Positions 1 to 64,000 of a stretch of 64,000 bases of DNA are shown here, piece by piece (position 1 is the stretch's first letter; each line of letters starts with the position of its first letter). Location of the stretch: positions 9,363 through 73,362 of the forward strand of contig CAZKOX010000001.1 in the NCBI GenBank assembly GCA_964554485.1, read 5' to 3'. The translations under genes and the position numbers were made by a program. The notes under the pieces were generated by a model that was not told the origin of the DNA, did no database searches, and saw only the letters and a list, made by a program, of their open reading frames with translations. The stretch is from an uncultured Candidatus Saccharibacteria bacterium (lineage in GTDB: Bacteria; Patescibacteriota; Saccharimonadia; Saccharimonadales; JAGQMS01).

Positions 1-608
1 AGGTGAACAACAACAATTTTGGGTGCTAATTTTCCTGCAGCTTCGAGTTTTCTCATAACTGAAGATACTGATAGACCATGATAGCCAAAGCGCTTAATAT
101 CAAAGTTTTCAGCGTCTTTAAGCGAGATGCCGTAGTATTTTGAATAATCTGGACGGTTTGCATGAAAGGCGCTGTCTGATGCGCCGAAGATCTGTACGCC
201 TGCAAATTGTTTTCTTAAACTTTCTAGTTCTTCAAGACATGCAGTTACGTGGATAGGCGCAAGACTAATCGCGTTTTCAAGCCGTTTTTGGTATTCATCG
301 TCTATTCGCCGATGTTGCAAAAAATAGCTACCAGGCGCTACTACTCGAAGGCCAATAGCGCTAATCGTTTCTTCGGGCCTTAGAAGTTCGGCGGAACGCA
401 AAATTTGTAATACTTTTGATGACGCCTCCGATAAACTAGCGATATCGGCAAAAACAGATGTTTTAGAGGGAGATGGTGACAGGGTGTATTCTAGTTCTTT
501 ATTGATCCATTCAAAATGTACTTCAGCGCGAAGATTCTCGCCTTCATAAAGTGCATATTTTCGGCTGGCGCTTCCTGGGTTAGCAATAAGAACTAGCGAG
601 CCGTCCAT
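1..608 (-). CDS. ackA: acetate kinase (N-terminal part; 3' end runs off window)
   Basis: Reverse-strand translation from ATG at 608: MDGSLVLIANPGSASRKYALYEGENL...KIVVH, matching the acetate/propionate kinase N-terminal ATP-binding signature. Lies directly downstream of phosphoketolase, the classic xfp-ackA pairing. Confidence 0.75.
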   Translation of the reverse strand, partial: MDGSLVLIANPGSASRKYALYEGENLRAEVHFEWINKELEYTLSPSPSKTSVFADIASLSEASSKVLQILRSAELLRPEETISAIGLRVVAPGSYFLQHRRIDDEYQKRLENAISLAPIHVTACLEELESLRKQFAGVQIFGASDSAFHANRPDYSKYYGISLKDAENFDIKRFGYHGLSVSSVMRKLEAAGKLAPKIVVVH

Positions 609-2938
609 GTCCACTCCTCAATTTCCGGTAAGTCAACGCCATGGCGCTTGATGTACTCGGTGTTTTCGTCGATTTTTTGCTTATATTTTGTTGCAATATG
701 TTCAGCTTCGGAATATGGTAAAACCTCGAGTTTTCCTAGTTTTTCGAAAATTGCTATTACGAGATCGTAGCGGCTTGTATGGTTACGGACATGCATGTCA
801 AATGGTGTAGTGGTGCTACCGTTTTCAATATAGCCGCGCACGTCAAAACGCTGTGGATCGTGCGTGTAGTTAAATAGTAGCGCCTTGACTGTCTCTGGAT
901 ATCCGTGAAAGTTGCAGATAACAGGCTTGTCTTTAGTGAACTGATCTTCAAAGCCAACTTGAGTAACACACAAACCACCTCTTCCAAAACCGCAGCTGGT
1001 AAGCGAGCTAATGTTGACGCATCGGATCTTAACTTCTGGCCACTCCTTTTTTGCAAGATCAATGGCCGCCATAACTTCCTTCATTGGATAGTCACCGGCT
1101 GCCGCAAGGACGATATCTGGGTTGGGGTCGGAGGCAAAATGCCAGGTCATTAGTCCACTCTCAACCTGTTGCTTGGCGAGCTTTGGAGTAAGCCAGCGTG
1201 GCTCTTGAGTCTTCCCAGCCACCATAATATTGATTTGCCGAGTCGTTTTGAGTATGTGGTCAAGAGTTGCTAATGTTGTGTTGCCGTCCGGAGGAAAGAA
1301 GACATCAACAAAATCTCCCTGGCGCTGCAATGCGTCATCAATAAAACCGGGGTTTTGATGACTAAATCCATTGTGGTCTTGCCGCCAGCCAGAACTGGTT
1401 AAGACGTAATTAAGTGAAGGAATGGTGCCGCGCCAAGCTACTTCCCGCGATTGATTTAGGAACTTCGCATACTGGTCCATCATGCTAACTATGACTTGTA
1501 TGAAAGCCTCATAGCTGGCGAAAATACCGTGTCGTCCAGTCATGATATAACCCTGAATCAAACCCTGAAGATTGTGTTCGCTAAGCATTTCCATAACCCT
1601 GCCGTTTGGCGACAGGTCTTTGTCCCAATCTTCGATCGGCCACTGCCAGGCGCGCTTGGTTTCTTCAAAAACGGCGTCAAGTTTATTTGAATAAGTCTCG
1701 TCCGGGGACATTAATCTAAAATTATTATTTTCTTCATTGAGTTTAAAGACTTCTTTTAAGTATAGTCCGGTACGGCGCATACTACTACTGCCGATTGTAC
1801 CGGGGATTGTGGCGTCTTCAGCAAATTTATCAGCTTCAGGTAAAACCAGTGGTTTATATACTGGATCTCCACCAAGGGCGTGTTTACTCATTCCAAGACA
1901 TTTGTGTGGGTCGCTTGGAATAATATCTTTCACAAACTCACCAAATCCTGTTTTCTCATCAAATAGTTCGTCGAATTTGTAACTTCTTAACCAGTCGTTT
2001 AAAAGCTGAAGCTGTTTCTTGTCGGTTTTTGCCTCTGTCAAAACTACTTGATGGCTCAAGCAATTTCCTTCAACTTTTTGGCCGTCTAGTTCTTTTACGC
2101 CGGTCCAGCCTTTTAGCGTACGCATGATAATCATCGGAGACTGTGTCGACGGCTTATGGCTGCCGGTTTTGATTTTTTTAATTAGCTGATGTGCTTTTTC
2201 AAGAGCGTCAGACATTTTTTTATGTGGGTTTTCGCCAACTGTCGTATCAACCAAGATCGGATGGTAGCCGTAGCCACTAAAAAGCGCCATTAATTCGTAA
2301 TTACTCATTCTCCCAAAAATTGTTGGGGCAGAGATCTTGTAACCATTAAGATGAAGAATCGGCAGTACAGTACCGTCAGTTTTTGGGTTAACTAATTTGT
2401 TTAGGTGCCAAGCACCGGCGGTCGGACCGGTCTCGGCTTCACCATCACCAACCAAGCAAGCTACTAGCAGCTCTGGGTTATCAAGAGCCGCACCATAAGA
2501 AGTAGATAAGGAGTATCCAAGTTCACCGCCTTCTAAGATAACTCCTGGTGTACCCGGGTTGCTGTGACTCGGGAATCCGTAAGGCCAACTAAACTGCCGG
2601 CACATATATTCGATACCATCGAGAGTCTGGGGAGTTTCCGGATAAAATCGTCCCAACGTACCTTCTATGAACAAGTTAGCTTGAAGGGCAGGGAACGCGT
2701 GGCCCGGGCCCAACACGAATAACATTTCTTGGTCATAAAATTTCGCCAATCGACTTAGGTGGGCGTAAGCAAAGTTTACGCCAGGCCCGCTACCCCAGTG
2801 CCCTAAAAGACGGGGCTTAATATCATCGAAAGTGTGGTCGCGCTGGCTCAAGAAGTTATTTTGCAAAAATATTTGAGCAGCGGTCAGGTAGTTAGCTGCT
2901 CGTAGGTATTTGTCTATACTTGAAAAGTCGTCGTTCAT
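593..2938 (-). CDS. xfp: xylulose-5-phosphate/fructose-6-phosphate phosphoketolase
   Basis: 781 aa with XFP family hallmarks (GHWGSGPG, EGGELGYSLS, GDGEAETGP thiamine-diphosphate region). Stop overlaps the ackA start by 16 nt. Confidence 0.9.
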   Translation of the reverse strand: MNDDFSSIDKYLRAANYLTAAQIFLQNNFLSQRDHTFDDIKPRLLGHWGSGPGVNFAYAHLSRLAKFYDQEMLFVLGPGHAFPALQANLFIEGTLGRFYPETPQTLDGIEYMCRQFSWPYGFPSHSNPGTPGVILEGGELGYSLSTSYGAALDNPELLVACLVGDGEAETGPTAGAWHLNKLVNPKTDGTVLPILHLNGYKISAPTIFGRMSNYELMALFSGYGYHPILVDTTVGENPHKKMSDALEKAHQLIKKIKTGSHKPSTQSPMIIMRTLKGWTGVKELDGQKVEGNCLSHQVVLTEAKTDKKQLQLLNDWLRSYKFDELFDEKTGFGEFVKDIIPSDPHKCLGMSKHALGGDPVYKPLVLPEADKFAEDATIPGTIGSSSMRRTGLYLKEVFKLNEENNNFRLMSPDETYSNKLDAVFEETKRAWQWPIEDWDKDLSPNGRVMEMLSEHNLQGLIQGYIMTGRHGIFASYEAFIQVIVSMMDQYAKFLNQSREVAWRGTIPSLNYVLTSSGWRQDHNGFSHQNPGFIDDALQRQGDFVDVFFPPDGNTTLATLDHILKTTRQINIMVAGKTQEPRWLTPKLAKQQVESGLMTWHFASDPNPDIVLAAAGDYPMKEVMAAIDLAKKEWPEVKIRCVNISSLTSCGFGRGGLCVTQVGFEDQFTKDKPVICNFHGYPETVKALLFNYTHDPQRFDVRGYIENGSTTTPFDMHVRNHTSRYDLVIAIFEKLGKLEVLPYSEAEHIATKYKQKIDENTEYIKRHGVDLPEIEEWTWTAR

Positions 2939-2993
2939 AACTCTTATGTTAATTGTATCTTTTATGTTTAGTAATATCTAACTTATATATTTG

Positions 2994-4232
2994 TTATTCT
3001 CGTCGCAACGCATCGATAGGGTTAATTTTAGCTGCTCTTCTGGCTGGCAGGAATACTACGGATAGACCGACCAGAATCATGAATAACACCAACCCAACAA
3101 TTAACCAAACCGGGGTAGCAAAGAGATCGAATGACTCATTGACACCTCTTTGACTAGCGAAACGATAAAGGATTACATTAACTATGGCTCCACCTCCAAC
3201 CGCCAGTACTATTCCAAATATTGATCCAACCAAGGAAAGAAGTATTGCCTCAAAAATAAATAGTCGTTTGACATCTCGGTTTCGTGCGCCCAAGGCCATC
3301 ATAAGGCCAATTTCTTTTGTTCTTTCAAGCAAAGAGACGGTTAGGGTGTTAAACATTCCCAATACAGCAACGATCATTCCGATGGCTCCAAAACCGAATA
3401 GTACGTAGTTAAATACCTTAAAAATTTGATTAATCTGGTCAACTGTGTCGGCAGGAGAAGTTGTAAGCAAACCAAGACTCTCAATTTGCTTACGAAGAGG
3501 GAGGACATTTTCTGTGTGATCAACAACTAGTTTCATTTGAGAATATGAGGTAACTCCGGCATTTTCAAATATATAGTTTGGAATAAAAACTTCACTTCCT
3601 GAACCGGAATCGACAATGCCGACAATAGTATAGGTGTCCTCTATCTCCTTAACTTCAGAGGTGGTTTTATCTTTAAGGGGAATAAGTAGGGATATTTTCT
3701 TGTTTATTAAATTGGTTTTTTCGTCTCCGCCGATAGCTTTAATGACAGAGTGGTTTATGACAGCAACTTTTGCGTCATTATCGCTCATACCCCGTCCTTT
3801 GACGAAATTTAGATTAGCTAGATCTTGATAATTCTTATCATATCCATATACGACGCTATCTATCTCGCTACTGTTGATCTTGAGGCTACCAGGGAAAGAG
3901 AATGATGAACCTATTGTTTGAACATGCGGAAGATTTTTTATCTTTTCCTTCATGCCGCTAGTCAACTTAACCACTTTTGAGTTTGGACTAGTAATGTCAA
4001 TAGATTTTATAGATTGGTTGCCGATAATTTCTTCTGTAACAAGATTTCGAACACCTATGCCGAATGATAGTAAGAAGAATATTGCTCCAATTCCAATAGT
4101 AATTCCAAAAACAGTTAAGAATGTGCGAAGTTTTTTTGAAACTAAGTTCTTCCAGGCAACATGAAGCAGTATTTTTATATTTATCCTGCGGCGCTTACGA
4201 AGCATTTTTGTTACTACATCAGATTTTTCCAT
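2994..4232 (-). CDS. ABC transporter permease, MacB/FtsX-like (N-terminal TM, large extracytoplasmic domain, C-terminal 3-TM FtsX domain)
   Basis: 412 aa; an N-terminal TM helix then a roughly 230-aa soluble domain, then the FtsX-type membrane domain (ALGARNRDVKRLFIFEAILLSLVGS...). Overlaps the upstream ATPase gene by 14 nt. Confidence 0.8.
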   Translation of the reverse strand: MEKSDVVTKMLRKRRRINIKILLHVAWKNLVSKKLRTFLTVFGITIGIGAIFFLLSFGIGVRNLVTEEIIGNQSIKSIDITSPNSKVVKLTSGMKEKIKNLPHVQTIGSSFSFPGSLKINSSEIDSVVYGYDKNYQDLANLNFVKGRGMSDNDAKVAVINHSVIKAIGGDEKTNLINKKISLLIPLKDKTTSEVKEIEDTYTIVGIVDSGSGSEVFIPNYIFENAGVTSYSQMKLVVDHTENVLPLRKQIESLGLLTTSPADTVDQINQIFKVFNYVLFGFGAIGMIVAVLGMFNTLTVSLLERTKEIGLMMALGARNRDVKRLFIFEAILLSLVGSIFGIVLAVGGGAIVNVILYRFASQRGVNESFDLFATPVWLIVGLVLFMILVGLSVVFLPARRAAKINPIDALRRE

Positions 4233-5085
4233 GACTACCTCCTAGTAGATTTTCTGCAGCTTGATCTACGGTCGGCGGAGGCGTTAACGTAGCTGGCGCA
4301 GGAGATCTCTTAGCTGAGAAACGATCAATTCGGGATTTCATATCTTGCATTAGTTTATCTGTTGTTGTGGAAATCGAGTCGCTTACCATCTCCTTAACAT
4401 ATCCATCTTCGATATGGATAAGGTGATCGGCGAGTGGAAGATACTCCATGTTATGCGTAACAAGTATGATTGTTCTTTTAGAATCAGTCTGAGTTGAACG
4501 AAGTAGTTCCATGATTTTGTCGCCACTTTTACTATCAAGGCTGCCCGTCGGCTCGTCGGCGATAATAAACATAGGCCTATTAACAATGGCTCTAGCCATC
4601 GCTACTCTTTGTTGCTCACCCCCGGATAGAAGTATTGGATACTTTTTGGAGTAACTCTGCATTCCAACTTGCTCCAAGGCACGATAGGCTGCTTCTGCGG
4701 CCTTAGCCTTTGTGTACCCAAGAAAATATAGTGGCATCGAAACGTTCTCTATTACGCTTAAACTCTTTACCCAAAAGTTTTGCTGATAAACGATGCCTAT
4801 TTCGTTTGCTCGGAAATGTGCAAGGCGATCTGGCGAAAAGTTATATATGTCGCTCTGATCAAATAATATTTCTCCATTAGTTGGCCTGAGCAGTCCAGTT
4901 AGAATATTAAGCAGAGTTGACTTACCTGATCCTGAGGGACCGTAGATAATATTGAATGTGTTTTCTCTAATTTCGAAACTTACATCTTTCAAGACATCAA
5001 AGGTTTCGTCGCTGACTCTAAAGCTTTGATTGACCCCAGTTGCCTTAATAATTACTCTTTTACTATTATCCATTTTATAGTCCAA
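4219..5085 (-). CDS. ABC transporter ATP-binding protein (MacB/LolD-type) with about 60-aa C-terminal extension
   Basis: Walker A GPSGSGKST, ABC signature LSGGEQQRVAMARA, Walker B IIADEPTGSLD. Start overlaps the giant protein stop by 11 nt. Confidence 0.9.
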   Translation of the reverse strand: MDYKMDNSKRVIIKATGVNQSFRVSDETFDVLKDVSFEIRENTFNIIYGPSGSGKSTLLNILTGLLRPTNGEILFDQSDIYNFSPDRLAHFRANEIGIVYQQNFWVKSLSVIENVSMPLYFLGYTKAKAAEAAYRALEQVGMQSYSKKYPILLSGGEQQRVAMARAIVNRPMFIIADEPTGSLDSKSGDKIMELLRSTQTDSKRTIILVTHNMEYLPLADHLIHIEDGYVKEMVSDSISTTTDKLMQDMKSRIDRFSAKRSPAPATLTPPPTVDQAAENLLGGSHGKI

Positions 5086-8000
5086 AAACTTGCTTTAAGG
5101 TATTGAGAATTATTGTTAACACGCTATCTGATGCTCGTCCGACAATCGCAGATTCTGTTGCACCTAGCCCGGTATTTCCGGCCCTGTCTTTAGAGATTGG
5201 AATTAAACTATAAACACGAGATGTAGGTAGGTCGGAAACAATCACGATGTGTTCAGTGGTTAGTTGAGTGTCCTCGGCGGTTTTGTTGTTGTAATTAGCT
5301 GCATTAGATCCTTCAGCATAGCCAACCTGGCTTGTTGCTGGTTCGTCGGTTTTCCATGAAACAACTACCTGGCCTCTTGCTTCCGCGCCAGTTCCACGAA
5401 TTGCGGATTCAATACTTATCTCTGACACTTTTGGCGGTCTTGTGTCTAGGGCTGTATGAAATTGTTGCCTATCAGAGACTGCAATATTTCCACCTTCATC
5501 TCTAGACTGAGCGACTAAGAAGTACTCGCTGTCGTCTTCAAGGTTACGAATTATTATTTCGTGATCAGTAACCAGATCAAGTACTTGTGCTTCCGTTCCA
5601 CTAGTTCCAACTTTCCCGTATGTAACTAAAGAATTGGCAGGCACGTTTGTTGTCCATGTAACAGTTTGGGTACTGGTTGGTTCGCCGATTATTGGCTGGA
5701 AACGGAGATCAGTTATTCGTGGACGCTGTGGTGTAGTAAACGAGAATACGCTACTTTCGTATGATGAGTTTTCATTATCAAATGTCAAAAGCTTGTAGAA
5801 ATATTTTGTACCATCATCAAGACCTTCAAGCTCGATTGAATAGGTAGATTCAGACAGAGAAGTATTAACTGTTGTGATCCCGCCGTAGTTTTCTCCTTTT
5901 CCGTAAAGTATAGACACCTTGGTTGCCTCTTTAGACGTAAAGGTAATTGCGGCTGTTGTTAAGCCGACGCGGCTAACTGTAATTTCTTTTAAGGACGGGG
6001 CAGGCGATGTGGTGAAGCTAAACTCTTGGCTCGTTCCAGTATTACCATCTTCATCAGTCCACTTTGCTATAGCATAGTAGGTTGTACCAGCACTTAAATT
6101 ATCTAGCTCAATTTCGTGAGCACTTACCTGGGCTGATATTGCTACTTCGGAAGGACTGTATTCACCACTAGCAGTGCCAAGCGCGATTTTTGAATCACTA
6201 GCTCTGTCCGTGCTCCATGAAACAGTAGCGCGTTTTGTGGTGATATTGCTAACTTCTGGGTTAGCGACCAAGGTAGCAGGTGAGGTGAATTTTCCGGTCG
6301 GAACTTCATTTACGACCGAACTATTTGCTCCGCAGTTATTTGTACTGTCGCAAGCTCGAAGGCGGTAGTAGTATCTCTGCTGGGCTAAGCCGGCGTCGAT
6401 ATATGTTGTACTTGAGCTACTGCCTACCTGTGAAAAAGTAGCATTATCGGTTGATCTATAAACCTTATATGAAGAGATTCCTGCCCCAACATCTGCTGGC
6501 TCGTTCCAGGTTATCGCAAGCCGCCAATTGTTAGTTGCCTTAATTGACACATCAACAATGTCGAGGTTTTCCGATATTCCAGGTGAAGGTGTGTTGGCGG
6601 TGAATACGGCAGTTCCGTAGTTGTCGTAGTTGATATTGCTAGACTCGTCTCTAGCGACCACATATATAGTATTTTCACCTGGTTGTGTCGCATAAGGACC
6701 AGCGCCTAGTGCCGTTACTCCAGCTGATGTGAAATTACAATTTATAGATGTTGGTATGGCATTTATCGTGTAACAGTACGTCAGGTTATTTACATCTCCA
6801 ACAAAAGTCGCAGGTGCGTCCCAGTCAAAAGCGAAAGAGTTTGTTACATTACTGGAAGGAGAGGCGATAATATTCAAAGGTTCTGAAGGAGCGCCACTAG
6901 TATTAATCTTAAGAGCAGCGGTTGCATAAGTACTGCTAACATTACCGGCATTATCCCAGGTCCTGAAGTAGACAGTATTTATACCCTCCTCTAAATCTAC
7001 AAAGTCTGGTGTGGGTATTGTGGTGTAACTACCGTCGTTGGCGAGTACGTCGTTTGAGTCACCGGTTCCTGTATGCGAGTCTCCGTACCAATTACCTGCA
7101 CCTATACGGTATTGCAGACCAACTAATCCGGAATTTATATCGCTCGGAGAACTAATTCCAGTGGTAGGCCAAGTTAAAGTAACCTCCTTAGAATTAATAA
7201 ACCCAGAAGGTGCGGTTATGTAAGCCGGGTTGGTTGGTGCGGTGTTATCGAACTTAAATGTGAACTGCTCGGTCGTATTGCTTATGTTTCCGGCGTTGTC
7301 GATGGCTTTGGCGAGTAAATAATAATTAGAATTGGAAGTGCTAAGAGGTGTAGCGATATATCCAGCGGTTGCGGTGTCTATGTTGTTGGTAGATATCATA
7401 AATTGGCAGTGGCCACCGGTTTCTACGGGACTTGTGCCAAGTAAACCTTTTGTAGTAACTGGGTCGGCAGTATCATCTGTCCCAAGATATAAACAATATC
7501 CTTTTATTCCGGATTCGCTATCAACCCCGGCTGTCCAGCTGAAATATGGCGATAGCCCATTAGACCAGGCGCCACTATTCAAGACACTACCTCCGTTAGC
7601 TTTTAGTGCAGCGATACTTGTGGCGTTTGCCGAAGGGTCAATAATATCTGAAGTTGCGGTTGCAGTAACACCATTTAAAGTAACTCTTTGGCTGCCGTCG
7701 CCCTGAAGTATCGCCTCCCATCGTAAACCATTGAACGTAACGGGGAAGCTGCTAATGTTGGTACTAATAGTTGTCTTGTTGTTTGCTTCAGCTATTGATC
7801 CGGATGTTTCCCAACTGTCGCCGTCCCAGTACTTCCATGTTGCGCCGTCATCGGACGAAAGGCGATACAGGATAGTTCCTCCATTTAGGGTTTCGTCAGC
7901 GTCAAAACTATCCCAGTGCCATACACCACTTTGTCGAACAGGTTCATTAAGTGAAATGCTCAAGGCGGCGTTGCTGTATGGTTTAGTGTTAAATGACGAC

Positions 8001-11000
8001 CTATTAATATTAGATATCCGAATCTCATCTAAACTACCTTCGAAGAAACCCTGAGAACGTCCATTATCAAACCCGCCATAAGATTTGCCGATTAATAAAT
8101 CCTGGTCACCGTCAGGAATAGTTAAGCTAGTATTATGAGTGCCAACGCTATTACCATCGATTAATATTTCCATGGTGGTGCCATTGTAGCGTCCTGCTAT
8201 GTGGTGCCAATTAGTATCTTGAGTGCTGGTTGAAGACTGAATAAAACCGTTATTACCGTAAGACCAAATCATGGCGTCGCCATTTGCAGTGTTCCCGGTG
8301 CTTGCGTATAACTTGCCTTGATAAACAACCATCGTTGTAACTTCTTCAATTGTGGTGTCTAGCCAGCTATCATTAAAACCATCGCCACCCACTTGCGCCC
8401 AGGATGTCCCGTTATATCTCCATACTTCACCGTCTCCAGTACTTAAACCGAGGCCGGCGTACAAGTCACCGTTATATGTAGCCATTGAACGAACGCGGTC
8501 GTAGTTATTAGAATCTAGCCAGCCCATATTGTCGCTGCCATTGCTGTCGCCGCCAATTTGCTCCCAGACTGGACTGCCGCTATCACAGTCTGAGCACGCC
8601 CAGACTTCGGCATCGTTGTTTGGAGTACCGGTACCAGATAACCCTAGTCCTACAACTAGCTTGTCGTTCCATACAACCAGAGACTGAATGTCCTCATATT
8701 TTGTGTTTGCCCAGCTGCTGTTTATGGCATCTCCTCCGACTTTTGTCCAAGTCGTACCGCTACCACTATACCGCCAGACCTCTGCTAATCCTGCAGCATT
8801 TGCACCTAGCCCAACATAAAGCGAACCCCTGTATGTTGCCATCGAACTGATGGTTGTATAGCTAGCTGTGCCCCAGTTGCCGGAAGCCGTTCCACCGATT
8901 GCTGCGCCACCCCAGTTAGGGCTCCCGCCGTCACATCCGGTGCATTCCCAGACTTCGCCATCTCCAGCACTTGATCCGAGGCCGGCGTATAATTTTCCAT
9001 TAGCAACACCAAGAGAGTAAACATATTCATAAGTCGTACTCCATGAACTGCCGACGGACGGGCTGCCGTCTGCAACCTTTGTCCAGCCTGGATTATCAAA
9101 TCTCCAAACTTCTGCTTCCCCGGCAGTACTTCCTAAACCGACGTATAATTTATTTTTATAATTTACCATCGACCATACTGCTTCATATGTATCGATAGCC
9201 CAACTGGAATCTATGCCTTGTCCACCAACAACCGACCAGAATCCAGTTGAAGGATCAAGCTCCCAGACAGTCGCATCCCCGGCAGTATTATTTCCAGTGC
9301 CGACATACATTTTGCCTCCGGCTGTAGTCGAAGATTCGATACTATCAATATTGTATTGACCCCAGCTTTTATTGACATATTTTCCACCTATACGATTTCC
9401 ACCCCAAGTTGGTGAACCGCCGTTGCAGTTCGTGCACTGCCAAAAATATGCTTCAGTCGTGTTAGTTAAGCCAGCATATACTGTTGTGTCATCTACAACA
9501 AGTGCTCGAATGCTATTATGCGTTGCATTCCAGCCGCTGTTCACATTGTCACCGCCAACTTTTGTCCAAGAACCGTCATATCGCCATACTTCGTCGTCGC
9601 CGTTTGCTGAGTTTCCTGTACCAACATACAGAGTTGAACCGTTATTGGTAATGCTAAAGATACCTTCTTTATCTACTCCAAAGTTCGCCGAACTTCCTAA
9701 TTTTGTCCAACCACTTCCAGTAGGCGTGCAGTTAATGGTGACATCACAAGACCATATTTCGGCATCGGTATTGGCGGTAATACCTGTACCAACATAAATT
9801 GTATTTCCGTTAGATGCCATCGACAAAACATACTCAGCGACAGACCCCCAACTTTGACCGCCGGCTCCAGAGCCATCACCTCCTCGCTTAGTCCAAGATG
9901 CAGAACCCGGAGTGGTGCAACTGGCGGTGCAATGCCATACTTCTGCATCACCAGCCGTAGAGCCAAGTCCTACCACTGGATTACCACCGACAACGGTCAT
10001 TGCATAAACAACTTCATAACCCGCACCCCAGCCACGAGCGCCACCGGTAGCGTTGTAGCCACCAACACGGCTACTTCCCCAGCTAGGGCTAGTCTCACAG
10101 TTAGTGCACGCCCACACTTCTCCCATATTTGCGCCTGTTCCTAGACCAGCAAATAGTGTCGTTCCGCTTACAGCTAACGAATAGACTCCATTAAAAGCAT
10201 TGCCAGCCCATCCACTATTAAGTCCGTCACCGCCAATTTTAGTCCAGGAACCAGACTTAAATCTCCAAACATCTCCGTCGTTAGTACCTGTTCCCAGACC
10301 GGCATAGAGAACATCTGTGCCGTTAGTCGCTAGGGACAATACTGCCTCGTAGGCATTGGTGCTAATCTCATTATTCCAACTGGAAAAAATACCATCTCCG
10401 GCTACTTGAGCCCACAACCCCAAAGAGGTGTCATATTCCCATATCTCAGCGTCATTAGTGCTGCCACCAAGGGCGGCATATATCTTTGACCCCATCTTTA
10501 CAGATGCGTAGGCGGTTTGTTTTCCATTTTGGTCCCAGCTGCGGTTTACCTTAGCTCCATTATTGGCCAACATGTTATATCCGGCCTGTTGTGTCCAACC
10601 CGTTGATCCTGAATTCTCTAATTCATAAGTAACTTTTCCAGTTTCATTATCGTAGTAGAGCTGGTATTCACCCTTATCTAAGATAGTCTGCCTATATTGT
10701 GAGCTTCCAGCGCTAAAGTTGCTGTCAAATTTTGTCCAACCTTCTAGGGTATTACTTGCTGTGAGCGAAAGCGATGCTGAGTCTGGCGAGATAGCATACT
10801 GAGAAGTGCCGTCTAGGGATAGGCTGTTATTTAAATTACCGGTTGCCCAGATTGGTGTATTGTTTGTGATGGCGTCATTATTGTTTGCAGAAGAATCATC
10901 TGCTGTCGTTCCGCCAAGTTCGTCAAGGTGGAATAGGGCCATGGTGTTAGCGTCGCTTGTGTAGTTCTGGGCTTTCATGCGCACGCTACTACCGCTTGTC

Positions 11001-11362
11001 TCAAGGTTGTCGTCGAAGCTGTAATCCGATGGGGTTAAGAAGTCCCAAGTGTTGTTTAGGTCAGCAGCGAATGCGACCCTGTAAGAAGTAAATAAGACAC
11101 CAAAGACTGCAAGAACATAAATAGCAAGAACAGAAAAATGTAACTTTCCATGATGTTGCCAGGTGTGCCAATTTTTGTACCATTCGACCCTTTCCATAAA
11201 GAATAGGTGAGGTCTTTTGGCGGTATGGTGGTGAATAAAAAGAACAATTTTTTTCGTGTAAAGGTGAGAAAATTTAGCAATATTTAAAAAAAGTCGACCG
11301 ACAAAGCCAACAAAGTAGCGTAGTGCACGACCAAGCATAATGATAATGTTTCTAACATTCAT
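5075..11362 (-). CDS. giant (about 2040-2095 aa) membrane-anchored surface protein: about 14 tandem ~55-aa repeats (probable beta-propeller), LamG/ConA-like lectin domain, several FN3-like domains
   Basis: Single ORF. The first ~55 codons of the ORF look non-protein-like; the more likely start is the MERVEWYKNW... ATG near 11197, followed by a TM/signal segment (LAIYVLAVFGVLFTSYRVAFA). Repeats of form WTKxGGDGxNSxW...LYxGLGxxxGDxEVW, a LamG signature (GSLDEIRISN), and C-terminal FN3-like segments (YYYRLRACDSTNNCG). Confidence 0.8.
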   Translation of the reverse strand: MNVRNIIIMLGRALRYFVGFVGRLFLNIAKFSHLYTKKIVLFIHHHTAKRPHLFFMERVEWYKNWHTWQHHGKLHFSVLAIYVLAVFGVLFTSYRVAFAADLNNTWDFLTPSDYSFDDNLETSGSSVRMKAQNYTSDANTMALFHLDELGGTTADDSSANNNDAITNNTPIWATGNLNNSLSLDGTSQYAISPDSASLSLTASNTLEGWTKFDSNFSAGSSQYRQTILDKGEYQLYYDNETGKVTYELENSGSTGWTQQAGYNMLANNGAKVNRSWDQNGKQTAYASVKMGSKIYAALGGSTNDAEIWEYDTSLGLWAQVAGDGIFSSWNNEISTNAYEAVLSLATNGTDVLYAGLGTGTNDGDVWRFKSGSWTKIGGDGLNSGWAGNAFNGVYSLAVSGTTLFAGLGTGANMGEVWACTNCETSPSWGSSRVGGYNATGGARGWGAGYEVVYAMTVVGGNPVVGLGSTAGDAEVWHCTASCTTPGSASWTKRGGDGSGAGGQSWGSVAEYVLSMASNGNTIYVGTGITANTDAEIWSCDVTINCTPTGSGWTKLGSSANFGVDKEGIFSITNNGSTLYVGTGNSANGDDEVWRYDGSWTKVGGDNVNSGWNATHNSIRALVVDDTTVYAGLTNTTEAYFWQCTNCNGGSPTWGGNRIGGKYVNKSWGQYNIDSIESSTTAGGKMYVGTGNNTAGDATVWELDPSTGFWSVVGGQGIDSSWAIDTYEAVWSMVNYKNKLYVGLGSTAGEAEVWRFDNPGWTKVADGSPSVGSSWSTTYEYVYSLGVANGKLYAGLGSSAGDGEVWECTGCDGGSPNWGGAAIGGTASGNWGTASYTTISSMATYRGSLYVGLGANAAGLAEVWRYSGSGTTWTKVGGDAINSSWANTKYEDIQSLVVWNDKLVVGLGLSGTGTPNNDAEVWACSDCDSGSPVWEQIGGDSNGSDNMGWLDSNNYDRVRSMATYNGDLYAGLGLSTGDGEVWRYNGTSWAQVGGDGFNDSWLDTTIEEVTTMVVYQGKLYASTGNTANGDAMIWSYGNNGFIQSSTSTQDTNWHHIAGRYNGTTMEILIDGNSVGTHNTSLTIPDGDQDLLIGKSYGGFDNGRSQGFFEGSLDEIRISNINRSSFNTKPYSNAALSISLNEPVRQSGVWHWDSFDADETLNGGTILYRLSSDDGATWKYWDGDSWETSGSIAEANNKTTISTNISSFPVTFNGLRWEAILQGDGSQRVTLNGVTATATSDIIDPSANATSIAALKANGGSVLNSGAWSNGLSPYFSWTAGVDSESGIKGYCLYLGTDDTADPVTTKGLLGTSPVETGGHCQFMISTNNIDTATAGYIATPLSTSNSNYYLLAKAIDNAGNISNTTEQFTFKFDNTAPTNPAYITAPSGFINSKEVTLTWPTTGISSPSDINSGLVGLQYRIGAGNWYGDSHTGTGDSNDVLANDGSYTTIPTPDFVDLEEGINTVYFRTWDNAGNVSSTYATAALKINTSGAPSEPLNIIASPSSNVTNSFAFDWDAPATFVGDVNNLTYCYTINAIPTSINCNFTSAGVTALGAGPYATQPGENTIYVVARDESSNINYDNYGTAVFTANTPSPGISENLDIVDVSIKATNNWRLAITWNEPADVGAGISSYKVYRSTDNATFSQVGSSSSTTYIDAGLAQQRYYYRLRACDSTNNCGANSSVVNEVPTGKFTSPATLVANPEVSNITTKRATVSWSTDRASDSKIALGTASGEYSPSEVAISAQVSAHEIELDNLSAGTTYYAIAKWTDEDGNTGTSQEFSFTTSPAPSLKEITVSRVGLTTAAITFTSKEATKVSILYGKGENYGGITTVNTSLSESTYSIELEGLDDGTKYFYKLLTFDNENSSYESSVFSFTTPQRPRITDLRFQPIIGEPTSTQTVTWTTNVPANSLVTYGKVGTSGTEAQVLDLVTDHEIIIRNLEDDSEYFLVAQSRDEGGNIAVSDRQQFHTALDTRPPKVSEISIESAIRGTGAEARGQVVVSWKTDEPATSQVGYAEGSNAANYNNKTAEDTQLTTEHIVIVSDLPTSRVYSLIPISKDRAGNTGLGATESAIVGRASDSVLTIILNTLKQVFGL

Positions 11363-11517
11363 TCAGATATTTTTGACTCGACTGTCAAACCCCTAAAACC
11401 CCTAATATTCTGACTCAAATAATAACATAAACACTACAGTTCTTAGCTCGTTATTTTAGCTTAACTTGAGCATAAGCATGTTGTGCAGATCACAAAGAAT
11501 GTTTAACATGTATTTAT

Positions 11518-12354
11518 ATGAGAAAAAACGTCAAAGGTTTTTCGGTAGTCGAAGCAGTTATTATTTTGGTAGTCGTGGCGGTCTTGGGGCTTTCGGGTTG
11601 GTGGTTTTTACAACGTCGTTCTAACACTGACAATTCTCAAAATAATAATGAAACAAGCAAAGAAGAAACCAGTTCAAACGTAAATTGGAGCTTTGACGGC
11701 GAAAAATGGAGCAGTAGCGAAGCACCACCGGCTTGCGATGATCCGTTATCGATACCTTCGCCAGTTGATATTTCAAAAGCTACGGGAATTTTATATCCAG
11801 GGCAGTATCGAGGTGGAAACTACAAACCGCACGGAGGTTTTCGATTTGATAGCAGCACCAACGCAGATATAACAGTCACGGCACCATTTGATTCGGTTGT
11901 CATAAAGGGAAGTCGATATATAGAAAGAGATGAAGTGCAGTATATGTTTGTTCTTACGACTTCCTGCGGAATTATGTATCGTTTCGATCATCTGTTGACC
12001 TTGTCTGCTGCTTTTCAAGCCTTAGCCGACACGTTACCGGCAGCAAAAGTCGATGATTCTCGAACCACTGATTTTACCTCGCCGCCAAAAGTTAAGGCTG
12101 GTGACATTATTGCGACGGCAGTTGGTTTCAAAAACACCGGTAATGTTGCGGTCGACTTCGGGGTATATGACTTAAGGCAAAAAAACAAAGCCTATGAAAG
12201 TGATAGCTGGAAAGCTGAACATTCTAATGACATGGAGGCGGCACCTTACGGTATCTGTTGGTTGAACTATTTGGCTGGTAGTGCCAAGGACGTTGCTTTA
12301 GAACTCCCGGGGGCTGACGGTCAGGCTGGTAAAACTAGTGATTACTGCGAGTAA
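11518..12354 (+). CDS. type IV prepilin-like protein (class III signal peptide)
   Basis: N-terminus MRKNVKGFSVVEAVIILVVVAVLG matches the prepilin peptidase motif [KR]-G|F-x-x-x-E followed by a hydrophobic helix. 278 aa with 4 Cys in the C-terminal half. Confidence 0.65.
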   Translation: MRKNVKGFSVVEAVIILVVVAVLGLSGWWFLQRRSNTDNSQNNNETSKEETSSNVNWSFDGEKWSSSEAPPACDDPLSIPSPVDISKATGILYPGQYRGGNYKPHGGFRFDSSTNADITVTAPFDSVVIKGSRYIERDEVQYMFVLTTSCGIMYRFDHLLTLSAAFQALADTLPAAKVDDSRTTDFTSPPKVKAGDIIATAVGFKNTGNVAVDFGVYDLRQKNKAYESDSWKAEHSNDMEAAPYGICWLNYLAGSAKDVALELPGADGQAGKTSDYCE

Positions 12355-13114
12355 CATCATGATTGAACTATTTCTTGTCAGTATCGCAATAAATTTACTA
12401 ATGTTTATTCCGGCATTTAGGTATAAGACTGACAAACTAACTGACCTGTCGTACGCGTTGTCTTTTATCGTTTTGTCAACGGTGGCGTTTCTTTCAAGTC
12501 AAAAAGATCCAGCTCATCTTATTCTTCTTGTGATGGTTTTAACTTGGTCGATACGACTTGGTGGCTTCTTGTTTTTGAGGATAAGAAAACAAAAACGCGA
12601 CAAACGTTTTGACGAAATGCGTGATAGTTTCTGGAAATTCGGTAGATTTTGGTTACTACAGGGAGTGAGCGTCTATGTAATATTGCTAGCTAGTTTGTTT
12701 GCATGGAATAAAGACGGGTTAATGTTTGGGTGGCTTAACTTGGCTGGACTGGCTGTATTCATCACTGGTTTGTTGATTGAATCGACGGCTGACTATCAGA
12801 AGCGAAAGTTTAGTGCTAAGGCGGAGAATAAGGACAAATGGATAGACACTGGTTTGTGGTCTATAAGCCGGCATCCAAATTATCTAGGCGAAATGTTAGT
12901 TTGGGCGGGAGTATATACCTACACCTTTTCTTATCTATCGAACAGCGAGAGATTAATTGGCTTGCTTAGTCCTTTATATATTGTCTGTTTGCTGCTTTTT
13001 GTTAGCGGGATACCATTACTAGAAAAAGCAGCTGACCAAAAGTGGGGCGAAAACGCAGAATATAAAAAATACAAAAAACGCACCCCAGTATTATTGCCAA
13101 TAAAAATAAGGTAG
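12338..13114 (+). CDS. polytopic membrane protein, DUF1295 / ICMT-steroid 5-alpha-reductase-like superfamily
   Basis: About 6 TM helices; a C-terminal RHPNYLGE motif typical of DUF1295/ICMT-like enzymes. Overlaps the upstream gene by 17 nt (start may be the internal MIELF...). Confidence 0.55.
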   Translation: MITASNIMIELFLVSIAINLLMFIPAFRYKTDKLTDLSYALSFIVLSTVAFLSSQKDPAHLILLVMVLTWSIRLGGFLFLRIRKQKRDKRFDEMRDSFWKFGRFWLLQGVSVYVILLASLFAWNKDGLMFGWLNLAGLAVFITGLLIESTADYQKRKFSAKAENKDKWIDTGLWSISRHPNYLGEMLVWAGVYTYTFSYLSNSERLIGLLSPLYIVCLLLFVSGIPLLEKAADQKWGENAEYKKYKKRTPVLLPIKIR

Positions 13115-13143
13115 GTGTTGCTTAATAAATCTTGTTAAATTCC

Positions 13144-13171
13144 TCGATATATTTATATATAAATATATCGA
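13144..13171. promoter_or_regulatory. perfect 28-bp palindrome (tcgatatatttatatataaatatatcga) in the promoter region of the adhesin-sortase operon; candidate operator
   Basis: Sequence equals its own reverse complement across all 28 nt. About 130 nt upstream of the 13304 start; TTGACT/TTGACA -35-like hexamers follow at 13198-13211. Confidence 0.5.
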
Positions 13172-13303
13172 CGAAACATCTTAAAATCTGTGCAAAAGTT
13201 GACTATTGACATCTTTATGTTTTAAGAGGATAGTAAAGATATAAGGATCGGCTGGAGAGTGGGACCTCGACCCGTATAGTAAAAAGTAACTAACGGAGCA
13301 GAC

Positions 13304-16300
13304 ATGAAAATATTCAATCGTTCAAGCCTCAAAAAAACAAAAAGTGTCTTAATGTCAGCTGTGCTTTTGGCATCACAAGTTGTGCCGTTTTTAGGTTTAT
13401 CAGCAACCGCTAAAGCGGCAGATACTGGATTTAATTTACCAACTACGACACATACTCCGAATGGTTGGGGCGCCGGGGCTCTCGGTGATGCAAGTAATGG
13501 ACTTACTGATAATGGCCAATATGCAGAAGCAAATCCACAAAATCAGCCAGAACAGGGTTTTTCAAATTTTGGTATTTCGATTCCCGCTGGATCAATTATT
13601 GATGGAATCCAACTACAAGCAGAAGCTAAGTCAAATGATAGCGGGACAGACTGTGATCTAGGGGTCGAGCTTTCTTGGAATAACGGTACTAATTTTACTT
13701 CGAGTGGTTTTAATGAGAGCTTGGGTTCTTCAGATGCACTGGAAGTCTTTGGTGGCGCTTCAAGTACTTGGGGTAGAAGCTGGAGTGCAGCTGAATTTAG
13801 TAATGCAAACTTTGTTGTTCGACTTAAGGCCATTGATCCTAGTCAATGTAGTGACAGTTCTATAACATCTGTTGATTATCTACAAGTGAAAGTTTATTAC
13901 ACCGAGCCATCGGACCTAGTAGTAACGAAGTCGAATAATGTAAGCGGGTCGGTTGTTGTCGGTAATTCCTTCAACTGGGTTCTAACAGTTTCAAACAACG
14001 GGCAAGGATCAGCTAGCTTCAGTAATAATCAAGATATTTTGCAAGATAACTTGCCAACAGATGCGAGTTATTCAAACCCTGCGGTATTAACTGGTGGCGG
14101 AGTAACCGGAACGATTGATTGTGGAATATCAAGCGATAACCTTGATTGTGATGCTGATGGTACAGTAGTAATCCCTGCCGGTGGCTGGTTTACTGTCACT
14201 ATCACTGTTACACCTGACGGCGTAGGTACTCTTGCTAATCCCCGAAGTGGTGGCGGTAATATGTGTAAGGTTGATCCAGATAACTTAAAATCTGAATCAA
14301 ATGAAGCAAATAACACCTGTAGCGACAGTGTTTCTGTAACACTAGTCCAACCATCACCTAACCCAGTACTTGGGCAGTCTTGTGGTCTTGATATTGCGCT
14401 CGTTATTGATAACTCAACAAGTATTGATAGCGGTGAGCTTGCAACCATGAAGACAGCAATGACGGCGTTTACGACTGCATTTGCTGGAACCCCAACCCAA
14501 TTTTCTGTTACTAGATTTGCCACAACAGGCGCGGTTTTGCAGCCATTCACTACGGACTTCACAGCCGTAAATTCAGCCATTAATGGCATTCCTGTTGGAG
14601 GCGGATACACTAACTGGGAAGACGGACTTCTAAAAGCTCAAGGCACATTTGACCCACGAACCAACCCGAACCTAGTTGTCTTTGCATCTGATGGCAATCC
14701 AAACCGTGTCGATAATGGTACAGATGTAAGTGAAACACAAGCTACCAACGAAGCAGTCCTAGTTGCTAATAATATAAAAACCGTTACTGGAGCACGCATA
14801 ATTGCCCTTGGTATCGGAAATGATCTTGATACAGCAAACTTACAGGCAGTATCAAGTGCTGATGCGGTAATAACAAGTGATTTTGCAGCGCTAGCGCAGA
14901 CACTTGCCGATCTTGCTGCGACACTATGTGGCGGTACGATCACAACAACCAAACTTGTCGATGTTGACGGTGATCCAAGTACAACCGGTGACCAAACTGT
15001 TGCTGAAAATTGGGAATTTGACGTAAATGGTAGCCCAAGCAACCCAAGTCCAGTTTCTACAGATGCGAATGGACAAACTCCAGCGGTAGAGGTTGATCCT
15101 GGAACTTATTCGGTAAATGAAACAGCAAAGAACGGCTATAAAGTAGTTGGTGCTAAATGTTACAAGAATCAAGAGGCGGTTGGTAGTTGGCAGAACGGCA
15201 GTACATCGGTTACAGGCATAACAGTCGGTGCTACAGATATCGTTTCATGTGTGTTCATCAATACCTTAAATCAAGGCACATTGATTGTTAAAAAGGTGGT
15301 TGTTAATGATAACGGCGGAAAACTTAATGCCGAAGATTTCGGGTTTAAAGTTGATGGTGGATCGACTGTTGCATTTGAATCAGATGGTCAAAATGATTTA
15401 ACAGTTACTGCCGGCGAGTATACAGTTACTGAACAGGAAGTGTCTGGTTACTCAGCAACCTACGATAACTGTACAGATGTCGTAGTACCTATTGCCGGTA
15501 GCGCAACATGCACAATTACAAACAATGACCGTGCACCAAGCCTAACGTTAAACAAGAATCTTGAAGATAACATTTATGGCGGTGGCTACAGTAGTGCGGC
15601 GTGGACACTCATAGCTAAAGGCGCGACAAACTTAAGTGGAAAATCAGGCGTAACAAGCGACTCAGATTTTAGCGCAGGAACGTACGAACTTAGTGAAGAG
15701 GGTCCAGGCGAGCCGGCCTTCATTATGGGTGATTGGGACTGTGGCGATGTCGACCTAACTGATGCAACACTTGTAGTAAATCTTGGCGATAACATCACTT
15801 GCACAGTGACCAATACAGCTGTTCAGCCGAAGTTGACAGTCATAAAAGTGGTTAAAAATGGTGATTCAGAAGGTGGAAAATCGGCCTCAGACTTTACGAT
15901 GAACGTAAGTGGAACCGATGTGAGTGATTCAAGCTTCTCTGGGGACGAAAACGGAACAACAGTTGGCTTGGACGCCGGATCTTACGAAGTAACCGAAGGC
16001 GACCACGAAGGATATGCTGTTGAATACAGTAAAGGTTGCGAAGGCACAATCGAGCTAGGAGAAGAGTTAACCTGTACTGTTACGAACACTAGACTTGGAA
16101 CAATCAAGATTGTTAAGGACGCACAGCCAGATTCAGAACAGGCCTTTACCTTCACTGGTAATTTAACTGGTGACGACGGTCCTAACTTTGAGCTTACTGA
16201 TGACGGAGTTAATCCAGGCCTTGCCTATAGAGAGTTTGCGCTCGAAGAAGGCACTTACACTGTTACAGAACCAAGCGTTAAGGACTGGGATCTTGATTCA

Positions 16301-17338
16301 ATTAACTGTACCGAAGGAAGTGACGTTAATGTCAACGAGCGAAATGTTGTGATCAAGCTTGGAATTGGTGAGAACGTAACATGTACCTTCATAAATAAAC
16401 AGCGCACTGGAAATGTTACGGTTGTTAAGTATAACGATCAAGACCGCGATGGATACTTCGATGAAGACGAAACAACACTACCGAACTGGGACATTGTTCT
16501 TGGCGAAACTACACAAACAACAGATGTTAACGGCGAAACAACCTTTACCAACCTTCTTCCAGGCTGGCATGAGCTAAGTGAAGTTCAGCAGGATGGCTGG
16601 AATTACAGCGATACTTACTGTGAGTACGACGGTGAGCCAGCTGGCACATGGGAAGGTGACTACTATGCTCAAGTCTATGCCGACGAAACAACCCACTGCT
16701 ATATCGGCAACTACAAAGATCCTGCTCTTCAAATCGCCAAGACCAACAACTCTGGCGAATCCAAGAAGGTTGAGGAAACAGTTACTTACAGCATTACACT
16801 TGCAAATGCAGCTGACGGCTCGTTCCTTTACAACCCAAGTGTTAGCGATACGCCACCAGCTGGATTTAGCTACGTAAGCGGCAGCTGGACGGCAACATCC
16901 GACCTTCGCGGCGATCTAAAAGCTGCGCTAGTTGTGGCAGAACCAAACTTTGGCGTTAGCCCAGTGGTCTGGACCTTTGGCGGAGCTGATGCTTCAGAAG
17001 ATGTCTTGATGCCAGGCGAAACAATTACCTTGACTTACCAGATGAAAATTGCCAAAAGTGTAGTACCAGGAACTTACACTAACTATGCAACTGGCTCGGC
17101 TTGCGGAATACGAGAGTTCAACTATGAAGATACAATCTACCGAATCGTTAATGAACAGTTAGTGAATCGTGACTGCGTCACTACAGAAAAAGTTCATAGC
17201 GACGTAAAAGTTAAGGGTGTAACAATTGTTCTTGCGCAGACTGGTGTATCTAGCTACATACCAGTGGCGTTTGGACTGGTCTTAATTGGCGGAGCGCTAC
17301 TTACTACTCGACGAAAATTTGTTCTGGATAAGGAATAG
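13304..17338 (+). CDS. sortase-anchored giant adhesin: signal peptide, vWA (MIDAS DxSxS) domain, multiple ~90-100-aa prealbumin/CnaB-like repeats, C-terminal LAQTG sorting signal
   Basis: N-terminal signal peptide (MKIFNRSSLKKTKSVLMSAVLLASQVVPFLGLSATAKA). DIALVIDNSTSIDSGEL vWA/MIDAS block. Repeated GxYxVTE...GY...C...NxTCTxTN modules. C-terminus LAQTG + hydrophobic stretch + TTRRKF positively charged tail. Confidence 0.85.
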   Translation: MKIFNRSSLKKTKSVLMSAVLLASQVVPFLGLSATAKAADTGFNLPTTTHTPNGWGAGALGDASNGLTDNGQYAEANPQNQPEQGFSNFGISIPAGSIIDGIQLQAEAKSNDSGTDCDLGVELSWNNGTNFTSSGFNESLGSSDALEVFGGASSTWGRSWSAAEFSNANFVVRLKAIDPSQCSDSSITSVDYLQVKVYYTEPSDLVVTKSNNVSGSVVVGNSFNWVLTVSNNGQGSASFSNNQDILQDNLPTDASYSNPAVLTGGGVTGTIDCGISSDNLDCDADGTVVIPAGGWFTVTITVTPDGVGTLANPRSGGGNMCKVDPDNLKSESNEANNTCSDSVSVTLVQPSPNPVLGQSCGLDIALVIDNSTSIDSGELATMKTAMTAFTTAFAGTPTQFSVTRFATTGAVLQPFTTDFTAVNSAINGIPVGGGYTNWEDGLLKAQGTFDPRTNPNLVVFASDGNPNRVDNGTDVSETQATNEAVLVANNIKTVTGARIIALGIGNDLDTANLQAVSSADAVITSDFAALAQTLADLAATLCGGTITTTKLVDVDGDPSTTGDQTVAENWEFDVNGSPSNPSPVSTDANGQTPAVEVDPGTYSVNETAKNGYKVVGAKCYKNQEAVGSWQNGSTSVTGITVGATDIVSCVFINTLNQGTLIVKKVVVNDNGGKLNAEDFGFKVDGGSTVAFESDGQNDLTVTAGEYTVTEQEVSGYSATYDNCTDVVVPIAGSATCTITNNDRAPSLTLNKNLEDNIYGGGYSSAAWTLIAKGATNLSGKSGVTSDSDFSAGTYELSEEGPGEPAFIMGDWDCGDVDLTDATLVVNLGDNITCTVTNTAVQPKLTVIKVVKNGDSEGGKSASDFTMNVSGTDVSDSSFSGDENGTTVGLDAGSYEVTEGDHEGYAVEYSKGCEGTIELGEELTCTVTNTRLGTIKIVKDAQPDSEQAFTFTGNLTGDDGPNFELTDDGVNPGLAYREFALEEGTYTVTEPSVKDWDLDSINCTEGSDVNVNERNVVIKLGIGENVTCTFINKQRTGNVTVVKYNDQDRDGYFDEDETTLPNWDIVLGETTQTTDVNGETTFTNLLPGWHELSEVQQDGWNYSDTYCEYDGEPAGTWEGDYYAQVYADETTHCYIGNYKDPALQIAKTNNSGESKKVEETVTYSITLANAADGSFLYNPSVSDTPPAGFSYVSGSWTATSDLRGDLKAALVVAEPNFGVSPVVWTFGGADASEDVLMPGETITLTYQMKIAKSVVPGTYTNYATGSACGIREFNYEDTIYRIVNEQLVNRDCVTTEKVHSDVKVKGVTIVLAQTGVSSYIPVAFGLVLIGGALLTTRRKFVLDKE

Positions 17339-17343
17339 AACAA

Positions 17344-17961
17344 ATGAAGATAGGGGGTGGGCAGTCTAAGGTTTCTATGCATCGAAAGATTAACAATATT
17401 CTGACTGTTATAGTTATTGGACTTGGTAGCTACTTGCTGCTTGCTCCTTTCACGCCATCGATTGATTTTTGGGTAAAGAAGCGAGGTGGTTTTGATACTC
17501 CAAGCTACGCTATTAAAACTGATGTCAAAAAAGCAGTAGCGGATATTCCTTCTGACAACAGATTAGCAATTCCTAGTATTGGTCTAGACGAACACGTTTT
17601 TGAAAGTACTGTGCCGGACGGTATAAACAAAGGTGTATATCAAAGGCCAAAAACCTCAGATCCTTCTCTGGGAAGTAACACGGTTTTTGTTGGACACCGT
17701 TTTTCGTATTTTCCAAATATTCCATCGCCATTTTATAACCTTGATAAGGTTAGTTTAGGTGATGAGATGGTAGTGGTTTGGAAAGGCGTTATCTACAGAT
17801 ATAAGGTCAAAGAGATTAAAGTAGTCGAGCCGACCGAATTTATGGTTGAAGCACCAACCAAAGAGTCGAAATTAACGATCTATACCTGCACGCCACTTTG
17901 GTCGGCGAGTCAGCGTCTTGTGATTATTAGTGAACTAATAACTGAAAGGGCAGCACAATGA
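17344..17961 (+). CDS. sortase family transpeptidase
   Basis: 205 aa, N-terminal TM anchor, catalytic-type His (VFVGHRF), Cys in LTIYTCTP (TLxTC-like) and a downstream Arg. Located 5 nt after the LAQTG substrate gene. Confidence 0.75.
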   Translation: MKIGGGQSKVSMHRKINNILTVIVIGLGSYLLLAPFTPSIDFWVKKRGGFDTPSYAIKTDVKKAVADIPSDNRLAIPSIGLDEHVFESTVPDGINKGVYQRPKTSDPSLGSNTVFVGHRFSYFPNIPSPFYNLDKVSLGDEMVVVWKGVIYRYKVKEIKVVEPTEFMVEAPTKESKLTIYTCTPLWSASQRLVIISELITERAAQ

Positions 17962-18038
17962 ACCTTGAGTGGCGTCGCACAACTGTATTAGTTTTTTTGT
18001 TACTTCTTGGCGTTCTTTGCCTAATCGTACTAGGTGCA

Positions 18039-18908
18039 TTACAAAACCCTAGTCTTAGTTAATTTGCAGTTGGTATTAGCGCAGTCTTCGCATATGACAT
18101 GTAGTTTACGGCGAATATTGGTGCTATTGACCTGATGGCTAGTCTTTTTACCGCATATTTCGCAAGATGCGATGTCTTTTGATTTGTCAGAAAAGCCCAT
18201 CTTCATGCGGTCGTCAAAAACAAATAACTTACCCTCCCAGAGACCTTCATCGCCAAATTTTTCGCCGTATTTTACGATACCACCGTCGATTTGGTAGACC
18301 TCTTTATAACCTCGGTTTAACATCATGGCGCTTAAGATCTCACAACGAATTCCGCCAGTGCAGTAGCTAACAATCGGTCGGTCCTTGTATTTGCTAATTT
18401 CGCCTTCCTCAAGATCTTTTTTAAAGTCACGGCTGGTAGTAACATTTGGAATAACTGCGTTTTTGAACTTTCCAATCTGGGCTTCGTACATATTGCGGCC
18501 GTCATAAAAGATAACATCGTCGCCGCGCTCTTCAACTAACTTATGAACTTGAGCAGGTTTTAGATGTTTACCGCCGTTTTCTATGCCGTTTTTACCAACC
18601 ACAATTTCGTCGGCGGCGTCGAAGGCTACGATCTCTGGCTTGACCTTAACTCGAAGTTTTGGAAAATGTTCCTCGCCGCCATCGCTCCATTTATAGGTAA
18701 TATCACCAAACAGGCTATGAGCTTTCATTTCACGGGTATAGTATTTGAGGTTTTTAAGATCGCCGCCAAGAGTGGCGTTGATGCCGTGTCTACTAATAAG
18801 AACTCGACCCTTAAGGCCTAGTTTTTCGCACAGTGCACGCTGCCAATGCATAACCGTCTCGGTATCTTCAATCGGCACGAATTTATAAAAAAGAATAATT
18901 TTTTGCAT
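18039..18908 (-). CDS. trhO: rhodanese-domain protein, TrhO/YceA (tRNA U34 hydroxylase) family
   Basis: N-terminal UPF0176 block (ILFYKFVPIEDTE...GRVLISRHGINATLGG), rhodanese active-site loop YCTGGIRCE, C-terminal Cys-rich tail. Confidence 0.75.
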   Translation of the reverse strand: MQKIILFYKFVPIEDTETVMHWQRALCEKLGLKGRVLISRHGINATLGGDLKNLKYYTREMKAHSLFGDITYKWSDGGEEHFPKLRVKVKPEIVAFDAADEIVVGKNGIENGGKHLKPAQVHKLVEERGDDVIFYDGRNMYEAQIGKFKNAVIPNVTTSRDFKKDLEEGEISKYKDRPIVSYCTGGIRCEILSAMMLNRGYKEVYQIDGGIVKYGEKFGDEGLWEGKLFVFDDRMKMGFSDKSKDIASCEICGKKTSHQVNSTNIRRKLHVICEDCANTNCKLTKTRVL

Positions 18909-18919
18909 GATTTACACTG

Positions 18920-19645
18920 TTATTTTAGCAGACCTGATGGTTTGTTGATATCGACCCAGACGATTGGGTGGTCGGAAGCACTGCTGTAGCTGTGGCTAGA
19001 AGATCGAACTTCAACAGTATCTTTATGTAAAATAACGTCAAGGTTCATACCCGGCCACCAATCCGGGATATTTATACCTCTGTAGTTGGGGTGTGGAAAT
19101 ACAGGACGGTCGTCGGCGTGCGCCTCGGCATATCCTGCACGTTCAAAACGTTTGCGCATCAGAAAAAACGGAGGTGAGTTAAGATCGCCGACAAGAATAT
19201 CAGGGCTAACATCAATGATTTTATTGGCATGCAGTCTGCGCTGTCGTAATTTTCTAATAAATTGCCAAGGCATATGACAGCCTAATATCCTTAAGCCATC
19301 AACATTTAACCAATTTACACTATGGTTGTTGTCTATGGTAATTTCTTCTGGTATTGCTCGACTTGCTGTTTGTGGGTCAGCTAAGAAAATGCCGTATTCA
19401 TCATCGTCGTTATACCTAAGTGGATCGCCAAGGGCTACGAGTCCGGCTTCCGAGGTTATGAAGTCGATATTGTCTTTAGTTACGCATTCACAGAGATAAA
19501 TTAAGAATCTTGCCGAACCTTGACGTGTTTTTGCTATAGTTTCAGCGATTTCGTCGAGCCGGTTGGCTTGGCTGGGGTGTTTGGGGACATCTAGATCGCT
19601 TAAAATATTCCAAGATGCAACTCTCATCTCATAATTATCCCACAA
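18920..19645 (-). CDS. endonuclease/exonuclease/phosphatase (EEP) family protein
   Basis: MRVASWNILSD N-terminal EEP signature; conserved D/H residues near the C-terminus (SDHPIV). Confidence 0.55.
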   Translation of the reverse strand: MWDNYEMRVASWNILSDLDVPKHPSQANRLDEIAETIAKTRQGSARFLIYLCECVTKDNIDFITSEAGLVALGDPLRYNDDDEYGIFLADPQTASRAIPEEITIDNNHSVNWLNVDGLRILGCHMPWQFIRKLRQRRLHANKIIDVSPDILVGDLNSPPFFLMRKRFERAGYAEAHADDRPVFPHPNYRGINIPDWWPGMNLDVILHKDTVEVRSSSHSYSSASDHPIVWVDINKPSGLLK

Positions 19646-19834
19646 AATGTCAAGACAGGTTGACTAATAAAGTATTGACATAAGCCTTATATATGTGCTA
19701 TAGTTATCGTTAATAGGTTATTTTATCGTATCTACAGATACGGCTATAAAATAAAAATGAATACCGAGCGACTCTGTTAATCTACATTTTCTCGTTGTTC
19801 ATTGACCTGAACAACATTAAATGAAAGGATTCTT

Positions 19835-21031
19835 TTGAGTTACGCATACAAAATGTCGCGTCGCCCTGGGCAACGCTCAGCTCCGCAACGTCGAGCACCA
19901 AATAACCGAGGTGGACAATATATTCACCCGTCAAAATTTATTAACAAAGCTTCAGTCGAACAAATCGCCGAGGAGGTTTTTACACCTGTTCACAGCTTTG
20001 AAACAATTGGGCTTGATGCTCGAATTGCTGAAAACCTCGCTCGTTTGGGCTATAAAGCTCCAACAGCTATTCAAGACGGTGCAATTCCAAAGGTTATTGA
20101 GGGTAAAGACCTTGTTGGCTTAGCTAACACTGGTACAGGAAAAACCGCGGCTTTTCTATTGCCTCTAATACACCGAATTCTTCAGAAAGAGATCTATCAA
20201 GTGCTGGTAATGGCTCCCACTCGAGAACTTGCCCAGCAAATTGAAGAAGAATGGCGCAAATTCGCCCAGGGTCTTCGACTATATTCGGCAATTTGTGTTG
20301 GTGGTACGAGCATGTATAACCAAATTCGATCATTACAAAAAGATCCGCACGTTGTTATTGGTACTCCTGGACGCCTAAAAGATCTTATCGAACAGGGTGC
20401 TTTGCGTCTTGAAAAATGCGATGGTCTTGTTCTTGACGAAGCCGACCGAATGCTTGATATGGGCTTTTTGCCTGACATTAAGTTCATTATGGATAAACTT
20501 CCAACCGAACGACAATCTCTTTGCTTTAGTGCAACAATTACACCTGAGATTAATCGTTTAATCGACGGAATTTTGAAGAACCCAGAAACTGTTTCTGTAC
20601 GAACCGGCGAAACAGCATCTCATGTCGACCAAGACATTATTGTTGCGAGTTCAAAAGAAGAAAAACTGGCAAAACTTCTTGAACTTCTTGCACAGCCAGA
20701 CTATGACAAGGTTTTGGTCTTTTCGCAGACTAAATGGGGTGCTCAGAAGCTTGCCGAGATGATCACGGCTGCCGGTTATAAGGCAGAAGCTATTCATGGC
20801 AATAAAACTCAGGCTCAGCGACAGAAGGCCCTACGAGCTTTCAAGGAAGGCAATGTTGCCGTACTTGTTGCTACCGATGTTGCAGCCCGTGGATTAGACA
20901 TTTCAAATGTTAGTCATGTGATTAACTTTGACCAACCAAATACCTACCAAGACTATGTTCACCGTATTGGTCGAACGGGTCGTGCTGGCAAAAAGGGTAA
21001 GGCTCTTACCTTTGTTAGTCATCATCCTTAG
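19835..21031 (+). CDS. DEAD-box ATP-dependent RNA helicase
   Basis: Q-motif, Walker A TGTGKTAAFLLP, DEAD, SAT, HRIGRTGRAG. Basic N-terminal extension. Confidence 0.9.
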   Translation: MSYAYKMSRRPGQRSAPQRRAPNNRGGQYIHPSKFINKASVEQIAEEVFTPVHSFETIGLDARIAENLARLGYKAPTAIQDGAIPKVIEGKDLVGLANTGTGKTAAFLLPLIHRILQKEIYQVLVMAPTRELAQQIEEEWRKFAQGLRLYSAICVGGTSMYNQIRSLQKDPHVVIGTPGRLKDLIEQGALRLEKCDGLVLDEADRMLDMGFLPDIKFIMDKLPTERQSLCFSATITPEINRLIDGILKNPETVSVRTGETASHVDQDIIVASSKEEKLAKLLELLAQPDYDKVLVFSQTKWGAQKLAEMITAAGYKAEAIHGNKTQAQRQKALRAFKEGNVAVLVATDVAARGLDISNVSHVINFDQPNTYQDYVHRIGRTGRAGKKGKALTFVSHHP

Positions 21032-21062
21032 TTTCGAATCCCACACCGACAAACGCTAAATA

Positions 21063-21200
21063 CCAGCAAAGCCGGCTATTTATGTTTGTCTCTTGGCTAT
21101 TTTCAGTCTATCCAGTCCAGTACTCACTTCAGCGTAGTTTATCTACGCCTCGTTCCGTGCTTCCCGGATATACCGAAACTAGCTCAAGTGTGGAATCCGA
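21063..21200 (+). repeat. conserved intergenic structured element, copy A (candidate sRNA / repetitive extragenic element family, 4 copies)
   Basis: Shares blocks ccagcaaagcc..tcttggctattttcag..tactcac..hairpin..gttccgtgcttcc..ccgaaactagctcaag with copies at 37561, 32545, 50668. Internal hairpin gcgtag/ctacgc. Confidence 0.6.
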
Positions 21201-21243
21201 GGCCACAAATCGTGCCAGCAAACTTCACTAATACCTGATAAAC

Positions 21244-21275
21244 AAAAAGACCTCGGACAACCGAGGTCTTTTTGG
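21244..21275. terminator. bidirectional Rho-independent terminator between convergent helicase and RRM genes
   Basis: aaaaagacctcgg-acaa-ccgaggtcttttt: 9-bp GC-rich stem, 4-nt loop, flanked by A-run 5' and T-run 3'. Confidence 0.75.
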
Positions 21276-21287
21276 ATCTAACGGATC

Positions 21288-21602
21288 TTAGTAACGGTTG
21301 TAGCCGCCACGGTCACCGCCACGATCGCCACCGAAGTCACGACGAGGTCGTTCTTCTTGTGGTCGGGCTTTGCTAACCATTAGCTTGCGTCCACCGAAAT
21401 CGGTGCCGTCAAGTGCCTGGATAGCTTTTTCGCCGTCTTCGTCGCTAACAAGTTCGACAAAGCCGAACCCTTTGCTACGACCGCTCATGCGGTCAACGAT
21501 AACGCGCGCGCTTTCAACTTCGCCGTGATCAGCGAAAAGTTTCTGCAGCTCTTCATCAGTGGTGCTGTAAGGCAATCCACCTACATATATCTTAAATGCC
21601 AT
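21288..21602 (-). CDS. RNA-binding protein with RRM domain and Gly/Arg-rich tail
   Basis: RNP2 IYVGGL and RNP1 KGFGFVE motifs; C-terminal RDFGGDRGGDRGGY. Confidence 0.85.
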   Translation of the reverse strand: MAFKIYVGGLPYSTTDEELQKLFADHGEVESARVIVDRMSGRSKGFGFVELVSDEDGEKAIQALDGTDFGGRKLMVSKARPQEERPRRDFGGDRGGDRGGYNRY

Positions 21603-21796
21603 ATTTTATTTCAAGCCTTTCATGCTTAATACTTAGCGGTTTCGACTCTTCTTATTGTTCCTTCATTGGACCTGACCAGCACGAAATCGGCTTGAAATGT
21701 CTTCTTTTAGGGGTAGATAAGCTACCGCATCGCTTTATTTATACAACAGTGCAGGTAAAATAGCAATAACGTATTCGTTTTGATAAGATATAAATA

Positions 21797-23047
21797 ATGA
21801 AATTATCGGAAGAATTAAAGTGGCGAAATCAGGTCAAAGACACTACCTTTAGCGACCTCTCGTGGCTTGATACTCCTCGAACTTTTTACTTGGGTAGTGA
21901 TTGTTCCTCGGACAGTCTAACGATCGGTAACCTTGCTGTTTATATGCTTGCCAGACGGCTACGAAAGCATGGCTGGAAGGCGGTTCTATTAGTCGGTGGT
22001 GCAACAAGCTTAATTGGCGATCCGGGTGGTAAAGACTCGGAACGTGATTTAAAGCCACGCACCGTAATTGAAAAAAATGTTAGGGGTATAGCCGAGCAGG
22101 TAAAAAAACTCTTTAGCGGCATGGACTTTAAGTTGGTCGACAACTATGACTGGTTTAAAGACATTGGTTATCTTGATTTTTTGCGTGAAGTTGGCAAAAC
22201 ATTTAGTATGACCGAACTTCTGCAGCGGGAATTTATTGCAAGTCGTTTAGGTAAGGACGGAGTTGGTATTAGCTATGCTGAGTTTAGCTATAACTTGATC
22301 CAGGGCTATGACTACTGGCACTTATTTAAAAAGTACGGCGTTGAATTGCAGATTGGTGGCTCCGACCAGTGGGGAAATATGTTGTCTGGCATTCCTCTTA
22401 TTCGAAAAAAAGAAGGCAAGGAAGACCATGCGCTTAGTATGCCGCTAACAATCAATAAGACAACCGGTGCTAAATTTGGTAAGAGTGAAGATGGAGCAAT
22501 TTGGCTCGACGCCAATAAAACCAGTGTTTTTCAGTTTTATCAGTTTTGGATTAATGTTGATGATGAAGGTGTTGAAGATTACCTAAAAATTTACACCGAA
22601 CTAGATAAATCAGAATTAAACGATTTAATGGCCGATCAAAAGAAGAACCCTGGTCTTCGGCCGGCACAGAAACGTTTAGCCTACGAAGTAACGGCTATTG
22701 TTCATGGCGAGTCCAAGGCTAAAAGCGTCAAGAACGTTAGCGAAGCTTTGTTTGGCTTGAAAGAGTATAAAGAACTTGATAAGGCTGATTTTGCCGAACT
22801 GGCAGGGGAGCTAAAGGTATTAAAAGCAAAATCCGGAGTGTCGTTGATTGATATTTTAGTTGACGGCGGCCTAGCTAGCAGCAAGACTGAAGCTAAACGG
22901 TTCCTCGAAACATCAGCTGTTTATGTAAATGGCCAACAAATTTCACTTAACAAAATGACTTTAGACAACTCGGATTCAATCAAAGGTTTTGTAGTTGTCA
23001 GACGCGGAAAAAATCAGTCCGTGCTAGTAAATTTTAAGGTGATATAA
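21797..23047 (+). CDS. tyrS: tyrosine--tRNA ligase (TyrRS) with S4 domain; HIGH motif reads TIGN
   Basis: Collinear with bacterial TyrRS (YLGSDCSSDSLTIGN..VGGATSLIGDP..KFGKS KMSKS-type motif..C-terminal S4). See finding on the degenerate HIGH motif. Confidence 0.85.
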   Translation: MKLSEELKWRNQVKDTTFSDLSWLDTPRTFYLGSDCSSDSLTIGNLAVYMLARRLRKHGWKAVLLVGGATSLIGDPGGKDSERDLKPRTVIEKNVRGIAEQVKKLFSGMDFKLVDNYDWFKDIGYLDFLREVGKTFSMTELLQREFIASRLGKDGVGISYAEFSYNLIQGYDYWHLFKKYGVELQIGGSDQWGNMLSGIPLIRKKEGKEDHALSMPLTINKTTGAKFGKSEDGAIWLDANKTSVFQFYQFWINVDDEGVEDYLKIYTELDKSELNDLMADQKKNPGLRPAQKRLAYEVTAIVHGESKAKSVKNVSEALFGLKEYKELDKADFAELAGELKVLKAKSGVSLIDILVDGGLASSKTEAKRFLETSAVYVNGQQISLNKMTLDNSDSIKGFVVVRRGKNQSVLVNFKVI

Positions 23048-23058
23048 TTTAGACAAAT

Positions 23059-24183
23059 ATGGGTACAGATAATCAAAAAAGCCAAATGCCGTCTTGGGTG
23101 CTTCGAGCAACTTTTACAGTTATCGGTGCGGTTCTGGCGACATATGTGGGCTTGGTTATCTTAGGACGTTTACAGGACTTAGTTTATTGGTTAGTAACGG
23201 CACTGTTTTTGTCTTTTGCTCTTGAGCCGCTTGTAAATAAGCTAGAAAAACGAAAATGGAACCGAGGACTTGCTACTGGATTGATATTGGTCGGTTTTGT
23301 ATTGCTGATCGTGGTTTTTATTGGCGCTATGGTGCCGCTAGTTATTGATCAGATTCGTGAGCTTGTCAAAGTAGCGCCAGACTGGGTCGAGCGTATCAGT
23401 AAACTAATTAAAGATTGGTTTGGTATTGAAGTAACTACCAAGCAGCTGCTTGAACAAATCCAAAAGGCCGATATCTCACTTGGCTCAACGGCTGGTAATG
23501 TTGCCGGTAATATCATTAACTTGAGTGGTAAGATTGCCGCTGGAGTCTTTCAATTTGTAACCATACTTCTTTTTACTTTCTATCTTGTTGCTGAAGGTCC
23601 TAAGATTAGACGTAAGGTAATGATGCTATTACCACCAAGACAACAAAAACAACTACTCGAAACTTGGGAAATTTCTATTGAAAAAACCGGTGGTTACTTA
23701 TATTCACGATTAATTCTTGCAGCGATCTCTACGGTTATGACCTTAATATTATTGCTTATCATTGGCGTGCCTTTTGCCTTACCACTGGCCTTATTTATGG
23801 GCATTATCTCGCAGTTTATACCTGTTATTGGTACGTACATCGCGGCAGCCGTGCCGCTACTTGTTGCACTTTTGGAGAATCCTTGGAGCGCGTTGGTGTT
23901 TATTATTTATGTTTTGGTTTACCAGCAATTCGAAAATTACGTTCTTGGGCCTCGTATTACTGCTCACACCATGCAGCTACACCCTGCAGTCGCTATTGCT
24001 GCGGCTTTAGCTGGTGCGAGTTTATATGGTGCTGTTGGGGCATTTCTGGCACTACCTCTTGCGGCTATTTTGCAAGCTAGCCTTGGTGCACTTTTGATTC
24101 GTCACGATCTAATTGAAGCCGGAAGCGACCTACTTGGAATTGATGAGAAAGAAGAAGCCAAGTTGTTAGACAAGAAAGCCTAG
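23059..24183 (+). CDS. AI-2E family transporter (UPF0118/PerM-like) membrane protein
   Basis: 374 aa, about 8 TM helices, a central less hydrophobic region (residues ~100-160) between the TM clusters, typical of AI-2E/PerM. Confidence 0.55.
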   Translation: MGTDNQKSQMPSWVLRATFTVIGAVLATYVGLVILGRLQDLVYWLVTALFLSFALEPLVNKLEKRKWNRGLATGLILVGFVLLIVVFIGAMVPLVIDQIRELVKVAPDWVERISKLIKDWFGIEVTTKQLLEQIQKADISLGSTAGNVAGNIINLSGKIAAGVFQFVTILLFTFYLVAEGPKIRRKVMMLLPPRQQKQLLETWEISIEKTGGYLYSRLILAAISTVMTLILLLIIGVPFALPLALFMGIISQFIPVIGTYIAAAVPLLVALLENPWSALVFIIYVLVYQQFENYVLGPRITAHTMQLHPAVAIAAALAGASLYGAVGAFLALPLAAILQASLGALLIRHDLIEAGSDLLGIDEKEEAKLLDKKA

Positions 24184-24222
24184 GCTTTATCTGCTTTATT
24201 TAGGTTAAAATAGCTATAGATT

Positions 24223-25275
24223 ATGGAAATACTAATAATTGTCTTTTTGATTTTAAATGCTGCGTTGGTGTTTTGGCTGATTAGCCGTAAGTCTGGCGTG
24301 AGTGGTGACAGCGCCTCGTTACTAAAACAAGACCTCACGGCCATGACACGCCAACTGGAAAAGCTGCGCGAAGGTGTTTCGGCTCAGCTAGAAACACAGG
24401 CAGATAGAAATCAACGCAGTATGAGTAAGCAGCTAGAAGCTAGCGCTAAACTTGTTAGCGATGTAACAGAGCGACTTACTAAACTAGATGAAACTAATCG
24501 ACGAGTTGTTGACGTGGCAGATGAGTTGAAGGTTTTGCAGAATGTTCTGCAAAATCCAAAGCAACGTGGCGTATTAGGTGAGTTTTATCTTGATCAAATT
24601 CTTCAAAATCTTCTTCCTCCGAGTTCTTACAGTTTGCAATATAAGCTAGATGAAGGCACTATCGTCGATGCAGTAATTCATCTTGACGATAAATTATTAC
24701 CTATCGACAGTAAATTCTCATTAGAAAATTACAATCGTTTAGTTAACGCAAAAACCGCCGATCGACCAGCTCTTGAAAAAGCCTTTAAGGAAGATTTAAA
24801 AAAACGAATCGACGAAACTTCTAAATATATCTTGCCGAAGAAAAAAACTATGGATCAAGCATTGATGTTTATACCAAGTGAGGCGATTTATTACGATTTG
24901 CTAGCAAATAAGGTTGGTGCAGCAGGCGTTTCTGGTCGTGACTTAATGCAATATGCGGCCGTTGAGAAACGGGTAATTATTGTTGGCCCAAGTACTCTTT
25001 CGGCAATGTTGCAGGTTATCGTGCAGGGACTACGAAGCCTAGAAATTCATAAAGACACAGAAATAATTCGTAATAATGTCGAACAACTTCAGCGGCATTT
25101 AATTGCCTATGAGGGTCATTATAAAAAACTTGGATCTTCGTTAGGTGCGACAGTTGGGCATTTTAATAACGCCAGTAAAGAATTAGGCCGAATCGATAAA
25201 GATATTGTAAAGATCGCTGGAGTTGAACCGGTACTTGAACCGATGATGCTCGACAAACCGTCCAGTGACGATTAG
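24223..25275 (+). CDS. rmuC: DNA recombination protein RmuC
   Basis: N-terminal TM, long coiled-coil, C-terminal RmuC nuclease-like block (VIIVGPSTLSAMLQVIVQGLRSLEI). Confidence 0.7.
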   Translation: MEILIIVFLILNAALVFWLISRKSGVSGDSASLLKQDLTAMTRQLEKLREGVSAQLETQADRNQRSMSKQLEASAKLVSDVTERLTKLDETNRRVVDVADELKVLQNVLQNPKQRGVLGEFYLDQILQNLLPPSSYSLQYKLDEGTIVDAVIHLDDKLLPIDSKFSLENYNRLVNAKTADRPALEKAFKEDLKKRIDETSKYILPKKKTMDQALMFIPSEAIYYDLLANKVGAAGVSGRDLMQYAAVEKRVIIVGPSTLSAMLQVIVQGLRSLEIHKDTEIIRNNVEQLQRHLIAYEGHYKKLGSSLGATVGHFNNASKELGRIDKDIVKIAGVEPVLEPMMLDKPSSDD

Positions 25276-26594
25276 TCCTCTGTCATTAGATCGATAATAA
25301 GTGCAGCTGTCCAAGAAAAGTCTGGAGCACCAAGGCCGCGTCCGTCAATTGGTGAAAAGTATTCAAAAACTCCAGATTTAGCAACTGTTTCGATGGTTTT
25401 TTGACGCAGTTCTTCGGCTTTTTCGGTAAAACCGGCACGTTTTAGGCCGTCGATTATTAGCCAGTTTGTATTTATCCAAGTCGGTCCTTGCCAATAACGT
25501 TCATCGTCAAAGTAAGAAGATGTAAGCGGCACGCTAGGAGCCGGGTGATTCGTCCAGTACTCGCGGTGATCACGTAATAAGTCGTGAAGTCTCGATGCGT
25601 GTTGTTTAGATATCGATCCGGCATAAAGTGGCAATAGACCGCCAATAGTTGGTTCGTTAATTAACTGGTGGGTAATAAAGTCACGACTATAAAACTGTCC
25701 GGTTTGTTCGTCCCACAAATCATTTAAAGCTTTTTCTGTTCTTTTCATAGAATCCTGTAAATGCTCAGGAACTTTAATTCTACAAACTTTAGAAATCTGG
25801 CTAAGTCGTTGGTTTGCTCGAACAAGGATACTGTTAAAAGAGATATCTTCGATGCAGAATTCAGAACGGTGAAGGATTTTTGTTATATCCCAAGCTTTGC
25901 GGCGAAAGCGACGAATTACATTCCAGTAAAGTAGGGCGTCAATATTTGTCATTCGTTGTCCTGGTGGGACGAAACGTGTGTCGCGACGAACAAGGTTGAC
26001 GACTTTGTCGAGACGTAGCCATTCGATTGTGTCTATCCACCAAGGCTTTGAATGCTCGTGAAGTTGAATCTGCCATGCTGGGGTACTGTCGAGTCCGGTC
26101 TCGTATGGGTGGATCTGAAGCGTAAGTCCCTCAGCGTGAGGATCTCGTTCGTTATAAAGCCATTCATGATGCCGAATTAAACTCGGGAGTAGTTTTTTGA
26201 ACCAAATGTTTCTTTGAGCTTTCGATAGTTTCTCGCCAACTAACCATATGGCTTCAGCAAGCATGGGTGGTTGTGTAATGCCGCTGGTTGCATGGTTGTC
26301 AGGGCTGAACGGCGAAGCCCAGCTTCGCCATATGTTTCGTTCCGCCTTATAACGAGAACCAGGCTGAAAAATAAGATGAGGTACCATCCCGTTAGCCCAT
26401 TGGGCATCGAGAATACTTTCTATTTCTGTTTTGGCACGTTGCACGTCAACGTGTCTTAGCCCAATTGAAATAAAACAACTATCCCATAGCCATTGATGAG
26501 GGTATAAGCCACTTGCTGGCTTAGTGTGGTTTCCTTGGTCATTCTTGTGCAATACATCTACACAAAGGTCATACAGTTCTTGGTGTTTTTCCAT
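25272..26594 (-). CDS. (alpha/alpha)6-barrel glycoside hydrolase, GH63 / mannosyl-glucosylglycerate hydrolase / debranching-enzyme-like
   Basis: PHQWLWDSCFISIG and NGMVPH blocks characteristic of the GH63-like/MGH1 family; 440 aa. Confidence 0.55.
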   Translation of the reverse strand: MEKHQELYDLCVDVLHKNDQGNHTKPASGLYPHQWLWDSCFISIGLRHVDVQRAKTEIESILDAQWANGMVPHLIFQPGSRYKAERNIWRSWASPFSPDNHATSGITQPPMLAEAIWLVGEKLSKAQRNIWFKKLLPSLIRHHEWLYNERDPHAEGLTLQIHPYETGLDSTPAWQIQLHEHSKPWWIDTIEWLRLDKVVNLVRRDTRFVPPGQRMTNIDALLYWNVIRRFRRKAWDITKILHRSEFCIEDISFNSILVRANQRLSQISKVCRIKVPEHLQDSMKRTEKALNDLWDEQTGQFYSRDFITHQLINEPTIGGLLPLYAGSISKQHASRLHDLLRDHREYWTNHPAPSVPLTSSYFDDERYWQGPTWINTNWLIIDGLKRAGFTEKAEELRQKTIETVAKSGVFEYFSPIDGRGLGAPDFSWTAALIIDLMTED

Positions 26595-26628
26595 TATCTA
26601 TTAGTATACCTAGAAAATGCTTTTGTAT

Positions 26629-27123
26629 TTAACGGAAGTTAGTGAAGTTTATCGGAAACGGAAAATCTTGATTTTTTAAAAGCTGCATAACCGCTTGAAG
26701 TTCGTCTTTTTTTTGGCTCATAACCCGAACTTCGTCACCCTGAATCTGGGTTTTTATCTTCGGCAATGATTCACGAATCTTAGCAGTAATCTTCTTAGCT
26801 TTTTCTTGGTCGAGACCTTTAACAAAGGGCACGTCCCAATACATCTTTAGGTTTGTAGTTAGTGGTTCTTTACTCACGTCAAAAGTTTTTTGGCTTATAC
26901 CGCGTGTAGCAGCCTTTTTGCGAATAATATCGATAATCGAATCTAGGTGTAGCTGGCTGTCGCCGGTTATCTTAAAACCATTTTTATCTGGCAGCCAATC
27001 AAGCGAAGCGCTTGAACCTTTAAAATCATAACGCGCCACGATTTCGCGCTGTGCTTGGTCGAAGACGTTGTTCATCTCGCCTTTGTCATAATCTGAAACG
27101 ATATCGAAAGAGAATGTAGCCAT
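26629..27123 (-). CDS. yajQ: YajQ family nucleotide-binding protein (UPF0234)
   Basis: MATFSFDIVSDYDKGEMNNVFDQAQREIVARYDFKG is the YajQ N-terminal signature; 164 aa. Confidence 0.85.
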   Translation of the reverse strand: MATFSFDIVSDYDKGEMNNVFDQAQREIVARYDFKGSSASLDWLPDKNGFKITGDSQLHLDSIIDIIRKKAATRGISQKTFDVSKEPLTTNLKMYWDVPFVKGLDQEKAKKITAKIRESLPKIKTQIQGDEVRVMSQKKDELQAVMQLLKNQDFPFPINFTNFR

Positions 27124-27211
27124 TGGCTCTAGTATACTTATTTGAGTAAAGATAGTGAAGTTATCATCTCAATTATCGCCACTCTGACGTATAATATTTA
27201 TAGAGATAAAA

Positions 27212-28246
27212 ATGGCTGAAAATCAATCCGCTAGTATTACAAAAACGCGCAAACTTTTACTTGAGCGTATTAAGACTGCCGAAGATCCTAGCTCGGTATT
27301 GCGTTCGGTGGAACTTCGAAGTTTGTTTGATCAGCTAAAAGTAATTGATAAAAAAGATCGAGCAAGTTTTGGCAAAGCCTTAAACGAACTAAAAAAGGAA
27401 CTTGAAGATCAGGTTAAAACTAAGAAATCGAAGGTTAGTGATGTTGAGCCAATTGACGTTACGGCGCCATGGGATATTAATACTAAGAATGATCAGAAGC
27501 CTCGAACGCTTGCTAGCGAGATCGGTAGTCAGCATCCGCTAATGGCAGAACTCAAAACGATCCTTGATATTTATTATCGAATGGGTTTTACGGCTGTCGA
27601 ATCACGTGAGCTGGACGATGATCATCATATGTTCGGAAGTTTAAACTTTCCAGAAGGTCATCCGGCACGTGACGACTACGACACCTTTATGACGGACGAA
27701 GGCTTGATTGCGCCGGCCCATACCTCGACCATGCAGAATCGTGTTCTTAAAGAATATAAATCAAACTTAGAAAAAGGTGAGCCGATTGCCGTGGTTATTC
27801 CGGGCCGGGTTTTTCGAAACGAAGATGTTGACGTAACTCACGAACATACTTTTTATCAATTGGAGGGCGTTTATGTTGGTGAGGGAATCAACGTCGGGAA
27901 TCTCATCGCCGTACTACAATCTTTTATGTCCGAATATTTTGGCCAGGAGCTTAAGACCAAGTTGCAGCCATTTTATTTTCCGTTTACTGAACCTAGTTTT
28001 GAATTTGCGATTGAACGCCCAGAAGCCTTAAAAAAGGGTGAATCTGAAGCCGACCAATGGTTGGAGCTTTTAGGATGCGGCATGATTCACCCCAATGTTC
28101 TTAAAATGGCAGGCATCGACCCCGAAAAATATTCTGGCTTTGCCTGGGGCGGAGGCATTGATCGGTTGGTGCTTATGAAATACGGCATTGAAGATATAAG
28201 GCATTTTGAATCAGGAAAACTAGAATTTTTGAGGCAATTCTCATGA
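27212..28246 (+). CDS. pheS: phenylalanine--tRNA ligase alpha subunit
   Basis: FPEGHPARD motif, class II core motifs. TGA stop overlaps the pheT ATG (ATGA). Confidence 0.9.
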   Translation: MAENQSASITKTRKLLLERIKTAEDPSSVLRSVELRSLFDQLKVIDKKDRASFGKALNELKKELEDQVKTKKSKVSDVEPIDVTAPWDINTKNDQKPRTLASEIGSQHPLMAELKTILDIYYRMGFTAVESRELDDDHHMFGSLNFPEGHPARDDYDTFMTDEGLIAPAHTSTMQNRVLKEYKSNLEKGEPIAVVIPGRVFRNEDVDVTHEHTFYQLEGVYVGEGINVGNLIAVLQSFMSEYFGQELKTKLQPFYFPFTEPSFEFAIERPEALKKGESEADQWLELLGCGMIHPNVLKMAGIDPEKYSGFAWGGGIDRLVLMKYGIEDIRHFESGKLEFLRQFS

Positions 28247-30771
28247 AGGTAAGTATTAACTTAGCGCAGTATTATTCGAATGTTGATTTGAAGTCTATTC
28301 CTCATGACGAATTGCTGAAAAGAATCGGCTCACAGCTGGGTGCTGTTGAAGAAGTTGTTGACTGGACACCAAAATACCAAGGAGTAGTTGTTGCAGAAAT
28401 AAAATCTTGCGAGAAACATCCTAATGCCGACAAGTTGCATGTTGTTATGTTAGACGACGGCGGAAAAGTTAAAGGAGTTAAGAGAGATAAAGACGGTCTT
28501 GTTCAGGTGGTGTGCGGTGCGCCAAATGTACGTGCTACGCTACAGGTAGCGTGGATACCACCAGGGGTGGTGGTGCCATCAACATTCGGAACAGATGATC
28601 CGTTTACTTTAGAGACCCGTGAACTTCGCGGAGTTATTAGCAACGGCATGTTAGCCAGTCCGAAAGAGCTTGGCATTTCTGATGATCATGAAGGCATTTT
28701 GGAAATTACAGCCGAGGGTGCGAATAAAAAACCAAAAGCCGGCGACCAATTTGTTGAATACTTTGGTCTTGATGATTTAGTGATTGATTGCGAAAACAAA
28801 ATGTTTACGCATCGGCCGGATTGTTTTGGAAATCTTGGTGTAGCCCGTGAACTAGCCGGTATTTCTGGCCTTAAATTTGTAAGCCCGGAGTGGTATTTAA
28901 AGTCGCCAAGGTTTGGAAGCAGTAGCAAACTACCATTAAGAGTTAAGGTCGAAAGTAATTTCGTGCCAAGATTTATGGCTGTTGCCCTTGAAAACATAAC
29001 GGTCACGAAAAGTCCTTATTGGTTACAGTCGGCACTGACGCGAGTTGGGATCAAGCCGATTAATAATGTTGTTGACGTAACAAATTATGTTATGCATTTA
29101 ACCGGCCAGCCACTGCACGCTTTTGATTATGACAAACTTAAGATGCGTTCTGGTGTCGGTGTAGTTATTGGACCGAGACAAGCTAAAAAAGGTGAAAAGC
29201 TAACACTACTTGGCGGAAAAGAAATTGAACTAAGCAGCGAAGATATCGTGATAGCCACCGATAAAAAAGCCGTTGCTCTAGCTGGGATTATGGGCGGTCA
29301 AGAAACAGAAGTTGATGAAACGACTAAAAGAATAGTTATTGAGTGTGCGACATTTGACATGTTTACGATTCGCCGCAGCAGTATGCGTCATGGTTTATTT
29401 ACGGATGCATCTACTAGGTATACGAAAGGTCAAAGTCCACTACAAAACGACCGAGTATTGGCCTATTGCATGAAGTTGATTGGCGAATTGTCTGATGGTG
29501 TTCAAGCTAGTGATGTTAAAGATGAACGGCAAAAAATCAAAAAGCCGGAGGCCGTAAAAGTTAGCGTTGATTTTATAAATAGTCGTCTTGGCTCAAAACT
29601 TCGAAGCCAAGAAATTGTTAAGTTGCTCGAAAATGTAGAATTTGAAGTTGCTACTAGTAATGGAAATCTAAGAGTTGTTCCACCTTTTTGGCGAACAGAT
29701 ATTGAAATTAAAGAAGATGTTGTTGAGGAGGTTGGGCGGTTGTATGGTTACGACAAATTGCCTGTCGCTCTGCCATCGCGAAGCGCCAAGCCAACATCTC
29801 GCAACGAGCTACTAGAACTTAAGCAAAATATTCGAGAAAGACTCAGTGCGGCAGGAGCCAATGAAATTCTAACTTACAGCTTTGTGCACGGAGATCTAAT
29901 GCGAAACTCTGGAATAGATCCAGATAAATGGGCATACCATATTCGAAACGCCATTAGTCCAGGCCTGCAGTACTGTCGAACCAGCTTAGTACCTAGCCTT
30001 CTTGAAAAAGTTTATTCTAATATTCGAAGTGATTTTATTAAGCCAAATGATGATAATGAATTTGCGATATTTGAGATCGGCAAGGCACATATAAAAGGAC
30101 ACGATGATGATGAAAAACTGCCTGGAGAATTTGAACGTCTTGCTTTAGTTTTTTCGGCAGACCAAAAAACTGCCAAGAACAAATATAACGGTTCGGCATA
30201 CTACCAGGCTAAAAAATACTTAGAAGTATTACTCGGTGAGCAGGCAACATTTGCACCGCTTTCAAATAATAGCTACCCGATAACAAGTGCTTATGAATTA
30301 AGTCGAAGCGCTACGATCATGGTTGGTGGCGAGACGTTTGGTGTCATCGGTGAATTTAATCAAACCTTCAAAAAAGCCTTAAAGCTACCCGATTTTACAG
30401 CTGGCTTTGAAATTGACTTAAATTTGTATCAAAAACTTACCGGTACGAATAAGCAGAAATATTCACCTCTTTCTGTGTTTCCGAAAACCGAACAAGATAT
30501 TACCTTTAAGATCACAAGCAAAACTGCTGTTTACGAATTGTATAATCTTGTTTGCTCGGAACTAGATAGGGAGTCTAGGGAAAATGGTTTTATATCAACA
30601 ACTAAGGTTCGCGACATATATCAGTCGGAGGAAGATAAAAATCATCGAAATATCACCCTAAGACTTTGGTTAAGTCACCCGGCAAAAACTTTGAAAACAG
30701 ATGAGGTAAATAAGTTGTTAGATAACATAGCAAAGAGGGCACATGAAAAGTTGGCTGCAAAACGCATCTAG
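28243..30771 (+). CDS. pheT: phenylalanine--tRNA ligase beta subunit
   Basis: 842 aa with N-terminal tRNA-binding (EMAP-like) domain, B3/4, B5 and C-terminal FDX-ACB regions. Confidence 0.9.
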   Translation: MKVSINLAQYYSNVDLKSIPHDELLKRIGSQLGAVEEVVDWTPKYQGVVVAEIKSCEKHPNADKLHVVMLDDGGKVKGVKRDKDGLVQVVCGAPNVRATLQVAWIPPGVVVPSTFGTDDPFTLETRELRGVISNGMLASPKELGISDDHEGILEITAEGANKKPKAGDQFVEYFGLDDLVIDCENKMFTHRPDCFGNLGVARELAGISGLKFVSPEWYLKSPRFGSSSKLPLRVKVESNFVPRFMAVALENITVTKSPYWLQSALTRVGIKPINNVVDVTNYVMHLTGQPLHAFDYDKLKMRSGVGVVIGPRQAKKGEKLTLLGGKEIELSSEDIVIATDKKAVALAGIMGGQETEVDETTKRIVIECATFDMFTIRRSSMRHGLFTDASTRYTKGQSPLQNDRVLAYCMKLIGELSDGVQASDVKDERQKIKKPEAVKVSVDFINSRLGSKLRSQEIVKLLENVEFEVATSNGNLRVVPPFWRTDIEIKEDVVEEVGRLYGYDKLPVALPSRSAKPTSRNELLELKQNIRERLSAAGANEILTYSFVHGDLMRNSGIDPDKWAYHIRNAISPGLQYCRTSLVPSLLEKVYSNIRSDFIKPNDDNEFAIFEIGKAHIKGHDDDEKLPGEFERLALVFSADQKTAKNKYNGSAYYQAKKYLEVLLGEQATFAPLSNNSYPITSAYELSRSATIMVGGETFGVIGEFNQTFKKALKLPDFTAGFEIDLNLYQKLTGTNKQKYSPLSVFPKTEQDITFKITSKTAVYELYNLVCSELDRESRENGFISTTKVRDIYQSEEDKNHRNITLRLWLSHPAKTLKTDEVNKLLDNIAKRAHEKLAAKRI

Positions 30772-32512
30772 ATTTTTACTAGCATTCTTAGTGATAAGTT
30801 TGTTATTACCAGTGAATGCCGCAAGGGCTGATGTTAATGATTTTGTGATCAACGATTTTTCGGCAACCTATGAACTTAATCGTGACGACCCACAGGGCAA
30901 GCTGACAATTGATGAAAAGATTGACTTAACGTTTTCTGACAACAACCATGGAATTTTAAGGTCTATTCCTGAAAAATATGGCAGCGACGACACTAATCTT
31001 AGGATTATTAGTGTGATGCGCGACGGAGCAAGCGAACCCTACACAACGTATTCACAAAACGACAATCTTGTACTCCAAATTGGCGATGCCGGGAGAACAA
31101 TCACAGGTGCGCATAGCTATGAAATAAAATATTCCGTCGAAAATATTATTCGTTTTTATAAAGATCATGATGAACTGTATTGGGACGTTAATGGGGATGA
31201 TTGGTCGCAGAAATTTGAGTCTGTAAGCGCTAATATTACTATTCCTGGCGGCATAGATTATGCGCAGGGCATGGAGCCACAGTGCTATACAGGTAGCTTT
31301 GGATCTAGTGCCCAAGAATGTGAGATAGTAAAAATTGACGATGACGCTTTGAGTGTTCGTACAAAAACAGAATTGCAGTCAACGCAAACCTTAACCTTCA
31401 TCGCTGCTTTTCAAAAAGGTTACTTTACGCCTGTTCCGCTATGGCGAAAACTTATCAAGTACATTCCGGCGTTAGCTTTCGTAACTATTGAACTTTTGGT
31501 TATTGCGTCGGCTTATAGAAAATGGCGTAAATTCGGCAAGGACTATCCGAGTTCGCCGGTAATAGCTCCAGCTTTCGGAGCGCCAAAAAATTTGGATTTA
31601 CTGAGTTCGGCGTATGTTTATGATGAAGCTACACTGCCAAAGCACATATCAGCAAGTATTATTGATCTTGCGGTTCGTGGCTATGTTCAAATAATTGAGT
31701 CTGATGGTGGTGGTTTGATAAAGAAAAAAACAAAGCGTTCACTAAAACTACTTAAGCCATTTAATGAGCTAAGAAACCAAGAGACTATAATTTTGTCGGC
31801 ACTTTTTGATGATTCTGAACCGGGTGCGGTAATCGATCTCGATGACAAAAAATCAAAACTTTATAAAGAAGTAAATAAACTATCGAAGTCATTAAGTGAC
31901 GCAACAGCAAAAAAAGGTCTATACGAGGTATCGCCGGAAAAAGGGCAGAGTATGCTTATGAAACAGATATTTGCCATGATCATTCTACTGTTTGTGGCAT
32001 TCATGGCGGTTGCTCTGTCCTCAGCAGCGCCTATCGTACTTGGCTTTATTGGTTTGTTCATTATTATCGGCCTTCAGTCGGCTATGAAAAAGCGCAGTAT
32101 GCGGGGTGTTCAGGTTAAGAATGAGCTCGAAGGCTTAAAGTTATATCTTGGCATGACCGAAAAAGAACGAATGACGCAGTTGCAGGGCGCCAACGCACCG
32201 CTGGCAGAAAATGCACACGAACCAATACGCAATGTTAAGTTATTCGAAAAACTATTACCCTACGCCATTATTTTTGGAGTTGAAAAAACCTGGGCAGAAG
32301 CCTTTAAAGATTTGTATACTACTCCACCGGATTGGTACCAGGGTAATTGGTCAACCTTTAATACTGCCATGTTTGTGTCGCATTTGAACAGCAGTGTATC
32401 GGCAGTTAGTTCATCGTTTACTGCGCCGTCGAGTAGTGGTAGTTCAGGCTTTTCTGGAGGGGGAGGGTTTTCGGGTGGCGGCGGCGGAGGTGGTGGCGGA
32501 GGAGGCTGGTAA
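30743..32512 (+). CDS. DUF2207-family membrane protein with signal peptide and C-terminal poly-Gly tail
   Basis: Signal peptide, a roughly 220-aa exported domain, TM helices, C-terminal SSGSSGFSGGGGFSGGGGGGGGGGGW typical of DUF2207. Confidence 0.6.
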   Translation: MKSWLQNASRFLLAFLVISLLLPVNAARADVNDFVINDFSATYELNRDDPQGKLTIDEKIDLTFSDNNHGILRSIPEKYGSDDTNLRIISVMRDGASEPYTTYSQNDNLVLQIGDAGRTITGAHSYEIKYSVENIIRFYKDHDELYWDVNGDDWSQKFESVSANITIPGGIDYAQGMEPQCYTGSFGSSAQECEIVKIDDDALSVRTKTELQSTQTLTFIAAFQKGYFTPVPLWRKLIKYIPALAFVTIELLVIASAYRKWRKFGKDYPSSPVIAPAFGAPKNLDLLSSAYVYDEATLPKHISASIIDLAVRGYVQIIESDGGGLIKKKTKRSLKLLKPFNELRNQETIILSALFDDSEPGAVIDLDDKKSKLYKEVNKLSKSLSDATAKKGLYEVSPEKGQSMLMKQIFAMIILLFVAFMAVALSSAAPIVLGFIGLFIIIGLQSAMKKRSMRGVQVKNELEGLKLYLGMTEKERMTQLQGANAPLAENAHEPIRNVKLFEKLLPYAIIFGVEKTWAEAFKDLYTTPPDWYQGNWSTFNTAMFVSHLNSSVSAVSSSFTAPSSSGSSGFSGGGGFSGGGGGGGGGGGW

Positions 32513-32544
32513 CTTCCTGCCTTCTGCACCGCAACATAAAGCCA

Positions 32545-32680
32545 CAGCCAAGCTGTACCTTTATGTTGCTTTTGGCGCATTTGCAATCTTTCTTCTCCGC
32601 TACTCACTTCAGCGTACAAAGTACGCTTTGTTCCGTTGCTCGAAGAAATATCGCAACTACACTCAAATGCAAAACGCAGG
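32545..32680 (+). repeat. conserved intergenic structured element, copy C
   Basis: cagccaagctg..tttggcgcatttgcaa..tactcacttcagcgtac-aaa-gtacgct..gttccgttgctcgaag..caactacactcaaatg; hairpin agcgtac/gtacgct. Confidence 0.55.
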
Positions 32681-32754
32681 ATCGCGCCTTGCCCAGAACT
32701 AAACGCAAACTCGGAAGGAAATGGCTTATAATTTAAGGAACAGGAGGAATTACT

Positions 32755-33576
32755 ATGTCGATGCCGCTTCACTTAGTTTTTGTAAGACACGGATTATCAG
32801 AAGGAAACTTTGCTCGTGAAAAAGCTAAAGTTGGCGACAAAAGCTATTTTAATGATGGGTTTCTCGAAAGGCCGGGGCATGAATGGCGTTTAATGCCCGA
32901 GGGGGTTGAGCAAGCTAAAAATGCCGGTGTTTGGATTAATAAGTACGTACTAAAAGCATACAATCTAGATAAGTTTGATAGATATATGTATTCGCCGCAC
33001 CGTAGAACGCGCGAAACAGCAGCCTCTTTGGGGCTTGAAGGTGCAAAATGGCGCTTGAATCGAATGCTTCGCGAAAGGTCTTGGGGAGAAACCGAAGAGC
33101 TAAGTCGCGAAGAACACGCCAAGCTTTATCCAAGAAATTACGCTTGGCAACAAAAAGATATTCTTAACTGGACGCCTCCGGGGGGTGAATCGATTGTCCA
33201 AATTTCTGACGGTCGAGTACGAGAATTCTTTGACACTCTACACCGCGAACATGATCACGATGGTGTGGATTCTGTACTGGCAGTGACGCACGGTGAGTGG
33301 ATGTGGGCGGCAAGATTAACGCTTGAATATATGTTCAACGAAGACTGGGTTGAATCTAGTAAGAACCCAGAAGAAAAAATACATAATTGCCAAGTACTGC
33401 ACTACACAAGAGTTGACCCGAAAACTGGCGAGATAGCGCCTTATTTGAAGTGGGTAAGATTGGTTAATGCAGGGTTTGAAAAAGCTGATGTAGGGGAGTG
33501 GCGAGAAAATGGGCGTAAATATTTGGATAATGAAGAGCTTCTAAAACAGGCAGAAGAGCTACCAAGACTTTGGTGA
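32755..33576 (+). CDS. histidine phosphatase family protein (phosphoglycerate mutase-like)
   Basis: RHG catalytic motif (LVFVRHGLSEGN) and a second His (VTHGEW). Confidence 0.75.
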   Translation: MSMPLHLVFVRHGLSEGNFAREKAKVGDKSYFNDGFLERPGHEWRLMPEGVEQAKNAGVWINKYVLKAYNLDKFDRYMYSPHRRTRETAASLGLEGAKWRLNRMLRERSWGETEELSREEHAKLYPRNYAWQQKDILNWTPPGGESIVQISDGRVREFFDTLHREHDHDGVDSVLAVTHGEWMWAARLTLEYMFNEDWVESSKNPEEKIHNCQVLHYTRVDPKTGEIAPYLKWVRLVNAGFEKADVGEWRENGRKYLDNEELLKQAEELPRLW

Positions 33577-33800
33577 ATATATTCATTGACAGAAGTATAC
33601 GAAAGTTGTAGATTAATGTTCAGCCTCGTTGAGCAATTAGCTCCGAGGAGTTATTTAACAGGTGTTGGCAAACAAATTGTTTCTTCTTCCCACAGGAGTT
33701 TTTATAGAAATCTTGCCGATACAGACGGCCGCTACTATGTCTTATATTTTAAGATCTAGCAGTGGCCGGCTGTCTCGTATGCAGCTTTCCTAAAAGAAAT

Positions 33801-33874
33801 AGCCCTGTGGTGAAGCTCGGAGTTCACATCTCCCGCACAAGGAGAAGGTCGCGGGTTCAAATCCCGCCAGGGCA
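33801..33874 (+). tRNA. tRNA-like gene, anticodon loop cgCACaa (Val-CAC by position), non-canonical G33 and A1:A72 mismatch
   Basis: Hand-folded cloverleaf: acceptor gccctg/cagggc, D-arm gtga-agctcggagt-tcac (G18G19 present), anticodon stem tctcc/ggaga, T-arm gcggg-ttcaaat-cccgc. Loop lacks U33. Confidence 0.5.
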
Positions 33875-34026
33875 GCGATGATTACAAGTCGAATATCGTC
33901 CGGTTTAATCCGGGGTAGTCATTAGCGAGCAGAGTAATCTGCTTGCGAGGGTTGGCAGACGCGCTAGCGCAGAAAGCCAATTGGGGTGGCGGTCGACCGG
34001 CAACGGTCGACTGCCACTTCACCAAG

Positions 34027-34100
34027 CGGGGATTAGCTCAATCGGTAGAGCACCCACCGTAATACGTGGCAGGTTGTGGATTCGAGTTCCGCATCCCCGA
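34027..34100 (+). tRNA. tRNA gene, identity unresolved (anticodon arm folds as 4-bp stem with 8-nt loop cgtaatac)
   Basis: Acceptor cggggat/atccccg, U8, D-arm gctc-aatcggta-gagc, T-arm gtgga-ttcgagt-tccgc, discriminator A. The anticodon region cccaccgtaatacgtgg cannot form a canonical 5-bp/7-nt arm. Confidence 0.55.
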
Positions 34101-34224
34101 CTGCTTGGAGTGTGAGCGTAAGTCTAGCTTTCCTTGAAGTGAAGGTCTTCGTGTACGAAAGTAAATGGTGGACGGTACTTTTTCACCTAACGAGACCGAC
34201 GACGACACACTCCAGGCAACCCCC

Positions 34225-34297
34225 GCCCTTGTAACTCAGTTGGCAGAGTAGCCGCCTTCAAAGCGGTATGTCATGGGTTCGAATCCCATCAGGGGCA
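34225..34297 (+). tRNA. tRNA with anticodon UCA (UGA-decoding; opal suppressor-like or recoding tRNA), canonical 73-nt class I cloverleaf
   Basis: Acceptor gcccttg/caggggc (one G-U), D-arm actc-agttggca-gagt, anticodon stem gccgc/gcggt with loop c-u-UCA-a-a, variable loop 5 nt, T-arm atggg-ttcgaat-cccat, discriminator A73. Confidence 0.7.
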
Positions 34298-34343
34298 CGT
34301 TTCCGACCACGAAGCGCACGGTATGTGTTCGTGGCGAAACAGG

Positions 34344-34388
34344 GGTGGGGCGACGAGCGAAAGCTTGTTGCCCCACCTATCTTCTTTT
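34344..34388 (+). terminator. Rho-independent terminator after tRNA cluster
   Basis: ggtggggc...gccccacc 8-bp GC stem enclosing an inner stem-loop (gagcgaaagctt), followed by tatcttctttt. Confidence 0.7.
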
Positions 34389-34616
34389 AGTCTGAACATG
34401 TTGGCGTGAGTGCTTGTGTGTTTAGATTAATAGTCTTGCCTGAAGCAGCCGGGGGGCCGGCTTCAGGCGAGCTGCCGAAGAGCGTGTGGTTCACCCCCTC
34501 GAACCGCGCACCGGCAGTGCCGAGGATTAGGAGGTGCGTACCCGTGAACGGCGCACTGACTTTTCCTCGGCAAAATCGATTGGAAGAATCCGAGACTCAC
34601 CTTGAAAGGGGTGAAG

Positions 34617-34754
34617 ATGACAACTCCGGGCTACAAGCCTTGCCCGAATCCCAAGTGCCAGGGCGGAAAGCATTACGCCAATGGCGCGCAAGTTTTTCTC
34701 GGGCTAGGGACGACTTGCACTACCTGCAATGGCAAGGGCGAAGTGAAGAAGTAA
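34617..34754 (+). CDS. small ORF (45 aa) encoding a zinc-ribbon / DnaJ-type CxxCxGxG finger peptide inside a GC-rich island
   Basis: MTTPGYKPCPNPKCQGGKHYANGAQVFLGLGTTCTTCNGKGEVKK. Strong SD aaaggggtgaag 5-7 nt upstream. Two Cys pairs (CPNPKC, CTTCNGKG). Local GC is clearly above the window average. Confidence 0.4.
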   Translation: MTTPGYKPCPNPKCQGGKHYANGAQVFLGLGTTCTTCNGKGEVKK

Positions 34755-35095
34755 CTTGATCGTCCGCCGGAGCTTATGCGAAGGAGGATGATCGAGGGGA
34801 TACTAAAAAGGTGGCCAACACCTGTATCTCCAATTAGCGTTAAACAAAATGTTTGACGGTAGCTGGAGATAAATATCATACAAAACAAAAGAGGCCGGAT
34901 TTCCAGCCCCTTTATGGGAAGGATTTTGGAGTACTCCACCCCTAGTCTCTTCCACACAATTAGGTTAGCATGGGTCTACTATTAATACGCAAGCATTTTA
35001 ATGATAAATTCGATGTTCGCTTCACAAAATTAACATCTTGAGCTATACTGTTGGGAACTGTTATAAATATTACTAATTGTTAGAGGAGTTTTTTA

Positions 35096-35758
35096 ATGTC
35101 AATTGCCCTGTCTGTCAAAAAACGTGAAGTTTTTGGTAACCGCGTAAAGAGTCTTTACCGCGATGGACTGATTGTTGGCAATGTTTTTGGTCGTGGCCAA
35201 ACATCGGTCGCGATTGAGGGTGATTATGAAACTATTCGAAAAGTTGTCACCGAAGCTGGCAAAAACCATCCAATTGAGCTAAAGATTGAGGGCGAAGGTG
35301 ATCATCTTGTACTAGTTAAGAATATAGACGTTGATCCGTCAAAAGGTCGAATCCGTCACGTTGAAATGCAAATGGTCAATCGAAATGAAAAAGTTGAAGC
35401 TGAAGTTCCGATTGAACTTGTTGGTACAGCGCCGGCAGTGCTTGCAGGCAACATGGTCATGACTCTAAACGACACGGTTATTGTGTCTGCTAACCCGACA
35501 AATCTTCCTGACCATCTTGAAGTGTCGGCCGAGCTACTTGTGGATCCAGAAGATATGATTACAGTTGCAAATATATCTGTTCCAAGCGGTGTCGAAATCA
35601 TGACTGAAGCTGATACGCCTTTATTTAAGGTTGAAGTACCTCGTAGCCAGGTTGAAGAAGCTGCTGAAGAGGGTGCTGAAGGTGAAGTTAGTGCGGCTGA
35701 TGTTCCAGCTGAACACGGCAGTGAAGATGCTGGATCTGAAGAAGCAAGCGAAAAGTAA
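35096..35758 (+). CDS. rplY: 50S ribosomal protein L25 / general stress protein Ctc (long form with acidic tail)
   Basis: N-terminal L25 fold block (LSVKKREVFGNRVKSLYRDGLIVGNVFG), C-terminal Glu/Ala-rich extension. SD agaggag upstream. Confidence 0.85.
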   Translation: MSIALSVKKREVFGNRVKSLYRDGLIVGNVFGRGQTSVAIEGDYETIRKVVTEAGKNHPIELKIEGEGDHLVLVKNIDVDPSKGRIRHVEMQMVNRNEKVEAEVPIELVGTAPAVLAGNMVMTLNDTVIVSANPTNLPDHLEVSAELLVDPEDMITVANISVPSGVEIMTEADTPLFKVEVPRSQVEEAAEEGAEGEVSAADVPAEHGSEDAGSEEASEK

Positions 35759-35776
35759 AAAACTAGCAAAAACCCC

Positions 35777-37546
35777 GTGAAGCCAATACTAAAAATTCTA
35801 GCTCAAGCCAAAAGTTTGTGGCCATATTACACAGTTATTAGCATATTTTCAGTATTACTTGCAGCCTCAAACTTACTTTGGCCGATATTTAGTGGAATGT
35901 TAATTGACGAGATTAGACTTGGCGCGTCGGCTGACACCGGGCGGGTAGTATTTTTAGTCAGCATGGTTTTTTTGCAAGACCTTGGCACGACTGTATTTTC
36001 TAATTTAGGTGGCTATATCGGCGATATGATGACAGTAAGACTGAGGCGAACGCTTAGTAATAAGTATTTTGAACACCTGCTTAGCCTGCCGCAGAGTTAT
36101 TTTGATACAGAACTTACTGGCAAAATAATTAACCGACTAAGCCGCTCTATTGACCAAATTACCGTATTCATTCAGGCCATGAGTAACAACTTTTTGCAAT
36201 TCATCTTTACGGCAGTATTTTCTTTAATTTTTGTGGCACTGATAAGTTGGCCAACAGCATTGATGTTGGCGACTCTATACCCAATATTTATTTTTATGAC
36301 GGTTCGCACTAGTAATAAGTGGCAGAGTTATCAGCAGGACATAAACGTTCATCGTGACATTGCTACAGGCCGTTTCGCAGAAGCTATATCGCAAATTAAG
36401 GTTGTCAAAAGCTTTATCCGTGAAAAGACAGAATTGTTATTTTTTGATCGTCACTTAAATTCTGCCAATAATATTTCTAAACCTCAAAGTATACTTTGGC
36501 ACCGCGAAGATACTAAACGGCGAACCATCTTAAACGTAGTCTTTTTTGCGGTTTATATGTTTATTTTTGTGCAAGCTTCAAAAGGAACATTTACGCCGGG
36601 GCAGGCGGTAACCTTATTCCTTCTAGCTTTCAATATTCGTTTTCCGATCTTTACGATTAGTTTCTTAGTTGAAAACACCCAAAAAGCTGTGGCTGATAGC
36701 AAAGATTATTTTGAAGTTATGGACATTAAGTCGACTATTATGGATATTGAAAATGCTAAAAAATTAAACGTAAACAAGGGCGCGATTAGTTTTTCTGACG
36801 TTAAGTTTTCTTATTCTAAAGAGGCCGTACTGCGCGGTCTTAACTTCGATATTAAGCCCGACACGAAGGTAGCATTAGTTGGTGAGAGCGGTGAAGGAAA
36901 AACAACAATAACTAATTTATTGATGCGTTTGTATGAGCCAACAGGTGGAACGATACAAATTGACGGACAAGATATAACAAAAGTTACTCAAAAAAGTCTT
37001 CGCGAGAACATTGGTGTAGTTTTTCAAGAACCGGCGTTATTTAGTGGCACGATACGCGAAAACATTGCCTATGCTAATCCTAAAGCGTCTGATGCGATGA
37101 TTATCGCTGCGGCAAAAGCTGCAAATGCTCATGAATTCATTATTAAATTTGAAGAAAAATACGATTCTCAGATAGGTGAACGCGGCTTAAAGTTATCTGG
37201 TGGCCAAAAGCAACGTATTGCGATTGCTAGAGCGATCTTAAAGGACGCGCCAATATTAATATTGGATGAGGCAACTAGTAGCTTAGATAATAAAAGCGAA
37301 CTTCTTGTTCAGGAAGCACTGGAGCGTCTAATGAAAGGACGCACTACAATTATTATCGCCCACCGCCTCAGTACTATTCAGAACGTCGATACGATTATTA
37401 CCCTGCAGAAGGGTGTTGTTCAAGAGATCGGTTCGCCAGAAAGTCTTGCTAAAAGTGGTGGTATATATGCAAGACTTCTCGAGCTGCAGCATCATAAAAG
37501 CACAGAGGCTTCTAAGAAACAACTCAAGTCCTTTGAACTTGCCTAG
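35777..37546 (+). CDS. ABC transporter, fused permease/ATP-binding (type I exporter, MsbA-like)
   Basis: 6-TM N-terminal domain, Walker A GESGEGKTT, signature LSGGQKQRIAIARA, Walker B ILILDEATS. Confidence 0.9.
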   Translation: MKPILKILAQAKSLWPYYTVISIFSVLLAASNLLWPIFSGMLIDEIRLGASADTGRVVFLVSMVFLQDLGTTVFSNLGGYIGDMMTVRLRRTLSNKYFEHLLSLPQSYFDTELTGKIINRLSRSIDQITVFIQAMSNNFLQFIFTAVFSLIFVALISWPTALMLATLYPIFIFMTVRTSNKWQSYQQDINVHRDIATGRFAEAISQIKVVKSFIREKTELLFFDRHLNSANNISKPQSILWHREDTKRRTILNVVFFAVYMFIFVQASKGTFTPGQAVTLFLLAFNIRFPIFTISFLVENTQKAVADSKDYFEVMDIKSTIMDIENAKKLNVNKGAISFSDVKFSYSKEAVLRGLNFDIKPDTKVALVGESGEGKTTITNLLMRLYEPTGGTIQIDGQDITKVTQKSLRENIGVVFQEPALFSGTIRENIAYANPKASDAMIIAAAKAANAHEFIIKFEEKYDSQIGERGLKLSGGQKQRIAIARAILKDAPILILDEATSSLDNKSELLVQEALERLMKGRTTIIIAHRLSTIQNVDTIITLQKGVVQEIGSPESLAKSGGIYARLLELQHHKSTEASKKQLKSFELA

Positions 37547-37560
37547 TCACGCCATCTGCA

Positions 37561-37715
37561 CCAGCAAAGCCTGCTCTTTAGCAACAAAGCTAAAGACACC
37601 GCTTAGCTTCTTGGCTATTTTCAGCCTACCTAGTCCAGTACTCATGTCGGAGTAGTATTGCCTACACCTTGTTCCGTGCTTCCTAGGTATGCCGAAACTA
37701 GCTCAAGCGCGGAAG
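37561..37715 (+). repeat. conserved intergenic structured element, copy B (with extra inserted hairpin ctttagc/gctaaag)
   Basis: ccagcaaagcc..tcttggctattttcag..tactcatgtcggagtag-tattgc-ctacacc..gttccgtgcttcc..ccgaaactagctcaagcgcgg. Confidence 0.6.
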
Positions 37716-37787
37716 GCGTGCGGTGCTGGGTGTGGTGAAAAAAGCTTTGAGGGATTGGGTCCTGTATGGCTATACTAAAACTCACAA

Positions 37788-38336
37788 ATGGCAACATCAA
37801 AAGCAGTTCGGGGGTTATCGCTAGCAATGGCTTTATTCTTCTTAGCTAGCTCGATCGTCACCGTAATATTAATATCCCAGCAATCTAAAAACAACGCCGA
37901 ACAAGATGCTATTCAGCAACAGTCGGCACAGGAGGTGTGTGAAGTGGCAGATAACGCAACAAGTACAACAGTAGTGGGTGATCCGCTTAAACTTGACGGA
38001 CCAGTAAGTGAACTACAGATTATCGATACTAAAGCAGGTAGCGGTGATACTGTGCAGCTTAACGACTGCATTACGGTTAACTATCGACTAAATCTTGCCG
38101 ATGGCTCGATTGTTGCCGGCAACGATACTTTCACCAGCGGTAGCCCGATCGCTTTTCAACTTAGTGAAGGTGGGTTAATTGCTGGCTGGATCCAAGGATT
38201 GCCGGGCATGAAGGTTGGCGGCTTGAGGCGCCTGGTTGTGCCTGCAGCGCTTGCTTATGGCGACAGAGCTACCGGCAGCGTACCGGCTAATTCGGATCTA
38301 GTTTTTGATATTGAGGTACTTGACACTAAGCGTTAG
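37788..38336 (+). CDS. FKBP-type peptidyl-prolyl cis-trans isomerase, membrane-anchored
   Basis: N-terminal TM; FKBP domain block VTVNYRLNLADGSIV..FQLSEGGLIAGWIQGLPGMKVGGLRRLVVPAALAYG. Confidence 0.85.
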   Translation: MATSKAVRGLSLAMALFFLASSIVTVILISQQSKNNAEQDAIQQQSAQEVCEVADNATSTTVVGDPLKLDGPVSELQIIDTKAGSGDTVQLNDCITVNYRLNLADGSIVAGNDTFTSGSPIAFQLSEGGLIAGWIQGLPGMKVGGLRRLVVPAALAYGDRATGSVPANSDLVFDIEVLDTKR

Positions 38337-38385
38337 CACTATATATAGTGTATTAAAAGCATTAATAAACACTAGGGAGATAAAA

Positions 38386-38634
38386 ATGCCAAAACACATC
38401 GCCATTTATACCACTAATACCTGTTCGTACTGTGTGATGGTTAAACGTTGGTTGCAGAGTAAGCAGCTGACTTATGAAGAAATTAATCTTGATGAACATC
38501 CAGAGCGTCGACAAGAAGCCAAAGAGATTAGTGGAGCAGTAACAGTGCCGGTAACGGTAGTTACCAAGCAGGATGATAGCAAGGAAGTCGTGACTGGTTG
38601 GAACTTAGCAAAATTAGCGCCGGCGGTAGCATAG
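38386..38634 (+). CDS. glutaredoxin-like protein (NrdH/Grx family, CxxC redox motif)
   Basis: MPKHIAIYTTNTCSYCVMVKRWL... CSYC active site. The ORF-track start at 38305 is upstream of the SD (agggagataaaa) and the ATG at 38386. Confidence 0.75.
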   Translation: MPKHIAIYTTNTCSYCVMVKRWLQSKQLTYEEINLDEHPERRQEAKEISGAVTVPVTVVTKQDDSKEVVTGWNLAKLAPAVA

Positions 38635-38638
38635 TTTT

Positions 38639-39577
38639 ATGGCTCCGGACAAACCATATGACGTTTTAGTTATAGGCGCAGGGCCTGCAGCTCTGAGCGC
38701 CGCTATCTATACGACTCGCGAAGATCTATCGACAGTGCTTATTGAAAAAGGCGTAGTTGGTGGTCTTGCTGCGATTACCGACAAGGTTGATAACTACCCA
38801 GGATTTCCTGAAGGTGTAACAGGCATGGATCTTGCAGATAATCTCTGGAAACAAGCCGAACGCTTTGGGACAAAGATAGAGTATGGTGAAGTGACCGCCC
38901 TCGATGGTAAAGATAAAATCAAGAAAGTATCAACCACTGCTGGAGATATGTATTCCAGAGCAGTATTGATTGCGACAGGTACAGACTGGAAGAAGCTCGG
39001 TATACCCGGAGAAGATACATACTATGGACGGGGTGTGCATTTTTGTGCGACCTGCGATGGTCCACTTTATCGTGACAAGAATTTAGTTGTTGTGGGTGGC
39101 GGAAATTCGGCAATTCAGGAATCGATTTTTCTTACTAAGTTTGCCAAGCATGTCGATCTACTGGTGCGGGGAGACGCGCTACGAGCATCCGATATTCTTC
39201 AACAGGAACTTGAGGAAGTTAAGGATAAAATAACAATTCACTTCAATACAACTACAGATGAGATTTTGGGTGACGAGGAATCGGTTAAAAAAGTTATTGG
39301 AACTGACAAAAAATTAGGTGAAAAGAAAGAATTTGTTTGCGATGGAGTCTTTATATTTATCGGTCTTAAGCCAACTACGGGCTTTTTAGAAAGTAGTGGG
39401 GTTGAGAGAAGTGAAATTGGCTTTGTTAAGACTAACGAAGAATTGATGACAAATATTGAAGGTGTCTTTGCGGCTGGCGATGTTCGTGACGGCGCTACCA
39501 TGCAGATCGCCAGTGCTGTTGGCGAGGGTGCGACAGCGGCTCTTAAGATCCGAGAATATTTACATAAAAATCGTTAA
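38639..39577 (+). CDS. trxB: thioredoxin-disulfide reductase
   Basis: FAD motif GAGPAALSAAIY, redox-active CATCDG, NADPH motif GGGNSA. Confidence 0.9.
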   Translation: MAPDKPYDVLVIGAGPAALSAAIYTTREDLSTVLIEKGVVGGLAAITDKVDNYPGFPEGVTGMDLADNLWKQAERFGTKIEYGEVTALDGKDKIKKVSTTAGDMYSRAVLIATGTDWKKLGIPGEDTYYGRGVHFCATCDGPLYRDKNLVVVGGGNSAIQESIFLTKFAKHVDLLVRGDALRASDILQQELEEVKDKITIHFNTTTDEILGDEESVKKVIGTDKKLGEKKEFVCDGVFIFIGLKPTTGFLESSGVERSEIGFVKTNEELMTNIEGVFAAGDVRDGATMQIASAVGEGATAALKIREYLHKNR

Positions 39578-39606
39578 ACCGCTCATGGTATAATCTAAGG
39601 CAAGTT

Positions 39607-40212
39607 ATGAAGTGGCTGCCTAGATCAAAAAAATCCCTACTCCTGCTGATACCAGTAATAATTCTGGCCGCCGGTCTTGTATATTTTGTAATCTGGACCG
39701 GCAATAAGAATGATGCCGCGCTAAGCGAGTCGAGTAGCGTAAATCAAGTTAAAGAAGTCAGTGTGCCTGACATACTTCTGGCTCTTACAGAAAATACTAA
39801 TCTTAAAGAATTTGGTGACTTTATGTCCGCTACAGATATTTCTACAAAGCTTGTAGCAAATGCAGCAGGAGTTCTACCAAAATTAGTACTTTTCGCGCCT
39901 AGTAACGCGGCCTTCAAAAAAGCAGAGGTTGCACCACTTGCTAGCACTCCAGAACCAGCTAAAGAAGAACTACGGCTTTATCATGCGGCGATCTTTTATG
40001 CCGCTGCAGACGGTACTGGACCAGATCTTACGTTGAGTGTTGGGCAGAAGATAAAGACCTTGTCGGGACGTGAGATTCAGGTTACGAAGAAAGGTTCGCA
40101 TTTTATTTTGACTGATGCTAAAGGACGTACCTCGAAGGTGGATCTAACTTATTTTAAGGACGATTCGGGCAATAGGTTGTATTTTATTGATTCGGTTTTA
40201 CTTCTTCAGTAG
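39607..40212 (+). CDS. fasciclin (FAS1) domain protein, membrane-anchored
   Basis: N-terminal TM; FAS1 H1-like motif VLFAPSNAAFKK. Confidence 0.55.
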   Translation: MKWLPRSKKSLLLLIPVIILAAGLVYFVIWTGNKNDAALSESSSVNQVKEVSVPDILLALTENTNLKEFGDFMSATDISTKLVANAAGVLPKLVLFAPSNAAFKKAEVAPLASTPEPAKEELRLYHAAIFYAAADGTGPDLTLSVGQKIKTLSGREIQVTKKGSHFILTDAKGRTSKVDLTYFKDDSGNRLYFIDSVLLLQ

Positions 40213-40863
40213 ATGTTTTGGGTAACGATCTGGGCGATTTGTGATCATAATAACGTGCGGGAAAAGCTTGGCGACTAATCTCATGGTGATAGACCTGTCG
40301 ACTGTGTAGTTTAAATATTCAAGATTTGACCGACGGCAGGCGAAGTATGGATACGGACCAAGCCACCATTTATTTAAACTAACACCAGTAAAATTATATT
40401 TTCTAGCAAGCTGGATGGGTCTAAAAGGACCCTCGTGAAATGGTTGAGAGATATAGATTTTTGACTTCGGAAAAGCTTCGCTTAAAGCTTTCATGGCAGT
40501 TACGTGTGGTGACGTAAATGCCAAACCCTCAGGCTGCCACTTTTTAAATATTTTTATAAGTTCATCTGTTGAATTTCGAACTTTAATATCAAACAAGATG
40601 TTTGAATTAAAATCGTGTTTCAAAAAATCTTCTAGAGTTATAAGAGTGGGAACCTTTGATTTTAGTTCGTCATAAGTATCATCTAGTGGTGTACCGAGGT
40701 AGGTGCGTTTAATATCACCATGGTGCAATACAAAAACTCCATCCTTAGTGCGATGGATATCAACTTCTATAAATTCGGGGTCATACGAATCGCCGATCTG
40801 AACAGCTTGCAACGAATTTTCGCGCGCCAAACCGCCAGCACCTGCGTGGCTGACTAATCTCAT
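40198..40863 (-). CDS. glycerophosphodiester phosphodiesterase family protein
   Basis: N-terminal HAGAGGLARENSLQA (GDPD H-R-x-ENT-type motif) and EVDIHRTKDGVFVLHHGD. Confidence 0.7.
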   Translation of the reverse strand: MRLVSHAGAGGLARENSLQAVQIGDSYDPEFIEVDIHRTKDGVFVLHHGDIKRTYLGTPLDDTYDELKSKVPTLITLEDFLKHDFNSNILFDIKVRNSTDELIKIFKKWQPEGLAFTSPHVTAMKALSEAFPKSKIYISQPFHEGPFRPIQLARKYNFTGVSLNKWWLGPYPYFACRRSNLEYLNYTVDRSITMRLVAKLFPHVIMITNRPDRYPKHLLKK

Positions 40864-40904
40864 GGTAGAATTATACGTTAGAAACTAAGGAGAATAAATT
40901 TTTT

Positions 40905-41435
40905 ATGGGATATCCGTTTAATAAATTACCATTTGGTGTGTACGACAAGTACATAACAACTATCGTTGAAGTTCCAAAGGGTTCTATGCTCAAGATAGAG
41001 TGGGACAGACATGGAGAATACTTTGTCTTAGATCGAGTAGAACCAGGGATCTTTTCTAAGCCTGTAAATTACGGCTTTATCCCGCAGACTTTAGACGAAG
41101 ATGGAGATCCGCTGGACACCCTACTCGTTACAGACGAGCCGGTACCGACTGGTGTGGTTGTCCCGAAAGCTATTGTCATTGGAATGGTAGACTTCGAAGA
41201 TGACGGAGAAAACGACCATAAGATTATCTGCGTGCCTAAAGACGACTATCATCTAGGTCAGATAAGAAGCTTTGAAGAACTAGGGCCGCAATGGCACAAG
41301 CAAATTGAGCATCACTTCAATAACTATAAGACCCTTAGAAAAGGCGAGACTAAGGTTCGAAGTTTTAAGGGTGTTAAGGAGGCTTGGAAAGTTATCAACG
41401 AATGTGTTGAACGAGCTAAGATCGACGAGCAATAA
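40905..41435 (+). CDS. ppa: inorganic pyrophosphatase (family I)
   Basis: Family I PPase collinear blocks (EVPKGS, DGDPLD, DEDGENDHKII). Confidence 0.9.
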   Translation: MGYPFNKLPFGVYDKYITTIVEVPKGSMLKIEWDRHGEYFVLDRVEPGIFSKPVNYGFIPQTLDEDGDPLDTLLVTDEPVPTGVVVPKAIVIGMVDFEDDGENDHKIICVPKDDYHLGQIRSFEELGPQWHKQIEHHFNNYKTLRKGETKVRSFKGVKEAWKVINECVERAKIDEQ

Positions 41436-41507
41436 AGTACTTCTGTCTTCTTGCTAAAGATGATAGTTTGGTGCAAAATAAGCTTAAGAAGTAAATGATA
41501 GGGTGGG

Positions 41508-42524
41508 ATGAAAATAAAAGTAGCAATTAATGGATTTGGGCGGATTGGCCGTAATGCTTTTCGTGTTGCTTTTGCGCGTACTGACATTGAAATTGTGGCT
41601 ATTAATGACTTAACTGACACAAAAACTCTGGCGCACTTACTTAAACATGACACCAGTTACGGGTTGTTTAATAAAGATGTTAAGTATGACGAAAAGAATA
41701 TTATCGTCGATGGTATATCTGTTCCGGTATTTGCAGAAAAAGATCCAAGTTTACTGTCATGGGGCAACCTTGGCGTAGATGTGGTGATTGAGTCAACTGG
41801 TCACTTTACAGATAAACAAGGTGCTAGTGCCCACCTTAAAGCGGGTGCGAAAAAGGTTGTCATTACAGCGCCACCGAAAGGTGAAGGTGTTGAGACTTTA
41901 ATGCTGGGAGTCAACGAAGATAAGCTCAAAGACGCTGGCGATATTATCAGTAATGCTAGCTGTACGACCAACAGTATTGCAGCAATCATGGACATTCTTG
42001 ACCGCGAATTTGGTATCGAAAAAGCAATGCTAACAACCGTTCATAGCTACACAGCCAGTCAAGTTTTGCAGGATGGACCAGCGAAAGATTTGCGCGAAGC
42101 TCGTGCAGCCGCCGAAAACATCGTACCAACTACGACTGGAGCAGCTATTTCTGTAGCTAAGACCGTGCCAAGTCTTGAAGGAAAATTTGACGGTCTAAGC
42201 ATTCGTGTGCCCAGCCCAGTGGTGTCGCTAAGTGATGTAACGATGGTGTTGAAACGCGAAACTACCAAAGAAGAAATAAATGATGTACTGAAGAAGGCTG
42301 CCGGTGAACCATTCTATCAAGGCATTATTGGCATTTCCGAAGAACCACTTGTTAGCAAGGACTATGTTGGCAACAGTTTTTCTGGTGTGGTTGATACTCT
42401 ACTTACGAACGTCGTAGCCGGCAATCTGGCGAAAGTAGTTGTATGGTACGACAACGAATGGGGCTACAGTAACCGTTTAGTTGAACTAGTTGCCGATTTT
42501 GGTAAGTTAATATCCACGACTTAA
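41508..42524 (+). CDS. gap: glyceraldehyde-3-phosphate dehydrogenase (type I)
   Basis: NGFGRIGR NAD-binding motif, active site SNASCTTN. Confidence 0.95.
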   Translation: MKIKVAINGFGRIGRNAFRVAFARTDIEIVAINDLTDTKTLAHLLKHDTSYGLFNKDVKYDEKNIIVDGISVPVFAEKDPSLLSWGNLGVDVVIESTGHFTDKQGASAHLKAGAKKVVITAPPKGEGVETLMLGVNEDKLKDAGDIISNASCTTNSIAAIMDILDREFGIEKAMLTTVHSYTASQVLQDGPAKDLREARAAAENIVPTTTGAAISVAKTVPSLEGKFDGLSIRVPSPVVSLSDVTMVLKRETTKEEINDVLKKAAGEPFYQGIIGISEEPLVSKDYVGNSFSGVVDTLLTNVVAGNLAKVVVWYDNEWGYSNRLVELVADFGKLISTT

Positions 42525-42532
42525 GCGATGCT

Positions 42533-42982
42533 ATGAAGATATATATTGGCGCCGATCATCAAGGATACTCACCAAAAGAAGAACTTGAAAAGTATTTAAT
42601 TGCCCGAGGTTACGATGTTGATGATGAGGGCAGTCAAAAACTAGACCCTGACGATGACTACCCGGTGTTCGCCTCTAGGGTAGTGGCGAAGATGTTGTCT
42701 TCTGGTGATATCGAACCAAGAGGAATATTGCTATGTGGAAGTGGCCAAGGAATGGCTATGACGGCAAACCGTTTTCGAGGTATCCGTGCAGCTGTTGCTT
42801 GGAATGAGGAAGAAGCACGACTGGCGCGCAATGACGACGACAGTAATGTATTGGCTTTACCGGCCAGTTTGTTGAAGAATGACAAACAATTAATGTTTGA
42901 CATAGTGGATATTTGGCTAAAGACTCCTTTTGAAAGATTAGCGCGCCGAACTAGGCGGATTAAAGAGATGGATGAACTTTAG
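42533..42982 (+). CDS. rpiB: ribose-5-phosphate isomerase B (RpiB/LacAB family)
   Basis: MKIYIGADHQGY N-terminal signature, 149 aa. Confidence 0.85.
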   Translation: MKIYIGADHQGYSPKEELEKYLIARGYDVDDEGSQKLDPDDDYPVFASRVVAKMLSSGDIEPRGILLCGSGQGMAMTANRFRGIRAAVAWNEEEARLARNDDDSNVLALPASLLKNDKQLMFDIVDIWLKTPFERLARRTRRIKEMDEL

Positions 42983-43621
42983 ATGGCGGTAGTTTGCCCA
43001 ACCGTAACCTGTCAAAAGGATGATCTTCATGAGTATCGAACTCAGATGGAGCGGGTCGAAAATATTTCTAACCGTATTCAAGTTGATTTGATGGATGGAG
43101 AGTTTGCTCCTACGAAATCACCTGATATTGAAAAAATTTGGTTTCCTGAAGGTAAGCAAATTGATCTGCACTTAATGTACAAACACCCTAGTGATGTCTT
43201 AAATGAAGTTTTAGAACTAAATCCTAGCATGTTGATTGTTCATAAAGAAGCGAGCGTTGATTTTGCGACACTAGCAGGAGCTCTTCATGCTAGCGGTATA
43301 AAGTTCGGGATGGCGATCTTGCCGCAAACTCAAGTTGCTGACTGTCTTGAGGAACTAGAATATATCGATCACGTATTGATCTTTTCTGGCGACTTAGGAC
43401 ATTTTGGCGGTAAGGTTGATTTTGGTCTGTTAAAAAAGATTGAACAGTTAAGAAAATACAAACCAGGAATAGAGATTGGTTGGGACGGCGGAATTAATGC
43501 TGAAAACGCCAAACAACTAGTTGACGGTGGTGTTGACGTGTTGAACGTCGGAGGGTTTATTCAGACATCCGAGGATCCTTCCGTCGCCTACAATCAACTT
43601 ACCAATCTGTTACAATCATAA
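42983..43621 (+). CDS. rpe: ribulose-phosphate 3-epimerase family protein
   Basis: TIM-barrel epimerase blocks (VDLMDGEFAP..HLMY..GWDGGI). Confidence 0.75.
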   Translation: MAVVCPTVTCQKDDLHEYRTQMERVENISNRIQVDLMDGEFAPTKSPDIEKIWFPEGKQIDLHLMYKHPSDVLNEVLELNPSMLIVHKEASVDFATLAGALHASGIKFGMAILPQTQVADCLEELEYIDHVLIFSGDLGHFGGKVDFGLLKKIEQLRKYKPGIEIGWDGGINAENAKQLVDGGVDVLNVGGFIQTSEDPSVAYNQLTNLLQS

Positions 43622-43626
43622 GCAAT

Positions 43627-44496
43627 ATGGCTAACAACTATAATGATAAGCAGCGGACTATTCTTCAGCTAGAAGAAATTGCCGTTGAACTCAGAAAAAG
43701 TATTATCACGATGCTGGAAGAAGCCGGCAGCGGACATTCTGCTGGACCTTTAGGGCTTGCCGACATACTGACAGTTTTGTATTTCTCGGTTTTAAAGCAT
43801 GATCCCGAAGATCCGGCTTGGGAAGATCGCGATTTATTTTTGCTCAGTAATGGTCACTGCGTTCCAGTCCAATATGCAGCGATGGCAGAATCTGGCTACT
43901 TTCATAAGACAGAATTAAAATCTCTTCGTAAGTTTGGTAGTCGTTTGCAGGGTCATCCGGAGAGAATTAAGCTACCAGGACTTGAAACAACTAGCGGTCC
44001 TCTTGGAAGTGGCTTGAGTCAGGCGATTGGTATGGCACTGGGGCTGCGTCTTCAAGGTTCGGATCGCCGAGTTTATGTAGTTATGGGTGATGGCGAGTTG
44101 GACGAAGGTAACATCTGGGAAGCCGCTATGCTTGGTGCAAAGTACCAAGTGTCAAATCTAATAGCTCTAATCGATCGAAACAATATACAAATTGATGGTC
44201 CGACTGAAGTTGTTATGCCGCTTGAAGATTTAAAGGCCAAATGGGAGGCCTTTGGATGGCATGTTATTGAAGTTGACGGTAATAACATTGAAGCGATAAT
44301 CGATGCCTATGCTATGGCAAAGGCGATTGTTGAAAAACCAGTAGTGATTTTAGCTCACACTGTACCAGGTATGGGCGTAGATTTTATGGAGTATGATTTT
44401 CGTTGGCACGGTAAGCCGCCAAATCACGAAGAAGCAATAAAGGCACTACATGAGCTTCGGACGCTCGGCGGCAAAATTAAAAGTGAGCATCAATAA
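43627..44496 (+). CDS. transketolase, N-terminal (thiamine-diphosphate-binding) subunit of split enzyme
   Basis: GHSAGPLGLADIL, LSNGHC, TPP-binding GDGELDEGNIWEA. Confidence 0.9.
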   Translation: MANNYNDKQRTILQLEEIAVELRKSIITMLEEAGSGHSAGPLGLADILTVLYFSVLKHDPEDPAWEDRDLFLLSNGHCVPVQYAAMAESGYFHKTELKSLRKFGSRLQGHPERIKLPGLETTSGPLGSGLSQAIGMALGLRLQGSDRRVYVVMGDGELDEGNIWEAAMLGAKYQVSNLIALIDRNNIQIDGPTEVVMPLEDLKAKWEAFGWHVIEVDGNNIEAIIDAYAMAKAIVEKPVVILAHTVPGMGVDFMEYDFRWHGKPPNHEEAIKALHELRTLGGKIKSEHQ

Positions 44497-45473
44497 TGGA
44501 CATGAATATTGAGGATATTACAAAAAAACTAGCCAGCGATACGATTCGCAAGGGTTTTGGCGAGGGCTTAAAAAAGCTTGGTGAAACTAATGATAAAGTT
44601 GTAGCTCTGTGCGCTGATTTAACCGGGTCGACTAACATGAACTTTTTTGCAGAAAGCTTCCCGGATCGATTCTTTCAAGTTGGTATTGCAGAACAGAATC
44701 TGGTAACTACCGGAAGTGGCCTAGCGGCAGTTGGGCTCATCCCGTTTGTTAGCTCGTATGCTGCTTTTAGTCCTGGACGCAATTGGGAGCAAATTAGAAC
44801 AACCATCTGCCTAAATAATCAGCCGGTGAAAATTGTTGGATCTCATGCTGGGCTTTCAGTAGGCCCAGACGGTGCTACTCATCAGATGTTAGAGGATATC
44901 GCCTTGATGCGAGTGCTACCAAATATGGTCGTTATTGCTCCTTGTGATAAAAACGAAGCCTACAAGGCCACAATTGCTCTCGCGGCTGATAAACGTCCGG
45001 CATACCTGCGTCTTGCACGTGAGGCGGTGCCGATCATTACTTCTGAGCAGACACCGTTTGAAATTGGCAAAGCCTATGTCTATGACGTCGGACGCGACAT
45101 CACAATTATTACGACCGGCATAATGACATACCAAGCGCTGAGGGCGGCAGAGAAACTATACAAGGATGGTATAGATGTTGAAGTTATTCATTGTCCTACA
45201 ATAAAGCCTCTTGATAAAGAAACGATATTGGCGAGCGTTCGAAAAACCGGAGCTGTAATAACCTGCGAAGAAGCACAAATTAACGGTGGACTTGGTGGTG
45301 CGGTTGCCGAACTACTTGGCGAGAATTATCCGGTTCCGATTAAGCGAATTGGAGTTGAAGACCACTTTGGCGAAAGCGGTGAACCAGAGGAACTGTATGA
45401 GCTTTTTGGGTTAACAGACAGGCACATTGAAGAGGTGGCCCATAAACTGATGAAGTCGCTCGACCGAATATAA
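44496..45473 (+). CDS. transketolase, C-terminal (pyrimidine-binding + C-terminal domain) subunit
   Basis: Overlaps the N-subunit stop (TAATG). Pyrimidine-binding domain blocks (FQVGIAEQN..GSHAGLSVGPDGATHQ). Confidence 0.9.
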   Translation: MDMNIEDITKKLASDTIRKGFGEGLKKLGETNDKVVALCADLTGSTNMNFFAESFPDRFFQVGIAEQNLVTTGSGLAAVGLIPFVSSYAAFSPGRNWEQIRTTICLNNQPVKIVGSHAGLSVGPDGATHQMLEDIALMRVLPNMVVIAPCDKNEAYKATIALAADKRPAYLRLAREAVPIITSEQTPFEIGKAYVYDVGRDITIITTGIMTYQALRAAEKLYKDGIDVEVIHCPTIKPLDKETILASVRKTGAVITCEEAQINGGLGGAVAELLGENYPVPIKRIGVEDHFGESGEPEELYELFGLTDRHIEEVAHKLMKSLDRI

Positions 45474-45520
45474 AGGTTATCAAAAACAGCCGCAGGTGTT
45501 AGCATATAAGCAAAACCATT

Positions 45521-46432
45521 ATGTCGCTTACACTTCGAGAAATCAGAGAGAATTGTCAAAAAGCTCGTGCCACTATGGCGCGGACTCGCTCAGAGCATTT
45601 TGCTTTAGGCGCATTTAACATCGACAACCAGGAAACTTTAGTGGCCGTTATGCGCGCTGCCAAAAAACTTCAAGCACCGGTGCTGATTGAAATCACCGAC
45701 GGTGAAGTAAAAGCTTTAGGGCTTGAAAACATAAGAGACATGGTCGATAACTATAAAGCCGAATATGGTGTCGAAGTATATATCAATCTTGACCACAGTC
45801 CATCTGTAAAAGCTGCCGTCGCCGGTATCGAAGCTGGTTTTGAATTTATTCATATTGATATTTCGCAGGCAAACCATAATGCCTCTGACAAGGAGATAAT
45901 TGAAGCCACGAAGCAAGTTGTAGAATATGCAAAATTTACAGGCGCACTGGTTGAAAGCGAGGCACATTATTTTGCAGGTGGATCAAATATCCACACCGAA
46001 GCTATTGATTACGCCGAAATAAAAAAGAGTTTTAGTACGCCGAGTGGTGTTGCTAAGTTCGTGAAGGCTACGGGAGTTGATACTTATGCTGTGGCGATCG
46101 GTAACTTGCACGGTAGCTACCCTGTGCCAAAGATCTTGGATCTTAGCTTATTACAAAAGATACGTAAAGAAGTTGATTGTTATTTAAGCCTTCACGGAGG
46201 CAGTGGAACGGCCAGTCATTTCTTCGAAGAAGCCTGTCGGATTGGTGTGAGTAAGATCAATATTAATACAGATATACGGATCGCTTATCGCAAGACCCTT
46301 GAAAGAGTATTGCGTGAACACCCTGAAGAAGTCGCCATAATGAAGATCAACCAAGATGTTTATGACGCCGTGCAGGCGGTAGTGGAGTCTAAGCTACATA
46401 TGTTCAATTCCACTGGTCGAGCTCAGCCCTAA
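45521..46432 (+). CDS. fba: class II fructose/ketose-bisphosphate aldolase
   Basis: Class II aldolase blocks (ALGAFN, LDHSPS, GNLHGSY, SLHGGSG). Confidence 0.85.
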   Translation: MSLTLREIRENCQKARATMARTRSEHFALGAFNIDNQETLVAVMRAAKKLQAPVLIEITDGEVKALGLENIRDMVDNYKAEYGVEVYINLDHSPSVKAAVAGIEAGFEFIHIDISQANHNASDKEIIEATKQVVEYAKFTGALVESEAHYFAGGSNIHTEAIDYAEIKKSFSTPSGVAKFVKATGVDTYAVAIGNLHGSYPVPKILDLSLLQKIRKEVDCYLSLHGGSGTASHFFEEACRIGVSKININTDIRIAYRKTLERVLREHPEEVAIMKINQDVYDAVQAVVESKLHMFNSTGRAQP

Positions 46433-47517
46433 AGTCGTTTTGAGATTGATTGAATGATCTCGTCGTAAGAATTTATAAATTTCTTAATGCCATCATTTTC
46501 AAGTGCTTCGGTGATCTTTTTCATTTTTATTCCTTCTGCCTCAACAGATGCAAGAATCTGATGGGCGTCCAGGACGAAAGTTTCTTGAGGTAATTGCCAA
46601 TCTTCTGATTTTGCTTGATGGGCTAATTGCAGAGTACTAATCGGCATAGTGTTAACCGTGCAGGGTAAAAGCAATGAATTAACATACAACAGTGGGTTAT
46701 ATTTAGGGTTTTTTACGGATGTCGAAGCCCATAATGGTCTTTGGATATTCGCCCCACGACTCTTTAGTGCCTGCCAGCGATGGGCGACGGGGTTGAACAT
46801 CTCCAAGAATAAACCATAGGCTGCCTGACTCTGTGCAACAGCGGTTTTACCACAGAGTGCACGCACTGATTGTGAACTTGACTTACTAAGCAGATGATCA
46901 ACCACAGTATCGATGCGACTAACGAAAAACGAGGCTACACTATGCACATGCCGTAAGCTACCCTCGCGTTTTTCTAGGCCACTGAGGTAGGCATTCATAA
47001 CTTCAAGATATCGGTGAAGACTAAAGATCAGGGTAACATTAACATTGATTCCCTCAGAGACAAGTTTGGTTATGGCTATTAGACCTTCGGGCGTTGCCGG
47101 TATCTTTATCATTAGGTTAGCTCTTCGAACACTGTGCCATAGCAGTCGCGCCTGGGCGATGGTTTTGATATGATCATGCGCAAACTTCGGACTAACTTCT
47201 AATGAAACATAACCATCTTCTCCGTTAGTTTTGGTGTATAGGGGTTTAAGCACATCGGCGGCATCACGGGTGTCTTTAATAGCTAATTCCCAATATATTG
47301 CCTCTGAGCGCCGACCACTGGCGGCCATTTTTTTTATATCTGCAGTGTAGATATCGCTAGACAGTACGGCTTTTGCAAAAATTGTTGGATTGGATGTGAC
47401 GCCTCGAACACCCTTAGTAACAAGTTCCAAGAGATGACCCTTATTAATCAGATCACGACTTAGATCATCGCACCACGGACTGACTGAAAAGTTTTCATAA
47501 AGCGCCTTTAATGACAT
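46429..47517 (-). CDS. tal: transaldolase (long, actinobacterial-type)
   Basis: N-terminal SPWCDDLSR and GVTSNPTIF blocks; 362 aa. Confidence 0.85.
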   Translation of the reverse strand: MSLKALYENFSVSPWCDDLSRDLINKGHLLELVTKGVRGVTSNPTIFAKAVLSSDIYTADIKKMAASGRRSEAIYWELAIKDTRDAADVLKPLYTKTNGEDGYVSLEVSPKFAHDHIKTIAQARLLWHSVRRANLMIKIPATPEGLIAITKLVSEGINVNVTLIFSLHRYLEVMNAYLSGLEKREGSLRHVHSVASFFVSRIDTVVDHLLSKSSSQSVRALCGKTAVAQSQAAYGLFLEMFNPVAHRWQALKSRGANIQRPLWASTSVKNPKYNPLLYVNSLLLPCTVNTMPISTLQLAHQAKSEDWQLPQETFVLDAHQILASVEAEGIKMKKITEALENDGIKKFINSYDEIIQSISKRL

Positions 47518-47617
47518 ATCATAAGCAGTATACGATATATTGATTTAAAACGAAGGTACCAACACCTTGAATGCTGTATAATACATAAAGACTATAAATG
47601 GTGGAACAAATAAAAAA

Positions 47618-48625
47618 ATGTCAGAATCTAAAAAACTAGATGTTTTATGTATAGGCGATGCCTACATTGATGTTTTTATCAAACTTAACGACGAAAATGC
47701 TTCTGTTGAGGAGCGAAGCGACGCTAAATTCTTAGTAATGGACTATGGTTCGAAAGTACCGTTTGATCATTCGGAAGTTATTGCCGGTGTCGGAAATGCT
47801 GCAAATGCAGCCGTATCTATCTCAAGGCTCGGAGATGGTGCGGCATTGATTGCAAATGTCGGAGGTGACGAAAATGGCCGAGCAGTAATTAATGCCTTAG
47901 GAAAAGAACAAGTTGATACGCGATTTATTAGAACCAATCCAAGCGACAAAACCAGCGTTCATTATATTTTGTGGTACAAATCAGATAGAACGATTCTTAT
48001 AAAACATGAACCGTATGATTATCATTTTCCCCATATTCGACCTAAAGAAACTCCGTCATGGGTCTATTTAACTTCAGTAGCAGAAGATACACTAGATTAT
48101 CACGATGATATTTCAGATTGGCTAGACGAAAATCCAAACATCAAACTTGCTTTTCAGCCGGGTACTTTTCAGATGAAGTTCGGTGTTGAAAGACTTAAGC
48201 GAATATATCAGCGAACCAATATTCTGTTTTTAAATCGCGAAGAAGCGGTGACGGTCGGTGGAGGAAAGTATGAAGACCTTAATGATTTATTTGATAAATT
48301 GCACGTACTAGGACCGAAGATTGTTTGTATTACAGATGGCCCGAGCGGCGCCTATGCATCTGATGGCCATAACCGATACAAAATGCCAAATTATCCGGAT
48401 CTAGCACCTCCACTAGAACGTACAGGAGCAGGAGATGCTTTTTCTAGTACTTTTTTGGCGGCGATATTAAAAGGTTTAAGTTTGGAAGAGGCCCTTCGGT
48501 ATGCACCTATTAATTCGATGAGTGTCGTCCAAAAGGTTGGGGCTCGAGAGGGGTTATTAACCATGGATGAGTTAAAGGCCTATTTAGCGCATGCACCAGA
48601 GTGGTATAAGCCAGAAAAACTATGA
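47618..48625 (+). CDS. PfkB-family carbohydrate kinase (ribokinase-like; candidate sugar-phosphate kinase)
   Basis: N-terminal VLCIGDAYIDVF and C-terminal GAGDAFSSTF PfkB signatures. Confidence 0.8.
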   Translation: MSESKKLDVLCIGDAYIDVFIKLNDENASVEERSDAKFLVMDYGSKVPFDHSEVIAGVGNAANAAVSISRLGDGAALIANVGGDENGRAVINALGKEQVDTRFIRTNPSDKTSVHYILWYKSDRTILIKHEPYDYHFPHIRPKETPSWVYLTSVAEDTLDYHDDISDWLDENPNIKLAFQPGTFQMKFGVERLKRIYQRTNILFLNREEAVTVGGGKYEDLNDLFDKLHVLGPKIVCITDGPSGAYASDGHNRYKMPNYPDLAPPLERTGAGDAFSSTFLAAILKGLSLEEALRYAPINSMSVVQKVGAREGLLTMDELKAYLAHAPEWYKPEKL

Positions 48626-48648
48626 AACAAGTCTTAAAACAGTAAATA

Positions 48649-49806
48649 ATGGCAAGATTACTTCGCAATTTATTAGGTGGTAGCGAACCAATGTTCTCGC
48701 TTAAACTTCGAGCTCTAGAATCAGCTACAGGGAATCAAAAAACTGATCTCAAACTTCTTAGCGATGTAGTTGCAGGTAGTAGTAAAACTTTAAAAGCGTT
48801 AAATCTTGATCCAGCCGATACTACACCGGTTGAGCTACACGCCTTAGTTTTAAATAAAGCCAAGAGTGATGACGAGGAATTGGGCAGAGCATTTAATAAT
48901 GATGCCCAAAAAATGATCGACCGTCTTGCGTCAAAAGCGCCATTAACCCAAGTGCCGGTTATAAAAGATGTGAAAATAAAAACAATTCTCGGGAGTAATC
49001 CTCCTCGGAAAGTAATGCTGGCGCTTGGCTTTAGATCAACCGAATCAATGCTAAAACGTGCTCCATTGGAGCAACTTCTTCTTGGAGCTTTTTTATTGGA
49101 ATCTATTAATTGGCATCGAACATTCGCAAAAAGCCTGAAGGCATTAACTCCTGCCGATATCACAATGGCCACCCCGAAGGTCGCCCTTATTAACCCAAGA
49201 CTCATAAAAAATGGTCGCTACACACAGATAGTTGCTTTGCAATGTATAGGCTTAGTAGGTGTTCCAAAATTTCCAAAAGTAACTGGTTCAGCACTGCTTA
49301 CTGCTGTCTTGGCGAGCGAAGGACTTTTCCATCTTCACGCTCGGGGAGTTTTGTTAAAACTAAGCCGATTTGAAGAATCGTGCGCCAGACAAATCGCTCA
49401 CTTTACCTATACAAGCCCTGAGCCGATAGGTGAAGTCGGAAAGGTGAATATCCCTTGGTTGAGCTGTTATTCGCTCGTAGCCAGCAATAAACAACTTCAA
49501 AATAGTATGACTGAGGGGGTTGTTGAGGCTAGTGATTTTTTCTGGCAGCATCCAAGCCAAGTTCTCCCGATGCTTAATCAACGGATAGAAATTTGGGACA
49601 AAACAACGATATTCGGCCTAGCCGATGAAACCCATCCCATATCTTTAAACATTAGCGATATTGCACATGACCTATATTATCGTGTACCTTTAAGTAACAG
49701 TACTTGTACCGCCATGCGCAGAGGTCTTAATACTGAACTCCTTGCTCGGTATCTGGACAAGTCTGCAAATAAAGAAAATATCTTAAAGAAGTTAGGGCTA
49801 TTCTAA
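48649..49806 (+). CDS. hypothetical protein (385 aa), no recognisable motif
   Basis: Long ORF with coding-like composition, 1-nt spacing to the downstream gene. No signal peptide or TM. Confidence 0.5.
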   Translation: MARLLRNLLGGSEPMFSLKLRALESATGNQKTDLKLLSDVVAGSSKTLKALNLDPADTTPVELHALVLNKAKSDDEELGRAFNNDAQKMIDRLASKAPLTQVPVIKDVKIKTILGSNPPRKVMLALGFRSTESMLKRAPLEQLLLGAFLLESINWHRTFAKSLKALTPADITMATPKVALINPRLIKNGRYTQIVALQCIGLVGVPKFPKVTGSALLTAVLASEGLFHLHARGVLLKLSRFEESCARQIAHFTYTSPEPIGEVGKVNIPWLSCYSLVASNKQLQNSMTEGVVEASDFFWQHPSQVLPMLNQRIEIWDKTTIFGLADETHPISLNISDIAHDLYYRVPLSNSTCTAMRRGLNTELLARYLDKSANKENILKKLGLF

Positions 49807-49807
49807 G

Positions 49808-50431
49808 ATGAGTCGAAATAATACACCGCTAATCCGTTATTCAATCTGTATATCCGGTGCAGCAGCCGGCAAGACTGTCGAATCCGGGCAGGATATGGCG
49901 GAAAGGCTTGGAAAAGCAATAGCTGAATCGGGCCACATAGTAACAACCGGCGCAACGGTTGGCCTGCCTTACTTTGCAGCCTCGGCGGCTACAAAAGAGG
50001 GTGGAATGTCGGTTGGCTTTTCTCCTGCCTCATCAATTCGAGAACATTTGCGTAAATATCGTCTGCCAGTCGATGCTTTTGACTTTATTAACTACACCGG
50101 CATGAGTTATGTCGGGCGAGATCTCTATCTAGTCCAATCTAGTGATGCGATTATTACTATCGGTGGAAGATTCGGAAGCTTACATGAATTTACTTCAGCG
50201 CTAGAGGCTGGCAAACCTTGTGGTGTTTTGCTTGGCAGTCACGGTGCAGCCGATGCAATACCACAGCTTATTAAAACTCTCGACCCATCGGTTAGCTCGC
50301 AAGTTATTTATGACGAGTCACCCGAAAAGCTGGTAGAGAAAATCATCACAATCTTAAACAGAGAACACATGGATTTATTCAAAGAGCTCAAGAACGGGCA
50401 CTGGTATTTGAATGGTAAGCATCAGGGGTAG
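49808..50431 (+). CDS. LOG / TIGR00725-like Rossmann-fold protein (predicted nucleotide-binding)
   Basis: Pattern ISGAAAG..HIVTTGATVG..GG(M)SVGF..IITIGGRFGSLHEF resembles the LOG family GGxGxMG / PGGxGT motifs. Confidence 0.45.
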   Translation: MSRNNTPLIRYSICISGAAAGKTVESGQDMAERLGKAIAESGHIVTTGATVGLPYFAASAATKEGGMSVGFSPASSIREHLRKYRLPVDAFDFINYTGMSYVGRDLYLVQSSDAIITIGGRFGSLHEFTSALEAGKPCGVLLGSHGAADAIPQLIKTLDPSVSSQVIYDESPEKLVEKIITILNREHMDLFKELKNGHWYLNGKHQG

Positions 50432-50667
50432 GAACGTTGTAAAGATTACTGCTTGTGCTTATTCAATTTTAGTCGTAAGATTCGACTAACAAATCTTAAA
50501 AAAACAAAAAAGGTGCTACAAATGAACGAATCATCATTGAGAGAGATTTTAGTTGTTTCTGGACTCACGGTTTTTAGCTTCTGTGCTGTTGTCGCTGGCG
50601 TCATGTCCTAACATCCAACGCACACACCGCGTTTTATTAGATCGAAGTAAATTCGAACTAATAAAAC

Positions 50668-50780
50668 GTTCTTGGTATCCAGAACATTTTTCGGTTGCGT
50701 CTACTCACCAGGCAGTACCATCGTACAGCCTGGCTCCGTTGCTCACCGAGAAAATGCCCTAGATACTCAAGTGTGTGCGT
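50668..50780 (+). repeat. conserved intergenic structured element, copy D
   Basis: cttggtatccagaacatttttcgg..tactcacc-aggcagtaccatcgtacagcctgg..ctccgttgctcaccgag..ctagatactcaagtgtg; hairpin ccaggc/gcctgg. Confidence 0.55.
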
Positions 50781-50843
50781 TGTTGTGTCTGGAGTGTCGT
50801 ATGTGTGCATTGTTGCGACGATAGGTGTCGTACAATATAGGGT

Positions 50844-52823
50844 ATGCAAGAGTTATTTGAGTTGAATTCTAACTATCAGCCTGCTGGCGATCAGCCAGCG
50901 GCAATTTCGAAGTTAGTACAAGGCTTAGAGTCTGGCTCCAAGGAACAGGTACTACTTGGTGTTACTGGTTCGGGTAAGACTTTTACGATGGCTAATGTTG
51001 TTTCTAGGCTTCAAAAACCGACACTTGTATTAGCCCACAATAAAACCCTCGCAGCCCAGTTATATAATGAATTTCGAGAGTTTTTTCCGAACAACGCGGT
51101 TCATTATTTTGTTAGCTATTTTGACTATTATCAACCAGAAGCCTATATCCCGCGGTCGGACACATTTATAGAAAAAGATAGTCAAATTAATGAAGAGATA
51201 GACCGTTTGCGGCACGCTGCCACTGACGCACTATTGTCGAGACGAGACGTGCTGATAGTGGCATCGGTAAGTTGTATCTATGGCATTGGTTCGGTCGAAG
51301 ACTATAGCGGTATGTCTATAGATGTCGTAAAAGGTGAAAAGAAGGTTCGGGACAAGTTTTTAAGACAACTAAGCGATATTCAATATAAACGAAACGATAT
51401 TGATTTTTTCCGTAGTACTTTTCGGGTCCGCGGCGATGTCGTTGATGTATATCCAGCCAGTGAAGATACTGCATACCGTATTGACTTCTTCGGAGACGTG
51501 GTCGATCGGATTACCAAAATTAATCCCTTAACAGGCGAGATTGAAGCTGAGCTTGATTCATACCGTATTTTCCCGGGAAGCCACTATGTTACTCCGCGCG
51601 AAAAACTAAAAGAAGCCATGGTGCATATTCGTGACGAACTAGACGATCGTTTAGCTGGTTTTCAGAAACAGGGCAAACTTCTCGAGGCTCAGCGTTTAAA
51701 GCAAAGAACTGATTTTGACCTTGAAATGCTTGAGGAAACTGGTTTCGTGAAGGGCATTGAGAACTATTCACGCTACCTAACTAATCGTCAGGAAGGTGAG
51801 CAGCCAGCAACGCTATTGGATTATTTTCCGGATGATTTCTTGATGTTTATCGATGAGTCGCACATGACCATTCCTCAAGTTAGGGGTATGTACAACGGTG
51901 ACCGCGCAAGAAAAGAAGTTCTTGTGGAACACGGTTTTCGTTTACCGAGTGCACTTGATAATCGTCCGCTGACATTCGATGAGTTTCAAAGACATATTAA
52001 TAAGGTGGTTTATGTATCGGCTACTCCGGCACCATACGAGTTAGAGAGAAGTGGCGAGCCAGTAGAACAGGTGATTAGACCAACAGGATTAATCGACCCT
52101 GTTATCAACGTAAGACCCGTAGCTGGGCAAGTCGATGATTTAATCGCTGAAATACGTGAGACGGTTAAAAAGGGTCAAAGAGTGCTCGTCACGACCCTCA
52201 CCAAACGTATGAGCGAAGACTTAACAGACTATTTAAAGGACCTTGGGATCAAAGTTCAATATCTTCATAGCGATGTCGACACACTAGATCGCAGCGATAT
52301 TTTACGTGACCTTAGGTTAGGGGTATTTGATGTTTTGGTTGGTATTAACCTTCTTCGTGAAGGGCTAGACTTACCTGAAGTTAGCTTGGTGGCAATTTTG
52401 GATGCAGATAAAGAAGGTTTCTTGCGTTCCAGTCAGGCACTTATTCAAACCATTGGTCGAGCAGCACGACATCAAGAAGGACGAGTCATTATGTATGCCG
52501 ACACTATTACGGGGTCTATGAAAAAAGCTATCGATGAAACTTATCGACGTCGCAAAATTCAAGAAACTTATAATAAAAAGCACGGCATTACGCCTACCAG
52601 TATCTCAAAGCTTATCGGCAAAGGTATTGAACGAACTTCACCAATCGAACCAGTTAAAAAGCTTGATCTGCGAAAAATTCCAAAAGAAGAGTATGGTCAT
52701 CTTATACGTGAACTTACTGGACAGATGGACCTGGCGAGCGCCAACCTTGAATTCGAAAAGGCCGCTGAACTACGTGATTTGATTGAAGAGATCAAAGCAA
52801 AACTTGATCAACCAAAGAAATAG
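50844..52823 (+). CDS. uvrB: excinuclease ABC subunit B
   Basis: N-terminal YQPAGDQP, Walker A GVTGSGKT, helicase motifs, C-terminal UvrB/UvrC interaction helix. Confidence 0.95.
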
Positions 52824-52867
52824 TCTTCTTTGCAACAGGGGTGGTTTCGGTGGTATACTTCTCTGTA

Positions 52868-53158
52868 ATGACGAAACTATCAAAGGATGATGTTAAGCGC
52901 TTGAGCGATTTGGCTAGATTAAGGCTAACCGATCAAGAACTTCAGCAGTTTAGTGGTGAATTTAGTGCGATTTTAGATTACGTCGAACAACTTAAAGATG
53001 CTGATACGGAGGGTCTTAAGCCGACATATCAAGTAAACAGATTATCAACAGTAACTCGACCAGATGAGTTGATTGACTACGGGGCCGATCAGGCAAGCCT
53101 TTTAAAGAATGTGCCGGTGGTCAAGGACAATCAAATTCAGGTAAAGCGGGTAATCTAA
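52868..53158 (+). CDS. gatC: Asp-tRNA(Asn)/Glu-tRNA(Gln) amidotransferase subunit C
   Basis: MTKLSKDDVKRLSDLARLRLTDQE.. GatC signature. The ORF-track GTG at 52841 is probably upstream of the true ATG. Confidence 0.8.
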   Translation: MTKLSKDDVKRLSDLARLRLTDQELQQFSGEFSAILDYVEQLKDADTEGLKPTYQVNRLSTVTRPDELIDYGADQASLLKNVPVVKDNQIQVKRVI

Positions 53159-54577
53159 ATGAGCTGGAAATCCATAACTGAAATTGCTAAAGAAGTTAAC
53201 TCTGGAAAAACTAGCGCTGTTGAGAACGTCAAAAATTCTCTAAAAACAATTGAGTCAAAAAGTGAGTTTAAAGCCATAATCGCTACTCTTGAAAAAAGAG
53301 CATTGGAGCGAGCAAGGCAAATAGACGATATGATCAAGCAAGGAAAAAATGCTGGTCGTTTGGCGGGCGTGCCGTTTATCGCTAAAGATAATATTTTAGT
53401 TTTCGGAGCTGATACAACTGCCGCCAGTAATATCCTGAAAGGCTTTGATGCACCATATCAAGCAACTGTAATAGAGAAGCTAGAAGCCGAGGGGGCAATT
53501 TGTGTAGCAAAAGCAAATCTTGATGCTTTTGGTCATGGCGCAAGTACAGAAAACAGTGACTTTTTTACGACCTTAAACCCGAAAGATAAATCACGGGTAT
53601 CTGGCGGTTCATCAGGTGGACCGGTGGCTGCAGTAATGCTTGATATGGCCCCATTTGCTCTTGCCACCGACACCGGCGGATCTATTCGTTTACCAGCGTC
53701 TTTTTCTGGAGCTGTAGGTTACAAACCAACCTATGGACTAGTGTCGCGCTACGGTGTTGTAGCAATGAATTCTAGTACCGATACCGTTGGACCGATTGCT
53801 AAAACTGTGGAAGATGCAGCTTTGATATTAGATATCATTGCTGGTAAAGACATACTAGATAGCACGACAATCATGAGAGAAGATGGCTATGAAGCAACAC
53901 CTCTTGATTTGAAGGGTGTAAAAATTGGGGTTGTTGAAGAATACATGGGTGAAGGAGTGGATCCAGGGGTTAAAAAGATAATAAAAGAAGCCATTAGCAT
54001 TCTTCAGGGTAGAGGTGCAGAAATCGTAGAAGTTAGTTTGCCGAGCCTTGCGTATTCTTTGGCGGTTTATTACATTATTTGTCCGGCAGAGGTTAGTAGT
54101 AACCTTGGTCGTTATGATGGTCAGCGTTTTGGGCATTCGTCTAAGGGCGCGAAAGACCTCGAAGGTAGCTATGCTATGTCCCGCGCCGAGGGTTTTGGGG
54201 CTGAAGCTAAGCGTCGAATCATGATTGGCACCTATGTGCTGTCTAGTGGTTATTATGAGGCTTATTATAAAAAAGCAGCTCTCGTTAGAACTAAACTTAT
54301 AAACGAATTTAACGATGTCTTTAACAGCGTTGATTTTCTTGTCGGTCCAGTTTCTCCGGTAACTGCTTTTAAGGTTGGTGAAAATATAAACGATCCACTA
54401 AAGATGTATCTAATTGACATTATGACGGTCGCTGCCAGTCTAATTGGCTCACCGGCAATTAGTGTTCCCGCCGGTCTAAGTGACGGTCTGCCGGTTGGAT
54501 TGCAAATAATTGCACCTTGGGGTAAAGATAAAAGTCTACTAAATGCAGCGGCGGCATTTACGGGAGAGAATAAATAA
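53159..54577 (+). CDS. gatA: Glu-tRNA(Gln) amidotransferase subunit A (amidase signature enzyme)
   Basis: Amidase signature GGSSGG..ALATDTGGSIR. Confidence 0.9.
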   Translation: MSWKSITEIAKEVNSGKTSAVENVKNSLKTIESKSEFKAIIATLEKRALERARQIDDMIKQGKNAGRLAGVPFIAKDNILVFGADTTAASNILKGFDAPYQATVIEKLEAEGAICVAKANLDAFGHGASTENSDFFTTLNPKDKSRVSGGSSGGPVAAVMLDMAPFALATDTGGSIRLPASFSGAVGYKPTYGLVSRYGVVAMNSSTDTVGPIAKTVEDAALILDIIAGKDILDSTTIMREDGYEATPLDLKGVKIGVVEEYMGEGVDPGVKKIIKEAISILQGRGAEIVEVSLPSLAYSLAVYYIICPAEVSSNLGRYDGQRFGHSSKGAKDLEGSYAMSRAEGFGAEAKRRIMIGTYVLSSGYYEAYYKKAALVRTKLINEFNDVFNSVDFLVGPVSPVTAFKVGENINDPLKMYLIDIMTVAASLIGSPAISVPAGLSDGLPVGLQIIAPWGKDKSLLNAAAAFTGENK

Positions 54578-54978
54578 TGTTGGCGCTTGTTGTAGCGATT
54601 GTAGCGGCTGTTATTGTACTTTTTGCGCTGTTTGGCTTAGTAGGCAAGAATCAACCTGGGCTTGAAAAAGGACCGTTTCGTGAAGCTTGGCGAGGAATAA
54701 TTGAGAAGGCTGCAAGTGAATCTACCTTTGCACTTGCGATTATAAATGCCGATAAGCTTCTTGACAGTGCTTTGAAGAAACGTAACTTTAAAGGTGAAAC
54801 AATGGGTGAACGACTCGTTAGCGCGAAAAATACACTTAGTAGACGTCAGCGAGTCTGGGAGGCACACAAATTACGTAATCGACTAGTTCATGATGAGGCT
54901 GTTCGTCTTGACCGTAAAAAAACCTTGGAAGCACTTAAGGGCTATGAGTCAGCGTTAAAAGATTTAGGAGCACTATGA
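54577..54978 (+). CDS. hypothetical membrane-anchored protein (133 aa) inserted between gatA and gatB
   Basis: N-terminal TM helix then a charged soluble part. Start overlaps the gatA stop; its TGA stop overlaps the gatB ATG. Confidence 0.5.
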   Translation: MLALVVAIVAAVIVLFALFGLVGKNQPGLEKGPFREAWRGIIEKAASESTFALAIINADKLLDSALKKRNFKGETMGERLVSAKNTLSRRQRVWEAHKLRNRLVHDEAVRLDRKKTLEALKGYESALKDLGAL

Positions 54979-56414
54979 AAACCTATTTTCCGACTATTGG
55001 TATTGAATGCCATGTTCAGCTAAAGACTAAAACAAAATTGTTTGATGGTATTGATAATGACGCCCGAGAAGCTGCACCAAATACTCTTATAGGTCCACTA
55101 TGCTTTGGGCTACCAGGAACGTTGCCGGTATTAAACGCCAAAGCAATAAAACTTGCCATAAGAGCAGGTGTTGCGTTGAACGCCGAGATTGCTGGGTTTA
55201 GTAAGTTTGACCGCAAACACTATTTTTATCCCGACCTGCCAAAAGGTTATCAGATTACACAATATGATGAACCAATAATACTAAATGGAAGAGTTGATGC
55301 GGTTTTACCAAACGGTGAGAATGTTACGGTTCGAGTCGAAAGAGCTCATTTAGAGGAAGACGCCGGTAAGTCAACTCATCCTGCGGGGTCTGACTATAGC
55401 CTCGTGGATCTAAACCGAGCCGGCACGCCATTGCTCGAAATCGTTTCGTTTCCAGATATTCATTCTCCTATCGAGGCGAAGGCTTACGCCAGAGAATTAT
55501 ATCTGTTAATGCGGTATGCCGGAGTAAGCGAAGCCGATCTTTTTTATGGCAATATGCGTTTTGACGTTAACGTCAGTATAAGTGATGACCCAACAAAATT
55601 AGGAACCAGAAGTGAGACTAAAAATCTAAATTCTTTCCGTTCTGTCGAAAAAGCAGTTGAATATGAGATTAAACGCCAAACGGAATTATTAGAAAAAGGT
55701 GAAAAAGTTGTTCAAGAAACTCGCGGCTGGGATGACGCAAAACAAAAAACATTCTCGCAGCGCAGCAAAGAAGATGCCCATGACTATCGTTATTTTCCAG
55801 ATCCAGATATTCCGCCAGTCGTGATTAGCCCTGAAGAAATTGAAGCTGTCCGAGGGGATATGCCGGTTATGCCTGGTGAGTTACGAAAGGAGTTTGCAGA
55901 AATTGGATTAGAAAGATCACAGGTTGAAACGTTACTTGATGCACCGGAGGCAGCCGAAGCTATGCACTTTATATTAACTGCTCATGATGCGAAAACTGCT
56001 CGTACGATCGGAAATTGGCTAACTGGAGAAATCCAAAGACTGGTCGCTGCCGCAGAGCTCAACTGGAAACAGGTTATTCTTGCAACCGATAAGCTTGTAA
56101 AACTAGCAGCCATGCAAGACGGTGGGTTGTTAAGTTCTAGTGCTGCAAAAGGAATAATAAAGCAAGTTATCAATGATAATTCTGATCCTGAAGAAATAGC
56201 TAAAGAATCAAACCTATTACAGCTCTCTGACGAATCAGAATTGATGACCATTATTGAGCAGGTGATCAACGACAATCAAACCGCAGCAGACGATGTTAGA
56301 AAAGGCGAAGTCAAGGCTATAGGGTTCTTGGTGGGACAAGTAATGAGGCATAGTGGCGGTAAGGCTAATCCAAGTGTTGTGGCTGAGCTAGTAAAAAAAC
56401 AACTACAAAAATAG
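54975..56414 (+). CDS. gatB: Asp-tRNA(Asn)/Glu-tRNA(Gln) amidotransferase subunit B
   Basis: IGIECHVQL N-terminal motif, C-terminal GatB/YqeY domain. Confidence 0.9.
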   Translation: MKTYFPTIGIECHVQLKTKTKLFDGIDNDAREAAPNTLIGPLCFGLPGTLPVLNAKAIKLAIRAGVALNAEIAGFSKFDRKHYFYPDLPKGYQITQYDEPIILNGRVDAVLPNGENVTVRVERAHLEEDAGKSTHPAGSDYSLVDLNRAGTPLLEIVSFPDIHSPIEAKAYARELYLLMRYAGVSEADLFYGNMRFDVNVSISDDPTKLGTRSETKNLNSFRSVEKAVEYEIKRQTELLEKGEKVVQETRGWDDAKQKTFSQRSKEDAHDYRYFPDPDIPPVVISPEEIEAVRGDMPVMPGELRKEFAEIGLERSQVETLLDAPEAAEAMHFILTAHDAKTARTIGNWLTGEIQRLVAAAELNWKQVILATDKLVKLAAMQDGGLLSSSAAKGIIKQVINDNSDPEEIAKESNLLQLSDESELMTIIEQVINDNQTAADDVRKGEVKAIGFLVGQVMRHSGGKANPSVVAELVKKQLQK

Positions 56415-56431
56415 TGCTATACTAGGCGTAT

Positions 56432-56704
56432 ATGGATGCATTTGAAATTTTAGTGGTTGTGCTTTCAAGTGTTCTAGCCCTCTGTTTAGTTCTAGCGGTA
56501 GTCGCGCTAATACTGTTTATAATGATTCTAAAACAGCTAAAAAAGGTTTCTGAAAAAGCTGTTTTAGTTGCAGACAATGTTGAAGCAGCCAGTGAGTTCT
56601 TCAAAAATACTTCAATGAGTGGTGCAGCGGTAAAAATTATGTCTAACGCTTTCGAATTCTTTAAGCACAAGAAATCTAATAAGAAAAGCAAGAAGGATAA
56701 GTAA
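56432..56704 (+). CDS. DUF948-like small membrane protein
   Basis: N-terminal TM helix plus a Lys-rich coiled tail; 90 aa. Confidence 0.45.
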   Translation: MDAFEILVVVLSSVLALCLVLAVVALILFIMILKQLKKVSEKAVLVADNVEAASEFFKNTSMSGAAVKIMSNAFEFFKHKKSNKKSKKDK

Positions 56705-57114
56705 TGTTGGGGCGTAATAGCGGAAAGAAATTTGCCCTAGGGGCGCTATTTGCTGGAGTCGTCGGATTTTTAGTTGGAATATTAACTGCTCCAAAAAGCG
56801 GTAAAGAAACCAGAGAAGATTTAAAGGAATCAACCCGTATTGCAATCTCCCAAGCAGAAAAAGATCTAAAAGCAATGCATACTGACTTGCAAGGTCTTAT
56901 TAATTCAGCAACTTCAAATATAAAAATTACAAGCAAGCAGGCAAAAAAAGATTTTGAAAAAGCAATACAAAGAGCAAAGAAATCTCAGGTTAAGGTTAAA
57001 ACTGTCCTAAGTTCAATACATGAAGGAACGAGCGACGATCCAGAATTGCGCGCGGCGTTAGATGAGGCTAAGGCAGCAAAAACTCATCTAAAAAAATTTT
57101 TCGATAAAAAGTAA
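56704..57114 (+). CDS. YtxH-domain protein
   Basis: GALFAGVVGFLVGILTAPKSGKETREDLKE matches the YtxH N-terminal signature. Confidence 0.65.
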   Translation: MLGRNSGKKFALGALFAGVVGFLVGILTAPKSGKETREDLKESTRIAISQAEKDLKAMHTDLQGLINSATSNIKITSKQAKKDFEKAIQRAKKSQVKVKTVLSSIHEGTSDDPELRAALDEAKAAKTHLKKFFDKK

Positions 57115-57174
57115 TCCTTAAGTACTAAACACAACGGCTATTACTGGTTGTGATTGCTATAATTTAAGTTAAGT

Positions 57175-60100
57175 ATGGGATCAAAAAAACCAGCGACTAA
57201 AGCTGTAAATGAACCAGTGGTAAAACCCATAGATTTTGTTCACTTACACAATCACACTCATTACAGTGTACTGGATGGTTTACAAAAAATCCCTGACATG
57301 TTGGATCGTGTTAAGGAACTAGGCATGAGTTCGGTAGCTTTAACTGATCACGGCACAATGTCTGGGGCGATTGAATTTTATAAAGGTTGCCTAGAGCGTG
57401 AACTCAAGCCAATTATTGGTATCGAAGCCTATGTCGCTAATCGCAAGCACACCGACAAAGATCCGCAAAAAGATCGATCTCGTTATCACCTAACACTGCT
57501 GGCGATGAACGAAACTGGCTATAAGAATCTTATGAAGCTGTCGACGATTGCGAACTTGGATGGTTTTTATTTTAAACCTAGAATCGACCAAGAATTGTTA
57601 GAAAAACATGGAGAAGGTTTGATTGTTTTGAGTGGCTGTATTGGTGGTGTTGTCGGTGAGTATTTGCGCTATGACGATCCGAAGAAAGCTGAGGAGTATG
57701 CGCTTTGGTACAAAGAAAAGTTTGGAGACAGATACTATATTGAAATACAAGATCATGATTGGGATGAGCAAAAGCGCGTTAACGAAAAACTCATCGAACT
57801 TGCAAGAAAACTAGATATTCAAATGGTGGTGACGAGTGATGCTCATTATTGTCGACACGAAGATCAAGAGGCACACGAAATTTTACTTTGTGTTCAAACA
57901 GGCGCATTTTTAAGCGACGAAGGAAGATTTAGCTTAAAAGAAACTCCGCTTTTTGTGTCAGACCCACAAGATATTTATAAGCGTTGGGCGGATGTAATTC
58001 CTGATGCAATTGCTAACACAAAAAAAATTGCAGATCTTTGTAATGTTAAGTTAGAACTCGGTGGAATTTTAATTCCAAAATTTGACGTTCCAGATGGTGA
58101 AAAATCTAAATCATATCTAGAAAAGCTTGCTTATAGAGGTTTAGTGGAACGTTATATGCCAACAAAGAAATTTAGTGAATCTACCACTGTCGATCAGTTA
58201 AAAAAGATGCTACCAAAAAATATACTTGACCGAGCTGATTTTGAACTGGCAGTTATGAATAATATGAACTTTAATGATTACTTTTTGATCATTTGGGACT
58301 TTATCAAATGGGGGAAAGACAACGGAATTGTTTTTGGACCAGGAAGAGGAAGTGCTGCTGGTTCAATTATTTCCTATGCTCTCCATATTACCGACCTTGA
58401 TCCTCTGCAGTACGACTTGCTGTTTGAAAGATTCTTAAATCCAGATCGTATATCAATGCCCGATATCGATATCGATATTCAACATGATCGCCGCGACGAG
58501 GTGATTCAATACGTTAGTGAAAAATACGGTTCAGAGCGGGTTGCAAATATTGTGACTTTCGGAAAGATGTTTGCTCGTAATGCCGTTCGTGATGTAGCAC
58601 GGGTTTTGCAGGTGCCATATGCCGATGCTGATCGTTTAGCAAAAATGATTCCACCTCCTGTTCAGGGCAGGCATATCCCACTTGCCAAATCGATAGAAGA
58701 CAATGAAGAGTTAAAGGAGGTTTATCACTCCGATCCGGTAACAAAACAAGTTATTGATTTGGCCGTAAAACTTGAAGGTACAATACGCTCGCACGGTGTT
58801 CATGCCGCCGGCGTGGTTGTTGCCCCTGAAGATATTGTTAACTACGCACCACTAGAAATGGCCCAAAAAGGGGTAGTTTCGACGCAGTATTCTATGAATC
58901 CAATCGAAGAGATCGGACTATTAAAAATGGACTTCTTGGGCCTTTCAAACTTAACGATTATTAAAAATGCCTTACGTATCGTGAAGAAAGTTTATGGCAA
59001 GGAAATTGATATCTCGAAAATACCACTTGATGATAAAAAAACATTTGAACTTCTGGCCCGTGGTGAAACAACTGGAGTTTTTCAGCTTGAGTCTGCTGGC
59101 ATGAAGCGCTATCTGAAAGAGCTTAAGCCGACGGTTTTCGACGACATTATTGCGATGGTAGCCCTTTATCGACCCGGTCCAATGCAATGGATTGATGATT
59201 TTATTGCACGAAAAAATGGTAAGAGTCAGATCGAATTCATGCACCCCGCCATGGAACCGTCTTTGAAAAATACTTACGGAATTATTGTTTATCAAGAGCA
59301 GGTTATGCAGATTAGTAAAGAAATGTGCGGCTTTACTGGCGGTCAAGCCGATACCCTAAGAAAAGCTATCGGTAAGAAGAATCCAGAAATGATGGCCAAG
59401 ATGAAATCCGACTTTATAAGCGGTGGCGTAAAAACCTCAAATGCCGACCCTGAGATGATGGGAATATTCTGGCGACAACTTGAAGATTTTGCTGCCTATT
59501 GTTTTAACAAATCGCATGCTGCTTGCTATGCCATGATTGCTTACCAGACGGCATACATCAAAGCCCATTATCCGGCAGCTTTAATGGCGGCATTAATGAC
59601 CAACGACTACGACGACACAGATCGCTTAACGATTGACATAACAGAATGCAAGCACATCGGAATTGAGGTTTTACCGCCAGACGTTAACCAGTCTTTTCAT
59701 GAGTTTGCCGTTATTGAGAACAAAGGTAAGACTAGCATCCGCTTTGGATTGGATGCAATTAAGAACGTAGGCCGTGGAGCAGTAGAAGAAATTCTTGTGG
59801 CGCGTGACGGCCAGCCATTTACCGACCTAAATAACTTTGCTGAGCGAGTTAGCGTGCGGACAGTAAATAAGAAAAATTGGGAAAGCTTAATCAAGGCCGG
59901 GGCGATGGACGGTTTTGGTAGTCGCAGTGCTCTACTCAACTCGCTGGAAGCGATCTTACTAGTTGCTAATCGCCGTCAAAAAGAAGCAGCTAGCGCTCAG
60001 GCTGATTTATTCGGAGAAACCGAATCGGCTAGCATGAATACAATGCCAAAATTGACGTTAACAGAACCTGAGGGCGGCGTAAACAAACATGAGTTTTTGC

Positions 60101-60816
60101 TTTGGGAGAGGGAGCTACTAGGACTGTATTTGTCGGAGCACCCCTTAAAAGACTATGAGCTAATATTGCAAGAAAAAGCCGTTCCGCTCGGCACTATTAA
60201 ACCCGAACACGATGGCAAGATTGCTGAAGTTGGCGGAACAATTACGGCTATCCGTCAAATTGTCACAAAAAATGGTCAGCCAATGGCCTTCGTAAAATTA
60301 GAAGACATGAGTGGTGAGATGGAGTTGGTTGTTTTCCCGACAACCTTTAAAGAAACATCTAAAATCTGGGAACGTGACAATGTTGTGCTAGTTAAGGGAA
60401 GGGTTAGCGGTACCGATCAAAATGGCTCTACTTTAAGCGAGCCGAAAATACTTGTTGAGTCGGCGCAGGCAGTGAGTGTCGAAGAGGCGGCGAGTTATGA
60501 GGTGAAAGGTATAACACCAGAGCTGACTGAGGCTGGTCGTAAATCGAGGAAGAAATCTCCGAAGGTCTATGAAGAAGACGCTGCTCCAAAAGTCGCAAAG
60601 TTGTTTATTCGTATTGAAAACACCAGTGAGGCCGATAAACTCATTGCATTAAAAAAATTACTAGAAACTAAAAGCGGTGTTACTGATGTTGTCTTAGTTA
60701 TGGGTCCGGCACCTGATAAACAAGCCGTTCGTTTACCGTACAAAGTAACAATCGATGAAGAAACTGTCAGAGAAGTTGCCGAGCTTGTTGGTTCTGCAAA
60801 CGTGATATCTCAGTAG
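57175..60816 (+). CDS. dnaE: DNA polymerase III subunit alpha
   Basis: PHP domain HLHNHTHYSVLDG, polymerase core (PDIDIDI), OB-fold C-terminal region; 1213 aa. Confidence 0.95.
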   Translation: MGSKKPATKAVNEPVVKPIDFVHLHNHTHYSVLDGLQKIPDMLDRVKELGMSSVALTDHGTMSGAIEFYKGCLERELKPIIGIEAYVANRKHTDKDPQKDRSRYHLTLLAMNETGYKNLMKLSTIANLDGFYFKPRIDQELLEKHGEGLIVLSGCIGGVVGEYLRYDDPKKAEEYALWYKEKFGDRYYIEIQDHDWDEQKRVNEKLIELARKLDIQMVVTSDAHYCRHEDQEAHEILLCVQTGAFLSDEGRFSLKETPLFVSDPQDIYKRWADVIPDAIANTKKIADLCNVKLELGGILIPKFDVPDGEKSKSYLEKLAYRGLVERYMPTKKFSESTTVDQLKKMLPKNILDRADFELAVMNNMNFNDYFLIIWDFIKWGKDNGIVFGPGRGSAAGSIISYALHITDLDPLQYDLLFERFLNPDRISMPDIDIDIQHDRRDEVIQYVSEKYGSERVANIVTFGKMFARNAVRDVARVLQVPYADADRLAKMIPPPVQGRHIPLAKSIEDNEELKEVYHSDPVTKQVIDLAVKLEGTIRSHGVHAAGVVVAPEDIVNYAPLEMAQKGVVSTQYSMNPIEEIGLLKMDFLGLSNLTIIKNALRIVKKVYGKEIDISKIPLDDKKTFELLARGETTGVFQLESAGMKRYLKELKPTVFDDIIAMVALYRPGPMQWIDDFIARKNGKSQIEFMHPAMEPSLKNTYGIIVYQEQVMQISKEMCGFTGGQADTLRKAIGKKNPEMMAKMKSDFISGGVKTSNADPEMMGIFWRQLEDFAAYCFNKSHAACYAMIAYQTAYIKAHYPAALMAALMTNDYDDTDRLTIDITECKHIGIEVLPPDVNQSFHEFAVIENKGKTSIRFGLDAIKNVGRGAVEEILVARDGQPFTDLNNFAERVSVRTVNKKNWESLIKAGAMDGFGSRSALLNSLEAILLVANRRQKEAASAQADLFGETESASMNTMPKLTLTEPEGGVNKHEFLLWERELLGLYLSEHPLKDYELILQEKAVPLGTIKPEHDGKIAEVGGTITAIRQIVTKNGQPMAFVKLEDMSGEMELVVFPTTFKETSKIWERDNVVLVKGRVSGTDQNGSTLSEPKILVESAQAVSVEEAASYEVKGITPELTEAGRKSRKKSPKVYEEDAAPKVAKLFIRIENTSEADKLIALKKLLETKSGVTDVVLVMGPAPDKQAVRLPYKVTIDEETVREVAELVGSANVISQ

Positions 60817-60821
60817 GTTGA

Positions 60822-61667
60822 TTATTTAGTATGTCGCCAACTACGTGGATGTTTGAATAGACGCCTTGTTTCAATAGCCATGCCACCTACGGACAAAGTC
60901 GTTCCAAGAGTCAGTAAGCCAAAGGAGAGTTGTTTGTTCATGGCAAATCTATTTTCCGTAAGAGTCTTGGTTCCGGGCGCCGTTTTTTCTGGGGTGGCAG
61001 TTTGTGGCGAGGTTGTTTCAACTACCTCTTTTGGCTGTGGGTTTTCGACGACAACCGGAGTGGTAACTTCAGTGACTGTGGGCTGAGTTGAAGTAGCGGC
61101 GACAGGCGCTGGCACAACACTTACTTTAGATACAACTGGCTGTGGTTTTGCATAAAGAGCAACAATAAAATAAACACCCCCATATCCTAAATAATCTCCA
61201 ATATAAGAAATTCCATAACCAACTTCAGTATAGGTTGGATTTAAAAGATTATCACGATGAGCTTGGCTATTTAACCATCCGTTAACCACACCGGCATCGT
61301 CCTCATTGCTAGCCGCAAGATTTTCTCCTGCCGACAAATAACTATATCCTGCCGAACTTATATAATCCCAACCAGTCGTGCCGTCTGGTGCAGTATGTTC
61401 AAAGTAATTATTAGCAACCATTGCATTGGCTTTATTCTGGGCGGCGCTTGTTAATTTTGAGTTGATCGTCAAGGAAGCTAGACCGTTACTGTTTCTTGCG
61501 CTATTCGACAGATCACTAATAACTGATGACCCAAAAGCAACCGCAGATATGGATGAAACCGCCGATAGTAGTAGAGATAGGCATAAAAATACAAATACCC
61601 CACTCGCCATTAAGGCGTGCCCGATACTTAAACGCGTGTGAACGGATGTTGGTTGAAGACTGTCCAT
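60822..61667 (-). CDS. CAP (SCP/PR-1-like) domain protein with Pro/Thr-rich linker and C-terminal TM anchor
   Basis: N-terminal TM/signal, CAP block (NYFEHTAPDG..GENLA..VNGWLNSQAHRDNLLNPTYTEVGYG), PT-rich segment, C-terminal hydrophobic helix + RRLFKH. Confidence 0.65.
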   Translation of the reverse strand: MDSLQPTSVHTRLSIGHALMASGVFVFLCLSLLLSAVSSISAVAFGSSVISDLSNSARNSNGLASLTINSKLTSAAQNKANAMVANNYFEHTAPDGTTGWDYISSAGYSYLSAGENLAASNEDDAGVVNGWLNSQAHRDNLLNPTYTEVGYGISYIGDYLGYGGVYFIVALYAKPQPVVSKVSVVPAPVAATSTQPTVTEVTTPVVVENPQPKEVVETTSPQTATPEKTAPGTKTLTENRFAMNKQLSFGLLTLGTTLSVGGMAIETRRLFKHPRSWRHTK

Positions 61668-61675
61668 TAATAGAT

Positions 61676-62176
61676 TTAGTATAACTCAGAGCGCTTAAGC
61701 TCATACATAGCTACAGCACCGGCAATGCTGACGTTGAGAGATTCTTTCTGTCCAAGCATTGGAATCTCTAGGGTCAAATCACAAAGTTTTAAAATTTCTT
61801 CAGGTATTCCAGTTGTTTCTGTTCCTAGGATAAGGGCTAACTTTGCTTTCTTATCAAATTTTTTTAGCGGTACAGAAGAAGCTGATTGTTCAAGGGCGGC
61901 GATAGCATATCCGGTAGTTCGGAGTTCTTGAATTAAATCCTTGAGACTTGAGTGGTGGATAATATTAACCGATTCTTCAGCACCAAGCGCTGTTTTATGG
62001 ATATCGATGCTAATTTTCTGACGAATATGCGGCGGTCTTTCGTCAGGGTTTGCCTTTATGTAAGGTGTATAGCCGGTGCAAAAGATAGTTAATACCCCAA
62101 AGCCGTCGGCGCTGCGGGCAAGGGAACCGATATTATGAGTGCTTCGAACATCGTGAGCGATTAAAACTATATCCAT
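61676..62176 (-). CDS. trmL: SpoU/TrmH-family tRNA/rRNA 2'-O-methyltransferase (TrmL-like)
   Basis: 166 aa; SPOUT motifs (IAHDVRSTHNIGSLARSADGFG, LILGTETTGIPEE, ESLNVSIAGAVAMYE). Confidence 0.75.
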   Translation of the reverse strand: MDIVLIAHDVRSTHNIGSLARSADGFGVLTIFCTGYTPYIKANPDERPPHIRQKISIDIHKTALGAEESVNIIHHSSLKDLIQELRTTGYAIAALEQSASSVPLKKFDKKAKLALILGTETTGIPEEILKLCDLTLEIPMLGQKESLNVSIAGAVAMYELKRSELY

Positions 62177-62218
62177 TTACTCTGATAGTACCTTATTTTT
62201 TGATATACTGTCGTTAAT

Positions 62219-63814
62219 ATGGCACTGGATGGGCGTGCAATCGACGAACAAAATACTGCACAGCGAGCTGGACTTCTCGGCATCGCTTATTTTGATACTT
62301 CAAGGTTGGTCGATAAGGTGCTTTATCGTCAGTATCTGAGCGTTCCAGAGATGTATTCGTTGCGCATTGTGCCGCTACAGGCCAATAGTGGATCAGTAAC
62401 GTTCGGTATCACCACCACGACCTCGCAAACAACAATGACATCTGTGGCTCAAAGATTCGGCGACCAGCGCGTGTCTTTTGTTTTGATTAGCGATAGTGGT
62501 TATAAGGACTATATGAGGCTTTATGACCCGCCACAAACTGTTGAATATCAAGACATCTCGCTGGTGTCGGACGAAAAAAAGTCCGTAACTGACATTTCTG
62601 CAACCCTTACGCAAGTTAGAGCCGATGATATGCTTGCTTACTTGGTTCAGCAGGCATTTAAACTTGGAGCAAGCGATATTCATCTTGAAACATCAATTAA
62701 GAATGCTCGAGTGCGATTTAGGGTACATGGAGTTTTACATCCAATCGCCACACTTGATAACGATAAATATCGACAGTTAATGTCAGTACTTGCTAGTGCC
62801 GCAGATATTAGCACTAGTGCCACAGACGACCAAACCGGTCATATAAACAGAGCTTATAAGCTGGCTACCGGCGAAGACGTGGTTGTGAATCTTCGAGTCG
62901 AAACAGTACCGGCAGTTAATGGAATAGACGCCGTACTCAGACTATTCAATTTCCAGCAAGAGAGACTGCGGCTAAATCGTTTAGGGCTAGATAAGTGGCA
63001 AGAGGACGAAATTAATGACATCGTTCATCATCCTAGCGGACTGGTGCTAATTGTTGGACCGACGGGTTCTGGAAAAACCACAACTCTCTATAGTATTTTA
63101 AACGAACTCAATAACCCAGAACGTAAAATAATAACCTTGGAAGATCCAGTTGAGTTCCAGATTGAAGGAATATCGCAGATCCCGGTTAAATCTCGAGAAG
63201 GAGCTAATTTTGCTGATAAATTCCGGTCTGTGATGCGACTTGATCCAGATGTAGTGATGGTTGGCGAGATTCGCGACAATGATACGGCTAAAACGGCTCT
63301 ACAGGCTGCTCTGACAGGGCATCTTGTCTTAAGCACCTATCATGCTAGTTCTGCGTCGGCAGCAATGACTAGATTAATAGATGCAATTGGCGAAAATCCT
63401 TTGTATGTTAGTGCCATTCGACTTGTTCAAGCGCAGCGACTTGTTCGGCAGTTAGATGACGCAACAAAGCAAGCCTATGCTCCAGATGAGCACCTAAAGG
63501 GATTACTCAGCAAAATTATCGAGGGTTTCCCCGAAGGTGTAAATCGCCCAGACATTAACTCGATTCAACTATATAAGCCCGGCGCGTCACCAGAAAATCC
63601 TTTTGGCTATGTTGATCAGTTCGCAATTCGTGAGCTTTTGATTATGTCGCCGGCTATGCAAAAGTTACTAATGCGACCGGCACGAGAAATTAGTACTGCC
63701 GAGATTGAAAAAGTTGCTGTTGAGCAAGGAATGCTGACCATGTTGCAGGATGGCGTGTTAAAAGCAATAGCCGGAAAAACGTCAATCGAAGAGATTTTTA
63801 GGGTGGTCGGTTAG
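62219..63814 (+). CDS. type II/IV secretion-system ATPase (GspE/PilB family)
   Basis: N-terminal GSPII_E_N-like domain (RAGLLGIAYFD), Walker A GPTGSGKTTTL, Asp box, Walker B/His box (VVMVGEIRD..TGHLVLSTYHA). Confidence 0.85.
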   Translation: MALDGRAIDEQNTAQRAGLLGIAYFDTSRLVDKVLYRQYLSVPEMYSLRIVPLQANSGSVTFGITTTTSQTTMTSVAQRFGDQRVSFVLISDSGYKDYMRLYDPPQTVEYQDISLVSDEKKSVTDISATLTQVRADDMLAYLVQQAFKLGASDIHLETSIKNARVRFRVHGVLHPIATLDNDKYRQLMSVLASAADISTSATDDQTGHINRAYKLATGEDVVVNLRVETVPAVNGIDAVLRLFNFQQERLRLNRLGLDKWQEDEINDIVHHPSGLVLIVGPTGSGKTTTLYSILNELNNPERKIITLEDPVEFQIEGISQIPVKSREGANFADKFRSVMRLDPDVVMVGEIRDNDTAKTALQAALTGHLVLSTYHASSASAAMTRLIDAIGENPLYVSAIRLVQAQRLVRQLDDATKQAYAPDEHLKGLLSKIIEGFPEGVNRPDINSIQLYKPGASPENPFGYVDQFAIRELLIMSPAMQKLLMRPAREISTAEIEKVAVEQGMLTMLQDGVLKAIAGKTSIEEIFRVVG

Positions 63815-64000
63815 TTCAGTGAGCTAGTAGCGCCAGCACTCTTTTAGAAACGTATATTTGACAAATCTTATAACTATGTGCGAATATTCCGAATATGACG
63901 CATGCAACTATCGAAGGCATTGATTGGCCAAGACCGTGGACGAGTTTTGCCGACGCAGATCGGACCCCGCCGAAATTTTACGGAGTTACTGTTACGGCCG

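Follow-up and report, generated by a model that had tools for sequence, protein, structure and literature searches.

What are three unusual tRNA-shaped genes doing side by side in a Saccharimonadales (CPR) chromosome? In the window, the 64,000-nucleotide stretch of DNA analysed here, gene finders label them 'Val' (t1), 'undetermined' (t2) and 'SeC/suppressor' (t3), and a naive reading of these labels would be recoding, or phage cargo in a CPR genome. Comparison with related lineages (L numbers below) indicates instead a conserved, clade-specific non-coding operon in which at least one tRNA, derived from tRNA-Pro, has turned structural and non-decoding, and in which an rRNA-style leader and leader–trailer helix surround a cargo that is not rRNA. 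The features of the locus, in window coordinates and all on the forward (+) strand, are as follows.

33586–33614 (+): sigma-70-type promoter, TTGACA-17-TAGATT, matching 10 of 12 consensus positions
33624–33648 (+): leader hairpin resembling boxB (CCUCG..UUGAG..CGAGG), predicted fold
33649–33660 (+): boxA-like element AGUUAUUUAACA (compare E. coli rrn boxA, UGCUCUUUAACAA)
33658–33669 (+): 5' strand of the leader–trailer helix, ACAGGUGUUGGC, G/U-rich, at the boxC position; duplex with 34814–34825
33718–33782 (+): long imperfect hairpin before t1, z = −5.6
33801–33875 (+): t1, Glu-type tRNA body with anticodon CAC, G33 and A1:A72 (ARAGORN, Rfam)
33876–34026 (+): spacer 1, four stable hairpin domains, dG −73.9, z = −7.4
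34027–34100 (+): t2, tRNA-like RNA apparently derived from tRNA-Pro (C1:G72, A73), 4-bp anticodon stem, 8-nt loop (ARAGORN, Rfam, RNAfold)
34101–34224 (+): insert S, structured domain with a 13-bp closing helix (34102–34114 with 34206–34218) and internal hairpins, z = −2.9
34225–34297 (+): t3, canonical-looking tRNA, anticodon UCA, Rfam 70.2 bits
34298–34392 (+): two trailer hairpins, z = −7.9
34393–34616 (+): GC-rich structured 5' UTR of the small ORF, with a hairpin at 34439–34467 and a Shine-Dalgarno sequence at 34605–34616, predicted fold
34617–34754 (+): small ORF, 45 aa by translation, zinc ribbon with CxxC / CxxCxGxG motifs
34814–34825 (+): 3' strand of the leader–trailer helix, GCCAACACCUGU, within a conserved 'X element' (~34755–34875); duplex with 33658–33669

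A native locus with variable modules

The three tRNA-shaped genes are part of a native, vertically inherited stable-RNA operon of the Saccharimonadales. The cluster is flanked by housekeeping genes (pheS, pheT, DUF2207, histidine phosphatase, L25, ABC transporter, FKBP and TrxR), and its slot (pheST ... L25–ABC–FKBP–TrxR) is syntenic in 12 lineages. These 12 Saccharimonadales lineages, in which L25 identity falls from 92% to ~55%, share with the slot the promoter, the leader and related tRNA-shaped modules. The two odd tRNAs, t1 and t2, are real and native to the Saccharibacteria chromosome, and for the nearest relative four independent assemblies give one and the same orthologous array. Contigs from different samples are identical along the whole length of the non-coding region, which rules out that anticodon loops are being actively hypermutated as by a diversity-generating retroelement.

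Modules have been gained, lost and duplicated from lineage to lineage, and the anticodons found at the locus (CAC, CUC, GGG and AAG) are of a redundant kind. Fully canonical-looking modules occur elsewhere, namely Val-CAC in L003, Glu-CUC in L011 and Pro-GGG in L008, and so some of the tRNAs hosted at the locus in other lineages are probably real.

At gathering and E-value thresholds, an Rfam search of the region returns the tRNA family alone. A scan of metagenome DNA with the leader pattern gave no match, and a degenerate version of the pattern found three copies of an unrelated sequence (L021–L023) without tRNAs. A literature search for tRNA-like RNAs or D-loop insertions in CPR or Saccharibacteria found nothing relevant.

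Promoter, leader and leader–trailer helix

The layout of the operon resembles the front of an rRNA operon: a strong promoter is followed by a leader hairpin and a boxA-like UUAUUUAAC, and then by a G/U-rich strand whose pairing partner lies in the trailer. By inspection, the order after the promoter is boxB-like hairpin, boxA-like element and boxC-like strand. The −35 and −10 hexamers are kept at related loci. The boxB-like stem changes in a compensatory manner across lineages, reading CCUCG/CGAGG, CUUCG/CGAAG, UUUUG/CAAAA and CUUUG/CAAAG in an alignment judged by eye rather than by formal counts. The boxA-like element is 100% conserved among L001, L002 and L007, and the remaining lineages have near-identical versions; inspection against E. 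coli boxA gives agreement at 9 of 13 positions.

The leader–trailer duplex of the window comprises 12 bp with a dG of −24.0, against a shuffled mean of −15.4, and its trailer strand lies ~1.1 kb downstream of the leader strand. Duplexes of 11–16 bp occur in all 12 lineages, with strands 412–1342 nt apart. Among 11 distinct sequences, double changes are found in 8 of 14 pairs and 90.9% of cells are paired, a covariation score reached by none of 500 shuffles. The helix clamps the whole cargo, which consists of the tRNA-shaped modules, very stable conserved hairpin domains and the 45-aa zinc-ribbon ORF; no rRNA was found by Rfam within it. The cargo was also considered as a degenerate 16S relic and this was rejected, as the window has no match at a score of 11 or more in an ungapped comparison with E. 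coli 16S. That comparison matched only a 13-mer of L013 that resembles the 790 loop and a related 21-mer of L008, hardly better than shuffled sequences.

t1 combines a Glu-type body with a CAC anticodon

ARAGORN assigns t1 as tRNA-Val(cac), the Rfam tRNA model RF00005 scores it at 45.4 bits and RNAfold yields a cloverleaf. In agreement with the initial annotation, the 7-nt anticodon loop (C-G-C-A-C-A-A) has G in place of U33, and the first acceptor pair (1:72) is A:A, which the cmscan alignment marks as non-canonical; the discriminator is G73, where A73 is typical of Val. The body shares 81% identity with the tRNA-Glu(CUC) of L011, which is canonical; three compensatory stem changes, read by eye from the alignment, distinguish the two, and 1:72 is the sole pair lost. 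With the canonical tRNA-Val(CAC) that occupies this position in L003, identity is just 58%. t1 has a tRNA-Glu-type body whose stems are kept by compensatory changes, and on which the anticodon has shifted from CUC to CAC; with CAC in the window and CUC in L011 on the same body type, the anticodon is not conserved among orthologues. The presence of CAC at position 1 in both the window and L003, on different bodies, suggests selection for a Val-CAC decoder, and t1 may act as a redundant, weak decoder of GUG. Typing of the body by a T-arm pattern in viral contigs was abandoned because the pattern is generic and matches mostly tRNA-Met.

t2 and its orthologues

t2 looks like a derivative of tRNA-Pro. 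ARAGORN reports it as 'tRNA-???', and RF00005 recovers it at 50.1 bits with laxer filters only. RNAfold gives a cloverleaf with the 4-bp anticodon stem and 8-nt loop that had been described from the sequence. This loop, CGUAAUAC, holds neither an NGG anticodon nor G37, and position 27:43 is a C-C mismatch. The acceptor stem starts with C1:G72 and is followed by A73 at the discriminator position. t1 and t2 alike have the general cloverleaf of an elongator tRNA, namely a 7-bp acceptor stem, G18G19 in the D arm and a UUCRANY loop in the T arm.

The family of eight orthologues displays two patterns of change. Its 16 pairs are 98.4% paired, with eight of them doubly changed, and neither C1:G72 nor A73 varies in any of the 8 members; the acceptor stem, D stem and T arm are under purifying selection. 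The anticodon hairpin, on the other hand, is unconstrained. The orthologues have eight different anticodon hairpins with loops of 3–8 nt and unrelated sequences, their stems still paired, and UGG is kept by L007 alone, in a 6-nt loop. The D loop tolerates large insertions of 15–93 nt, the range over the family as a whole being 0 to 93 nt. In L016 and L017, t2 is reduced to a minihelix of 13–14 bp that retains C1:G72 in both; A-C-C-A follows in L016 and C-C-A-A, with C at the discriminator position, in L017, so that A73 with an encoded CCA is kept in L016 only among the minihelix-only lineages. In L012 and L014, t2 lies ~30 nt upstream of the start codon of the small ORF, and the L012 copy is a remnant with an unpaired 5' acceptor strand.

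From an anticodon hairpin that is different in every lineage, the insertions in the D loop and the two lineages that retain a minihelix alone, we infer that t2 has lost codon decoding. The initial annotation had compared the 8-nt loop with frameshift-suppressor tRNAs, an analogy that is not supported by the orthologous loops, with their 3–8 nt and unrelated sequences. Its fallback, tRNA-derived pseudogenes or regulatory decoys, comes closer for t2 insofar as this RNA is tRNA-derived and non-decoding; t2 is not a decaying pseudogene, since compensatory changes have preserved its acceptor, D and T stems. In IMG/VR, the T-arm/acceptor pattern of t2 matches tRNA-Pro genes only, and the window-specific t2 pattern has no match.

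Structured spacers, t3, trailer and small ORF

Folding of the whole 772-nt transcript goes far beyond that of shuffled sequences (z = −8.7), and a stable helix lies within 1–10 nt of each tRNA. The segment at 33713–33790, ahead of t1, is 88% identical to L003, and other lineages have analogous long hairpins too. The spacers had been noted as unusually stable, and their folding bears this out, both for spacer 1 as a whole and for its GCAA-loop hairpin. The latter, noted at 33986–34017, extends to 18 bp (33982–34021) with a dG of −34.4 kcal/mol and z = −8.6 versus shuffles; what differs in it between the window and L003 is one compensatory pair change and three G-U-compatible changes, and all pairs are intact.

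The long-range helix reported after t2 is likewise present, with its 'cacactcc' strand at 34206–34213, one base away from the position first given, and forms part of the 13-bp helix that closes insert S. A consensus fold of the insert from the window, L003, L001 and L007 contains 34 pairs, eight of them compensatory. It matches no Rfam family even at E≤10. Its helix-I-like ends had raised the suspicion of a 5S rRNA, which was discarded on the lack of an Rfam match at E≤10 (136 nt) and a different branching topology.

The body of t3 is 92–96% identical to that of L003 and its anticodon arm only 53% (the L003 loop is CCAUCAA). t3 is a paralogue of the L003 t1, with 81% identity, and a pattern scan of viral contigs was uninformative on the type of its body. 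Downstream, the second trailer hairpin (34343–34378) consists of a 16-bp stem followed by the U-rich ATCTTCTTTT, and is terminator-like; L003 keeps the hairpin but not the U tract.

The 'GC-rich island' that had been reported beyond the tRNAs is indeed GC-rich (0.526 over 34001–35000, compared with ~0.43 in the remainder of the window). It corresponds to the hairpins upstream of the small ORF, in its 5' UTR, and other lineages have comparable GC-rich hairpins and a strong Shine-Dalgarno sequence at the same place. A T-box was considered for this UTR and rejected, as Rfam gives no T-box match. Homologous small ORFs are found in L001, L002, L012, L013 and L014. The ORF of the window matches DnaJ_CXXCXGXG below threshold, and the L001 version weakly matches Anti-TRAP, well below threshold, which reflects the shared CxxCxGxG motif only.

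Selection pattern and alternative explanations

Constraint was gauged against L003, with four-fold degenerate sites as the neutral reference; these are saturated, at an identity of 0.376. Identity reaches 0.83–0.88 in the leader, 0.74–0.85 in spacer 1, 0.83 in insert S and 0.77–0.96 in the acceptor, D and T parts of the tRNAs, and falls to 0.44 and 0.53 in the anticodon arms of t2 and t3, respectively. The spacers are thus 74–88% identical to their L003 counterparts, against 44–53% for the anticodon arms. Conservation of the spacers and of insert S is confined to the closer lineages, and the spacers as the product are therefore not a universal rationale for the operon.

Near-neutral divergence of the anticodon arms is what would be expected of redundant tRNA genes (C34 or duplicate isoacceptors) in decay, whose odd loops would mark early pseudogenisation under relaxed selection and no new function. 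The turnover of modules between lineages, the redundant kind of the anticodons and the seemingly broken t2 acceptor of L012 point the same way. Moreover, oral Saccharibacteria carry tRNA-Val(UAC) in the rRNA operon (PMC7651992), and Val-CAC would be dispensable if this held for the lineage of the window too. Relaxed selection does not fit t2 stems that remain 77–96% identical where neutral sites are saturated, nor the eight compensatory pairs and 98.4% pairing across eight lineages, and even the anticodon stems remain paired. Dead DNA is purged from small CPR genomes, and the frame of promoter, leader and trailer around the tRNAs is strongly conserved. We consider decay an unlikely explanation.

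The genes might alternatively be functional decoders, with t1 as a remoulded tRNA-Val(CAC) that reads GUG and t2 as a quadruplet or frameshift-suppressor tRNA in the manner of sufA/sufB. The main determinants for ValRS are A35 and C36, both of which are present in the anticodon of t1, and t1 has a 7-nt loop and good stems, besides sharing position-1 CAC with L003 despite the different bodies. G33, the A1:A72 mismatch and G73 in place of the Val-typical A73 argue to the contrary. As for t2, tRNA-Pro is the classic source of +1 suppressors, sufA and sufB having 8-nt loops, and t2 comes from tRNA-Pro; its own loop is devoid of NGG, however, and its orthologues have unrelated loops of various lengths, D-loop insertions of up to 93 nt or a minihelix and nothing else. 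Furthermore, the ORFs of the window are long and dense in the standard code, and programmed frameshifts are not in evidence. Decoding is accordingly an improbable account of the locus.

A function of the acceptor end, read through C1:G72 and A73, would make t2 a decoy or sponge, or a non-ribosomal aminoacyl carrier, with ProRS, a tRNA-targeting toxin or an aminoacyl-tRNA-dependent transferase as candidate partners. It would account for the invariance of both elements in the full-length family, for the retention of C1:G72 in the two minihelix-only lineages and for an anticodon that is irrelevant to the family; the weak, far sub-threshold match of the downstream protein to Anti-TRAP, a tRNA-linked regulator family, would also be in line with it if this were more than the CxxCxGxG motif. 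Bacterial ProRS also requires G35 and G36, which most t2 family members lack, and the neighbourhoods in the window and at related loci contain no gene for a toxin, a transferase or an extra synthetase. This role, too, has a low probability.

The horizontally acquired phage or mobile-element array favoured by the initial annotation, which would supply unusual decoders, is very hard to sustain: atypical tRNAs, a GC content above the surroundings, a weak similarity (78–82%) of t3 to phage tRNA genes in a region-wide blastn search against phages and phage tRNA arrays in which tRNA-Pro genes resemble t2 in T arm and acceptor speak for it, but the slot, promoter, leader and leader–trailer helix are kept in 12 lineages between housekeeping flanks, the neighbouring genes include no integrase or phage gene, the window-specific t2 pattern is absent from IMG/VR, the phage matches are generic canonical tRNA-Pro genes from unrelated arrays, and stably folded RNA would itself show a high GC content in an AT-rich genome.

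A stable-RNA operon with tRNA-shaped modules

With somewhat better than even confidence, we interpret the locus as a non-coding stable-RNA operon of rrn-like layout, in which the tRNA shapes serve as sites of RNase P and RNase Z processing or as structural modules of the precursor. Antitermination by Nus factors, anticipated from the resemblance of the leader sequences, would carry RNA polymerase through the folded and largely untranslated transcript, the terminator-like hairpin included. Recognition by RNase P, RNase Z and the CCA-adding enzyme depends on the acceptor, T arm and elbow rather than on the anticodon, which would explain why tRNA shapes are retained, and these shapes may therefore act as punctuation. 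Cutting at them would divide the precursor into structured RNAs, such as spacer 1 (~150 nt) and insert S (~124 nt), and would also set the 5' end of the small-ORF mRNA. Conservation in t2 falls on the acceptor/T minihelix, the elbow and A73-C74, and every tRNA has stable domains directly beside it. Both the RNase P/Z cleavage and the binding of Nus factors are predicted purely from likeness in shape and sequence.

The invariant C1:G72 and A73, which are ProRS identity elements, are not obviously explained by a processing handle; this invariance hints at a role specific to the acceptor end.

A possible though more doubtful extension of the stable-RNA operon is that it constitutes an undescribed system of the Saccharimonadales, in which boxA antitermination and the leader–trailer clamp produce non-decoding tRNA-derived and spacer RNAs around a tRNA-Pro scaffold core. 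This could represent a new functional class of tRNA-like RNA, for example a decoy directed at the ribosome or a synthetase, and so more than punctuation for processing. The scaffold would keep its acceptor/T-arm identity only, while the D loop and the anticodon arm would be open to insertions.

If confirmed, the operon would provide a natural case of tRNA exaptation in bacteria and would widen the known uses of rrn antitermination and of the leader–trailer design. It would also be a warning against inferring a change of genetic code from single odd tRNA genes in metagenome-assembled genomes.

Comparison with known systems

t2 shares with bacterial tRNA-Pro its C1:G72 and A73, its D arm (GUAGCUCA..GGUAGAGC) and its T arm (GGUGGUUCGAAUCCACC), and the copy in the window shares the 8-nt anticodon loop with the +1 suppressors sufA and sufB. 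It differs from both in the absence of NGG and G37 and in orthologous loops of unconserved length and sequence, and is thus a descendant of tRNA-Pro rather than a working tRNA-Pro or a suppressor.

Non-decoding tRNA-like sRNAs of bacteria include the 'tRNA-Other' of B. cereus and the tRNA-like domain of Y RNAs (YrlA). Like t2, these are chromosomal and conserved within a clade, adopt a tRNA fold and have an anticodon that is non-functional or absent. The t2 locus differs in that rsr/rtcB and lysK are lacking, that the acceptor is of the tRNA-Pro type and that t2 is embedded in a multi-module operon; the Rfam search of the region gave no match to a Y-RNA family.

Cases of tRNA punctuation are found in mitochondrial polycistrons, in MALAT1/mascRNA and in the tRNA–mRNA operons thrU-tufB and tyrT-tpr. 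As in these systems, tRNA-shaped elements lie within a longer transcript, with functional RNAs or mRNA between and after them, and the parts read by RNase P and RNase Z are conserved while the anticodon region is unconstrained. The modules of this locus descend, by contrast, from specific bacterial tRNAs (Pro, Glu and Val types), accept D-loop insertions of up to 93 nt and stand in an rrn-like frame of leader and trailer, and their cleavage is predicted. The Rfam mascRNA model scores 17–19 bits on the region, consistent with chance.

A close parallel in layout is the leader of pre-16S rRNA, with a published boxB-boxA-boxC architecture in which boxC lies inside the 5' strand of the leader–trailer helix (Warner, Bundschuh and Fredrick 2023, PMC10250234). 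At this locus, the boxA-like and boxC-like parts abut (~0 nt), against a boxA–boxC spacing of 18–19 nt in Enterobacteriaceae, and the helix has 11–16 bp, against 25–40 bp in pre-16S rRNA and the more than 17 bp needed for 16S maturation in E. coli (PMC10250234). This spacing, the 12 bp of the helix in the window and the boxA agreement at 9 of 13 positions count against the rrn-like reading. The cargo differs as well, being tRNA-shaped modules, hairpin domains and a small ORF in place of rRNA. By inspection, both have the same succession downstream of the promoter, from a hairpin through a U-rich ..UUUAACA element to a G/U-rich strand. In both, this last strand is the 5' half of a long-range helix whose other half lies in the trailer, and at this locus covariation supports the helix.

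Organization of the operon

The three tRNA genes that ARAGORN finds in the 64-kb window all lie inside this cluster and are called t1, t2 and t3 in their order. The cargo runs from a long hairpin through t1, spacer 1 (33876-34026), t2, insert S (34101-34224) and t3 to two hairpins, the second terminator-like, a GC-rich 5' UTR and a zinc-ribbon ORF. The principal features are:

33586-33614: promoter, TTGACA-17-TAGATT
33624-33648: leader hairpin, its stem varying compensatorily among lineages
33649-33660: boxA-like element AGUUAUUUAACA, with 9/13 positions as in E. coli rrn boxA UGCUCUUUAACAA
33658-33669: G/U-rich leader strand ACAGGUGUUGGC
33801-33876: t1, ARAGORN Val(cac), Rfam tRNA model 45.4 bits (gathering threshold)
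33982-34021: 18-bp spacer hairpin
34027-34101: t2, ARAGORN '???', Rfam tRNA model 50.1 bits (relaxed filters)
34102-34114 with 34206-34218: 13-bp helix closing insert S
34225-34298: t3, ARAGORN 'SeC'(tca), Rfam tRNA model 70.2 bits (gathering threshold)
34617-34754: zinc-ribbon ORF, 45 aa, with a strong Shine-Dalgarno sequence
34814-34825: trailer strand GCCAACACCUGU

The cmscan alignments and RNAfold bear out the oddities described in the initial annotation, namely G33 (loop C-G-C-A-C-A-A) and an A1:A72 mismatch in t1, and a 4-bp anticodon stem with an 8-nt loop (CGUAAUAC) in t2. They also place a C-C mismatch at 27:43 of t2, where C1:G72 opens the acceptor and A73 comes after it. The stable spacer hairpin is real and longer than first noted (dG -34.4, z = -8.6), and the long-range helix exists with its second strand displaced by one base. 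Over its full length spacer 1 scores z = -7.4 and the complete 772-nt transcript z = -8.7, and a stable helix lies within 1-10 nt of each tRNA.

Insert S begins 2 bases past the A73 of t2 and stops about 5 bases short of t3. Its closing helix and internal hairpins are common to four orthologues, with compensatory change at 8 pairs, and it matches no Rfam family.

The leader strand is the exact complement of the trailer strand, which lies 1.1 kb downstream, past the small ORF. This pairing recurs in 12/12 lineages, with 11-16 bp, dG of -18.6 to -29.7 and strands 412-1342 nt apart. The two strands covary: CCAGGUGUUAAUAA pairs with UUAUUAACACCUGG in the related locus L012, and CAGGUAGUAGUG with CAUUACUACCUG in L016. 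In the alignment, double changes occur at 8/14 pairs and 90.9% of cells are paired, a covariation that neither shuffles nor register shifts approached. The observed dG is -24.0, versus -15.4 +/- 1.8 with a shuffled leader.

The start codon of the small ORF lies about 30 nt downstream of t2 in L014, or of its remnant in L012. In the L008 (~4331-4507) and L011 (~4560-4739) loci, the zinc-ribbon ORF gives way to an unrelated one of about 58 aa (VAGNQD..AKLH), which still has a strong Shine-Dalgarno sequence and is still enclosed by the leader-trailer helix. A possible internal promoter (34401-34428, TTGGCG-16-TAGATT), scoring below the threshold of the scan, precedes the GC-rich 5' UTR and shares the extended -10 context of the main promoter. 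After the ORF, a conserved 'X element' (34755-34875) holds the trailer strand in the loop of helix 34796-34803/34824-34831, which appears to covary (GAUAC/GUAUC versus GAUGC/GCAUC). A second helix (34826-34832/34864-34870) overlaps the first, and the two are therefore mutually exclusive; the element looks like a switch-like pair of helices.

The t2 family derives from tRNA-Pro

In eight lineages, t2 orthologues can be identified from C1:G72 together with A73 and C74, from the D stem GUAGCUCA/GGUAGAGC and from the T arm GGUGGUUCGAAUCCACC. In the core alignment, C1:G72 is invariant, the 16 acceptor/D/T pairs are 98.4% paired, and 8 of them show compensatory double changes. Bacterial tRNA-Pro has C1:G72 and A73 as its classical hallmarks. 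In IMG/VR, a degenerate pattern combining T arm and 3' acceptor strand matched five contigs, all five at canonical tRNA-Pro genes (UGG, CGG or GGG). The hallmarks and these tRNA-Pro-only matches indicate that t2 descends from tRNA-Pro. Against two of the IMG/VR genes, identity is 75-78% for the cores of L007 and L008 and 58-62% for the window copy.

The anticodon hairpin is different in each lineage, by loop sequence or thermodynamic fold: CGUAAUAC in the window, UAACAG in L003, CUGAAAA in L001, CUUGGA in L007, 7 bp with a 3-nt loop in L008 and L013, and a 5-nt loop on 6 bp in L011 and on 7 bp in L014. The likeness to frameshift-suppressor tRNAs proposed earlier is thus not supported, the 8-nt loop being one state of an unconstrained hairpin, and a conserved quadruplet anticodon was rejected on the same differences.

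D-loop insertions in the eight lineages measure 0, 0, 15, 61, 93, 80, 80 and 34 nt, and we know of no precedent for insertions of 15-93 nt among bacterial tRNA genes. The orthologues with an insertion lie at L001 5071-5158, L007 4028-4159, L008 3965-4130, L011 4279-4429, L013 354-507 and L014 4534-4639; a tRNA-Phe(GAA)-like gene (L011 4109-4255) has one in the same size range. Two of the t2 insertions (L013 415-427, L008 4028-4048) contain GGAUUAGAUACCC(CGG), a match to the 790 loop of 16S rRNA (E. coli positions 785-805). The match barely exceeds shuffled controls, and no further 16S-like pieces were found beyond these two. In L016 and L017, t2 is reduced to a 13-14-bp acceptor/T-type minihelix, followed in L016 by A-C-C-A.

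By these comparisons, t2 is a tRNA-Pro derivative, probably non-decoding, that has lost its anticodon and retains the acceptor-end features read by RNase P, RNase Z and the CCA-adding enzyme, and possibly by ProRS. The tRNA shapes may serve as punctuation, that is, as cutting sites for RNase P and RNase Z in a longer precursor. The invariance of C1:G72 and A73 exceeds what simple punctuation needs, so an acceptor-specific role of t2, as decoy or carrier, stays a live rival.

Selection acts on fold and spacers

The nearest relative, L003, has an L25 92% identical to that of the window, and four-fold degenerate sites are saturated at 0.376 identity (830 sites in six flanking genes). Against this neutral level, the segment identities below indicate strong purifying selection on the spacers and the tRNA shape.

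Identity of window segments to L003
Leader: 0.83-0.88
t1 overall: 0.56
Spacer 1: 0.74-0.85
t2 acceptor/D part: 0.88
t2 anticodon arm: 0.44
t2 T/acceptor part: 0.77
Insert S: 0.83
t3 body: 0.92-0.96
t3 anticodon arm: 0.53
Terminator-like hairpin to ORF: 0.35

The 18-bp hairpin differs from that of L003 by one compensatory pair change and three G-U-compatible changes, with no breaks. Judged from sequence divergence, the tRNA-shaped modules are selected for fold and the spacers are selected as well, t2 and t3 are not selected for anticodon, and the anticodon arms evolve at an approximately neutral rate. Simple decay of redundant tRNAs is a rival account of the odd genes, to which the drifting anticodon arms are congenial and the selected folds are not. 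Ongoing hypermutation was rejected because contigs from different samples are identical over the entire region (L003 to L006; L008 to L010; L014 with L015).

Exchange of modules at t1 and t3

The t1 of L011, a canonical tRNA-Glu(CUC) with G73 (58.1 bits), shares 81% identity with window t1, and pairs 6:67, 28:42 and 29:41 have changed compensatorily between the two. Three states are derived in the window copy: A35 from U (CUC to CAC), G33 from U and A1:A72 from G1:U72. The body of L003 t1 is unlike that of window t1; it is a canonical tRNA-Val(CAC) with A73 (67.8 bits), 81% identical to window t3. These cross-resemblances imply that modules were duplicated and swapped between lineages.

That the odd tRNAs are genuine unusual decoders is a further rival. 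CAC occupies position 1, the first module of the array, in both window and L003 despite the differing bodies, and t1 might thus still decode GUG redundantly; of the 1386 Val codons in the window ORFs, 195 are GUG. Window t3 (34225-34297) is a perfect tRNA with loop CUUCAAA, whose anticodon UCA would read UGA; nonetheless, TGA ends 6/46 window ORFs, and the standard code gives long, dense ORFs. The L003 orthologue (3922-3993) keeps the body and has C33, loop CCAUCAA and anticodon AUC; the t3 anticodon, too, is therefore not conserved. Other non-canonical modules have A33 (CAUCCAG in L002, UAGCCAU in L017) or a 9-nt loop (L001), and canonical ones also occur, such as Pro-GGG in L008.

The locus is native to the clade

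Upstream of the cluster lie pheS, pheT, a DUF2207 membrane protein and a histidine phosphatase, and downstream ribosomal protein L25/Ctc, an ABC transporter, FKBP and thioredoxin reductase. The window L25 is 81-83% identical to those of two Saccharimonadales/Patescibacteria MAGs. Syntenic loci collected through L25 homologues comprise 11 further lineages (L25 identity 92% to 55%); all 11 have a non-coding stretch of 0.65-1.7 kb before L25, and 8/11 have pheT or pheS-pheT upstream. Two remoter lineages (L25 49% and 42%) have no such stretch. The cluster locus is native and clade-specific. Horizontal acquisition of the array, as suggested initially, is essentially excluded: with its slot syntenic across lineages, it is not recent horizontal cargo.

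A conserved small-RNA-like element of about 70 nt (GGAAGAGACGAGGGGUGGAGUAC..CCUUCCC, then a terminator hairpin), with no match in Rfam, separates the operon from the L25 promoter:

34887-34955, minus strand: window
~4832-4900, plus strand: L007
~4668-4740, plus strand: L008
~929-1001, plus strand: L013

The window, L001 and L002 have it in the opposite orientation to the other lineages, and in L017 it contains an insertion of about 150 nt relative to L018. Elsewhere in the window, a 2095-aa ORF occupies 5075-11362 on the minus strand.

Proposed mechanism and comparison with rRNA leaders

The data show that the unit is native and conserved, that its leader is rrn-like and that its leader-trailer helix covaries. 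All functional statements derive from sequence comparisons across 12 lineages. Nus-dependent antitermination would take RNA polymerase across the folded, largely untranslated transcript, and the leader-trailer helix would organise or process the precursor. Cuts by RNase P and RNase Z would then release the structured RNAs and fix where the small-ORF mRNA begins.

Neither Rfam 15 nor the literature searched yielded a description of the operon or the t2 family. The pre-16S leader is laid out as boxB, boxA, boxC, with boxC within the 5' strand of the leader-trailer helix (PMC10250234). By inspection, the operon resembles this published layout, whereas the cargo that it encloses is not rRNA.

Follow-up and report, generated by a model that had tools for sequence, protein, structure and literature searches.

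A canonical tRNA gene with anticodon UCA lies in an anticodon-variable tRNA operon of a Saccharibacteria-like bacterium

In a 64-kb stretch of Saccharibacteria DNA (hereafter, the window), we confirmed a genuine, structurally canonical class-I tRNA gene with the anticodon UCA, here called t3. It is the third cistron of a promoter-driven operon of three tRNA or tRNA-like genes (33586-34388), placed between pheST/DUF2207/His-phosphatase and rplY. Related bacteria keep the promoter, the leader/trailer helix, the structured spacers, and the acceptor/T halves of the tRNA modules, while the anticodon arms are swapped. Because this swapping occurs between species and even strains, the UCA of t3 would most plausibly be one allele of a fast-diversifying accessory tRNA (or tRNA-like) cassette with little or no selected UGA suppression, an interpretation in which we have moderate confidence.

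RESULTS

Structure of t3

ARAGORN called t3 at 34225-34298 on the plus strand with the anticodon tca at position 34, and the Rfam tRNA model RF00005 matched it end to end (full model 1-71) with 70.2 bits, the gathering score being 29 and the E value 2.7e-13 over the whole 64-kb window. Against our locus-family model R1, it scored 86.1 bits. ARAGORN and Infernal were concordant on the UCA register (34258-34260), and the cloverleaf was identical in the Infernal alignment and the MFE fold (-27.3 kcal/mol, z = -2.7); every structural detail of the textbook cloverleaf given in the initial annotation proved correct. The fold comprises a 7-bp acceptor stem (GCCCUUG/CAGGGGC, with a U5·G68 wobble), a 4-bp D stem with U8, A14, G18G19, and A21 present, a 5-bp anticodon stem (GCCGC/GCGGU) closing the loop C32-U33-U34-C35-A36-A37-A38, a 5-nt variable loop (AUGUC), and a 5-bp T stem with the T loop UUCGAAU. 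The discriminator is A73, and CCA is not encoded. With its 7-bp acceptor, 5-bp T and anticodon stems, and 7-nt loop, t3 falls in the canonical elongator-type class of RF00005, whose criteria also include U8, A14, G18G19, U33, G53-U54-U55-C56, A58, and C61. No other module of the operon is as canonical, t3 having U33, A37, A38, an undisturbed elbow, and a score of 70 bits.

Organization of the operon

Two more tRNA-like genes, t1 and t2, lie just upstream of t3; the initial annotation had missed both. The three genes are contained in a single promoter-to-terminator unit (Table 1), the TTGACA box of which is found at an equal relative position in six related loci (L014, L020, L039, L041, L042, and L053). 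A hairpin, CCUCGUUGAGC...GCUCCGAGG, lies in the leader, as does the 5' arm of a long-range helix; this 12-nt arm gives the best leader/trailer complement in every locus, and the helix covaries, with three versions across species (ACAGGTGTTGGC/GCCAACACCTGT, CCAGGTGTTGAC/GTCAACACCTGG, and ACAGGTAGTA/TACTACCTGT).

Table 1. Features of the tRNA operon and its surroundings (window positions)
Feature	Position	Strand	Evidence or remark
Sigma-70-like promoter of the tRNA operon, TTGACA-17-TAGATT	33586..33614	+	Consensus scan, 10/12
Conserved leader RNA	33615..33800	+	92% identity to L014
5' arm of long-range helix, ACAGGUGUUGGC	33658-33669	+	Inside leader
t1, irregular tRNA, anticodon CAC	33801..33875	+	ARAGORN; Rfam, 45.4 bits
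Spacer 1, structured RNA, four hairpin domains including GNRA-type loops	33876..34026	+	RNAalifold
t2, irregular tRNA, 8-nt loop CGUAAUAC	34027..34100	+	ARAGORN "tRNA-???"; Rfam, 50.1 bits (E-value run); MFE fold
Spacer 2, domain closed by 13-bp stem UGCUUGGAGUGUG / CACACUCCAGGCA	34101..34224	+	RNAalifold
t3, canonical 73-nt tRNA, anticodon UCA	34225..34297	+	ARAGORN, Rfam, MFE fold
Terminator-like GC-rich 16-bp hairpin and T-run	34343..34388	+	Terminator scan
Small ORF, 45 aa, two CxxC motifs, inside the helix-bracketed unit	34617..34754	+	Translation
3' arm of long-range helix, GCCAACACCUGU, complementary to 33658-33669	34814..34825	+	

Both upstream modules are irregular. The t1 gene has the loop CGCACAA with G33 replacing U33, an A1·A72 mismatch, and G73, and 75 of its 75 positions are identical in L014 and L039-42, where the neighboring genes are about 81% identical. 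In t2, a Pro-like acceptor end (C1-G72, A73) is combined with a 4-bp anticodon stem; its orthologues keep the acceptor and D arm and differ in the anticodon and T arms. For spacer 1, the RNAalifold consensus has 53 pairs, 4 of them with compensatory changes, for instance where a C-G pair became G-C in the 17-bp hairpin preceding t2. That of spacer 2 has 32 pairs, 7 with compensatory changes, among them a U-A pair replaced by C-G in L030 in the stem that closes the domain, and the closing stem abuts the 3' end of t2 and the 5' end of t3. The hairpin of the relatives that corresponds to the terminator-like one differs in sequence, and its pairing is always kept. No known RNA family matched the leader, the spacers, or the tail, even at E values up to 5. 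The small ORF is preceded by a strong Shine-Dalgarno sequence (GAAAGGGGUGA), gives sub-threshold matches to DnaJ_CXXCXGXG, and has longer homologues at the same place in L014, L020, and L053. A kissing-loop interaction was considered and rejected, the anticodon loops having no conserved complement inside the locus.

Use of TGA in the window

TGA ends 6 of the 50 long ORFs and is the rarest stop in the window. Among the genes that it terminates are pheS, whose ATGA overlaps pheT, the gene for the His-phosphatase, pfkB, and the ORF between gatA and gatB, in agreement with the role of terminator already ascribed to TGA in these genes. Besides pheS, the His-phosphatase gene, and pfkB, the six comprise the ORFs at 4219-5085 (minus strand), 17344-17961, and 54577-54978. 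The Pfam domain of PheS ends at residue 343/344, directly before its TGA stop, which is kept in two relatives. No in-frame TGA was found in the window, reading TGA as sense merged no coding-strand ORFs there, and the coding density under code 11 was 92.5%, which upholds the earlier view that the host is not globally recoded.

Conservation of the locus and swapping of anticodon arms

The operon was compared with syntenic contigs and loci of relatives, labelled L014, L016, L020, L030, L031, and L039-L053. We defined the family, an anticodon-variable tRNA cassette upstream of rplY, by a promoter and leader hairpin, a covarying leader/trailer complement, a location between pheT/DUF2207 and rplY, and two to three tRNA modules with stem-closed spacers between them. 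All of these features are present in the window operon, and the family features are shared with L014, L016, L020, L030, L031, L053, and L043-L052. The operon of three tRNA or tRNA-like RNAs is chromosomal, is specific to a Saccharibacteria-like (CPR) lineage, and always lies between pheST/DUF2207 and rplY; it is found at the same place even in lineages in which L25 is only 57% identical. Relative to L014, identity was 92% for the leader, 87% for spacer 1, and 93% for spacer 2, compared with 81-82% for coding genes. The spacers are also more conserved than the tRNAs, which suggests that the spacer RNAs have a function.

The anticodons differ from one relative to the next. In the slot of t3, the same chassis carries AUC in the sister species and CGU in another relative; slot 3 as a whole holds UCA, AUC (one allele with C33 and another with a 14-nt D-loop insertion), CGU, and GGG, the last on a Gly-like body. 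Slot 1 holds CAC on two unrelated bodies, and slot 2 holds UAAU and AACA (both in 8-nt loops), ACA, UGG, and a 5-nt loop, with D-loop insertions of about 60-95 nt. In L053, the whole D/anticodon half is lost. A single substitution separates the UCA loop from the ACA loop, and a one-base shift of register separates it from the AUC loop, these being the two recurring loops of the family.

Such changes are found even where strains share 96.5-99% identity in a flanking gene. L047 and L049, from a more distant species, are 99% identical in the flanking ABC gene, and of the 10 differences in their RNA locus, 8 are confined to a 26-nt tract within one tRNA and change GAA to AUC. Across 22 distinct modules, 96% of the cells formed standard pairs (slid controls, 41-51% paired), and 20 of 21 pairs showed double changes; judged from this covariation, the structure of the tRNA modules is under selection.

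Since the sister alleles have irregular features (G33, C33, 6- or 8-nt loops, and A34 anticodons) and since, in the species carrying AUC, GAU is still the major Asp codon (a fraction of 0.56-0.61, or about 36 of every 1000 codons), they are unlikely to be efficient decoders. No shift in the use of GAU, UGU, GUG, or TGA was detected between carriers of different alleles, the samples being small. The UCA allele was seen in one assembly only. At least five other samples hold conspecific contigs (about 98% identity), all of which stop before or start after t3, and a look-up by the small ORF found no second copy of the allele. The runs with conspecific contigs are DRR784962, DRR783842, SRR24750957, SRR33293569, SRR31051132, SRR13225481, and ERZ4201044.

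Genomic context and wider searches

The 50 ORFs of the 64-kb window include no phage, mobile-element, or Sec gene, and to 30 kb on both sides of the operon, all genes are housekeeping genes. The mobile-element or phage context suggested for t3 in the initial annotation was not borne out, and the phage collections gave generic tRNA similarity only (78-84% for t3). Viral scans with the t1 pattern and a spacer motif gave no match, and the viral UCA tRNAs that were retrieved have unrelated bodies; a phage or mobile origin was therefore rejected. A diversity-generating retroelement or a recombinase was likewise rejected, the window containing no reverse transcriptase, integrase, or invertase gene. 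A pattern scan of genome contigs with the D arm and T arm and the anticodon left free yielded nothing but unrelated tRNA-Lys, -Gly, and -Ala genes, and a metagenome scan with the t1 loop and T arm returned only unrelated tRNA arrays. Our literature search gave no paper in which Saccharibacteria or other CPR bacteria themselves encode suppressor or anticodon-variable tRNAs, and the locus appears to be undescribed so far.

Amino acid identity of t3

The 5' half of t3 is common to phage and bacterial Lys, Thr, Asn, and Ile tRNAs, and the whole gene is 78-79% identical to a Streptomyces-phage tRNA-Arg(UCU) that is one anticodon base away; the resemblance of its body to Thr-, Lys-, and Arg(UCU)-type tRNAs is only generic. 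In bacteria, Trp identity needs G73, Gly needs U73 along with G1-C72, C2-G71, and G3-C70, and Cys needs U73, while A20 is a determinant for Arg, U35 for Lys, and G35-U36 for Thr. In t3, A73 is a misfit to Trp, Gly, and Sec identity, as stated before on established rules; position 20 is C rather than A, and U35 and G35-U36 are absent. No complete synthetase identity set was found in t3. The suggestion that it is a recently mutated Trp, Arg, or Gly tRNA is not the best reading, given that the orthologous slot holds AUC in the sister species or CGU.

DISCUSSION

A conserved operon with variable anticodon arms shifts the interpretation of t3 from a UGA readthrough device to an allele of a cassette. 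We propose that the operon is transcribed as one precursor, which RNase P and RNase Z would cut at the tRNA modules, releasing tRNA-shaped RNAs and the conserved spacer domains. Selection would act on the tRNA-shaped scaffold and on some loop-dependent interaction rather than on routine decoding. The UCA RNA would be poorly charged or uncharged, because it has no matching identity set (A73 with C35-A36, and no A20), and UGA readthrough by t3 would be at most a weak by-product and not a selected recoding device. As one variant of an operon whose anticodons change, UCA is no sign of a changed genetic code.

Several observations speak against reading t3 as such a cassette allele. Nothing in its sequence forbids ribosomal use. 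About half of the alleles of the family carry ordinary anticodons together with a discriminator suited to the cognate synthetase (CAC/A73 for Val, CGU/A73 for Thr, GAA/A73 for Phe, GCC or UCC with U73 for Gly, and UGG with C1-G72/A73 for Pro), so some modules of the family may be working tRNAs. Furthermore, CAC, ACA, and AUC are retained per slot across body swaps, which suggests that the triplet itself matters and is not predicted by a model in which the modules are purely processing signals.

The main alternative, which we consider fairly unlikely, is that t3 is a bona fide opal suppressor, which would be transcribed, processed, CCA-tailed, and charged (by TrpRS via C35-A36, ArgRS via C35, or ThrRS/LysRS via the acceptor) and would compete with RF2, giving a low level of possibly useful UGA readthrough. 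The fully canonical cloverleaf, U33, the A36-A37-A38 context, and the strong upstream promoter are consistent with this, as is the existence of sister alleles that resemble ordinary working tRNAs. The body is also close to the phage tRNA-Arg(UCU) mentioned above, and a UCU-to-UCA mutant of the phage T4 tRNA-Arg is a working UGA suppressor. It is, however, A73 that conflicts with Trp, Gly, and Cys identity, and the determinants for Arg, Lys, and Thr are missing as well. The stop-codon data are two-sided: TGA is the rarest stop, and the next in-frame stop follows the six TGA codons at a median of 9 codons, but the backup-stop distances after TAA or TAG show no difference from these, and the TGA stops of pheS and the His-phosphatase gene are common to strains or species with other alleles. 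Finally, relatives hold AUC or CGU in the orthologous slot, and UCA is therefore not a conserved trait.

A broader and more doubtful proposal is that the lineage keeps a dedicated, highly expressed RNA operon with rapid, localized replacement of anticodon arms, providing non-cognate decoders that vary by strain, for recoding or mistranslation or for tRNA mimicry. The arms might be replaced by short-tract recombination or a templated mechanism; the decoders would include the UGA suppressor UCA and the A34 anticodons AUC and ACA, reading one codon each, and could serve strain-specific recoding or mistranslation, or act as variable tRNA mimics against phages, hosts, or tRNA-targeting toxins. The locus would in that case be a natural system that diversifies tRNA anticodons at the level of populations.

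We regard as improbable that t3 is a decaying copy of a redundant tRNA, with former isoacceptors (Val-CAC, Pro, and Thr-CGU) drifting and UCA being a neutral mutation that precedes loss. Alleles with an ordinary anticodon and a matching discriminator look like former working tRNAs, and disabling features do occur elsewhere in the family (6- and 8-nt loops, G33 or C33, D-loop insertions, and the half-module loss in L053). Against decay, compensatory double changes maintain pairing in all four helices, the irregular t1 is 100% conserved next to genes at 81%, the locus stays in place in lineages with only 57% L25 identity, and the changes are clustered multi-base patches and not scattered point mutations; dead DNA behind a consensus promoter would also not be expected in small CPR genomes.

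It is very improbable that an artefact of assembly or consensus calling, in a site that varies between strains, produced UCA in place of a true allele such as AUC, ACA, or CCA. The region is indeed strain variable, conspecific metagenome contigs repeatedly break inside the operon, and no second contig spanning t3 with UCA was found. The anticodon arm is, however, internally consistent in having a 5-bp stem with a 7-nt loop. Compared with the sister allele, about 10 positions are changed rather than a single base, two compensatory stem pairs among them, and the flanks are about 98% identical to the conspecific contigs.

That t3 is a tRNA-Sec, or the tRNA of a code in which UGA is reassigned (to Trp in code 4 or to Gly in code 25), can practically be dismissed, on its structure and the use of stop codons in the window. 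ARAGORN labelled t3 "tRNA-SeC" because of the anticodon only; in that and in the label the likeness to selC ends, since t3 fails every structural criterion. tRNA-Sec has a 13-bp acceptor/T branch (8/5 in bacteria), 90-101 nt, a long variable arm, a 6-bp D stem, and G73 (PMC5330540), in contrast to the 7/5 fold, 73 nt, 5-nt variable loop, 4-bp D stem, and A73 of t3, and the exclusion of tRNA-Sec made in the initial annotation is thereby confirmed. The best Rfam family for t3 is tRNA and not tRNA-Sec, and SelA, SelB, SelD, and SECIS-bearing selenoprotein genes are absent among the 50 ORFs of the 64-kb window. The UCA tRNAs of code 4 (Trp) and code 25 (Gly; Gracilibacteria/Absconditabacteria) are closer, being class-I 7/5, UGA reading, and identical to t3 in anticodon-loop sequence, and the code 25 lineages are likewise CPR bacteria. 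Those genomes, however, have in-frame TGA throughout, whereas the window has none and six of its genes end in TGA; t3 has A73 in place of G73 (Trp) or U73 (Gly), and its pair 3-70 is C-G and not G-C, so that it fails both identity sets.

Among known systems, polycistrons of irregular tRNAs, some of which are charged yet unused in translation and whose function is unknown (Mukai et al. 2017, PMC5389517), are likewise clusters of nonstandard tRNAs under the standard code, with diverse nonsense and missense anticodons mismatched to the identity of the body. In the allo-tRNAs described there, the acceptor/T architecture is 8/4 or 9/3, the variable arm is long, and the identity is that of Ser or Ala; in Acidobacteria, Clostridia, and Proteobacteria, they are associated with toxin-antitoxin or transposon genes (PMC5389517). 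All modules of the present operon are 7/5 and thus not allo-tRNAs; it has a fixed housekeeping context in a CPR lineage, structured conserved spacers, and a bracketing helix, and no toxin-antitoxin or mobile genes lie nearby.

In the tRNAProX of Streptomyces and Kitasatospora (tRNAProA/T/N), which have an adjacent dedicated ProRSx and demonstrated mistranslation, one conserved chassis similarly carries different non-cognate anticodons by strain (PMC10404621), with rare A34 and non-U33 features. Their C1:G72 and A73 acceptor end matches that of t2, which has non-Pro loops, but t3 has G1-C72, and neither a ProRS-like gene nor any other synthetase paralogue is present in the window.

Suppressor tRNAs of recoded phages and mobile elements resemble t3 in canonical length, UCA, and the loop CUUCAAA, and IMG/VR contigs hold UCA tRNA genes with its loop and T-arm pattern. 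The body of t3 is unrelated to them, however, the window has no phage genes or recoded ORFs, and the operon spacers and t1 have no viral match. The tRNA-like sRNAs with nontranslational roles, such as the Bacillus cereus tRNA-Other (cited in PMC5389517), are also tRNA shaped, are encoded next to normal genes, and do not serve on ribosomes, and functional spacers of tRNA operons are a further parallel; they have no sequence relationship to the present RNAs, for which such a role is inferred from conservation patterns only.

Genetic-code change takes its raw material from tRNAs that read a stop codon while the genome still uses it as a stop, and to our knowledge, few natural stop-reading tRNAs are found beyond phages and recoded lineages. 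The suppressor-type anticodon of t3 is not an isolated oddity but one of the states of a conserved locus, and the tRNA shape is kept. Annotation pipelines will misleadingly tag its modules as tRNA-Sec, tRNA-Asp, tRNA-Cys, or "undetermined." Should the RNAs be charged, the CPR, which already hold code 25 lineages, would offer in this locus a natural experiment on the reassignment of codons and on deliberate mistranslation. Should they be uncharged, the locus would represent a tRNA-mimic RNA operon of a new class, marked by structured spacers that are conserved, in bacteria about whose noncoding RNA biology almost nothing is known.

Structure and origin of t3

The third and last tRNA-like gene (t3) of a G+C-rich unit (55 to 61%) was called by ARAGORN at 34225-34298 (+) with the anticodon tca, and it gave a full-length match to the Rfam tRNA family (70.2 bits against a gathering score of 29; E = 2.7e-13 for the 64-kb window). 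The thermodynamic fold gave the same cloverleaf, every structural feature named for this gene in the initial annotation was present, and the concordance of two independent programs removes the objection that the anticodon register could have been misassigned. t3 is a real tRNA that on paper reads UGA; among the modules t1 to t3 it comes closest to a canonical tRNA, and it has no structural defect. The "SeC" label given by ARAGORN is a consequence of the anticodon alone; t3 is not a tRNA-Sec.

Features of the tRNA operon and of the loci compared with it (window coordinates unless a contig is named)
Feature	Location	Details
Promoter	33586-33614	TTGACA-17-TAGATT, near-consensus
Leader/trailer complement	33658-33669 and 34814-34825	12 nt; brackets a 1.1-kb unit
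t1	33801-33875	anticodon CAC; G33 instead of U33; A1·A72 mismatch
t2	34027-34100	Pro-like C1-G72/A73 end; 4-bp anticodon stem; 8-nt loop CGUAAUAC
t3	34225-34297 (+)	7-bp acceptor stem GCCCUUG/CAGGGGC with U5·G68; G18G19; anticodon stem GCCGC/GCGGU, loop C-U-U-C-A-A-A; 5-nt variable loop; T loop UUCGAAU; discriminator A73
t3 anticodon	34258-34260 (+)	UCA
Hairpin and T-run	34343-34388	3' boundary of the tRNA unit
Hypervariable hairpin	34343-34378; L047 ~1932-1965	window equivalent; example from the 57% species
Small Cys-rich ORF	34617-34754 (+); L014 ~9483-9668; L053 ~3680-3850	inside the helix-bracketed unit
Element upstream of rplY	34885-34955 (-); L030 ~5834 (+); L031 ~5669 (+)	~70 nt
Extra ORF, L014	3197-3526	109 aa
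Repeat-like DNA, L014	7800-8240	~450 nt, noncoding
Class-II-like module	L053 ~3450-3545	slot 1 of the 64% species
Phage tRNA-CUA	L058 577-666; L059 2405-2494	90 nt
Phage 8-nt-loop tRNAs	L061 766-843; L066 1665-1742; L077 2158-2235	four-base "uugg"

The body of t3 belongs to a generic A10-U25/A73 type, with a 5' half common to the Lys, Thr, Asn, and Ile tRNAs, and the whole gene is 78 to 79% identical to a phage tRNA-Arg(UCU). A20, U35, and G35-U36 are all missing, A73 is at odds with Trp, Gly, or Cys identity, and by the identity rules that we assume to apply t3 holds no complete synthetase identity set. In L020 (the 92% species), the acceptor stem and D arm of t3 are shared with the window apart from a single position; two compensatory anticodon-stem pairs and loop positions 33 to 36 differ. 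The UCA loop CUUCAAA is one substitution away from the ACA loop of the operon family (UUACAAA) and a one-base register slip away from its AUC loop (CUAUCAA). It is therefore simplest to derive t3 from within the operon family and not from a Trp, Arg, or Gly tRNA that mutated recently, one of the origins that had been proposed.

tRNAs that resemble t2 or t3 in part were also seen in IMG/VR contigs. Two carry a phage tRNA of the amber suppressor type (anticodon CUA, "Pyl" by ARAGORN), whose first 25 nt, C1 included, are common to t2, and three carry phage tRNAs whose anticodon loop has 8 nt and whose body matches t3 in its 5' half.

TGA usage and gene content of the window

Of the 50 nonoverlapping long ORFs of the window, 25 ended with TAA, 18 with TAG, and 6 with TGA, the last being the rarest stop (12%) and followed by A in five of six cases. 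The next in-frame stop after TGA came at a median of 9 codons, a distance not different from that after TAA or TAG; coding density under code 11 was 92.5%, no window ORF contained an in-frame TGA, and taking TGA as sense fused no coding-strand ORFs. The TGA of pheS, which is kept in two relatives, lies one residue past the end of the PheS Pfam domain and overlaps the ATG of pheT. The claims that TGA is a stop codon here and that the host is not globally recoded are thus borne out in the window.

By Pfam, the 50 ORFs are those of an ordinary stretch of core chromosome (phosphoketolase, sortase/pilin, tyrS, pheST, rplY, trxB, gap, pentose-phosphate genes, uvrB, gatCAB, dnaE, and a pilus ATPase), and phage, transposon, reverse transcriptase, Sec, and release factor genes were absent among them. 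Carriage of t3 by a phage or mobile element, one of the options in the initial annotation, finds no such genes in the window to go with it. The named relatives of the L25 protein all came from Candidatus Saccharibacteria/Saccharimonadales and were 42 to 43% identical to it, and we take the sortase-dependent pilin, split transketolase, and 43% G+C to be consistent with a Saccharibacteria-like CPR member.

Conservation and allelic variation of the locus

Contigs of relatives were gathered by exact-protein look-ups of L25 and His-phosphatase relatives, and only some twelve sets of alleles were obtained in this way, each of them from short metagenome contigs. The tRNA locus always lay between pheT/DUF2207(/His-phosphatase) and rplY and was recovered in lineages with L25 57 to 100% identical to that of the window. 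The promoter, the leader hairpin, and spacers folding as stem-closed domains with compensatory changes were all kept; the leader, spacers, and tail matched no Rfam family. A complement of 10 to 12 nt between leader and trailer occurred in three covarying versions (ACAGGTGTTGGC/GCCAACACCTGT, CCAGGTGTTGAC/GTCAACACCTGG, and ACAGGTAGTA/TACTACCTGT); it may act either as a processing stem in the RNA, of the kind known from rRNA operons, or as inverted repeats at the DNA level.

Between the window and the relative L014, DNA identity was 81 to 82% in protein genes, 92% in the leader, 87% in spacer 1, and 93% in spacer 2, and among the tRNA modules 100% in t1 (75/75), 70% in t2, and 60% in t3. The irregular t1 and the spacers are therefore more constrained than the coding genes, and t2 and t3 turn over faster. 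Across 22 distinct modules, 96% of cells held standard pairs (41 to 51% in slid controls) and 20 of 21 pairs were altered on both sides, in an alignment that was fitted to the model and so favors pairing.

When the modules were compared slot by slot, the chief variable part was the anticodon arm. In the species with 57% L25 identity, contigs with identical L25 proteins varied in the anticodon of both the first module (GCC or UCC) and the second (GAA or AUC). Between its two most similar strains (L047 and L049), the ABC gene had 11 differences in 1,124 sites and rplY had 1 in 651; their 724-nt RNA locus held 10 differences, 8 of them within a 26-nt tract of the second tRNA, where they turn GAA into AUC and also alter the T stem on its 5' strand. 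This clustering indicates a replaced patch and not scattered mutation.

Alleles of the three tRNA slots
Slot	Sequence or anticodon	Remarks
1	CAC	two unrelated bodies
2	CGGGGAU/AUCCCCG-A	acceptor, constant
2	CGUAAUAC or CGUAAAAC	8-nt loops
2	UUACAAA and CUACAGG	ACA
2	CUAACAGG	8-nt loop
2	CUUGGAG	UGG
2		D-loop insertions of ~60 and ~95 nt
2, L053		acceptor/T half only
3, window	CUUCAAA	UCA
3, L020	CCAUCAA	AUC with C33; same acceptor and D arm; identical sequence in 8 contigs
3, L014	CUAUCAA	AUC; 14-nt D-loop hairpin
3, L016	CUCGUAA	CGU; L25 protein same as in L014
3, L031	GGG	Gly-like body

The class-II-like, tRNA-like module of L053, called by neither ARAGORN nor Rfam, has a long variable arm, A73, and G3·U70, the alanine identity pair.

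The small Cys-rich ORF is often present at the locus, encodes 45 to 62 aa with two to four CxxC(xGxG) motifs behind a strong Shine-Dalgarno sequence, and is highly divergent between species. Its DnaJ_CXXCXGXG matches were subthreshold, and the L014 version also gave a very weak Anti-TRAP match (E = 0.61). It is absent from the 57% species and replaced in L031 by an unrelated 58-aa ORF.

Several neighboring features varied as well. L014 has an extra ORF between pheS and pheT and repeat-like DNA in place of the His-phosphatase gene. The hairpin immediately 3' of the second and last tRNA in L043 to L052 has entirely different stem sequences between near-identical strains, and a long perfect stem is always formed. 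Directly upstream of the rplY promoter lies a conserved element made of a hairpin (GGAAGAGAC.AGGGGUGGAGUACUCC...CCUUCCC) and an intrinsic terminator; it matched nothing in Rfam, is inverted between species (minus in the window, L014, L020, and L037; plus in L030 and L031), and may be a small RNA gene.

Decoder or tRNA mimic

The reading we favor, at about an even chance, is that the targets of selection are the tRNA-shaped RNAs and the conserved spacer domains, all carried on a single precursor that the helix brackets and that RNase P and RNase Z presumably cleave. The anticodon arm would be a rapidly changing, possibly interaction-specific surface, and the UCA allele would amount to a bystander that is poorly charged and suppresses weakly at most. 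It is favored because several observations speak against routine decoding. U33 is near-universal in tRNAs, yet the G33 of t1 is perfectly conserved; various alleles have C33, 6- or 8-nt loops, or large D-loop insertions or have lost the bottom half; and the A34 anticodons AUC and ACA, which bacteria are not known to use, recur. GAU is still the major Asp codon in AUC carriers (~36 per 1,000 codons), so that a tRNA efficiently reading GAU as a residue other than Asp would come at a very high cost.

That t3 is a genuine low-level UGA suppressor seems to us unlikely, even though its structure is sound, about half of the family alleles pair an ordinary anticodon with a fitting discriminator (A73 for Val, Thr, Phe, and Pro; U73 for Gly), and the anticodon is kept per slot despite body swaps. 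Simple decay of the operon is more doubtful still, given the compensatory evolution in the modules, how well t1 and the spacers are conserved, and the retention of the locus over deep divergence. UCA was seen once, in slot 3 of this window; an assembly artifact is very improbable. Short-read metagenome contigs from several strains (L016, L023, L029, L037, and L039 to L042) start or stop within the tRNA operon, which leaves the window as the one sequence showing UCA; such breaks fit heterogeneity among strains or tRNA k-mers that are repeated. A Sec tRNA or a tRNA of a recoded genome deserves next to no credence, TGA being a working stop and Sec genes being absent from the window.

Two precedents come nearest. 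Metagenomes have yielded polycistrons of irregular tRNAs, as well as allo-tRNAs with diverse anticodons, some of them charged yet unused in translation (PMC5389517). The other is tRNAProX of Streptomyces, in which one Pro chassis (C1:G72, A73, A33, A34) carries an Ala, Thr, or Asn anticodon depending on the strain and the genes adjoin a dedicated ProRSx (PMC10404621). Unlike these, the window locus has modules that are all 7/5, a constant place among the housekeeping genes of a CPR lineage, conserved structured spacers with a covarying bracketing helix, and often a small DnaJ-like zinc-finger ORF, and there are no synthetase paralogue, toxin-antitoxin, or mobile genes near it. A literature search returned no paper on such a locus or on suppressor tRNAs encoded by Saccharibacteria themselves. 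What stands of the initial reading is a real tRNA-UCA that is neither a tRNA-Sec nor part of a recoded genome; the phage-borne origin does not, and it is probably mistaken to frame t3 as a suppressor device. UCA is most likely one allele of a tRNA(-like) operon that is undescribed and variable in its anticodons.

Follow-up and report, generated by a model that had tools for sequence, protein, structure and literature searches.

The GC-rich patch that lies downstream of a tRNA cluster in this Saccharimonadales contig is the exchangeable cargo end, or 3' module, of a structured RNA locus of ~1.3 kb that is, apparently, undescribed so far. Within the 64-kb stretch of DNA that we analyzed (the window), the locus runs from promoter to terminator (~33586-34913) upstream of rplY, and it is present in 15 distinct Saccharimonadales sequences. 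Judged from its sequence and those of its homologues, the 45-amino-acid open reading frame (ORF) in the patch is a real, unannotated gene for a four-cysteine microprotein, a predicted zinc knuckle. Across loci, the promoter, the 5' hairpin, a 12-bp long-range helix (33658-33669/34814-34825), and a 3' stem-loop are kept. The interior between the conserved helices is variable (437-1368 nt): besides tRNAs and GC-rich hairpins, it contains tRNA-like modules whose anticodon arms are hypervariable and, usually, a single small ORF. Its orientation is the same in all loci. The features of the locus are listed in Table 1.

Table 1. Features of the locus and its right-hand neighbors, in window coordinates
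Feature	Position	Strand	Details
Locus promoter, sigma-70 type	33586-33614	+	TTGACA-17-TAGATT; both hexamers kept in L001, L002, L006, and L009
P0, 5' hairpin	33624-33648	+	CCUCG-UU-GAGC...GCUC-C-GAGG
P1, 5' strand of long-range closing helix	33658-33669	+	ACAGGUGUUGGC
tRNA-Val(CAC)	33801-33876	+	ARAGORN; Rfam tRNA, 45 bits
tRNA-like module 2	34027-34101	+	C1-G72/A73 acceptor stem, normal T arm, 8-nt anticodon loop CGUAAUAC
Spacer domain S	34103-34217	+	Closing stem GCUUGGAGUGUG/CACACUCCAGGC; inverted repeat I5
tRNA, anticodon UCA	34225-34298	+	74-nt ordinary cloverleaf, 70 bits; ARAGORN label "SeC"
Terminator-like hairpin (in this genome)	34343-34388	+	16 bp, GAAA loop, then U-run
Possible internal promoter, weak	34401-34428	+	TTGGCG-16-TAGATT, read from sequence
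GC-rich leader	34435-34592	+	62% GC, four hairpins; folding, inverted repeats I7 and I1
Leader hairpins	34435-34471, 34472-34518, 34518-34572, 34577-34592	+	
SD-burying hairpin	34597-34614	+	UCACCUU-GAAA-GGGGUGA
45-aa microprotein gene, type A	34617-34754	+	ATG start; MTTPGYKPCPNPKCQGGKHYANGAQVFLGLGTTCTTCNGKGEVKK
Peptides of the 45-aa microprotein			TPGYKPCPNPK and HYANGAQVFLGLGTTCTTCNGK
Conserved motif, then variable-length hairpin, past the stop codon	34755-34795	+	CUUGAUCG
X, possible alternative partner of Y	34796-34803	+	GGGGAUAC
P1, 3' strand	34814-34825	+	GCCAACACCUGU
Y:Z stem	34825-34871	+	UAUCUCCA/UGGAGAUA; encloses inner hairpin 34838-34858; abuts P1 without a spacer
Separate small RNA gene	34880-34957	-	Intrinsic terminator 34913->34888
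rplY promoter, right limit of the locus	35021-35049	+	TTCACA-17-TATACT

Composition and setting of the locus

The initial annotation had described a GC-rich island that begins at 34400. Its composition was borne out: the segment 34437-34760 is 58.3% GC compared with 43.1 ± 3.9% for 324-nt windows (z = +4.0), only three of the 3184 such windows are as GC rich (all three lie in this locus), and the bin 34401-34800 (57.0% GC) is the top 400-nt bin within the window. The start was not, because the tRNA region (33801-34298) is already 55% GC, and the island properly runs from 33800 to 34760. GC richness is a property that the tRNAs have in common with all other structured parts of the locus. In relatives, the island is neither shared nor missing; its slot is filled by another GC-rich cassette, with a different small ORF. 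At 0.7 to 1.6 kb, the locus RNA is a GC-rich, highly structured stretch of an AT-rich genome.

The locus is chromosomal and syntenic and lies outside prophage, and the upstream neighbor genes differ among genomes. Contigs frequently end inside it, and one true locus was recovered in a metagenome scan. Viral contigs scanned with four conserved motifs gave chance matches in coding genes only, and blastn of the locus against phage records returned generic tRNA similarity only. Defense system models (PADLOC) gave no match, and PHROGs gave weak matches only, to families without known function. No conserved partner nuclease or toxin gene adjoins the locus among the upstream neighbors compared, and there is no recombinase among the neighbor genes scanned.

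The 45-amino-acid ORF is a real gene

The ORF, its strong Shine-Dalgarno (SD) sequence aaaggggtgaag, and both hairpins quoted upstream of it (I7 and I1) are present as first described. Two cysteine pairs had also been reported. The second, CTTCNGKG, is an exact DnaJ-type CxxCxGxG, but the first, CPNPKC, is C-x4-C and not CxxC. Homologues of this peptide, which we call type A, occupy the same slot in L002 and L013, and all four cysteines are kept in the three-sequence alignment. The window and L002 peptides share 22 identical residues, 12 of which are encoded by different codons. In all four ORF types that allowed pairwise comparison, dN was 0.23 to 0.56 and dS was saturated. In the same-species contig L014, the 45-amino-acid frame is intact with one change (K41R), and a 1-nt deletion throws the rival 117-amino-acid ORF (34406-34759) into stops. 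That GTG-initiated ORF has no Pfam match, and the suspicion that it is an artefact proved correct. The same-slot homologues and the synonymous codon turnover argue that the 45-amino-acid ORF is the gene, with a GC3 of 0.65 versus 0.31 for rplY. Gene callers miss the microproteins of these loci, and some contigs are given a spurious antisense or overlapping ORF instead.

Homology searches with the peptide gave no database relatives. A single-sequence word index search, a full HMMER search of 1.84 billion representatives, and a search with the three-sequence type A alignment as the query all returned none. Searches of the peptides against Pfam, PHROGs, and PADLOC gave sub-threshold zinc finger noise only, and all matches to Pfam and the PDB were under curated thresholds. 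The weak Pfam matches of the 45-amino-acid peptide included DnaJ_CXXCXGXG (PF00684), at 15.3 bits and an E value of 0.025, under the gathering cutoff of 32.7; the best score of any locus was that of type B in L001 (28.1 bits, E = 2.4e-6). An AF2 single-sequence model of the peptide is all-beta (pLDDT 77), and Foldseek found no match to it in the PDB.

The peptides from the loci are free-standing and 45 to 63 amino acids long. Their likeness to the DnaJ cysteine-rich (CR) domain lies in the exact CxxCxGxG and in types B and E, each of which has four CxxC motifs like a whole CR domain. Type A aligns to residues 23 to 62 of the E. coli DnaJ CR domain (1EXK), which comprise one zinc center. However, DnaJ has four CxxCxGxG repeats and two zinc centers, whereas the 45-amino-acid peptide has one such repeat plus C-x4-C, and the locus peptides score 15 to 28 bits against the cutoff of 32.7 and have neither a J domain nor a C-terminal domain. 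The other system to which we compared them is anti-TRAP (RtpA, PF15777), a 53-amino-acid zinc-binding protein of Bacillus that acts by binding TRAP (PMC2896485). Both are stand-alone microproteins of ~50 amino acids built on a DnaJ-type cysteine-rich knuckle, which in the locus peptides is predicted to bind zinc. Anti-TRAP synthesis is tied to tRNA status through a structured leader. In contrast to anti-TRAP, the locus peptide has a C-x4-C first pair, its upstream RNA has tRNA-like modules in place of a T-box (none by Rfam), and there is no TRAP context. The anti-TRAP model (gathering cutoff, 32 bits) did not match the 45-amino-acid peptide; elsewhere, it gave an E value of 0.38 for type A of L013 and of 0.006 (16.9 bits) for type B of L001.

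The ORF slot is polymorphic

One small ORF is present in 12 of the 15 distinct locus sequences, and in all 12 of these genomes it is flanked by the conserved SD hairpin on one side and by the conserved 3' block on the other. Five unrelated ORF types fill the slot, four of them cysteine rich, and the type does not follow the phylogeny or identity of L25, the rplY product. In one clade (L021, L022, and L025) the RNA is present and the ORF is absent, so the locus RNA has a role independent of the microprotein. The turnover of ORF types together with the high GC3 points to diversifying cassette exchange, which would proceed by recombination in the conserved flanks.

The sequences next to the ORF are shared across types. 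A 16-nt motif, CACCUUGAAAGGGGUG, lies upstream of type A, B, and C ORFs, and CUUGAUCG trails type A to D ORFs in the window, L001, L002, L005, L006, L009, and L010. For each of the 12 ORFs compared, the local minimum free energy (MFE) fold of the upstream sequence has the SD's GGUG core base paired. The leader, which had been proposed as a possible regulatory RNA, is indeed highly structured: for 34400-34800, the plus-strand fold has an energy of -183 kcal/mol (z = -6.4; equaled by 0 of 100 shuffles), compared with a z of -2.4 for the minus strand. Its sequence, however, is not kept beyond the species and gave no alignment with the leaders in L002 and L013, even though the ORFs there are homologous; the SD-burying hairpin is the only part that is conserved.

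Upstream of the leader, the hairpin at 34343-34388 is kept with covariation in L006, but without the U-run there, and an L014 single nucleotide polymorphism at 34369 changes a G-U pair in it to G-C. The promoter-like site that follows (34401-34428) agrees with the consensus at 8 of 12 positions and is under the promoter scan threshold. Because this terminator-like hairpin and weak promoter-like site intervene, the ORF may sit on a separate transcript, in which case P1 would form only in trans or on read-through RNA. To the right, the minus-strand small RNA gene has, by sequence, its own promoter, a conserved body, and a covarying terminator hairpin with a U-run that could also stop the plus-strand transcript. 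This gene is inverted between lineages. By-eye inspection for pairing of the small RNA with the SD hairpin or the leader found none that was convincing.

Conserved helices frame the locus

The predicted helices at both ends of the locus (P0, P1, and Y:Z) are conserved and covarying. P0 has eight pairs with 85% of cells paired and compensatory changes in two pairs (CCUCG/CGAGG versus CUUUUG/CAAAAG). The strands of P1 are perfect 12-nt complements (inverted repeat I3) that span ~1.1 kb, with a duplex energy of -24 kcal/mol. Of 11 P1 pairs counted across 14 loci, 96% were paired and five had changed on both sides, and these compensatory changes include 3-nt blocks. Because the same 2.6 kb holds a chance 12-nt inverted repeat (I2), it is the covariation, not the repeat, that argues for P1. 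RNAalifold recovered Y:Z and its inner hairpin unprompted, with compensatory changes in 10 of 17 pairs, and covariance model R1 matched 34809-34881 at 80 bits as the sole copy within the window. When the entire 1314-nt transcript is folded, the MFE structure contains P1, Y:Z, and the tRNA cloverleaves. Taken as a whole, the conserved structure was 86.5% paired, compared with 78.4% for shuffled sequences (0 of 500 as high) and 36 to 49% when slid. Only about 70 + 75 nt make up the conserved core, in which neither pseudoknots nor conserved junctions were detected. An alternative helix between X and Y, a possible switch proposed from close relatives, has a compensatory change in L010 and L013 (GGGGAUGC/GCAUCUCC), but it is weak family-wide (62% paired overall) and absent from the MFE folds.

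G-U pairs number 23 and A-C mismatches number 19 in the helices overall, and 11 and 5 in the 3'-block alignment alone. These counts are not decisive for strand, so the complementarity of P1 could be at the DNA level. One could thus read the P1 arms and the X, Y, and Z repeats as DNA repeats for cassette exchange or inversion by a site-specific recombinase, not as RNA helices. Repeat I3 does bracket exactly the variable interior, X and Z are direct repeats that are each complementary to Y, G-U is not clearly above A-C in P1, and an inverted small RNA gene adjoins. We nevertheless consider this reading very remote, for the interior orientation is constant in all loci, no recombinase gene is present among the neighbors scanned, the compensatory arm changes at five positions are what base pairing predicts, and the neighboring P0 and inner hairpin, which contain G-U pairs, are clearly hairpins of RNA.

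tRNAs and tRNA-like modules

The three modules in the interior score 45, 50, and 70 bits against an RF00005 gathering score of 29. In L006, a Val(CAC) tRNA lies at the same position on a different scaffold. Module 2 is tRNA-like and not a standard tRNA because of its 8-nt anticodon loop and the D-loop insertions of its homologues (about 15 to 95 nt); in these homologues, the acceptor and T arms are kept and the anticodon loops differ. Among the D-loop insertions is a hairpin with a loop that matches the 790 loop of 16S rRNA. Domain S has homologues in L001, L006, and L009, with compensatory changes that can be read directly from the sequences. In L006, the scaffold of the UCA tRNA carries AUC on a different anticodon stem. 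We rejected the UCA tRNA as a selenocysteine tRNA because it is an ordinary 74-nt cloverleaf, end to end on the general tRNA model, whereas the hallmarks that we used are a length of ~90 nt or more, a long variable arm, and 8/5 or 9/4 acceptor/T stems. Opal suppression or selenocysteine insertion was rejected as well, since TGA serves as a stop in the window and the L006 scaffold reads AUC.

Unusual anticodons recur across the loci, among them A34 anticodons, 8-nt loops, and UCA. Same-species contigs differ by an eight-substitution patch in an anticodon arm, and the remainder of a 700-nt stretch is 97.6% identical. This patch looks like targeted replacement, not neutral drift, and agrees better with a functional anticodon than with mere punctuation.

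Comparison with known RNAs and operons

A scan of the region (33500-35200) against Rfam at E ≤ 10 found only tRNA and no GOLLD, ROOL, OLE, HEARO, or raiA, so the Rfam scan suggested for the leader brought no family. At the gathering score, 13 related loci likewise gave only tRNAs. A T-box leader (RF00230), marked by a specifier loop and an antiterminator, was excluded by the lack of an Rfam match in the region or the 13 related loci; RNase P, SRP, and 6S RNA were excluded as the GC-rich RNA by the lack of a model match or hallmark motifs. For tmRNA, whose hallmarks are a tRNA-like domain made by its two ends and a tag ORF that lacks a start codon, ARAGORN finds none, and the locus ORFs have an SD and a start codon and encode predicted zinc knuckles.

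Other systems resemble parts of the locus. In the E. coli tyrT-tpr, thrU-tufB, and secG-leuU operons, tRNAs and a downstream protein gene are expressed from one promoter; the protein of tyrT-tpr is very small, and in such operons tRNA processing defines the 5' end of the mRNA. Unlike the locus, they are not known to have a conserved 5'-3' closing helix, tRNA-like modules with D-loop insertions or degenerate anticodon arms, or ORF cassette polymorphism. In hok mRNA (hok/sok), the 5' end pairs with the 3' end, the SD is sequestered, and translation needs refolding or processing. In the locus, too, the mRNA that carries the small ORF is highly structured and a small RNA gene adjoins, but its peptides are hydrophilic predicted zinc knuckles and not membrane toxins, it is three times longer and contains tRNAs, and its small RNA is not antisense to the translation start of the ORF. 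In rrn operons, complementary sequences about 1 to 3 kb apart form RNase III stems that bracket a structured precursor with tRNAs; the locus helix, by contrast, is 12 bp (~20 bp stacked on Y:Z), and its interior is not rRNA.

Interpretation and alternatives

Our best guess, to which we give about an even chance, is that the locus serves to express diversifying anti-TRAP-like microproteins, with tRNAs as punctuation and RNA structure as the gate. The tRNA and tRNA-like modules would serve as RNase P/Z punctuation, and cleavage would free a short structured mRNA. Punctuation makes no use of a tRNA beyond its acceptor stem, T arm, and elbow, which would leave the anticodon arms and D loops free to vary. 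The 5' leader would remain annealed to the 3' trailer via P1, which, stacked on Y:Z (~20 bp), could shield the 3' end, serve as its mark, or make an RNase III site. Opening of the SD hairpin would gate translation, and the microprotein, like anti-TRAP, may bind another macromolecule. Processing, translation, and pairing of P1 in the cell are predictions from sequence.

The locus may instead be a large ornate noncoding RNA, a scaffold or ribonucleoprotein of the GOLLD/ROOL kind, with tRNAs in a variable linker and the small ORF as an optional passenger. GOLLD is reported to combine a conserved 3' portion with a variable one, its linker, that can hold tRNAs (PMC12286853), and GOLLD and ROOL are, like the locus RNA, large, GC rich, structured, and linked to tRNA genes. 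The size and structure of the RNA (0.7 to 1.6 kb in an AT-rich genome), its conserved and covarying core helices, the ORF-less clade, and the match to the 790 loop all agree with this. We still regard it as unlikely: the locus is chromosomal and syntenic, not in prophage; its small core is split between the two ends, with no pseudoknots or conserved junctions detected; it usually encodes a protein; and Rfam gives no such match even at E ≤ 10. Because they are under purifying selection and have strong SDs, the small ORFs are not incidental. A conflict locus, in which tRNA-like decoys or replacements act against anticodon nucleases or tRNA-targeting toxins and the microprotein inhibits the opposing factor, so that both diversify, would account for the anticodon arm that differs within a species against a 97.6% identical remainder, for the odd anticodons, for the swapping of five microprotein types regardless of phylogeny, and for the atypical composition and the fragmentation of contigs at the locus. 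Yet PADLOC is silent and PHROGs weak, no conserved nuclease or toxin gene adjoins while the upstream neighbors differ, nothing similar occurs in the phage records or viral contigs, and modules with 95-nt D-loop inserts or 5- to 8-nt anticodon loops are unlikely to decode. We therefore find it distinctly improbable.

Adjacency to a tRNA gene, GC and GC3 above those of the host, and a cassette that differs between close relatives would also suit a mobile element remnant carrying a foreign small ORF, and the initial annotation had called the segment a classic integration remnant. That interpretation is not supported, and we rate it highly improbable. No integrase or transposase was found by Pfam among the neighbors scanned, 33000-35600 has no att-like direct repeat that copies a tRNA 3' end, the segment lies inside a syntenic, covarying locus whose slot is filled in all 12 ORF-bearing genomes between the SD hairpin and the 3' block, and GC richness extends to the tRNAs and every structured part. 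It is barely credible, and disfavored, that the region is an ordinary tRNA operon and then an unrelated segment in which high GC content gave rise to the ORF by chance. The three tRNA matches, the terminator-like hairpin, and a peptide without database homologues speak for it; the same-slot peptides of L002 and L013 with invariant cysteines and synonymous turnover, the frame kept in L014 while the overlapping frame breaks, the conserved SD motif, and the long-range covariation that links the 5' and 3' ends speak against it.

A bolder proposal is that episymbiotic CPR (candidate phyla radiation) bacteria have a new class of RNA locus, large and modular, to which this one belongs. In it, a conserved long-range helix would close a transcript whose tRNA-like scaffolds bear reprogrammable anticodon arms and rRNA-mimicking inserts, and the locus would also deliver diversifying zinc finger microproteins. 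It would be an RNA-protein conflict or host interaction system directed at the translation apparatus, without a described counterpart, and we hold it to be doubtful.

These results describe a microprotein family of at least five sequence types that is missing from protein databases of 1.8 to 5.8 billion entries and embedded in a conserved, covarying RNA framework that RNA family libraries do not recognize. The locus unites tolerant tRNA-like scaffolds, which accept large inserts and anticodon arm changes even within a species, with a closing helix of ~1.1 kb and a polymorphic ORF slot. On either reading, processing and gating or conflict, its coordinates, helices, and peptides are concrete targets for transcriptomics and biochemistry. 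The conflict reading, if true, indicates that Saccharibacteria have a hitherto unknown layer of warfare aimed at tRNAs or ribosomes. The processing and gating model, if true, would make the locus a compact natural case, in symbionts with reduced genomes, of exchangeable microproteins whose expression is punctuated by tRNAs and controlled by RNA structure.

Results

The initial annotation described 34400-34800 as a GC-rich island following a tRNA cluster. Its account of the sequence matched ours: in binned GC, 34401-34800 was the top bin of the window (57%), and 34437-34760 reached 58.3% against 43.1±3.9% in equal-sized windows (z about 4), with comparably rich windows in the 64 kb found solely within the same locus. 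The excess is real, but it does not start at 34400, since the rich stretch begins at the tRNAs (33801-34298 is already 55% GC), and the leader, 34437-34616, reaches 62%. The + strand of 34400-34800 folded at -183 kcal/mol (z = -6.4), compared with z = -2.4 for the - strand, and an Rfam search over 33500-35200 at E <= 10 returned three tRNAs and no other family. In L014, a contig of the same species, the counterpart (97-124) of the first leader hairpin (CCUGAAGCAGCCGG-GGGG-CCGGCUUCAGG, 34441-34469) has lost 1 nt and carries a substitution, which together shorten the upper stem, so the exact form of this hairpin is not strongly constrained. G-rich (GGGGGG) hairpins recur 5' of the ORFs in L001, L010, L013, and L016.

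Directly downstream of the locus lies the gene for L25 (rplY). An L25 query led to two MAG contigs with 81 to 83% identity, one labeled Saccharimonadales and one Patescibacteria; more loci came from an L25 protein search with contig look-ups, and one further locus came from a metagenome pattern scan. The resulting set holds 15 distinct versions of the rplY-upstream region, with L25 between 55 and 100% identical to that of the window. Where L25 is 49% identical, the element is missing and the intergenic stretch measures just about 90 nt. Five independent metagenome contigs (L005, L014, L015, L023, and L024) start or end in the variable interior or 3' block, which suggests that coexisting variants break assemblies at the element.

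All 15 versions share a promoter, the 5' hairpin P0, a short linker, the two arms of the long-range helix P1, and the adjoining Y:Z stem with its enclosed small hairpin. The distance between the P1 arms ranges from 437 to 1368 nt. Because another 12-nt inverted repeat occurs by chance near P1, a lone repeat of this length is not significant, and the case for the predicted helix is one of covariation. When both conserved ends of 14 loci were joined as mini-constructs for pair counting, P1 was 96% paired, and 5 of its 11 pairs showed compensatory changes (for example, CCAGGUGUUGAC/GUCAACACCUGG, CCAGGUGUUAAUAA/UUAUUAACACCUGG, and ACAGGUAGUA/UACUACCUGU). The whole frame was 86.5% paired, versus 78.4% after shuffling (none of 500 shuffles reached the real value), and pairing fell to 36 to 49% once the partners were slid. 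RNAalifold independently recovered Y:Z and its inner hairpin (10 of 17 pairs compensated), the minimum free energy fold of the 1314-nt transcript contains P1, Y:Z, and the tRNA cloverleaves, and a covariance model of the 3' block had a single match in the 64-kb window (34809-34881, 80 bits). The putative + strand assignment of the frame follows from promoter, tRNA, and ORF orientation together with the folding asymmetry, since G-U and A-C counts in the helices were close to each other (23 versus 19).

Features of the locus (window positions unless a related locus is named)
Feature	Position	Strand	Remarks
Sigma-70 promoter	33586-33614	+	
P1 5' strand	33658-33669	+	ACAGGUGUUGGC
tRNA-like module 2	34027-34101	+	8-nt anticodon loop; Pro-type acceptor (C1-G72, A73)
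Module 2 homologue, L001	3072-3158		
Module 2 homologue, L009	about 2530-2646		
Module 2 homologue, L010	about 2463-2644		
Module 2 homologue, L013	about 353-508		
Structured spacer domain	34103-34217	+	between module 2 and UCA tRNA
tRNA, anticodon UCA	34225-34298	+	74 nt
Terminator-like hairpin	34343-34388	+	16 bp, then U-run; second of two hairpins after UCA tRNA
Weak promoter-like site	34401-34428	+	TTGGCG-16-TAGATT
45-aa ORF	34617-34754		AAAGGGGUGAAG just upstream
P1 3' strand	34814-34825	+	GCCAACACCUGU; exact complement of 5' strand
Y:Z stem	34825-34832 with 34864-34871	+	directly after P1 3' strand; encloses small hairpin
Predicted small RNA gene	34880-34957	-	about 70 nt; GUGGAAGAGACUAGGGGUGGAGUACUCC...CCUUCCCAUAAA, then intrinsic terminator
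Its promoter-like elements	34992-34987 (TTGCGT), 34968-34963 (TAACCT)	-	
L25 gene	35096-35758		

From 5' to 3', the interior consists of tRNA-Val(CAC), hairpins, module 2, a spacer, the UCA tRNA, two hairpins, the GC-rich leader, and the ORF. The nearest different species (L006, L25 92% identical) has all the parts of the window's locus through the hairpin after the third tRNA. Beyond it come a longer, different GC-rich region and another ORF; similarity to the window returns first at the hairpin burying the Shine-Dalgarno sequence (SD) and a second time at CUUGAUCG, past the stop codon. The acceptor stem (C1-G72, A73) and T arm of module 2 are retained in all lineages. Variants of its anticodon loop are CGUAAUAC, CUAACAGG, and loops with GAA, UGG, ACA, CAA, AUC, or CUC (the loop has 8 nt in the window and L006), and D-loop insertions measure about 15 to 95 nt. 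In L010 and L013, the inserts include a hairpin with the 9-nt loop A(U/C)UAGAUAC; this loop, along with its closing pairs, matches the 16S rRNA 790 loop (GGAUUAGAUACCC). Between L021 and L022, which encode identical L25 proteins, the element is identical at 687 of 704 positions (97.6%), and eight substitutions cluster in one 27-nt patch that changes the anticodon from AUC to GAA (L021 315-390 versus L022 1852-1928); L025 has CUC on the same tRNA-like body. The spacer matches no known family; L001, L006, and L009 preserve its closing stem (GCUUGGAGUGUG/CACACUCCAGGC) and inner GAAA-loop hairpin and show compensatory changes there.

ARAGORN labeled the tRNA with the opal anticodon UCA "SeC." We rejected a selenocysteine tRNA because this is an ordinary cloverleaf (Rfam tRNA, 70 bits), because its scaffold in L006 bears AUC on a different anticodon stem, and because UGA is a stop codon here, as 5 of the window's 39 long open frames end in TGA. 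The terminator-like hairpin and weak promoter-like site that follow may split the window's locus into two transcripts, in which case P1 could form only in trans or on read-through RNA. The site and the main promoter have the same -10 region (TAGATTAAT). In L006, the hairpin is present, but the U-run and the promoter-like site are both missing.

A small ORF lies directly 5' of the 3' block in 12 of the 15 versions, one in each, and belongs to one of five types whose distribution does not track L25 relatedness. The ORF-less clade (L021, L022, and L025) retains the RNA frame and tRNA-like modules.

Small-ORF types found in the slot
Type	Loci	Length	Cysteine motifs
A	window, L002, L013	45-50 aa	CPNxxC...CxTCxGxGxVK
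B	L001, L006, L017, L020	55-60 aa	four CxxC
C	L005, L009	55 aa	two CxxC
D	L010, L016	58-59 aa	no Cys pairs
E	L027	63 aa	four CxxC

Within types, all Cys residues are invariant, about half of the identical residues are encoded by different codons, and dN is 0.23 to 0.56 with dS saturated. A GGUG-containing SD lies 3 to 8 nt upstream of every start codon, and in each of the 12 loci it is base-paired within a local hairpin; GC3 of the ORF equals or exceeds that of rplY in every locus (0.65 versus 0.31 in the window). In L014, the 45-aa frame is intact with a single change, K41R, while a 1-nt leader deletion disrupts the overlapping 117-aa GTG frame, which is therefore an artefact, as first suspected. 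From these sequence comparisons, we take the 45-aa ORF to be a real gene. In L007 and L008, an annotated 204-aa ORF (2746-3360, - strand) runs antisense to the GC-rich cassette, and gene callers missed the small zinc-finger ORF; the 204-aa frame is likely a GC-driven artefact of the same kind.

Two Cys pairs had been proposed for the 45-aa peptide. The second, CTTCNGKG, is an exact CxxCxGxG, but the first, CPNPKC, is C-x4-C rather than CxxC. The peptide had no homologue in the protein collections searched. Its Pfam matches to DnaJ_CXXCXGXG (E = 0.025) and IBR were subthreshold, as were those of type B to DnaJ_CXXCXGXG (E = 2.4e-6, 28 bits, under the 32.7 cut-off) and Anti-TRAP (E = 0.006). Among PDB sequences, it aligned with one zinc center of Escherichia coli DnaJ (1EXK, E = 0.58), and type B matched DnaJ at E = 0.0016. 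A single-sequence AF2 model was all-beta (pLDDT 77) and found no Foldseek match. The peptide is a predicted DnaJ-CR/anti-TRAP-like zinc knuckle that cannot be assigned to either family.

The predicted small RNA gene adjoining the element has no Rfam family match. It is nearly invariant across nine loci, more conserved than the neighboring proteins, and its terminator stem covaries. Together with its promoter, the whole unit has the opposite orientation to rplY, compared with the window, in L009, L010, L013, L016, L022, and L025. It is absent from L017, L020, and L027, and has an insertion of about 190 nt in its apical region in L021.

Discussion

We read the locus as a tRNA-punctuated expression platform, an overall picture that we judge as apt to be right as wrong, with each mechanistic step less probable than the whole. 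RNase P and RNase Z would cut at the tRNA and tRNA-like modules and free a short structured mRNA. Both enzymes need no more of a tRNA than its acceptor stem, T arm, and elbow, and this would account for the latitude seen in anticodon arms and in D loops. P1 would keep the 5' leader annealed to the 3' trailer and, stacked on Y:Z, would form a helix of about 20 bp that could cap and protect the RNA or provide a site for RNase III. Translation would be gated by the SD hairpin, and the leader and ORF cassette would be swapped through recombination in the conserved flanks.

A function of the RNA itself as a scaffold like GOLLD, whose linker can likewise contain tRNAs (PMC12286853), is unlikely. Somewhat less probable is a conflict locus that pairs decoy or replacement tRNAs with an inhibitor microprotein: the anticodon patch between same-species contigs and the turnover of microprotein types would suit it, but no defense model matched and no partner gene is conserved. 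The integration remnant first proposed was not supported, as we found no integrase among the neighboring genes scanned, no att-type repeat around the segment, and nothing resembling the locus in phage and viral collections, and the slot, which sits inside a conserved RNA frame, is never empty; we consider a mobile-element remnant improbable. Repeats acting in recombination at the DNA level are very improbable, and a chance ORF is the least credible reading of all.

Single components have precedents in tRNA-mRNA cotranscripts, large tRNA-associated RNAs, and mRNAs with a 5'-3' fold-back, and for the microprotein in anti-TRAP, a stand-alone DnaJ-like zinc-knuckle protein (PMC2896485). We found no description in Rfam or the literature searched of their combination, in which a closing helix is conserved, tRNA-like scaffolds have hypervariable anticodon arms and take up large inserts in the D loop, and a microprotein slot is polymorphic. 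That this is something categorically new is unlikely, but the chance is a real one. The initial observation is confirmed and its interpretation was right in part; the interest of the finding lies beyond the GC-rich island, in the larger locus.
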